Shown here in pieces: positions 1-64,000 of a DNA stretch of 64,000 nt (the first letter of the stretch is position 1; each line of letters starts with the position of its first letter). Under the pieces are notes generated by a model. It had not been told where the DNA came from, did not search any database, and saw only the letters and a list, made by a program, of their open reading frames with translations. Made by a program: the position numbers and the translations under genes. The stretch covers positions 13,516,001-13,580,000 of the forward strand of contig OZ116706.1 in the NCBI GenBank assembly GCA_964199315.1, in the 5' to 3' direction. The DNA is from Orbicella franksi. Taxonomy: Eukaryota.

Positions 1-1340
1 CTGAAGATTATCCGTGGTCTTGATTTCCTCTCTGTTTACATGGATGTTACCATTGCTCTGACTAAAGCCAATGTTCATGGCTTGGTACTTCTTGATATTC
101 CCGGCTAAGAGATTTGAGCCGTATCAATTTGTAGCAAAATTAGCACTTTCCTTGAGTTGCGATGTAACGGCTCTCTGGTCGTCCCCGATATGATAAATTT
201 GGTGATCATCTGCGTACATCGACAATTTCGCATTGAGGCCATAGGGTAGATCATTTTGAAAAATGTTCCATAGCAGCGGGCCAAGGGCGGAGCCTTGTGG
301 ACAGCCGCGGTTTACCAGTCGACTCGAACTGACGTGCCGACTGATCTTAACTCGATATTTCCAGTCTGTGAGGTAGCTATTTAGCAGTTGTACGGTATTC
401 TCTCGAAAACCGTATGCCCGAAACTTGCTCAATAGTAGCGGTGGGTGGAGAGAATCAAACGCCTTAGACATGTCTGTTGATAATATACTGACTACTTTTC
501 CTTGATCCCTAGCAAGTCTCCAGTTTTCTACTAAATTGATCAGTGTTGTTTCGCAACTATGCGCTTTACGATAGGCGGAAGAATGCAGATATATACGATC
601 ATGGAAGCAGAAGTTCACTTGCACCCCTACTAGTTTCTCTAGGACTTTACTTGCGGATGGTAACAGTGTGATTGGCCTGTAATTTTCTCTCACCATTTTG
701 TCATCCTTTTTATGTATTGGAACCCAATCTCCACTCTTCCACTCAGTAGGCCATACACTTTTGTTTATACAGGAGTTGAACAGAGTAGTCAAAGAACTTG
801 ATAACTCCTCAGCGCCAGATTTTAAGACCTTTGTTGGGATACCATCGTTACCAGTGGCTTTGTTCACGTCAAGTGATTCGAGGACCCGAAGGACTTCTTT
901 CTGCGTGACTGGTTTGATTTCTAGAGCTCCTTCAGAACTCCTGTGTTCTTGTTGTATCCTTTGAACAGAAGAGTGCTTCGTAAAGTCGTCAATAGATCTT
1001 AGATCAGCCGCTTGGCCTCCAATACCGTCTGCAACGGTAGCGAAATACTCCACCAGTTCCTCAGCCACTTGTTGTTGATCAGTGATCGTGGTACCGTTAA
1101 CGTTCAAGTGGATATCGTTTTTTTCTGCACAGCCCTTGGAGCCTAAGAAAGGCTTAAAAGTATTGAAAAACGCCTTGGGATTGTTCTTAAGATCCTCTGA
1201 CTTTTTACCCCAGAAAGATTTAATTGCTATTCTTCTTTGTTTAGTTGCCTCGTCCCTTGCAATGCGCCGTAATTCCCAATTTTCAGCGGTTTTATTTTTC
1301 AGGTATTTGTTATTGGCTTTACGTTTAGCCCTGATTGCGT
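1..1340 (-). pseudogene. Non-LTR retrotransposon (CR1/L2 group) reverse transcriptase fragment, 5'-truncated, runs off the window start
   Basis: ORF 124-1107 has LINE RT motifs: WKSGDWVPIHKK, NYRPITLL, TDMSKAFD, GCPQGSALGP, YADD. The same frame continues upstream to about 1340 and downstream past a TGA. Confidence 0.92.
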
Positions 1341-1344
1341 TTTT

Positions 1345-1941
1345 CCAAAAAGTTTTTCAAAAAGTTGGCAAACTCGTACCTTCACACTTCAAACTCGCAT
1401 CAAATCACAACACACGGTAATTTACAACATGGCCCACTTAGTGCAGTGGCACTCACGTAGAACAGTGAAACAGAAGAGAAGAAAAGACACAGAAAGCAGT
1501 GGAGAAAAAGAAAGGTTTGGACGAAACCCAGCTTGTCCGCTAGCTCCTCCATTTTTTTTTGTTTGTTTTTAGGTATCTTTGTAGACTACAGATGAAACGC
1601 CCCACACAGCCCGACAATTGTGAACGTCTTCAATAAATTCAAAAGTGGCCTCATGTTTATCTTGAATTGCGTCCGCCGTTTTGTGAAGTGTCACGTAGAT
1701 AAATCACGTGAATAGAGCCCGTGTTTTGATTGGTCAACAGTCAACAACACGTTTACCAATCGTTCACATGTCACAAACAAGTCTACTAACACGAAAAAGG
1801 TGGTAAAAAAGTTGGCGAGAATAAAGACAAGTTCTATTTGTCGCCAACGGTTTGCCAACATATTTACCGACTGTTTTTGTGCCGTTCACACACACCAACT
1901 TGAGTTTGCCAACTTTAGTTTGCCATGTGAAGGCCGCTTTA
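1345..1941. repeat. Non-autonomous MITE-like repeat (AAAGCGGCCTTCACA...GCAAACT terminus), probably interrupted by the LINE
   Basis: Minus-strand terminus TAAAGCGGCCTTCACATGGCAAACTAAAGTTGGCAAACTCAAGTTGG with repeated GCAAACT/AGTTGG motifs; non-coding. Only one end is visible. Confidence 0.45.
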
Positions 1942-2264
1942 CACAAGCAAGGGTATCCTGATTGTCCCAATGGAATTCATTGAGCAGTTTTGTCTTCGAA
2001 TAATGGATAACAGTGCACTTGTTTTTCGTAAAGTTCATGGTGCCTGAACTTCTTTCTGGAATCATTTTCCGTGGTCTCAATCCTTAGATGAATGTTGTAT
2101 ACTGAAATAAGTGTATATGTTGTAGGTCAAAATAAAGATCAGTGTTAGAATGATTTTACCCAAGTTTGTGTTTATTTCCCTTTGTTTTTTATTTTATGAC
2201 AATGAAATATGGAGAAAAGGGAATGTAAAAACAAACCTAGTTGAAATCATTTTTGTATGACCTA

Positions 2265-2538
2265 CAGTTGGCAACAAAATTATTGACACATTCACACTTT
2301 TAATCCCCTATTTCGTCACTGTGATCCCTTTTTGCCCTCCTAGCTTCTCCTTTCAACCCCCTCACCCCCAAACAACGTTGTGTGGCAACTGCTGTGAACT
2401 TGAGCCACAAACAAGCAACATTGAAAGGGGGAGCAGGGTCTTTTTCACAGTTTATTGTATGGTAAAAAGAGTCATGTTATTTGGCGCACTAAAAGTACTA
2501 TTGAAAGACAATGTCTGAACTAATTATGTCGCCGATTG
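2265..2538. mobile_element. MITE with imperfect TIRs and TA target duplication (Tc1/mariner-type)
   Basis: TA|CAGTTGGCAACAAAATTATTGACACA at the left; the reverse complement of the right end reads TA|CAATCGGCGACATAATTAGTTCAGACA. Confidence 0.6.
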
Positions 2539-2658
2539 TAGCTTCACTTCAATCTGTAAGATATCTATTCTCTGGGAGGGATCTCAGGTTCAAAGGCTTG
2601 TAGAGGTGTAATAGAAACTTGTTCATTATGGAAAACAAGGTTGGGAAGTAGTAATTAA

Positions 2659-3284
2659 CCCATTGACTCCCGCACTGCCCATAACTGCCCGTGACGAGCC
2701 TTGGCATTTGTTCCACTTCTGACGTCATCACCTTTGACCAAAGTTGGCATCATCTATACTAAACTTCCGCAGGAAGAAAAGATGTTTCCAATGATACCCA
2801 GATCAGAGTGATTGGCTCAATGGAGCCTGAAATATGCATGAAAATCCTCAGAAATTGGAGTGAAAAACTCGGAGCAAAATTTCCTGTCACTACACGTTTC
2901 TACTCCAGGGTAAAAATTGCCCGTCTTAATGATGCTTTCTCAGACTTTTTTGAACTGGAAGCAAGCCCAGTAGAAGGTCAATCACTGCAGCAAAAAGATA
3001 ACAAAAGGAGAAAAAGGAGAGGCGAGAAAAAAATTTTAAAAAAAACCGAAAAGCCTAAAGACGTAGGTCACTTTCTCGTCCAAAAACTATCTGGAAATTT
3101 TGATTTCTGTGCATGCCCGAGCAAACATGTCATAAAACGCAATGCTAGTGGAAAGAAAAGCATGCTGTCATGTTCCAAATGCATTTTTGAGTAGATTGGA
3201 GCTAATTTGGCCCATATCTAGCCTGAAAATCTCCAAAATGTCCAAAAAATGCGTTTTTGGCAAAAAGCTCTGGGAGTCAATGGG
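2659..3284. mobile_element. piggyBac-type non-autonomous element
   Basis: Perfect 13-bp TIR CCCATTGACTCCC / GGGAGTCAATGGG, flanked by TTAA on both sides (2655-2658, 3285-3288). Confidence 0.88.
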
Positions 3285-3769
3285 TTAAGTAACTCTATGA
3301 AAGTTTATGATTGTTTATAATATGATCACCATCGTCATTAATTTTATCCCTAATCCTATTACTATATCCTTATTTAGTGAGGCATGAAAACAAGAAAAAT
3401 ACTGAAGATCATTGGAAGCAGTTTTTCCTTTTTCTCCACAAATCCAAATTGCAACAGAAGGTCCAGCTACAGATTTTCCCACTTAGCACTTTTTCAATGT
3501 TTTTTTTTTTGTTTCAATTCCAAACGTTTCAGTGGAAAATGTTTGGGCGTTGGACTCTGACAGGCCATTCTCTGAACAATCCAGAAAGACACAGTGAAGA
3601 AGCAATCGTCAAATGTTAGCACAGCTTTAACAAAACAGTGGTGAAATCCGGATGACATAGTCACTTTAACAACCAGTCTGGTTTACACTACGTATGTTTT
3701 ATGAATGATATTGAAATCATAAGAATTTAAACTAAGTAATAGCAGTGTGAATACCGTGTACAATGATAT

Positions 3770-6110
3770 TTATCTTGCCAAGGGCTTACGCAAGTTACAA
3801 AGTCCTCCACAAACAATCAACATCTTATTAGCCAGTTTTGTCAAGGTAGGAGGCAGATTTCCCTGGAAGACCTTGAAGTCTTCTAATCTCTCTATGGCCC
3901 TCTCAACATGAATACGTACTCTTGCAATCTGGCTCGTGGACTTTGTTGTTCACATGAAAGTTGTTTTCCTGAAAAATTTAAAGTATATTGTCCAGGAATT
4001 TAACATTTACCTTTATTTTATTTATTTATCTATTGTCACTAGACACAGGTAGCTTTTCTGTGTGTTAAACAGTATTGATCATTCCGCTGCCAGGGCCACA
4101 CTGTTATGCAATTGAGTTCATTAATTTTGTTTATTTGAGTGAAATCCTAGAGAATACGTATTTGTTCATAAACTGTGAATTTCTTTGTGCACTCACATAA
4201 GTAAAAGGGATGCAAAAGAAAATCTTAATTTATTTATTGATTGATTGCAAAAGGAAATCTTACCTTTTTTGAAAAAGGGAGGTATGTTAAGATAGACCTT
4301 CTTCTTTGTTAACATGTGCTGCATATTGAAACCTCTGTCAGCCATTACAGAGTCCCCTTCCTAGAGCAGATCACTAACTGACTTTCTTGAGCAATTTCGC
4401 TATCACTGGTGCTCCCAGTCTAAAATTTAGGTAGAAAACTGACGTATCCAGAGGGGGTATTCCAACTAAGGCTTTGATAGTGTTATGTTCTTTAAACTCA
4501 CTCCAAGTTGCTCTCTCAGCATATGGTGAGGTTGGCTTCTCTATGAACACCTCAGTGCAGTCAATAATTATCCGTGTTTAGATACTTCTTGAAGGAGTGA
4601 GGAAGATTTTTCTTAACCGCTTCTTTACTAGGCCAAACTACTAGGGTATCCTTGAACAGAGTTGCAAGGAAGCAAACCATGCAAGTGGTAGAAAAATGCC
4701 TGACTTGAGCCTTGGAGACAGAATATATATCACCAAGTTGTCTCCCCATCAGACCAAGCCTCAGCCTTACAAGACATACCAGAAGTTCCTCAAGGACACT
4801 AACACTTCTTTTTGGCCCAGGTTTAGTGTCATGGAATGCTTAATTACATCCCATAGGAACAGCCTGTTTAGAATCATATTTATTCCGTAACACTCGATTG
4901 TGTGATTTGTATTCTTTCATTACGTAACCAGTTCTGTTCAATACTTTTGTAATTAGTCCTTAACCAATAGTTTTCTTTTCCTTTCCTTGATTGTAACACC
5001 TTGCGTTTGCATATTTAGGGTTTTTTGGGGTGATACGTGTCGAGAGGTTTTTCTGTGTGTAGAAGAAGATTAAGTGTATTGAAGTATTTAGATTGTTTAT
5101 TATATTCTTGTAAATAAATTAAGGTTAATTATTTAGCTTATTCTATTATTGTTAGTTACCCTATTCAAAGTATAATGTTATTTTAGTGTAATTGTTATAA
5201 TAAATGCTTGTAGACTTAGGTAGTTGTTGCATGTTTTCTCGGGTTCGTTTATGCTTAGTTTTTTTTTGTTAGAGAGAGCCCACCTTTGTGGCGCGGTTTC
5301 GTCACATTTAGTAACAGGTGAAGTTTAGTATTTCAATTTTTCATCTGTGTTTTTATCCCAATATTTAAGCTTATCAGCCTCTGGTGTAGTCAAATTCACC
5401 AACATATTAAGGCACCCTAATGTTCATATCCCAGTATAAAACTTGACAGAATCATTATTTTTCATGACATCCTCCAAGAAGAGCTCTTTGTTCAATCTTG
5501 ATTTGTCTGATTTGAACCTTTTTAGCTGCTCTTCAAGCTCTTCAATGCGACACATGGTAATGTCAGTTTGACAGCTGACTGAATTTCCTTTTTTTAGGTT
5601 TAGTATCCTTAAGATCTCTATCAGATCTTGATCAGTTTTATCATTTTCTGCAACTAAACGGTATGAATGATCATGCTGAATGTCCTGGACATTGGCACCA
5701 CTCCAAGCTACAACTAATTCAACCTCTTTCACAGGAGAATACTCTTTATTGATGTCCACACGAAGGCTCGGCTCAGATGTTTTCACATCATCATTCAGCC
5801 GGGGTTTCTTTCTCACTGATATGTAGCGAACATCTCTTGGACTTCTTTCCTTGACTGGTTTGAAAATTGTTGGTAGAGCTGACTTGAGAATTTTACACCT
5901 TCCATTCAATGTCCTTTTGTATGATTCCAGTACAAAATATGCACTACAAATCCTCAAGTTGTTTGGCTTCCCCGCCTTCACTTTAATAGCTTCAATTGCA
6001 ACCTTCCTGTCTGCTCTGCGGCAGAATTTTAACCATTTTAAGCCTCACGTTGGACGAAAAAACTCCCGAGCCCAGTGTCTACTCCTTACTTTCAACACTC
6101 CAAGAACCCT
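3770..6110 (-). pseudogene. THAP + HTH + DDE_Tnp_4 transposase (ISL2EU/PHIS group), degenerate, with an intron and a solo LTR insertion
   Basis: THAP motifs LRICSAYF and LKSALPTIF (5424-5981); HTH LEELLVCLVRLRLGL; catalytic IIDCTEVF, MADRGF and RIHVERAI. GT-AG intron about 3974-4262. Several stops and frameshifts. Confidence 0.88.
4827..5306. mobile_element. Solo LTR, 480 bp
   Basis: TGTCAT...GTCACA ends with 5-bp TSD TTTAG (4822-4826, 5307-5311). Removing it restores the transposase frame (PVTKPGPK). Confidence 0.88.
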
Positions 6111-6283
6111 GAGGTGAGACTAATAATAAACTGATTAGCTAAGTGATTAACTACATTATTTCCTTTTATGTTAATGTAATTGTGCTGCCTTTCGCACCGA
6201 TTTTAAGCTGTTTGAAGCTGTTCATAAATGCACTCAGTCCTTAGCCTTTTTCGAATTGTTTTGCAATGTTTTTACTTTTCAAA

Positions 6284-6454
6284 ATGAGTTCTTTCACAGA
6301 GATTCAATCCGTCGCTGATTTAGAGTCAAAACCGGCAGACATTAAGATTACTTGGGATGAGATAGCCCCGCGAAATATCCAAGACTGGCTAGATATTTTC
6401 AACAAGAGCCATGGCACAATGCGCGATTTGCTGCTTACTGGAACGTTGCCGTAA
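6284..6454 (+). pseudogene. Short ORF remnant divergent from the THAP transposase, possibly a DUF3987-like N-terminus
   Basis: ITWDEIAPRNIQDWLDIFNKSHGTMRDLLLTGTLP reads as real protein sequence. The family call is from memory only. Confidence 0.3.
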
Positions 6455-7243
6455 CTTTTTGATTGTTGGAAAGAAAATGGTACTTTGTTTTTTGGTGGCC
6501 TTGCCAAATCCATCCTTGGAGACCCAGGAACAGTTAGCGGGGGTGGGGAAAAGGCTAAACAGGTGAGAAAAAAATTAGGGTGAAGAAAAGTGAAGAAGGA
6601 GAGGAAGCGCCACTGGGGCCAAGGTTTTACCAGACGAGTTCCAAACAGTCAGAGTAGTTCTGGCTTCTGATTAGTGCCAGAAAGCCTTTGTTTTTTTCTG
6701 CCCAATCACAGAGCAGCAAGACTAGGAGTTGTTTCGTATTTTCTTACACGAAGACATATCAGGCCAGTTGCTCGCCATATTTGTCTGCATTGTTCGCCGA
6801 GGGTTTACTCTAGGAGAAAAGTTCCAATCACAGCAGAAAATGTGGGGGAGATCGTTAGGCATGTCCCAAAGAAACTCGCCAGAGATATGCTGGACCTTTC
6901 GCAGGTATCGTAACATTGACGTATTTAAAAGATTGTGAAATTTTGTAGACTCACTGATGTTGATAATTTTTTTCGCATTTCGGAATTTCACTTTCTTAGA
7001 CGAAATGGGACTTTTTTTCCCTATAAAAAATTTCTTACATCACTTGCTGTGACTGAAACTTTTCCAATCTTGAGTAATCTTTCGTTGCACAGGCCAGGCA
7101 GGTATTGTCAAGCATCAAATCAGCAGCTTCACGTACGCTTGCAGCACGACTTTCTTTGCGTGTCAAAATACAAACTCATGGAACGCTATATCACACTTTG
7201 CACTCTTTTGAGTTCACAATGAGTAATAGTAAAGAGAAAGAGA

Positions 7244-7370
7244 AATCTTGATGGCAAGTTTCTGAAAAAATTTGAAAAAGTGTATAATCAAAATATTCGG
7301 GCAGATGATGGCCTTCCTCGTGCAGTGTGCGACACTTGCCACTACAGAGTTAAAACAATGTTGAAGAAGG
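7244..7370 (+). pseudogene. zf-AD-like zinc-finger remnant
   Basis: NLDGKFLKKFEKVYNQNIRADDGLPRAVCDTCHYRV matches the D.LP..VC..C half of zf-AD. Confidence 0.4.
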
Positions 7371-7959
7371 CTTCAGTTGTCATTTCGGGCCAACATCTTT
7401 TGAAGAGGAGACATCCTCTTTCCCCTAAAATCTAGTCAAGTCGATGAGCAAACAGCTTTCCAAATAAACAAGAAGGCTTTCGCATCCCTTTTGAAAATGT
7501 GCCAATTAGGCCAAGGCCACTAGCATTGGTGATGTCAAGCAAAAAGGCAAACATTTGGAATGAGAAAGGCACCCAAACAAGAAATTCTGGTTGTCACTGC
7601 TTTCCAGTTTCTTCAAAGGGAACATGTGTCAAGATATGCACAGTTGCCGAGTGTACAACTAAGCAAGATACATGTCCATGTAGAAACCATCCTTAGACAC
7701 TTTGGGAACTTGTTGTTATTTAGATGTGCACCCATACTTACATTTTCAATGTGAGTCATCTCATTCTCTATTAAATAAGAATGTTTTTTTTAATAGTGGC
7801 CAATTGCCCACATCTTGTTTCTTTATAGTTGAAAGACATGCTTCAAAATCTCCTTGAATATCTTTGAAGACCGCTTCAAGATTTAAAGAACAAAATTGCA
7901 AGATCAAAAGTGGACTCATGCACTGTGTTTCAGTGGGAACCCTCTCACACCCAAAGTTC

Positions 7960-8932
7960 TGGTGGATGCACAAATGAAGAGTTAGAGTGGAAAATAAGAG
8001 ATATTCTAAAGTTGACTCCTTTTTCAGGAGAGTGTTATATACGGGGAGCTTTGCATGGTCGTGGCATTTTCATTCAAAGATGGAAGATTATGGAAGTTTT
8101 GCCGGCTATAAGAAGAAGATCATCCATTGAGTGTCAGCTTTACAACGTCAAAAAACCCAACCACTTGTGGCACCTGGATTCCAACCACAAGACCATTCAC
8201 TGGAGATTTGTTTTCCATGGCTGTATTGATGGATTCAGTAGAGCTATTGTGTATTTGAAATGTTTTACCAATAATCTTGCAAATACAGTTTTGCAATGCT
8301 TTACTCTTGGTACACAAAAATTTGGGCTTCCTTTTCTTCTTAGAGGTGACAGAGGTGTAGAAAATGTGGACGCTGCTCTCTTTATGATTCAGAGGGCTTA
8401 ACAGAGGAAGTTTTATTGCTGGACATGGTGTTCATAACCAGAGAATTGAACATCCATGAGCAGAAAGAAACAGAGTGGTATCTGCCTTTTATGGAGACTT
8501 CTTTGTTTTTATGGAAGAGGATGGCATTCTTGATTTGCACAACGAACAGCATACAATTATTTGCTCTTCATGATGTTTATCTGCCAGCCATACGGGTTTC
8601 TTCAGATGAATTTATCTTGCAATGGAACCACCATGGTTTGCAAACAATCAATAGGTGTTCTCTGCTGGCACTCTGGCATTTAGAAATTGTTCACACTGGT
8701 GTTGATAATTTTGATGTAGGTGATGAGTCCTTGTTTGGCATTGACCCTGATGGTCCAGTTGGTGAAAACAGATAACTATGTTGTTGTACCAGAAAGTACC
8801 ATTCCGTTAACAGAATACCAGCTAAATGAGATCCGCCAACTTATCCCAGATCCTCTTGTTGATTATGGTAATTACAAAATATGGCATTACCTTACCATAT
8901 GCAATTATCTGAGAGAACATTCTCCACCCTAA
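7960..8932 (+). pseudogene. Integrase-core (IS3/IS481-related, IS3EU-like) DNA transposase, frameshifted
   Basis: [43 protein letters not shown] and FGIDPDGP motifs spread over three frames (7910-8401, 8416-8775, 8720-8932). Confidence 0.8.
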
Positions 8933-10418
8933 TGAGTCTTGTTAGAACTAACAGATGGCCTCTTAAAGAGTGTTATGTAGAGGTGAGATGTAAGGGACCC
9001 AAAACTTCCTTGAATGATAATTGTGATACATGTGTCCAATACTCTAAATTCTAACTTGAACTCAAGTTCTAACTAAGACTTAAACACAAAACTCAAAATG
9101 TAACACCCCATGTAAGATTATAAAAGCTTTTTGCGGTAGAAACCGGTCTCAGGTTACTGGAAATTTCTGTGGGAGGTGGGGCAGGGGGTCTTGCAGGCCA
9201 AAGATGATGCTATGATGGAACGTCAAGAGAAGTTAGAGTTCAAATAAAAATACTTCCTCTTTAGGGAGGTATGAATATTTTGTAAAAAAAACAATGTCCT
9301 CGTGTGCTCTACTGCGGTTTCTATGACAAAAAGATATAACACATTCTTCATTGTTCCTAGGACATGTCATTTTGCAACCTTGTTCCTAGAGTTTCTCTTC
9401 TTCCCATCCCCTTGGGAGTCAGACAAAATTTTAAGTACAATTTTGTACCTTAAGTATTTTGCTGATTTATTGTGTTTCCAAAGTTTTCTGTTAGAGTGCA
9501 CAGATAGTAATGGCAAACATATTCCGTTGGTATGAAGCAATGAACTGAGACGATTCCCAAGATCAAACGAAAATACTCAAGGACTGAGAATTCTGGCTCT
9601 TCTTCCCTTGTGGTAGGCATTCATGAACTCACAAATCCATCAGTTGAGAGAGGTCAGTCAAGGTTTTGTTGTCCTGTTCTTCCATTACCATGTTTTACTT
9701 CATCAAAATAATGGTGTATGTGTTCCAAACACGTACATGCATCTGTCAATTAAGACTGACAAAAGCTAACAGGAATAAAGCATCTTATCGGTCAAGTTTA
9801 AATCACAGAGTTGTGTAGTAGTCTTACGCCAAGACCTTATTAAAAGAGTTTATTTTCCCATTTCATCTCTAAACTCAAAACATCAACTCTCCTTGCTTTC
9901 TGCATGCTCCTATTTTCTGTTCAAGAGCTGAGACATTCTTATGCTATACTGGCAAGACTATAGTGTAGAAGTGAGCAAATGAATGCCTTTAGGTGACAAC
10001 CAAATTCCAACACCTTAAACTGAACAATTTTGTTTAATAGTAACAAATATATAATACTACTGAAATTCACTAAGAGGTGGACCATTATGTCTCTGGGTAC
10101 AATTTTTCCGAGCAGGATTTCTTCCCACTTCAGGTTGTGCAAGATTTTTTTGCACATGTTTAATGTAAGTATGTTTTGCAGGAATATTTTGTGGCTATTG
10201 CCCACCCCATCTCACACAGAAATAAAATGTTCCATCCCTAAACTTTTTGATTCTTAAAATTTTAATACTGTTAATAAAATCTGATGCTCTGATTGAACGA
10301 TCAAGATAATACAGTGGATTAGAAGGGTCATCAAAAGTATTTCGTCATTTTTTGTTGCCACACTTACTAACTGGCCATCGACACTGATAACTGTCGGAAA
10401 GGTTAACTGTCTATCACT

Positions 10419-10544
10419 ACTTACAACTGTCGATCGACACTTATAACTGTCGATCTGCATTTATAACTGTCAATCGCCACTTATAACTGTCGATTGACAC
10501 TTATAACTGTCGATCGACACTTACACATGTAACTGTTGATTGAC
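10419..10544. repeat. 20-bp minisatellite (ACTTATAACTGTCGATCGAC), 5 full copies plus degenerate copies
   Basis: Contiguous units start at 10419, 10439, 10459, 10479 and 10499, with a degenerate unit at 10519. There are no unique spacers. Confidence 0.9.
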
Positions 10545-11203
10545 ATCAGGCCCTGCGCAACAAACATGTGGTTTTCAAGATGGCCGACATGAATGAGGTA
10601 GGATTTTAATTAGGATTGAAATTAATTTTTAAAGGCCTAAAATCTGTGTTTCAATGTCACATTTGTATTGCCATTTGTTTAATGTACATAGAAGCTATTC
10701 AATATGTAGTTTCAAAGAATGGAAGAACTTTCCACAATGAACAGAGCACGGACTATTCTGTGTTGTTCATGGGCAGGGACAGAAGTTGCACTGGATCAAC
10801 TCGAATCACTGATTTAAATAAGAATGGCATCAATTGAGTTGATCCAGTCTGTACCTGCCTGTTTTTGACCATGTTCCATGCTTATTCCTCATAGGTAACT
10901 TATTATGAACAAGTATGTTTTTGGTAAAGATCAGAGTAGTTAGACATCAATTGGCAGCATTCATGTTTCTGCATTTTCTTCTCTTTCAGGTTTGTAAATT
11001 CCCCACTAAACAGAGAGTTCACAATGAAGTAATCAGTGAAGTACACGAGGAAAAGGTTATTGTAATAGTTTTTTACAAATGGCTATTTAAAGAATCTGAC
11101 CCACCCAGTATGCATTGCACACTCACATAGTCAATCCACCATTATTGGGGCACCCGAAAGAAGGCAGAGTTACCATCTGAGAATTTCCATCCGTTTGCAT
11201 TGA

Positions 11204-14200
11204 GTGTTTTCTGCTTTAAACAGGTCACGTCTTTACATAAATATTCTCTCCACTTCTTATACTTATTTTTGGCTGACTGGGCGAAAGGAGGCCCTTGGTG
11301 TTCAAGGAATTACCAATAGCAAGTTTGCTGAGATATTGCTCCATCAAAACCTCGGCATTGCTACGGATCGAGATTACAATAGATCAAGTGAGCTTGTGCT
11401 CCCAGGGACTACAACATCGACACAAGGTAAGACTTCTCAAGATAACTTCAAGAATGAATTTAAATTTTGTGTGTCTTTCACACTATTTAAGCAAGCTTTC
11501 TTTCCTGTTTTAATTCAAGTCATCGTAAGAGCAAGCATTTCCAGTTTGTCTTGGGGAAATATTTATAATGTAAATGTGTGACAAATGACTGATGCTGCTT
11601 TATTTTTGACTTTCACAGGAAGAAGGCAGTTGTTTTTTCAGTTGACCCCAATGGAAACAGCTGGTACCATCAGTGAAATACCAGTTTCCTCTGTACTGTT
11701 CAGCAGTGCTGCAGACAACACATCTGTTAGCAAGTAAGTGTTTGTCTTGAACTTTGAACATACTAATGGTTGCATGCATGTTTGAATGTTCATCGCATAC
11801 AAAGACAGTGCAATGATTTTCGGAAATCACACATGAGAAGTAAAAATCATTTCGTTATTTTACCGTATGTTCAGCAGTGAAGTCGACATAACTGTTACCT
11901 CAACACTTAGATCCCAGGATCAAGAAGAACCAACAGGGCACCAGACTCTCCTGGATAAAATGATGACATGGAATCCTGGCTTTTCTTCCATGGAAGGAAA
12001 TTTGCACTCAGAAGCGGTCAACGAAGAGGAGTAAGGGAGTTTCCTCACTATTGTTACTTGTGTTATATTGGACTGTATCTGTTATCATCTTAGTTGTACC
12101 CTTTTTGTTCTTAGGCTTGAGCAAACATATCTATCAGTGTGTTTTTGCTAAAGCTAATGCTTGAAAGCCAGATAGTGTGTTGGCATACAATATTCTTTAC
12201 TCCCCTCATTTCAATTTGAATTTCAAATGATTTATTAATGATATTCAGAACTGTTGATCATATGAAAGTGTGTGCTTTTTTATATTTCATATTTTCTACC
12301 TGTTTTGCCTTGATCGCTCACACACTGTAATATTTGTAGCTCCTGGGAGTACAATAAGTTGTAATTTCCAGTGTAAAAGATATATTCCAAAGTTTAGAGG
12401 TCCACTGCGAACTGTTCTGGCAAAACCCAATTTGAATCCAAACCACTCGAATTAGAGTCCAGCAAACTAAACCATAAGGCACTATAGTTCCATGTAGGTT
12501 TGCTGTTGCCATTGAAGTACTGGTAAACATGAATCTATTCTCGTCCCTGATAAAAATGATATATTTACTTTTAGCATTGCAGTTAATTCACCACTTTGGT
12601 AAAACAAAATGCAGATTTTGTAATTGTTGTATCTTCTGTTGTTCACAAACATTTTGTTGTTTCAGATCTGATGGTGAGTACGCTATTGATTTGAGTAGCG
12701 GTGAAGATTCAGACGATGTCAGTGAAGTAGAGGCTGGGTTGGATAGTGAGGTGGATGGGGATTAAAGTGACTCAGAAGATGGTTCAAGTGAAGAGGATTC
12801 GAGTCTTGATTCCTTCCAACTGGATCATACACAGTAAGTTATCACACTGTAGTTTTTTCGTGTTGTCAATCTCACTGACCTTTGGTAAAATGTAATAAAT
12901 ATATTAACATTCATAGTTCATATAGATCTTTCGCAGTAATAGCAGTTGTTAAAACTGAATGACAACTCTGATTGTTTGTTACTTGTTATTTGCAAGTTCT
13001 TGAAAACACAAATCGAACAGAATGACGCCACAAAACACAAGTTTCTACTTACTGTTCCCTGGGAAAAGAGATTAACAGTATAAATACATGTACTGGTATA
13101 TTGTTATCATTTTAATTCTTGTTACAGGTTTTCATCTGCAATGGATGGTGGTTCATTGACAGCCCTTGAAATAGATCCTGAACTTGAGCCAGAACCGGAA
13201 CCCTTGCCAGAGTTAGACACTAAACCCTCCACAAGCCTCCCAGAGTTTGGCTCAATGACTTCTGATGACTACCAAAACAACAGGAAAAGGAGAGTAAGCA
13301 CTGGCATAGAAGAGCTTCTATTTGTTAACGAAAATATGCAGAAATTCCTCGAATATGTTCAGGCACACAAAGTCATTGTTGGGGTTGAGAAAATCATGGA
13401 ACTCTTTGAGGGACAGTGTAGTGAAGTTGGTTGCGATGGAATGTGGAAAGTTGTTGTTGAATATTACAACCATTAATATGAATCTAGACATGACAACACT
13501 CATTAGTTTCACAGCTGGGTTCAGGCAAAGGCCACAGCCTTTTTTAGTCGATTGAGTAACTTTATTGCAAAGTCACGAGACTATAGCAAACCAGTAAAAT
13601 TCCACCACGTACTTTAGAGTAAAATAACTGTGGTATTGCTCAATACCTAGTATGTAACCTAGTTTCGGATCTAGTGTACATCAGCATCATTCTAGCAATA
13701 GTGCAATAGCTATCTATTATTCGCACTTTTCAAGTTACCAGCATTAGCTTTCCCGCCCACCCACTTCCATGGCAGTAATGATTTTCGTTGTGTTTATAAT
13801 CTTTGTAATTTATGTATTTATAATTATCTTGTATAGGCTCTCGATGGGCCTTTAGTTTTATCGTAGTTTATTTGAAGATTGTAATCAGCAGAATCATTTT
13901 CCATGTTGCTTGTATGTGTAGGATTAAAATAACTGCCTGATCCCAATCATGTGGTTCGAGAGTGAGTTTCCGTGTTTAGGAGAAAAATTAGAGGCTGGGG
14001 TGTTGCTTATTACACATAGGTGTAGTGAGGGGCATAATGGTATTTGGAGTTCTTCGGCTGTGTTGGGTGAAAAACGGGGTCAAGAAATTTGTGTCATCAG
14101 TATATTGTTGGCTTCTTCAGTTCTAATTACAGGAAACAATTTTCAAAAAGGTTTCTCTTCTAGCCAAAAAGTAAGAATTTGCATTATGTGACCTCTAAAA

Positions 14201-15008
14201 CCTTCAAGAGGATTCAAAATTTGTATGCTCTGCCTAGCATCAGAGAGCTTTGGGACAAAATGAAGGAGGATATTTGGAAGGTGTTTGAAAATGATATTCT
14301 TGTAGCTTGCGGTGATGGGAGAATGCATTCCCCAGGGTTCAGTGCCAAGTACTGCGTGTACACTGTGATGGAGTACTATCTGAATGTTATTGTGGATATT
14401 GAGGTTATTGACACGCGTGAAGCAGGGGGCTCCTCGAGACTGATGGAGAAGATGGGTTGTAAAAGGCTTTTGGAACAAATGATGCACAGCCTCAACCTTG
14501 GAGAGCTTGTAACAGACGCCTCGAAAGTGATCATGAAGATGGTCAGAGAACTGAAAGGTACAATTATACAAAATTATTATCTCACTGTTATCAGGTAAAA
14601 TTCTGTGTGTATGTATATTTTGTTGAGTTTTTCTTCGTTGGTGTCCCTTATCTTAAATAGTTTATACCTTTTTGTCCAAGAACTAAATATGGGAAGAAAC
14701 AACCAAGAACAGTTTCTCGGTATCAGACTTATCTGAAGTTTATCATTGTTATTGTCCCTGCAATGTCCTTATTCCGTGTTTTTTACTTTGAGTGTTTTAT
14801 CAAATGCAGGGCTCTAAAAAGGGGAAGGGGATTAAAGGGGTATGTAAATTGTGTTTTATTGACAACAGTTTAGTTACATATTTGAACACAGTATTTAGTA
14901 TCATTATTGTATTTTCCTCCAGAGGCAAACTGTGAAGTCCTAGCAAACTTTTCCACTCCCTTGATATATGGCATAAATCCATTAAGCTGACTGCCAAGAT
15001 ATTTGCCG
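11204..15008 (+). pseudogene. Kolobok-type transposase, multi-exon, degenerate
   Basis: RLYINI...FAEILL N-terminal motif; acidic exons; CSEGH..WSSS; ACGDGRMHSPGFSAKYCVYT; LVTDAS; a separate exon HSLDIWHKS followed by a GTAAGT donor. Confidence 0.8.
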
Positions 15009-15069
15009 TAAGTGTTTAGACTGTTGTTGTAAATATTGATACATGACTGATATGTTAAACTGAATGAGT

Positions 15070-15364
15070 GAGAGGTGCAGTGGCCTTATGCTTAGTTGCT
15101 GGACTCTGATTTGAGAGGTTTGGATTCAAGCACTGGCTAGGGTATTTTTTTTCTTGGACAAGTCACTTCACTATCATAGTGCCTTTCCTCACCCAGGTTT
15201 TTAAATGGGTACCAGCAAGTTTTTTATATATAGATTAGAAAAGCTTTGCTGGACTAGTATCCCCCTCAAGGAGGAGTAGCAATACCTCTAGTTGCTTCAT
15301 GCTTAGGAAACAAGAATAAGCTCCAAACTGCTGGGCAACTTGGCCCAAATGCAGACTTAACTTT
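15070..15364 (+). mobile_element. tRNA-derived SINE, decayed full-length copy
   Basis: A-box-like GTGGCCTTATGCTTAG and B-box-like GGATTCAAGCAC, central CTTGGACAAGTCACTT...CACCCAGG...AAATGGGTACC, tail GCAGACTTAACTT. Homologous to 26385-26518. Confidence 0.8.
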
Positions 15365-15459
15365 GTTTGTGAGGTAAAACTATGATTTTAAAACGATTCC
15401 TTAGGTTCGTCAAAATTTGGAATATTTTGCCAAGCAATGACTTAGAACTCTGGCACAAT

Positions 15460-16473
15460 TTTGTTTTGGCATGCTCCTATTTATGCTCATCAGTAATAAC
15501 AGACGCTGAAGCAATGTTGGCTCATTCATACCTTTTATAGTTTTGCAAGGGTTTTCAAGGGTTGTATGGGAAGGAAATGGTAACTCCAAATATGCATCTG
15601 CATACGCATCCTCTAAACTGTGTCCTAGACTTTGGACCTGTGTATGCCTTTTAGTTGTTAAGCTCTAAACGCTACAATGGCATTCTTGGGGACTATAGCA
15701 CAAATCAATGGGCAATTGAGATACAGTTGATGAGGGAATTTACTACAAATCAGTTTATGAAAGACATTCCCCTTCCAATTGTCTTTCGAGAAGTTATCCA
15801 CCCACTGATAGCAAGACTAACCTCAGAGCAATCAGGAGGTCTACAAGAGCAAACTATATTGTTGAACGTGATAACATATTTTCACAACTCATCCATGTTA
15901 GTCTCCTCCCTATTGGACCCTTGCAAAAAGGTGGCCACTGGGCCTGTGCTGACTCTCTATACACATGCTATGGACCCTTTTCTCAAGATTGTTTAGATGC
16001 CGATACCCTTGTTCATCTCAAGAAATGTTACGGTGCTATTTTTGATGAAATAGGTGAAGAGTCTGTTACAACGATTTGCTTCCTGTAGATTTAATGGAGA
16101 CCTATTTGGATCAAGTAAATCTAGAGGTGATAGATCTTAGCACGATAGTGCAAAACCTGGGGACAAAATTGATGACTCTGGAAGTGACTTACGACCTGGA
16201 ATTGTTGACTTTTATATGAAGCGGAATATACGAGTTAAGGGTTGTTATGTGCCCTGCATACTGGCTTTGGTGCATTGGTTTCAAGCACATCCTGCAAGAA
16301 ATTCATTAGGGGCTCCAATCGAGGTCTGGTGCAAAGATCTCTTTAAACCTGAAGGAGATGCAAGTTTCATCCCTGTTTAGAGAATTTATGGCTAGTTTAT
16401 TCCAGCACTTGACATTGTTTCAGACGAAAATGTCCTTGTGGTTTGCACTCTTTCACGGAAGCTGCACTGCTAA
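15460..16473 (+). pseudogene. CACTA/EnSpm-type transposase C-terminal half
   Basis: LYGKEMVTPNMHLH, DFGPVYAF, RYNGILG..TN...EIQLMR, RPGIVDFY, ALVHWF and ASFIPV; stops present. Confidence 0.82.
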
Positions 16474-16519
16474 ATAATGTGATATTTTCATTACCATTGT
16501 CTTGTTTTACTATTAATCA

Positions 16520-17520
16520 TATCTATAACAAAATTTTCGATTGTGATTGGTTCTCCGTGTGCCTATTTGTCACGTAATCGGCGCGCGATCATGTGGGTGT
16601 CCAATTACAGGTATCCAATTTGAACTTTTTCTAATTGGAAACCCACGTGACTTGCACGTCAATTACACACATGTTAATGGCTTCCTTTACACGGTTTCCT
16701 ACAGTTTCAAAACTTATGAAAAGCGTTACAGACATTTTCGCTCAAAAGAAGTTTCAAAAGCCATTTTTAATTCCGAAATTTGTTATAGCTACAATTGATC
16801 AGTAATTGGATCTCATGTCATACAATTCAGGGAGTAATCGTGCTCATAATTTCAAACAGGCCTCATGCTTTATGGTCATCCGATTTTGAAATTACCCGCA
16901 CGATTACTGTAACGGCACCCGTGTGCCTTTTGTGTCACGTCTGTCTCGTTTGCGTGACGATTCGAGTTTGCGTCATTACTTACGTCATTACTTCCCAGCA
17001 TGTCAGCTTTGTTAGTTTTAGTAGTTTCGACCACGCGGTACCCTTGTAGCCCGGAAAGGCTTAAGTTTTCTGTCATTTCTCCCGTTGTATTTTCTCCCTT
17101 TTGTTCTCTACCGCTGATGGCGGTATGTTACTTCAGTTTTGACAGTTTTACTCTGGAATTAAAGTTGTTCAAGCCACATGGGCCTTTGTTGTTTCTTTCA
17201 CAAGCACTCAGGCCAGTACAATTACTCCCTGAATTGTACTCCACTCGGTGCAGTTACTATTACTAATTGTAACAATAACAAAACTCCTGATCATAACTGG
17301 TTCTCCATGCACTTATTTGTCACATAATCATTGCATGATTGCGTGGGTGTTCAAATAAAGGTGTCTAATTTGAACTTTTTTAATTGGACACCTGTAATTG
17401 GATACAAACTTTTTTGCTTAAATGAAGTTCTCGAAAGACATTTTTATTTCCAAACTTTGTTATAGATGACACAATTACTCTGATTTGTTCTCCACTTGGT
17501 CCAATTACCATTACTCAACA
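16520..17520. repeat. Two related interspersed repeats with a large palindromic core
   Basis: Arm TACAATTCAGGGAGTAATCGTGC..TAATTTCAAA pairs with TTTGAAATTACCCGCACGATTAC[insertion]TCCCTGAATTGTA. The block GATTGGTTCTCC...TATTTGTCAC...TTTGTTATAG recurs at about 16545 and 17295. Confidence 0.65.
16908..17220 (+). mobile_element. Solo LTR, 313 bp
   Basis: TGTAAC...AGTACA ends, 5-bp TSD ATTAC (16903-16907, 17221-17225), internal ATTAAA. Confidence 0.88.
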
Positions 17521-18183
17521 GGCAACTTCCATGAATTAAAGAACAATTAATACATGTGTATTGGTAACTTTTTAGCATACATGTGAGAGACAAACAGTCT
17601 CAAGTCAGCTCTTACTGTGTTTATTTGTACATGTATGTAGGTTGCATGAAAAATAATATTGGCACTGATACAATTCTTATACAAAATGTCTGTTTATACA
17701 TTTGGACTAATTTTTGGGGAATAAAAATAAGCAGGCCAAAACATGATCAGCTGGTGGAAAATAGACTTCTTCCAGAGGTTAGTCAGCAACTGCAAGTTTT
17801 ACAGAGATTCTTCCATTAAAAAATTGAATGGTATCAGATGAATTTTTGTATGTGCCACAAAGGAACAGCAAGAGCTAGAATGACCAAAAAACCTGATTAA
17901 AGGTTATCAAGAAATATGTGGAAATACCATTATCCTTACTTATGCATCCCTGGCTTTTCTGTGCTGCATGTACAATTTCTACTTTTCCTAGCAGAAAGAT
18001 GAAAGTGGAGTCTTTAGATTTGAGATCTTTTAATTAAGAGTCTAAACTTTCACCTGCAGAGAGTATTAGTTGATAAGTTAAGCTGAACATCTGGATTCAC
18101 ACCTGCTATTGAAGTGATGTAGATCGTTAGTTTATTATCAATCAATTTCACGAATTTGTCAGGTTGTTGGAGTACAAGTACTG

Positions 18184-18915
18184 GGGAGCTCTCCATTCGA
18201 CCAAAAATTCCGAGATTTCCGGTCCGAAATTGAATGGAACGGTAAAAATTCCGGGAAAAGTTTTTGAAAATTTAGGAATACCTTTTGAGTGCACCCTCTT
18301 AGATGGAATTTCCGGAATTATGGAAAATTTTGTTTCATTCGCAAGAGATATCGGGTTTAGTCTCCCTACTGAGCGTGAGCTCACGTGGACACTTGAAAGA
18401 GCAATAATGGCGGGCGGAGCAGCGTATCAATGCTCAGCGTGTGGCTTTGTGTCAAACGATTTCAGTCTTTTTCTACAGCATCAATGCAGCAATTTGTTGC
18501 CAGTTGGAATCCACCCAGTGTGCATTATTTCTTGTGTCAATAACTGACACGTTTCCTTAGTTATCCGGAAATGGTTTTCGAACTCCCCCGACAAATACGC
18601 TGGAGTAGTTACTTCAAAGTACCCATTTACACGAGTTAATTCCCTCCGCATAAAGCAGGCAACTGCAGCCAGAAGTATTACGTCGTCGTTGCTATCGAGA
18701 ATGGTATAACTTATTGTTTCACAGTCATCCTGCTCTAAAGCTGCAAAAATGTTCAAAAAGTCCGCCATTTTAAAACACCACAAATTTTCACCCAGCATCC
18801 CCTGCATTGCAGAGCACGTGACTTCGAATTCTGGGAAGCGGTTGGACGCGTTCCATTCGACCGGCAAAAATTCCGAAAACTTGAACCGGTGACTTTTGTT
18901 GAATGGAAAGCGCCC
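18184..18915. mobile_element. PIF/Harbinger internal-deletion derivative
   Basis: TIR GGGAGCTCTCCATTC / GGGCGCTTTCCATTC with 3-bp TSD CTG. The minus strand carries a Harbinger transposase N-terminus (YFEVTTPAYLSGEFENHFRITKET). Confidence 0.85.
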
Positions 18916-19192
18916 CTGGTATACGAATCCAGGAGCACGATTTAATTTTATTCTCCTTTAACTTCATGTGGATAATAGGTGGATTTTTTTTCTTTTTTCT
19001 TAGTTATATTTCACCTTTTTTGGCCTTGTAATTGGCATGAACATAGGAATGGATCAGAGCTACAGAAATAAAAGTTTTTATTGCATAGTTCCAGAAAATA
19101 TCCCCACCCCCACCCCTCTAGAAATTACAAGTACGCTTCTTAAATATCTTTAAATGTCTTGGTCTTGAGGACCCCCACCCCACCCCATCCCC

Positions 19193-19395
19193 TGTAGTGG
19201 AATCATGGGACACAAATAAGGTCACGTGACAGAGCACATGGAACAAAGTCGAGATCGAGCGAGGGGAACCGAGATCTTCTTCATGCATTTCGCGAGTATC
19301 GAGTATTGTCGGAACTTCCTGTTTCTTGTTCAGAATATAAGTTGCGTTTCTACATTTTGTCTACATGTCAGCTAATTCCCCCAACAATGTCTACA
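19193..19395 (+). repeat. Gypsy 5' LTR
   Basis: TGT...ACA ends. About 17 differences from the 3' copy over about 187 aligned bases, counted by eye. Confidence 0.9.
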
Positions 19396-19397
19396 AG

Positions 19398-19408
19398 TGG
19401 TGGAGAAT
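19398..19408 (+). promoter_or_regulatory. Primer-binding site (tRNA-Ala-like)
   Basis: TGGTGGAGAAT, 2 nt after the LTR, complementary to a tRNA 3' end ATTCTCCACCA. Confidence 0.7.
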
Positions 19409-19426
19409 CCAAATCTCGTAGAATTC

Positions 19427-19968
19427 ATGCCAACAATCGAAGAACTTCAAGGAGTCGCAGCTGGACTCATCAGCGTTGTGAAAGACCTAACTGCAAATGT
19501 TTCTCAAGTCACTCAAACAGTCGGCAACATGGCGGAAGCAGCTCCTGCAGCGCCTCATCACGACCATAATCAAGGCCTTTGCATACCTTCCATGCAACTT
19601 CCATCATTTCGTCGAGATTCTGTGGTTCAAGACGACATATCCGAATTCCTGGAGCGATTCACCCAGCAAACATTGCATCTCCATGTTGAAAAACGCTTGT
19701 CGTTTCTGGAACAACGTTTTTGCGACTGGCCAAGGTCAGTGTTGTCAATTGCCAAAACTACAGAAGGCTATGCAGAAAAAGCGGCAGAGGAATTCGGTGA
19801 ATCCAAAGAAGACAAGTGCTGCCGATTAGCAGTCGAGTAGAGCGCTATCCAGCAAGAGCGTGGCGAATCAGTGGAGCAATTCGCGTTCAAATACAAGAAA
19901 TTGTTGCATCAACTGGAGAAACTTGGTGAAAAGATTGTGAAAGATTGCCCCACCTTTGTGATTTCTGT
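19427..19968 (+). pseudogene. Gypsy gag 5' part
   Basis: LPSFRRD...DDISEFLERF and QERGESVEQFAFKYKKLL capsid-like motifs; ends abruptly at the L1 junction. Confidence 0.75.
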
Positions 19969-22570
19969 TTTATTTGTTTTTTGCGTTTTGCTGACAGCAG
20001 CCAGCTGTTCCAGTTCTTTTTCTAGTGAGGCAATTTTTTCTTCTAACTCATGCTGTTTATGCAAAGTTTTATGCTTTTTGGCAGCAGCGAAGCCAAGATA
20101 TTTCTCCTGAGTTTTAAGTTTCATCATATCCTAAAGAAGCGCGGGCTTTATTGACTCATCGTTTTTCGTATTTGTTCTGTGTTTCATGGATAGTTAACCA
20201 TCAATGTAATCCTTATTGGCCAGAAGGGATGTGTTGAGTTTCCAAAAACCAGGCCCTCTTGGGTTTGAGTGAAGAGATATATTTAATGTGATCATTGAGT
20301 GGTCGGTCTTAAAGCCCGGTAGAATATTTGCAGAGATAACGCTACCCAGCAAACTCTGACTTGTTAAGAAGAAATCTAGTCTACAGCGGACAGTAGGCTG
20401 TGTTTGGCGCCAAGTATACCTTTTTCTTCGGGGTTCAATATTCTCCAGGCATCAACAAGATCAAGGTTATCGCATATCTCAAGGATGGTTTTTCTGCGTT
20501 GTGATGTGTTTTGGGCAGGCCCCCTTTTTTATCTTTCTCTACATCAAGAACGAGATTGAAATTGCCTCCAATGATGATTTTGTCTCCTTCGAAATCTTGA
20601 AGGTGATCGAGGAGATTTTTAAAGAAAGCAGGATTATCTTCGTTTGGAGCGTAAATATTTGTTAACGCTATACTCTTTCCATTTGTTTTTAAGTCACACA
20701 AGATAAAGCGCCCTGAATCATCGATATAGGTTTTCATAATTTGAAGATCAAGGTTATTTAAAAAAGAATGCTTACGCCAGCTTTGCTGCTAGAAAAAGAG
20801 CTGAAAAGGCTTTTGTACCCCCATTCAGTAGCCCATAGGCGAGAATTTTCTTGCAAACAATGTACTTCTTGCAACATGTAAATCGAATATTTTTTAGATC
20901 CGAGCCAATTAAAAGTTTCTCTTCTTTTAGCGTTATTCCCAAGGCCCCGTACATTGAGAGAAGCTACAGTGATAGTATTGTTATCTGTTTTGTATTGAAA
21001 TAGTAGGAGATACAATGGATATCTGCCCTGCTTGATTATTCGACAATAACAGCGTTATGGCCGGATGAAAATGTTTTGCATACAGTTCACAAGTTGCATT
21101 TTTTAAGCTTTGAAAGAAATTGTAAGCGCAAAATGCAGAAATATTTTTAGCGAGGTAGTTTATATCACAATGCATACTGGAGTTGACAAAACAGCATTGT
21201 AATAATACGAAGAGCAAGCTGGTGACATGAAAACACAAACAGTTACATATAAACATACTAAAGCGCGAGTATTAAGCAAGTAAAAAAAATAAAGCATAAA
21301 CAAAAATATAAAAAATCCTAATCATTTTGGGCTTCAAGTGACTAGCGGGCACAAAAGGTGAAAACCAGATCGAGTAATTATTGTTGGACAGCTAAGCCGC
21401 CTGCCACCCAAGATTTATAAATAGAGAAAGTAAAGTTCTGAGGTATAATTATTAAACACAGTTACCCATCTGCCTCTTCTGCTGCATCTAGACGTTTACC
21501 CGGAGGCCAGAATTTGCCATTGATAAACAACTTGTCAGGCTGGCTCTTGCTGAAAGATGCCCTCATGCCTTGTCATTGTGCTTCTTTGAAAACTGCCATT
21601 TGATCTTTCCGGCGCTTGATGATTTTCAATGGAAGATCGCAGAACATTTGGATATCAGTCTCTTCTAGTCGTCGGCCTAAAGAGAAAATTTCCTCAACAT
21701 CTTTATATCGAAGAGGTCTGGCAATTATAGGACATGAAGCTGTGTCGCTATTCCGTTGGGTTGTTAGACGGTGTACACGTTGGATTTCAATGCTGCGGGC
21801 ATTGCGGTAGCCAAGGTCTCATTCCATAAAATTTCTTAACACTTCTTTGGTATCTTCTTCTTGTACTTCTGGGACATTAAAAAATTTGATATTCTCTCTC
21901 CTGAAATAAGCTTCAAGGTATAGGTTCTTGGAGGTGATGTCGTTTATTTGGTCGGTGAGCTTTCTCTTGCTCTCAGTCAGAGAGGTTATTCTTTTATTTT
22001 GCTCCTCCATCTGTTTCTTTAATGCATCTCGATGTTCCTTACACTTGTTGCCATTGAAACTGCAAGACTTCTTTAATTCTGCTATATCGTTTTTACCCAT
22101 TCCTTCAAACTCTTCAAGCTTGGCTGTTCTTGCTTTGAGGTTCGCCAAATTGGCTTCAACATTTCTGACGGAGCTTTCAATTGAATCAAGCTTACTCAGT
22201 CTTGCGATGATGGAGTTTAGTTGTTCTCCAAATTGTTCAATTTTGCTGAGAGTCTCGATGATTTCATTGTTTGCCTCGTAGTCCCTGTTTGTGTTCTCGT
22301 CTGCTGTTTCTGCAAGATCTCTGAGTTTTTTTGCTTCATGCAAAGGTGAAATCTCGTCTCCAGAACTTGTAGACGATCTATTTCTGCGTTTTCTGATAAG
22401 ATTAGACAATTTTTCGGCCATAAAAATCTTTTGGAAGGCGGACGGTTTTAGCATGCTCCTACTCCGCCATCACTCAGTCCTAGTCCACTGCAAAGACTTC
22501 AAGAAGCTTCGCGTGGAGCAGACTTCAGTTCGTTTGTTCAAAGGGTCTCTGTGTTAACTGCCTCCTTCCT
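19969..22570 (-). mobile_element. L1/Tx1-clade LINE: 5' UTR, ORF1 and ORF2 endonuclease region; 3' half missing
   Basis: ORF1 from ATG 22421 has a coiled coil, RRENIKFFNVPE, IQRVHR and PIIARPLR. ORF2 has SLNVRGL, MLQEVH, TNIYAPN and IIGGNFN, then LEEKIASLEKEL. Confidence 0.9.
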
Positions 22571-24424
22571 GGCCATTTTGTGAGAGAGTGCCTCAAGTCA
22601 AGTTTCTGTAAGATTTCCGGATGTCAATCCAAGCACTCCACATATCTCGAGAACCTGAGGAGACATCGCGTCGAGAGAATACTAATGAGCATGAGGTTTC
22701 AGCACCAGACAGCAATGCTGTAGGCAACGCCCAAAGCAACTTCATCAGCGCCGATGGTCAGTGTCCTTCAATTGGGGCCGGCAAATCAGCTACTGCCTTA
22801 CCAATAGTTCCTGTAAGGGTTAAGGCTAAAGGATCAAATAGATCAACTGTAACCTACGCCGTTCTCGATAGCGGCTTTAATACCACATTCTGTTCCAACA
22901 AGCTCGTGGAGACTTTGGGCATTGAAGGGGACAAGACGCGACTTTCCCTTACTACCCTCGGCAAGCAGAACTGCATAACGAGCTGCAATCTCTTCAGTCT
23001 GGAAGTATTTGATCTGGATGAGAATTACTTTGTTGATCTTCCGTCCGTGTTTTCAGTACCGAGCCTACCCGTGAGTAATGACAGTATTCCGACTCGAGGA
23101 TGTGATCAGCTTCCCTTACCTCGGAGATCTTCAAATCCGAACGATTGATTTGGATATTGGCTTGCTTATTGGATGTGACGTTTCAAAGGCCCTGGAACCT
23201 CATTAAACTCGTGTTAGTCAAGGCCAAGGCCCATTTGCCACTCGAATGATATTTGGTTGGACAGTGAATGGTCCCTTGGTGAAAATGGGCCAGCCTCAGC
23301 CAGCGTGCAACTTTGTAAAGGCCGACGAAGAACTTAGCCAGCAGTTTCGCACGTTCTGCGGCTGGGAATTCTCGGATTCCATTTGCGTCAGCAAACCAGC
23401 AATGTCTAAAGAAGACAAGCGTGCACTATCAATCACGAAGGAGTCGATCTGTTTGAAGGAGGGTCACTACCAGATAGATTTACCCTGGAAAGACGATGTG
23501 CTCTGTTTACCAAACAATCAAGCAATGGCAGAACACCGTTTGAAGTTACTGCGCAGAAGGTTATTTAAGAACCCAGACCTGCGTTCGAATGGTACCCCAG
23601 ACTCCACTGGAACACACCACCAGTGTAACATGGTACTTACCTCACCACCCTGTCGTGAACCCAAACAAGCCAGACAAGGTTCGTGTAGTGTTTACTGTGC
23701 CGCACGATACAACAGGGTGTCCCTTAACTCTCAGCTTATGCAGGGTCCAGACCTAACCAACACCTTGGTGGGAGTTCTGATTCGCTTTCATGTAGAGCCC
23801 ATTGCCATAATGTCTGACATCAAAGGAATGTTCCACCAGGTGCGTGTCAGCCCCAAGGATTGTGATGCTCTCCGCTTCCTATAGTGGCCGGAAAACGATT
23901 TCAGTAAGGATCCAGAAGATTACCAAATGTTGGTTCATTTATTTGGTGCCACCTCGTCCCCAAGTTGCGCTAATTTTGGCTTAAAGCAGACGGCAGATGA
24001 TAATCAAGAAATGTTCAGCAAAGAGGCAGTGAGAACTCTAAGGCGCAATTTCTATGTGGATGATTGTTTGAAGTCCATCAAAGGCGAAACCAAGGCAATA
24101 TCACTGGTATCAGAACTTCGCACACTGCTTTCCAAAGGGGGATTTCGGTTAACCAAATGGATTTCTAACTCCAGAAAAGTCATTGAGTCTGTACCTACAT
24201 CAGAAAGAGCAGTCTCGGTGAAGGATCATCTCCTCAACCAATAGCGTCTTGCACTATTACTAAAAATAGATTTTGTCACGTGAGATCCCATGAGACCCCC
24301 CACACAGACTCAGACAAACATTTCGATCTGCCAAAGGCATATGTATGTGCGAGGGCTGCAAGAGTGAAACAAAAATGAAGAAAATTTGGTGAAATCATGG
24401 AGTTAATAATTAGAGGGACAAAAA

Positions 24425-26038
24425 ATGGTTTCTACCAAACACTGCTGTTGGGGTGAGTTTAAAACAGACTCGAGGTATCCCGACAAATGGACAAAATCTC
24501 TCAAAGAGTTACAAGCATCAGGCAAGAAAGTCTTCATACCGTTCCCAAAACCGTCGCAAGACATCGCTAAGTGCAAGCGTTGGCTAGTAGCTTGTTCTCG
24601 GGAATTATTTACAGAGAAAAATATTATCAGAAATACTTATATTTGTGCTCTTCACTGGCCCGGAGAAAAAGGTCCCACGGCTGAATTTCCTGATCCGCTG
24701 AAAGCGAATCTAACACGAGAACAAGCGAGTCAAGCATGTGCTCCAAAGAGAAAAGCTCCGAGATCAAGAGCGGAACCAGTCACAAAGAAAGAAAAGTTAC
24801 ACAACAAAAACTGTGGTGAACAATTACTGGACTACTGTATACCGACTGTCGATCGCAAGTCACTAGAATCTGGATCAACGGTCGATGCCATCCTAAACAA
24901 ACTCAACGAATCTCTAACCAATGAAGAATGTAATGCGACGCCACATGTGTATGAGCACTCTACAGGAAAGCTGGTTTCTGATCAAGGCTCTCAGACCTTG
25001 TATTCTAAATACGAGTTATCCGCAAAGGTCGAGACCATGATTTTGAAGAATGATGTTGCCACGAGGAAACCTCAGGCTCCCACAATAGTAAGTACTCTAT
25101 CTTATGAAAACATCGTGCAAGATGCAAGTCTTATGAAACACTTCATTGGCCTCTCACCTCCACAGTTTGAGATTTTGCATAATTTTCTAGACGGCGTTTG
25201 TCCTTTGGAGACCATAAACTATTGGACTAGTAAAGATTGCCCTGCAACGGAAAATGCAAGAACTGGCCCAAGAAGTGATTTTTCATCAAGGGAGAAGCTT
25301 TTTATTTGCCTTCTGAGACTTAGGAGAGGATTTACTCTCAAGACTCTAGCAGCTCTTCTCAGTACACCAGAAAGAAAAATTGATCCATCCTATGTACGCA
25401 AAATTTTCACCACCTTTCTTCAGCTGATGTATGTAACGTTTAGAGACATGCAACACTTCATGTTTCCTCAGAGAGCCCAACTCAGCAGGTTCCTCCCCAA
25501 AGTTTTCAAAACCATGAGGAAAATATGGTGTATTGTTGACTGTACTGAGTTTAGAGTAGAATGCTCCAGGAGTTTTGCTAGGCAAGGGAACACTTTCTCT
25601 TCATACAAGCACACAAACACATTTAAGTGTCTCATTGCTGTAACTCCCAATGGCGGAGCATGCTTTGTGTCAGATTTGTTTGAAGGGGATATTGATGATG
25701 TTGCAATCTTCAAAGAAAGTGGGCTTATGAAACACCTGAAACCATATGATTTAGTATTGGCTGATCGGGGTTTTACTGTGCGGGAGCTGCTAAATCCACT
25801 CCAAGTGGAGTTAAAAATTCCATCATTTCTGAAAGGAAGAAAAACTCTTAGTGCTGCAGAGGAACTGGAGACGCATCGTATTGCTAAGGCTAGGATTCAT
25901 GTAGAACGTTTTAATGAACGCCTTAAGCAGTTCAAACTTGTTGGTCGGAAAATTCCTTTGTCTCTGGCCCCTCTTGCAACTCAAATGGTAATAGTTGCTT
26001 CATGCCTTGTCAATTTTCAGAACACTCTTTGTAAATAG
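24425..26038 (+). CDS. THAP-HTH-DDE_Tnp_4 transposase, intact 537 aa
   Basis: THAP-like FIPFPKP...CKRWL...YICALHW...FPDP; HTH LFICLLRLRRG; IVDCTE, LADRGF and RIHVERF catalytic triad; uninterrupted ORF. Confidence 0.93.
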   Translation: MVSTKHCCWGEFKTDSRYPDKWTKSLKELQASGKKVFIPFPKPSQDIAKCKRWLVACSRELFTEKNIIRNTYICALHWPGEKGPTAEFPDPLKANLTREQASQACAPKRKAPRSRAEPVTKKEKLHNKNCGEQLLDYCIPTVDRKSLESGSTVDAILNKLNESLTNEECNATPHVYEHSTGKLVSDQGSQTLYSKYELSAKVETMILKNDVATRKPQAPTIVSTLSYENIVQDASLMKHFIGLSPPQFEILHNFLDGVCPLETINYWTSKDCPATENARTGPRSDFSSREKLFICLLRLRRGFTLKTLAALLSTPERKIDPSYVRKIFTTFLQLMYVTFRDMQHFMFPQRAQLSRFLPKVFKTMRKIWCIVDCTEFRVECSRSFARQGNTFSSYKHTNTFKCLIAVTPNGGACFVSDLFEGDIDDVAIFKESGLMKHLKPYDLVLADRGFTVRELLNPLQVELKIPSFLKGRKTLSAAEELETHRIAKARIHVERFNERLKQFKLVGRKIPLSLAPLATQMVIVASCLVNFQNTLCK

Positions 26039-26384
26039 AGTTTTAATACAGAATAGTTGTGTGAAGACTGATTGAAATTTGTACTAGTGCAAGACCACAA
26101 GATTAAACTCACTCTGTATTGAGCACTGATGACTGTATATTGAGCATTTATTTTTATAAATCTTGAAAAAGTTATAGTAAGAAAGTTCAAAGAATATCCA
26201 TACCCTCCCCATGGAATGTATGATGCTAAACAGGAATAATATTCAGGTTAAAATGATTCTAACCTAGTTTGATTCTCAATTTTCTCGGTCTTCTAACCCT
26301 AATTATTCATTATCCATGAATAATTAGGGTTAAGAGACAAAGGAATTTCATTTTAACCTGAATTTCATTTTGACCTGCATCATA

Positions 26385-26518
26385 TACAAGGGGAGAGGCA
26401 CTGTAAGAGTCGAGTGTCCTGCCCAAGAGAACAATACAATGTCCCCAACCAGGGCTTGAACATGGACCGCACAATCCGTAGACAAGCACATCAAACCATG
26501 ATGCTACTGTGGCTCCCC
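26385..26518 (-). mobile_element. tRNA-derived SINE 5' half inside the ISL2EU spacer
   Basis: Reverse complement GGGGAGCCACAGTAGCATCATGGTT...GTTCAAGCCCTGG...CTTGGGCAGGACACTC...CAGTGCCTCTCCC; same family as 15070-15364. Confidence 0.8.
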
Positions 26519-27921
26519 AAGAGACATGGGTGGGTGGTTGGGGAGCAAAGCAAACAAAACTTTTCATTGGAGGTTAATTTGATATTTTCTGAAACAACAC
26601 ATTTTCTCCTTGTGATAATTCTTTTGCAAAAGAGGCTGCTGACCGGTAAGCAGATAGAAGCATTATAATGTAGTGGAAAAAAATTGCAGGCCTTGTATTT
26701 ATTCAAAAGAACTCAAAAAAAACTCACCAGTTAATAGTAATATGCTGATGTCTCAGTTGTATTACATGTGGTTTAGACATTTTTTTCTTAGACAAGAAGC
26801 CTTAATTTAATGAAAAATCAAATTCCTATTTGTAAGGGACACAAAACAATATCTCATTATTCTCAATACAATTGAAAAGGGTGGCAGACAATTAACAATC
26901 CATTCAATTTGACATTAAATTATATTTTTTATACAAACAACATTTTGAAAAATAAAAGTTGTGTTCAGTATACAGTACTTATTTATCTGAATTTACAAGA
27001 TACTTGTCAATGCTCTTTTCATCTATATACAAAAGATACTAATAGAACAACGCTCTATAAAAAAATCCATATGGAAAATTAAATTTCACAACTCGTAAGT
27101 TGTGGGTGTACAGCAATAATAATGTAATAGACCTCTCTCAATTCAAAATTCTTAAATTTTTGTGCCATGATTTAATTTAAATCTACCATTCTTGTCTTAT
27201 AAGGTAAGTACCATGACTGTGCTACTTAAATATAGAGGAAATTAAGAACAACAAAATTTACAATCACCATTTACCCTTTTCATCAAACAATGTTCCTCAC
27301 CAAGCCCTGTCCCCACCAACAGAACATCAACATGCTGCCACTGAACAATTATCAAATTGAAAATAGATGCTAAAATATGAATGGCAGCCCAGGAACAAAG
27401 CAAAAATATGTGTTAACAGCAATCCTCATACATTTTAACCATTAAAGCCCAACTATCCACATATAAATTCTCCTTACTGATGTACATACATTTTTTATGG
27501 TATTAGCCGTAATGGGTAATCATTTTATAAATTCTCATCAGCATCTCTTTGGATTAAGTATCATACTGTGAGAAGAACTTGTATGTTGGTCACTCTTGGC
27601 ACTCAAAGAGTTTTAAGAACAAAGTTCTTAGTCTATAGTACTTATCTTTCCTTTAGTTAGAAAAATCGTTACATTACTCTTCTGCTGATAATGCACAAGT
27701 ATTGCAGTTAAGATTTCAAAACTAAACAAACATAGCGAGTTGGTAGTACTAGTACACATGCTTTTTTACCTAATTTACAGTAGACCCAAAAAGAAATACT
27801 GTAAGCTCATGGGGAATTCTAAGTTTTTTTTCTTATATACAGTCATCATGGAATAGCTTAATATTCCATTATGGTTTGAGTTCATGAAAAGGAACATTTG
27901 GGATCATATTTTTCCATTTAC

Positions 27922-30900
27922 CTAACTACAATATACTAAAAAGCTTAACGAAAATCCCACTGGCTCATGAAACATAGCTGGAGAAACCTGGATTCCCTTC
28001 CTGGAAGCCCTTCCTTGTAGATTCTTGCAGCCCATCATACATGTACCAGTTATTCTCAAAAAAAAAATACAGATATAGTGCCCTCCATTCCAAAGTGTTA
28101 CTCCATACAGTTTAAAACTTTTCCCAAATACTGAAACTGAAAGTGGTGTAATTTGACAGTTTAAGATAACCTCCTCTGCTCAGTAGGTCAACAGAAAACA
28201 CAAGAAATGATTTTAAATTCAACATCGAACGAGAGCTGCTCACCCTCACACCCTCACAATGCCATGACATGTTTGCATTGCCATTTTCATCTATTGTGAC
28301 ATCCTCGCTGAAGGGGGTTCCTTCTGAAGGCTGGCTTCCAAATTTCCTTCCACAGTTAGAATCTGGTGGTTGCAGCCAGTAATAAAGGGCATCCAGAAAT
28401 GCATTGTTATTGATGTGCTGGGAGGGTTGTGGCAGTATTACTGACAAAGATTGGACTGTGTGTACTTGCAATGGGCAAGTATTTACGCAGCAAGTTGATG
28501 TGATGATGCTTGTCAGGTAGGGACGGAGGAGCATCAAGAAGAAATCCCCTTCATTACCATACAAATCCAGGGTACCAGCCACAACTGGAAATGTGAAAAG
28601 GAAAAATTGCCATATTGATTATTTATATCATATTATCCTTTTTTTGCTTATTATCATGACTATAAACATTTTAACATAATAAGACTTCTGAACAAACACC
28701 CATGTTTGTTGTTAAATAAATAATCCTTATAAAAAAATAGTGAGGCATACATACCTTGCTGTTGTTGTGGTAGAGACTGCAGTATTAACAATTTTGCATC
28801 TGCATACTGGCCATCATCTATGAGCTTCAGTGCTGTACCTATTGTATGACCTGATTCTGGAAGGTCCTCGAGCTTTACTTTGTTTGATTTAACTAGGGCT
28901 TGGAAAATAATTAGCCAATTATCCAAAGGACAAGTATTGGTAAGTGTCACTCCAGTACTTGTCAGTCCACCCCAGGGAAAAATAGTTAGCTCGTGATCTT
29001 GTTGACTAGCAGATTTAGGGTTACTGGCTGGACCAGTAACCGAAAGAAGGAGAGCTTCTGCAGCATTGATTTCTGCTTGGGTATATAAGCTGTCAGCAGG
29101 AAAGGGTTGTTCAGACTCTGTGACAGATACTGGCAAATCAGATGCTGTGGTTTCACACAGGCCAGATAGGGATGCAGGTGACACAGGTGTTACAAAGACT
29201 CTGCTCTTAGTCGCTGATACAGATGCAGGGGGTGCATTAGGTTCTACAGAGCCAACAAGTGATGCTGAAGAAGTACATGTGGTAGGGGTTTCACCCTCAA
29301 AGCATCTGTCAGGTGATGCAGGGGATGCATCAGGTTCCAGGGAGCAAACAGGTGATGCTGAAGAAGTACATGTGGTAGGGTCTCCAAATTCCAAGCAACT
29401 GTCAGGTGATGCAGGAAATGATTCAAAAGAATCCAAACAGTCAGCAGCCTCAGCTAAAACAAATGGCACTAGATCCCTGGAGACACGCATTTCAAAGATT
29501 TCTGGGGCAATAACATGTGTCCATAAGGCCGTGAGATTACCCAAAATCTCCTGAATGAGGGGTTCATCCCTTGGTATCCTTTCTACGGAATCAGGACCAC
29601 TTGCAGCATGTAGAATAAAATCACAATACTTTCTGTCAGTGACGAGAAGGATTTGTTGACACTGATAGTAATAGGCATGTGAACGCTTCAGGATACACTT
29701 TCCATCCTCTACCTTAAAACGCTGCCTGCTGAGAACACTTTTCACAACTGGGGAGGTGGGAGTTGTCACTGTCTCAACACTGTACTGTTTCAAGAGTTTT
29801 AAAGATTTAATCTCAATAACAGTGTCACTGTCAACCAGACCATCAGGAGAACAGCCAAGGAATGGAAACTTGGGGTTGACCCAAAACCCTGATGGGTAGA
29901 CTTTCACATTTCGGACCCTCTCGTACTTAAGTATGGCCTTTGGTTCACATTCAAGGCCATAACGCATCCAGTATGTCTGGATATGTTCTAACTCAAGTCT
30001 CCAAATATCAGAAAAAATAAATTTGCTTGCTTCTATGGCTGCATTTGGCTGACACTCAATGACAAGTTTTCCAACTTTGAAAGCAGAAAGACACTTAGAT
30101 GCTGTCAATCTGCACCATCTTTGAAAGAACCATTTTTCAGATTTACTTTGTTCTTGTGTTCCTGGGATTTCCATCAAGGCTTTAGGCTTCAGATTTTTAT
30201 GTAAGGCACTCACTTGCTCCAACAACACTCCTTTTCTCTCACAATCAAGGTTGTAGTCACCGTAGGTGTACTGGAGCTGAGTTTCCCACATTGAAACTCC
30301 TTTACCCTCAGCTTGTGAAAGCCATTGCAAGTTCCCCAGAAACTTGTTTATGTGGTGCACATTGACATTTCGATATTTAGCTGGCCTCGGATCGAAATCA
30401 ATCACAGGCAAAATGGCTTGCTTTTTCTTTCCAGGGTATTTGGCATCGCTTAACCTCTTAGGATTTTTGTTCCTCTTCTTGCCTTTATTCCAAGAACATT
30501 CTTGGCTTGTGCATGGTTTTGTTAAAACCGTTCCGTGTTTCTGAACGTAGTCAAGTACATAAAATAAAACCGCTACAACATGACTACAACGTCCCAAAGA
30601 CAAAGCCCGGCAAGGTTCACATGAGGCGTGAAGAACAGCGCCACTGTTCACAGATATAATCACAACAACATTGTGCGGTAGCTCTGTTCTCATCAAAGGC
30701 CAAACATGCGCTCTCACAAAATAGTGATCGGCGTTCTGCGTGTCCATCACATCGTGTACAAAGCCTGTATCCACGTACTTCCTTCCATTTTTCATTGGCT
30801 TATCGGTCATATGTCCCAGTCCGTCGTCGATGTCTGCTAGATCATTTGCAAGCGATTCTAACGCGTAGTAATATACCTGGCCGTAGTTAAAGAGAGAAGG

Positions 30901-31245
30901 AATGCAATGAGATGGAAAGTCCCGCCAGCCGGTCGACGGAATAAATGGCAGCGAAATCGAGCTTCCAGTTGCTTGTATCTGCGGACTTTCTTTAAGAACC
31001 TTGGCAGCGAACCATTTACCATTGTCAATGCTTGCATCGAGCGTGTGGTGATTCCCACACTTTATGCAGTCGCTCACATGTTTCACAAGGTCATCGCGTT
31101 TACCGCTCAGTTTTAAGCCCCTGCACTTTAACCACCGTTTTAGCTGGTCAACAGTGTATTCCTGTGGATCTCTGTCAAATTTAGAACCAGGAATGTTGTC
31201 ATCCTCGGTTAAAACCGTTAAAGATTGAAGCAAACTGCTTGCCAT
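27922..31245 (-). CDS. SAP-SWIM-YqaJ (lambda-exonuclease fold) protein with spliced C-terminal USP-like cysteine peptidase domain; frameshifts in the last exon
   Basis: SAP QLKRWLKCRGLKLSGKRDDLV; SWIM C.PC...GRCSH; YqaJ QRWCRLTAS, SPDG, EIK and YYYQCQQ; Cys box NTCPLDNW; phase-1 GT-AG intron 28585-28754; GGHY, WYMYDG and LSFLVYC in shifted frames. Confidence 0.85.
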
Positions 31246-32566
31246 TCACAAATTTTCCCTTAGGATTACTCAGGATTTGGGTCTTTGATTGTCTGAGTCT
31301 CGAGGGGGTCTGAAATTTCATGACGTCATTAGTGCAGAACGCTATTGCCTTGTGAACGTGCTCTGGGAATCCGATGGGATGTCGAGACGGACACCTTTGG
31401 CTTTAAGATATCCTTAAAGGACAAGCCTTCTACCAGAAGAGGAATTCTCTCCATCGTGAGTTCCATCTATGACCCTCTGGGTTTTGCTGCACCTTTCATC
31501 CTTTCAGCCAGTCATCTACTGCAGAACTTGTGTCGAAGAGGCTTAGGATGGGACGACATAGTGTCAAATGAAGACATTGCTATCTAGCAGAGTTGGCTCG
31601 GAGATCTCCCTAAGCTGGAGTCACTTTCAAGACGCCTGACTTCGGCGACATCACAACTTGTCAGATCCACCACTTTGCTGATGCCAGTCAGATCGCTTAT
31701 GGCGCAGTGTCCTACCTTCGCATCACAAATGCGCAAGGCCTCATTCATTGTTCATTTGTCATTCGGAAATTCCGGTTGTCACCACTCAAGCTTCTTACTA
31801 TTCCTCAATTAGAATTGAGCGCAGCTGTTGTCGCAGCCAGACTGGACAAGATCATCAGAACTGAAACCGACATAAAGGTTGATGAGTCTGTGTTTTGGAC
31901 CGACAGCACTTGCGTTTTGGGATACCTCCGAAACGACAGCAAGCGCTTTCATACCTTTGTGGCCAATTGAATAGGTACAATACAGGAGGTCGCGGCTCCT
32001 TCCCAGGAGGCACGTTGACTCCTTGTAAAACCCAGCGCACAATGCATCGCGTGGGCTCTCCGCAGAGGCTCTGTTAAATAATAGTCGATGGCTCAGAGGC
32101 CCTGATTTCCTGTGGCGTCCAGAAGCTTCTTGGCCTGTTGCACCCAGTCCCGTCCTGGAGGTTTCACCAGCTGACCCATCAACAGCTGAGGTATACTCCA
32201 ATACACAGAAATCAGAGAGGAACCGATGAACAAGATCGTTGAACGATTTTCCTCGTGATACGGCTTGAAGAAATTCATGGCTTGGATCCTTCGCTATCGT
32301 GATAATCTCCGATCAGCAGTTGAGCAACGTAGGAGTGGTTACACAGCAGTCACTAAGAAAGCAAAGATAGTCCCAATTACCCTTGAAGAGTTACGAAATG
32401 CAGAAAACGAAATTGTGAGACACGTTCAAGAAGAAAGTTTCGAAGAGGCATTGGCCATATTGAGAAAGGCATCATCCACGCCATCATCCTCACCCCCCCC
32501 TCAGGTGAACAGAACTCAAAGCGTCAGGTCAAGAAATCGAGCAAGATCGTCAAACTCGATCCGCGG

Positions 32567-33670
32567 ATGACTGACGGCTTGTTGTGTGTTGGGGGGAGGA
32601 TAGCCAATGGACCCTTCCAGCAGCGTGTAAAGCATCCAGTAGTTTTGCCAAAGTCTCACTGCATTGTTCCCCTCATCATTCGCCAGCATCATCATGTTTC
32701 TGGTAATTCAGGAGTGGAACATGTTCTTAGCCTGATTGGAGAGAAGTTCTGGATTGTTGGCACCAGAACAGCAGTGCGAAGATATCTAAATACCTGTGTT
32801 GCTTGCAAGAGAAGACAAGCCCATGTTGATGAACAGAAAATGGCGGATTTGCCACTAGACAGAATTACACCTGACAAACCTCCATTCACCTATGTGGGAG
32901 TCGACTGCTTTGGCCCGTTCCTGATTCGCCGTGGAAGAACAGAAGTTAAGCGTTACGGCGTGCTGTACGCCTGCCTGGTGGTATGTGCTGTTCACATAGA
33001 AGTGGCCCACAATCTGGACACCGATTCGTTTCTAAAGAGTTTCAGGCGATTTGTTGCAAGAAGGGGATCTCCGGAACTGATAAGATCCGACAACGGCAGC
33101 AATTTTGAATCAGGAGAACGCAAACTTAACCACTCTATCAAAGAATGGAACCAGGAAAAAATTGCCGATTTCCTACTTCAAAGAAACGTCCAGTGGGCAT
33201 TCAACCCTCCATGTGGGTCCCACCAAGGCGGTCGATGGGAACGTTGCATAAGGACAGTGAGAAAGGTATTAAACGCACTGGTCAGGGAGCAAGTACTGGA
33301 TGACAAAGGGCTGCCAACATTCATGTGCAAAGCGGAGTCAATCGTAAACAGCAGGCCCTTGACAAAGGTCTCAGACGAACCCCTCACGCCTAATCACCTT
33401 CTCTTTTGGTACAGCCAACCGTTTCCTCCTGGAATCTTTGCCAAGGAGGACATATACTCCAGACGCAGGAGGAGGCAAATCCAGTACTTATCGGATGTAT
33501 TTTGGCGCAGATGGGTAAAGGAATATCTCCCGACTTTGCAACAAAGGCAGAAATGGTTCAGGCTGCGCCGAAATTTTAAAATCGGAGACATCGTACTGCT
33601 CACAGATAAGAAGTCACCAAGGGGTTTATGGCCACTTGCACGCACCGGCATTAACACAAACCGCTGTTAA
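32567..33670 (+). pseudogene. BEL/Pao integrase (H2C2 + DDE core + C-terminal DUF5641-like)
   Basis: HH...H..VEH, C..C, GVDCFGP, SDNG, RWERCIR and FWRRWVKEYLPTLQQRQKW. Confidence 0.9.
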
Positions 33671-34149
33671 CACAAACCAGCGAGACCGTCTAGTGAGAAG
33701 CGTCACGCTGAAAACAAAATCAAGCACACTTGAACGTCCTATAAACAAGATCATCTTACTTGAAGGAGCAGCTGAAGTTGCGGAGGAAGCTTAGTTGTGG
33801 AACTTGTCTATCTGTCTCATCACCCAGTCATGCTGTACTAAGGAACAACTAATGTTAACATTGCATGGTAATCCTTTATGGCTAATGTAAATGCTTATGT
33901 AGTGCATTTAGGGACCGGGATGTAGGATTTCACGTGCAAATTTTTATTTTAGCTTGCCATTTACGTATGCAAATTAGGACTATTTAAACACTACGGTTTC
34001 CTAGCGTGCCAATCTTTTCAACGTTTTCTCTAGCTTCAAGTTAATATTGTTGCGGAATCTATTCTACTTAGCTTCACCGTCATCGCTACAGTCAGGAAAC
34101 ATTTGTAAGTCTTTATATTCTGTCCTGTATTTCTCATATTGCTCGGCTC

Positions 34150-34699
34150 TTGAGGCTGTGCAGGAAGAATGGAGTGGCCCGAAAGTGTGCATCTCAAATA
34201 ACTTCCTCGATCTTAATTTCAAAGCTTTGTGGAAGAGAGTGTTAAATAGTTACAGTGACAGGTTCTTCAACATTCTGATGTTAGTTGCAATTCTCTTGAT
34301 TGTACCTCTGTCAACATCTTGTTGTGAATGGGGTTTTTCTCTCATGGGAAAGATCAAATCAGATCGGTGGTCTTGTCTGTCTGTGGATACATTAGACTCC
34401 TTGATCCGGGTTAATACAGAAGGTCCTCCTGTTTCAGACTTTGACCCACTCCCTACACTGAAAACTTGGTGGAACAGTGGGCCAAGAGCAAGGCATCCCA
34501 ATTTTAATGACTAATGAATAATTGAAGTGCTCAAGACAAAGCATTTGGTAAATTAAACTTTATTACATTCATTGATCATGGCTAGTAAAAAAAATACGCT
34601 TCCTTGTCTTCTGGAAAGGAAATTGTTACTGTGGAAAGTAAATTTCCAAGTGTACTCTCCATACTTGCAAGTTGAGGGAAAAGGAAGTGTCAACCCCTG
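34150..34699 (+). pseudogene. hAT transposase C-terminal dimerisation domain plus right arm
   Basis: ILLIVPLSTSCCEWGFSLMGKIKSDRWSCLSVDTLDSLIRV; candidate right terminus CAACCCCTG at 34691-34699, immediately before Gypsy RT resumes. Confidence 0.82.
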
Positions 34700-59733: not shown

Positions 59734-60420
59734 TAGTCTGAGCCAAGCACATTTTTTTCTTGGTTAATTGCAGATGCAAAAGGGTTTGAGTATTAGCAGC
59801 AACAAAAAGGAAAGGTATCCCAAAGTTCAATAGCCCAACTATGAAGGCAGAGTTGGTAAGTTTTGCTGCAGAAGTTGCACCATAGTGTGCAATGCCTGAA
59901 GTTGGATTCAATGAAGGTATCATGAAGCATATGCAAGCACACTTTAATGAACAAAGAAGATACAGGAGCCACAAGTCAGATTCCAAGGTAACATTCCTGG
60001 TAAATAAATTTTGTTTTCTCACTATTCCTAGAATGTATTCCATGCACCTGCACTACTGCCCTTCCCTGGGCTCTTTGCTGTACACTTGGGAAGTGTCATT
60101 TTGCAGCTACAAGTAAATGAACCTTTTAAGGGTGGGTAATTTTAACTCAGAATAATTTTCACAACAATATACCCTATTATTTCAGAAAAAGAACTTTTGT
60201 CAATCCAATCCTCACCATTAAAATGCCTCCTTTTCTCTTGTCTGCGTGGTTTTTGGGAAGGGGGTTGAATTAATTTGGGGAAGTGATAAAGTTTAAATTT
60301 TATTATCAATTAATACATCCCTCATTTTCAATATAGGGAAAATGTAGTTTGACAGATGACTCCAACCTTTCTGAACTTCCAACTGCCAAGGTAACTAACA
60401 GTGTTTGATTGTATAAAACA

Positions 60421-60895
60421 AATAGAGAATAATTATACATGGATATACAGTAATTGGTAAAATGTGATTTTTCAGAAGTGTTCAGCTGTATACTTCCAAT
60501 TAAGCAGCCTGAATACATGCTTTTGTTTCATTGTCTATGTACATTTCCTTTCTGTCAGGTAAGGTAAAGTTGACTAATAGTATTTTTTTTTAATTCCAGT
60601 CAGACAGTGAAAACAGTGATATCACTTTCAAGTCCCAACGATTTAAAGCTAGCCAAAAGGTGCATTGTTAATGATCATTTATATTGTACTTTTAGCAATG
60701 TGTTCTAAGAATTTTCAGGATCAATGAAATTGCATGGTCATGCTCTTAGAGAATATTATACATGGATATAATTGGTAAATTGTTATTTTTTTTTTTGCAA
60801 GTGTTTGGCTGTGCAGAGACAGTTTCATAAGCAGCCTGAATGCATACTTTTGTTTCAATGTCTCTGTACATTTTCCTTCTGTCAGGTAAAGTAAC
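60421..60895. repeat. Diverged about 150-bp direct duplication (60421-60570 and 60747-60895)
   Basis: Shared AGAGAATA.TTATACATGGATATA...TAAGCAGCCTGAAT...CTTTTGTTTCA.TGTCT.TGTACATTT...TTCTGTCAGGTAA. Confidence 0.75.
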
Positions 60896-61397
60896 ATAGG
60901 TACACAAGGCATGCAAGAGTTATTTTTTTGTGTGAAGTGTCGGAGATAGGAGCATTCATGGTACAGTAATGATTTGGTTAATTTGACAAGTTTTTTTGGT
61001 TGCGATGTTACAGCGGTCATGGTAAGATAGCTAAATAGTAAGCCATAAAATGGTTGACTGAAAAAACTACAGTAATCTGTTAGTCTCCAGATTAATGTAG
61101 ATACCATGTTATTTTCTAACAGGCAATTTGATTCGTTCTTTGATACAACCCGCACTGTGATTGGTGTGACACGCACACATGACACATGCATAACTCCCTC
61201 ACTTGCCGATCACAAAACCCTTCCAACCCCCAAGAGGAAGTTTTGCTCAAGTTAATTTAGAGACTTTTTCGCACTTTAAACGAGTCGTAAGTTTACCTTT
61301 CTACACAACACAACACAACACAACTTCACCGAAAATAGGAAGAAAGAGAAAAAAACCTGACACGTTGAAAGTCTGATTTAGTTACATTGCACTTTAA

Positions 61398-61760
61398 CTT
61401 GGTGCCATGCAGTCTTCAAAGAACATTTGAACAGTTTTCATATCTCCAACAATGAACTCTTTAAATTGACAGAACAGGAGGACATGAGTATTGTTCTTAC
61501 ACGGAAACAATGGAGTTGGGTTGGCCATGCGCTCTGCAGAGAATCTACCAGCATTTCTAAAGTTGCTCTCAGATGGGCACCAGAAGGTAAAAGAAAAAGA
61601 GGCCATCCAAAATCCACCTGGAGAAGAACTGCAGAAGCAGAACTTCAGGCTTTAAACCTTACCTGGGGGCAAGCTTCATGGCTTGCAAAGGACCGACAGC
61701 AATGGAGACGACTTGTTGATGCCCTATGCGCCACTGGGCGTTTAAAGGACTGATCTCTCT
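61398..61760 (+). pseudogene. RTE-clade LINE 3' end
   Basis: ISNNEL...WSWVGH...ALRWAPEGKRKRGHPKSTWRRT...AKDRQQWR. Confidence 0.88.
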
Positions 61761-61971
61761 CTTAAGTGTGAGAAATTTACAATTTTTCACTTCTGGGATA
61801 AAAGCGGACCAAGTTACTTTGGGAGTGAACTGATTCAGTAAAAACCCATATTTCAGTTGTGCCAGCTTCAACTTAAGAGATGGGGTTTACGTGGCCCATA
61901 TTAATCCCATTAATGGGATTTTTAAACCCAGATTTACCCCAAAAATGTGATTTCATTGCTCCAGTTAAATA

Positions 61972-62063
61972 CCAATGTTGGAATAAAAGTGGCCCTATTA
62001 TTACCCAATATTTGGGATAAAAGTGCCCTATTATAACCCAATATTTGGGATAAAAGTGTCCCT
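61972..62063. repeat. 33-bp tandem repeat, about 2.7 copies
   Basis: CCAATATTTGGGATAAAAGTGCCCTATTATAAC units. Confidence 0.75.
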
Positions 62064-62065
62064 TT

Positions 62066-64000
62066 TGTAATGAAACTGATATCGTGATTGCACGAGCTAT
62101 GACACGCGTGCTAAGATGTATAACGGTTGCATTTGAATGTATACTTGCAAGAGTTCTAAGACTAAGAGATGGTTATATGGCGAGTTCGGGATGCGCAATG
62201 TACTCGTAATACAGCATATATAAGGGACTCACGTTATGGAGTGGCCTGTGTGTGTTAGTAGACTTGCCATGTACAAGTAAGCTAAACGTTGAGAGTCTAG
62301 TAATTAAACCGTTGGCTGTTGGACTCCTTGACTGGAAGTTGTTGTCGCCCACGCGTGTTACATTTTGGTGTCAGAAGTGGGATTCGAATCACGACCAAAG
62401 TCAGCTGAAGTTCAGGTCAGATCGTTTTGTTTTGGTGTAGATAGTTGTCCTGTGAACGGCTGTTGTGTGGTGGTGTAGTAAAGCTGCACGACAAGATATT
62501 TTGACTTGTAGTGGCGTACTGGTTGCTACGAAGCACTCTATGTGGTAGTTGCCGTTGTTTTGGTCGTTAAAAATATATTTTAGGACATTGTTTATTGGTT
62601 GCCGTAGTTAGTTGTGGTTGCCGTTAGTTGGTGGCGTGATCCAGGCAACCGTTAAAGTTTAGTTTAGTAGCGTTGTTTGAACATTGAGCTCTTTTAGGAT
62701 GGCAGCGGCTGATCAGAGTTACTGCGAAGTCCAGTTGGATGCAGAAGAAAATTATTGTGGAGAATTCCATGTGGAACAGGACGTTGTGCAGAATTCGACT
62801 CCGAACGAAAATGGTTGCTATTCCTTCGGTCAAGAATCACCAGCTTCGTTTATGTCAGCTCTCCAGGAATTGGGCAACAGAATTTTGAGTACCAGTGAAG
62901 ACATGGAGCAACGAATGGCCGACAGATTTCAAGAACAAATTGTCCGGCTCGATGAAAAATATGGTGGCTAGATAATGCGGCCCGTGTGGGACCTGGCGGC
63001 GAACCGGAACACGATTTGCATGCTCGAGAACAGGAAGTTCTTCTAGGAAATGCACGAGAACCGGAAATTGGCCGTAGGAACGTGGAAAACCGCCCTCTCT
63101 TGGCAAAACCACTAATTATGCCCTCGCCGTATGATGGAAAGACATCTTATGAGACTGTCAAGTTCAATTCGAACTGATTGCAGAATTAAATGGCTGGAAT
63201 ACGTCTACAATCGCCATTTACCTCGCCGCGAGTTTGTCAGGGTGTGCACAGGCCGTGCTGGCTGATTTAGACGTAAACTCGAGAAGAAATTATCAGGCCC
63301 TCAGGGAAGTGTTGTCGCTGCGGTTCGGTAACAGTGGAAAGATGGAAGTGTTTAGATCACAACTGAAAAGCTGCACCAGAGGAAAGGACGAGTCACTTCC
63401 AGAACTTGCACAGGTGATCCAGCGACTCGTAAGGCAAGCATATCCGGAAGCACCCCTATCTGTGCGGGAAGTTCTAGAAAAGGACTACTTTGTCGAAGCA
63501 ACAGCCGATACGGATATCCGCTGGAAAATACTTCAAACTAGACCAGGAACGATACAAGAAGCCCCCGCCATAGCTACCGAAGTGGAGGCATTTCAACCAA
63601 AAGAATGCGCAAACCAAGAGCAAGATCAGCAGCGATCTCTGCCCGTAGAGCTGGAGGAATTGCTGCATAGAAGTACGGATGGCTTGAATGATGAACAAAT
63701 CGGAGTGTTGACTGACTTGCTGAACGAATATCAAGATGTGTTTGCCACCTCTACAAACCCTTTCGGCCGCACCAGCATAACCCAGCACAAGATTATCACA
63801 GGGGAGTCCAAACCTATCAAGCAAGCACTGAGGCGACTTCCCCTACAATTGAAAGAGAAAGCGAAGGAAGAAGTAGAGAAGATGTTGGCCAAAGGTATTA
63901 TTGAGCCGTCGTCGAGTCCATGGTCTTCTCCCGTAGTCCTGGTGAAGAAGAAAGATGGAACAATACACTTTTGCATAGATTACCGAAAGGTGAACGGGGT
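62066..64000 (+). mobile_element. Second Gypsy element: 5' LTR 62066-62362, gag from 62699, RT start running off the window
   Basis: TGT...ACA LTR; gag PSPYDG and QFELIAELNGW; RT HKIITG..PIKQ and SSPWSSPVVLVKKKDG...FCIDYRKVN. Confidence 0.92.
62366..62388 (+). promoter_or_regulatory. Primer-binding site (tRNA-Leu)
   Basis: TGGTGTCAGAAGTGGGATTCGAA, complementary to a tRNA-Leu 3' end, 3 nt after the LTR. Confidence 0.85.

Follow-up and report, generated by a model that had tools for sequence, protein, structure and literature searches.

The window, a stretch of 64,000 nt from Orbicella franksi (contig OZ116706.1, positions 13,516,001 to 13,580,000), contains at 24243-31343 a DNA transposon of 7,101 bp of the ISL2EU type (PHIS superfamily). 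The element is inserted in the pol gene of a BEL/Pao-like retroelement, and the pol frame is continuous again once 24243-31345 is removed in silico. An AT target-site duplication flanks the element, with the left copy at 24241-24242, as indicated by the restored pol frame and the A|AT|T target, and the right copy at 31344-31345, as indicated by an empty site in contigs of runs X4 and X1, in which the left flank is joined directly to 31344. Further insertion sites of the element were also found in the contigs. The left terminal inverted repeat (TIR; AGCGTCTTGCACTA, 24243-24256, plus strand) matches the right end in 12 of 14 bases and forms an inverted-repeat pair with the right TIR (31330-31343, minus strand). 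Next to the left TIR lies a sub-terminal motif, GACCCCC..ACTCAGACAA, which is also present at the right end.

Two convergent genes were identified in the element. The first is an intact ORF of 537 aa on the plus strand (24425-26038), encoding the transposase with Pfam matches to DDE_Tnp_4 (E 8.2e-41) and HTH_Tnp_4 (E 0.005). The preliminary description had named a THAP-DDE transposase as a known feature of ISL2EU elements. In the window element the DDE part is well founded, whereas the THAP match is weak (E 0.002, 19.3 bits) and lies below the Pfam cut-off of 23.9. An AT-rich spacer (26039-27921; GC 0.33 for 26001-28000) separates the two genes, and at another locus of the family, L006, approximately 2 kb separates exon 2 of the second gene from a transposase remnant. 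The second, accessory gene runs on the minus strand from 31245 to 27922. The cut-and-paste element is thus ISL2EU, as had been proposed earlier: it combines a DDE_Tnp_4 transposase, a YqaJ-type second gene, short TIRs and a 2-bp AT duplication in the A|AT|T target, and the same target has been reported for ISL2EU (PMC4482050). It differs from the elements described in the literature found in its second protein, which is about 940 aa long and adds a SAP domain and a C-terminal USP-fold peptidase domain.

Exon 1 of the accessory gene covers 28755-31245 and its frame stays open into the intron as far as 28660, which gives the ORF of 861 aa at 31245-28660. A SAP domain is encoded at 31081-31161 (residues 29-55, Pfam E 2.3e-6), followed by a SWIM-like zinc motif CEPC..C.H at 30580-30621 (residues 209-222) and a YqaJ/lambda-exonuclease-like nuclease at 29632-30132 (residues 372-538, Pfam E 1.5e-11), in which the SPDG..EIK motif lies at 29806-29850. 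Based on sequence and comparison with homologues, the region 28990-29631 is a low-complexity linker rich in Pro, Ser and Thr with an internal repeat, and its length and sequence differ among the homologues. The order SAP, YqaJ, linker and NTCPLDN described before agrees with the Pfam matches and the coordinates. The SWIM domain of that description was not substantiated, as only the CxxC..CxH motif is present and the Pfam SWIM model, with a threshold as loose as E 10, matched neither the window protein nor either of two homologues. A model of the SWIM-like region made with AlphaFold2 (AF2) from an alignment of nine sequences was too poor for use (pLDDT 40.5).

Exon 1 is followed by an intron of the GT-AG spliceosomal type at 28585-28754 (minus strand, phase 1, 170 nt, GC 0.25). 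The donor GTATGT begins at 28754 and the acceptor, a polypyrimidine tract with CAG, ends at 28585. Exon 1 ends in phase 1 and its last G joins TT of exon 2 to give Val, so that translation yields ..QQQQ-VV-AGTLDLYGNE.. and continues in the frame of the ORF at 28582-28115. The intronless homologues P0008 and P0009 read ..QPQVVSGTLDLYGNE.. exactly across the predicted junction, and a third homologue, P0010, also has no intron. Two other lineages, L004 (approximately 352 nt) and L006 (approximately 760-800 nt), carry an intron with the same position, phase and GT..AG boundaries, and their second exons are intact with a dN/dS of 0.19 between the two lineages. The earlier proposal that these splice sites join the ORFs in frame is therefore borne out by both kinds of relatives. 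Exon 2 as an independent gene or a fortuitous reading frame was rejected in view of the homologues with a single ORF, the intact second exons and the dN/dS value. In the polyA data the depth is 0 in the bin 28606-28739 as compared to about 3 on either side; with this shallow coverage and no junction reads reported, the RNA data are weak evidence for splicing. Contigs from the RNA libraries keep the intron and may represent DNA or pre-mRNA.

Exon 2 (27922-28584, minus strand; stop codon 27924-27922) encodes the fingers of the USP-like domain together with its His/Asp half and is broken in the window copy. Intact natural counterparts are P0193 (from L006), an ORF of 222 aa in L004 and P0013. The preliminary description had counted two frame shifts in this exon, but three are required (+1, -1 and +7 nt; all on the minus strand and placed in alignment A2). 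The first, an extra T at 28150-28151 (column 458), moves the frame from C to A, and the base is missing from four out of four polyA reads and from both long contigs. The second lies in a 10-nt homopolymer at 28053-28062 (column 548), which is one base shorter than in the other copies and moves the frame from A to C. An added A after 28057 was present in all seven reads and both contigs, and this shift could alternatively be an assembly error. The third consists of seven extra bases at 27997-28005 (columns 607-613) that move the frame from C to A; both contigs omit six bases at 27997 and one at 28005. As a consequence, the closing LSFLVYCS-stop and the WYMYDG motif are in different frames in the window copy. 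Because of these three indels the window copy cannot encode the full domain, unless some of them are assembly errors. Near-identical copies without any of the three are present in coral RNA libraries. In comparison to these copies and the intact relatives, the reading frame across both exons is interrupted in the window copy.

The domain itself extends from FPWGG to LVYCS (27925-28980, minus strand) and is split by the intron and the three frame shifts. It is predicted to have a catalytic triad, with the Cys codon at 28930-28932 (NTC of NTCPLDN), the His codon at 28078-28080 (GGHY) and the Asp codon at 28034-28036 (WYMYDG), all on the minus strand and all exactly where they had been placed before. 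Among the family members Cys is found in 154 of 159, His in 95 of 100 and Asp in 85 of 91, with Asn in three. A family profile aligned the His and Asp boxes with those of USP15 and CYLD, although among the PDB sequences the match to USP15 was marginal (E 0.05). The predicted His corresponds to that of GGHY in USP15 and the predicted Asp to the first Asp of WYYFDD in the same protein. The Cys box lies in exon 1 and the His and Asp boxes in exon 2, so a complete peptidase domain requires splicing.

An AF2 model of the domain was very confident (pLDDT 95.3, pTM 0.89) and has the palm-thumb-fingers fold of USPs with a four-cysteine fingers module. The Foldseek search of PDB with this model, a check proposed earlier, returned USPs for all of the best 50 matches. 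The C-terminal extension is thus supported, by conservation and by the model, as a USP-fold cysteine peptidase domain with conserved predicted Cys, His and Asp residues. The Pfam models UCH (PF00443), UCH_1 (PF13423) and C98 (PF15499) did not match the window pieces or P0010 even at E 10; with the same threshold no Pfam family at all was found for the C-terminal pieces of the window or the domain of an intact homologue, and a single-sequence phmmer search of the PDB sequences gave chance matches only. The domain escapes gene callers and Pfam for two reasons, the intron and the lack of a curated model. The identity to canonical USPs (C19: USP1, USP7, USP14, USP35; also USP18, USPL1 and CYLD) is only 9-16%, and the transposon domain is set apart from these by its compact size (about 290 aa) and by PWGG and G.E motifs specific to its family.

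The closest structural matches of the domain are C14orf28/DRIP1 proteins. In Swiss-Prot the best models were mouse and human DRIP1/C14orf28 (E 2.5e-19, TM 0.70, 23% identity), whereas the USPs in the same structural comparison had a TM of 0.5 or less and E values of about 1e-8. The Atlas shape search listed a chordate C14orf28 cluster first (TM 0.74), and phmmer found a Mercenaria protein named C14orf28 homolog by NCBI (E 1.7e-8). By structure, the transposon domain is placed in the C14orf28/DRIP1 branch and not in canonical UCH/C19. The USP/C19-like peptidase fusion of the preliminary description therefore stands as to fold, predicted residues and fusion, and falls as to membership in the canonical family. 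Human Q4W4Y0 and mouse Q4KL13 are the best structural matches (TM 0.69-0.74, the vertebrate proteins being compared by structure), but C14orf28 differs in that it is encoded by the host, stands alone with about 310 aa and has no nuclease, SAP domain or transposon context. In PMC10318531, C14orf28 is grouped with the papain-like deubiquitinase domains, is given a second module that resembles the fingers, and is listed among the proteins that retain catalytic residues. In the literature found there was no report of activity for C14orf28/DRIP1, and our search revealed no publication that links C14orf28 with transposable elements.

The fusion of the domain to the nuclease protein is shared by other family members, although not by all. 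P0010 is intact and intronless, has 943 aa with the peptidase domain at residues 645-943, and adjoins a convergent DDE_Tnp_4 gene of 513 aa; P0008 and P0009 also encode the domain, and L004 and L006 keep an intact second exon for it. In intact natural copies the order of the accessory protein is SAP, SWIM-like motif, YqaJ 5'-3' exonuclease, disordered Pro/Ser linker and a USP-fold domain of about 290 aa. A neighbouring ISL2EU lineage at L004 has a short SWIM-YqaJ protein that ends without the peptidase domain, which indicates that the domain is a lineage-specific addition and is inessential to ISL2EU transposition as such. In the papers found (PMC4482050, PMC9179366, PMC4122938) the product of the second gene of ISL2EU is no more than a YqaJ or DNA-binding protein. 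A literature search did not find ISL2EU or YqaJ linked with a peptidase, and in the searchable literature the nuclease-peptidase fusion has, as suspected before, not been described for ISL2EU.

The family has 239 matches at E<=1e-3, and the domain is also found outside ISL2EU. It occurs free-standing, fused to an integrase (P0154), in GCM-domain and SWIM-type proteins and in other large proteins that have no nuclease. The contig of P0154 is short, and the context of this gene adds little. Residues 782-1053 of the NOF-FB 120.7-kDa protein of D. melanogaster (P16320) were the third-best structural match in Swiss-Prot (E 6.7e-12, TM 0.56). By fold comparison this mobile-element protein, too, has such a domain at its C-terminus, but its N-terminal part is unrelated and the identity is 16%.

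Ubiquitin- or Ubl-type cysteine peptidases are known beside or fused to mobility proteins in other transposons, namely Ulp1/C48 peptidases in plant Mutator-like elements and OTU peptidases in Helitron-type elements. The element in the window differs from these in its USP fold, its transposon superfamily and the fusion to an exonuclease, and it would add the USP fold to the transposon peptidases already known. In the papers found, the second genes of ISL2EU are treated as YqaJ exonucleases with no role assigned. The permanent tether of such an exonuclease to a USP-type peptidase suggests a testable idea, that these elements may manage the double-strand breaks of their own transposition or escape from control by the host.

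We consider it very likely that the architecture is correct, i.e. that an ISL2EU element carries a two-exon accessory gene encoding a nuclease and a USP-fold domain. For its function we propose, more tentatively, a role in break repair. The domain may have isopeptidase activity on ubiquitin or a ubiquitin-like modifier and work in trans. Through the SAP domain and the zinc motif the protein would be anchored on DNA or chromatin, both at the ends of the transposon and at the donor site after excision. There the exonuclease would resect the breaks and the peptidase would clear chromatin or repair factors of ubiquitin-type marks. Repair could then take resection-dependent, homology-directed routes that would favour survival of the element or copy gain. 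Several USPs, e.g. USP1, act on repair factors. The one argument for this mechanism is that the domain is permanently joined, in a single protein, to a nuclease for DNA ends and a SAP domain that binds DNA, and the chance that an exonuclease and isopeptidase tethered in this way act at the breaks of the element falls somewhat short of even. As the best explanation overall, architecture and mechanism taken together could equally well be right or wrong. The substrate, be it ubiquitin, SUMO or another protein, cannot be told from sequence or fold.

Alternatively, the peptidase could strip SUMO or ubiquitin from host silencing or restriction factors and keep the element transcribed and mobile, independently of the nuclease and of its own breaks. 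The occurrence of the domain as a free-standing, integrase-fused or nuclease-free form fits such a general anti-host role as well as the repair role. The domain is modular and combined with unrelated mobile-element proteins (the P0154 integrase, NOF-FB, GCM-domain and SWIM-type proteins), it is dispensable in one ISL2EU lineage (L004), and Ulp1-type peptidases are found in plant Mutator-like elements. However, the nuclease fusion is stably kept via a long linker across lineages with 45% identity, which suggests one place of action, and no evidence connects the accessory protein with silencing factors. We regard an anti-host effector as unlikely. A scaffold that binds or docks ubiquitin or Ubl proteins with a catalytically dead USP fold, like the pseudo-USP of PAN2, is improbable. 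PAN2 USP-like domains are among the structural matches, the domain is too divergent for Pfam, and the literature found holds no activity for C14orf28/DRIP1; against this, 93-97% of the members retain the Cys, His and Asp, the surrounding NTC..DN and G.H(Y/F) patterns are characteristic of active USPs, and C14orf28 is listed with its catalytic residues retained (PMC10318531).

The long, variable and disordered linker directly upstream of the domain would also be consistent with a protease that cuts the accessory protein itself, for example in the Pro/Ser linker, and frees nuclease and peptidase, as viral papain-like folds often self-process. This is very improbable, as no conserved cleavage motif (e.g. 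Gly-Gly-like) is evident in the highly variable linker, the fold is specifically that of USPs with a fingers module gripping a ubiquitin-like globule, and the free-standing family members have nothing to process. An artefact, in which the downstream frames arose by chance or from a host fragment that was captured and has decayed, and in which the supposed intron is an insertion ending the gene, would agree with the three frame shifts and the intron-retaining contigs, but can practically be dismissed given the intronless homologues with the whole domain in one ORF, the purifying selection on intact second exons in intron-bearing lineages, the number of family matches and the very confident AF2 model.

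The break-repair mechanism concerns the ISL2EU protein, and a broader and more doubtful reading covers the whole domain family. The C14orf28/DRIP1-type USP domain might be a mobile-element module recruited repeatedly by unrelated transposons, of which the recruiters would be the ISL2EU nuclease protein, the integrase fusion, the NOF-FB protein and the GCM/SWIM-type proteins. Vertebrate C14orf28/DRIP1, an orphan gene, would then descend from a transposon-borne copy, and in transposons the domain would act as a ubiquitin or SUMO isopeptidase, either directing the repair of breaks or preventing silencing by the host. The link to C14orf28/DRIP1 raises a testable question of transposon origin. It also gives this uncharacterised predicted human deubiquitinase many relatives under selection, which helps to define conserved sites.

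A joint from 28111 to 30505 was also considered as a splice and rejected, since it has no GT-AG boundaries; a copy of the element with an internal deletion explains it best.

The 7,101-bp element (window 24243-31343) is an ISL2EU transposon with two convergent genes, and the window is transposon-rich animal DNA. The identity proposed in the preliminary description was upheld by the DDE_Tnp_4 transposase, the YqaJ accessory gene, the AT flanks and the A|AT|T target, and is based in addition on the element ends, a restored host frame and an empty site. The transposase ORF (24425-26038, plus strand, 537 aa) matched DDE_Tnp_4 in Pfam with an E-value of 8e-41, with weaker matches to HTH_Tnp_4 and THAP. 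The left end starts at 24243 with AGCGTCTTGCACTA and the right end, finishing at 31343, is its imperfect inverse; AT borders the element on both sides. The A|AT|T sequence at the insertion point is exactly the target documented for ISL2EU (PMC4482050). The element splits a BEL/Pao-like pol gene, and removing 24243-31345 in silico gave a single unbroken pol frame. The empty site was seen in contigs of two RNA libraries, in which the left flank was joined directly to 31344. Other contigs passed from 31346-31349 into unrelated sequence, indicating that further insertions exist. The public runs matching this stretch were labelled coral or coral metagenome. The surrounding BEL/Pao-like LTR retroelement (23927-24242 and 31344-33670, plus strand) has an RT-side fragment upstream of the insertion and RNase H and integrase ORFs downstream, and insertion-free copies of it occur in RNA-library contigs.

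The accessory gene lies on the minus strand. Its 861-aa ORF (31245-28660) was found by ORF scan and, as described from sequence for these two domains, Pfam placed SAP (residues 29-55) ahead of YqaJ (residues 372-538), followed by a Pro/Ser-rich linker and FPWGG..NTCPLDNW, with the Cys codon at 28930-28932. A GTATGT donor beginning at 28754 and a CAG acceptor ending at 28585 delimit an intron of 170 nt with a GC content of 0.25 and a polypyrimidine tract. As exon 1 breaks off one base into a codon, the predicted product ..QQQQ-V-V-AGTLDLYGNE.. continues in the frame of the 28582-28115 ORF. The proposed in-frame join was confirmed by a homologue search that took the C-terminal 172 residues of the 861-aa ORF as query: P0008 and P0009 read unbroken through ..QPQVVSGTLDLYGNE.., exactly the product predicted from the window splice sites. 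The proteins P0001, P0002, P0003 and P0007 terminate right after ..QQG, at the same donor position, and P0010 (943 aa) has no intron and contains the full C-terminal region through ..LLSYLIFCI. A convergent 513-aa DDE_Tnp_4 gene adjoins P0010 on its 5.6-kb contig, and its element therefore has the same architecture as that in the window. These homologues indicate that the C-terminal part is the same protein as the SAP/YqaJ part.

Conservation across lineages likewise indicates that the intron is real. Locus L004, about 52% identical to the window in this region, has the donor CAAG|GTATGT, the acceptor TTAG|TTGTGGCTGG and an intron of about 352 nt; its exon 2, an uninterrupted ORF of 222 aa, faces a convergent 536-aa transposase gene. 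Locus L006, whose exon 2 shares 88% identity with the window across the first 144 residues, uses the acceptor ACAG|TTGTGG and has an intron of about 760-800 nt, followed by an uninterrupted exon-2 ORF of 217 aa. Between these two intron-bearing loci the dN/dS of exon 2 was 0.19, so exon 2 is translated and splicing is required. PolyA depth in the public RNA run X23 was 0 across 28606-28739 and about 3 on each side, which is weak evidence of splicing; with this flanking depth, no splice junction reached the reporting threshold. The intron was retained in RNA-library contigs.

Downstream in exon 2, GGHY (His codon 28078-28080), WYMYDG (Asp codon 28034-28036) and LSFLVYCS-stop (stop 27924-27922) were all present as described, but their alternating frames require three shifts and not the two claimed. 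Aligned to the two intact exon-2 sequences, the window shows one additional base at 28150/28151, one base fewer in the homopolymer 28053-28062 and seven additional bases at 27997-28005. Other copies with at least 95% identity showed one base fewer at 28150 (4/4 reads), an additional A after 28057 (7/7 reads) and, in contigs, one base fewer at 28005 and six fewer at 27997. With complementary differences at all three sites, this subfamily includes frame-intact copies, and these occur in RNA libraries. The copy in the window is broken, being either decayed or partly mis-assembled, with the homopolymer 28053-28062 as the obvious suspect for mis-assembly.

No Pfam family matched the C-terminal domain (window pieces and the P0010 domain), and single-sequence search found no PDB relative. 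An exhaustive phmmer search with P0010:645-943 gave 239 proteins at E<=1e-3, including a Mercenaria protein named C14orf28 homolog by NCBI (E 1.7e-8). The 34-sequence alignment showed a constant set of motifs, namely PWGG, NTC.(I/V)DN, G.E, CS...CP, C, C.G.R, G.H(Y/F) and W..YDG. Among all collected proteins alignable to the family profile, the predicted catalytic Cys was conserved in 154/159, His in 95/100 and Asp in 85/91 (with three Asn), and four zinc-type cysteines at 94-98%. The USP-like structural reading was supported by an AlphaFold2 model built from the 34-sequence alignment (pLDDT 95.3, pTM 0.89), for which the best 50 Foldseek matches in PDB were all USP catalytic domains. Against PDB sequences the family profile weakly matched USP15 (E 0.05) and CYLD, aligning G.H(F/Y) over GGHY and the D of YD over the first D of FDD, which we take, by residue count on the USP7 sequence, to be the catalytic Asp. 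Fold scores were alike for ubiquitin, ISG15 and SUMO enzymes, so that substrate specificity is unreadable from the fold. The best Swiss-Prot models were mouse and human DRIP1/C14orf28 (E 2.5e-19, TM 0.70, 23% identity), with canonical USPs far behind. An Atlas shape search concurred (chordate C14orf28 cluster, TM 0.74), and a language-model feature search also pointed to C14orf28. In line with these matches, human C14orf28 has independently been assigned a papain-like deubiquitinase domain that includes a second fingers-like module (PMC10318531).

Named relatives of the YqaJ-plus-domain protein are anthozoan (Desmophyllum, Pocillopora, Stylophora, Nematostella). The expectation that other family members carry the domain was borne out for L004, L006 and P0010, but not for a second ISL2EU-like pair at L004 881-3438. 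There, a 425-aa DDE_Tnp_4 gene converges with a 401-aa SWIM-YqaJ gene, the end of which lies 75 bp from that transposase gene. The SWIM-YqaJ product has a canonical CxC..CxH SWIM; the family profile found no trace of the USP-like domain in this pair. The accessory protein thus has a short form, and the domain is an addition in one ISL2EU lineage and not universal, which may explain the YqaJ-only accounts of ISL2EU in the literature. The domain also occurs within a 1150-aa Actinia protein and in GCM-domain proteins, SWIM-type proteins and entries annotated USP-domain.

P0154 (L008 1032-3389, 785 aa) has Integrase_H2C2 and rve followed by this USP-like domain, in which NTC, GHF and all four Cys are present; it represents a second type of mobile-element fusion. 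Among the Swiss-Prot models, the 120.7-kDa protein of the D. melanogaster NOF-FB element (P16320, residues 782-1053) ranked third by structure (E 6.7e-12, TM 0.56), which suggests a USP/C14orf28-like domain at its C-terminus. Large 'GCM domain-containing' proteins in AlphaFold DB clusters (e.g. A0A0H5R1N7, E3L2J3, F4RLB4, A0A2N5TJL9) have the same fold near the C-terminal half and may be transposase-type proteins; several of this group are presumably rust-fungus proteins. Some transposons carry cysteine peptidases that belong to other families. ISL2EU and C14orf28 have each been described separately, and the fusion, as the preliminary description had supposed, was found in no paper joining the two (Repbase was outside the search).

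The accessory protein combines, in a single polypeptide under purifying selection, a DNA-binding SAP domain, a nuclease of the lambda-exonuclease type and a USP-fold domain whose triad is conserved. The domain is a putative active ubiquitin or ubiquitin-like isopeptidase, which would be brought to the element's own breaks; there, nuclease resection together with the stripping of ubiquitin-type marks would steer repair towards homology-directed routes. The main rival is a general anti-silencing or anti-host factor, as the domain recurs with unrelated mobile-element proteins and is missing in the sister ISL2EU lineage. A dead scaffold is less likely given the conserved triad, as is a self-processing protease given a variable linker without a conserved site.

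Ten polyA-library reads with 8 start points contained a joint from 28111 to 30505 that omits 2,393 bases and has no GT-AG boundaries. The most probable source is a non-autonomous derivative of the element with an internal deletion, which that sample either contains or transcribes. A contig from the public RNA run X1 carried a tandem left-end repeat (ATAGCGTCTTGCA repeated) attached to window 31119, which gives a hint of a very short derivative of the element, either rearranged or miniature.
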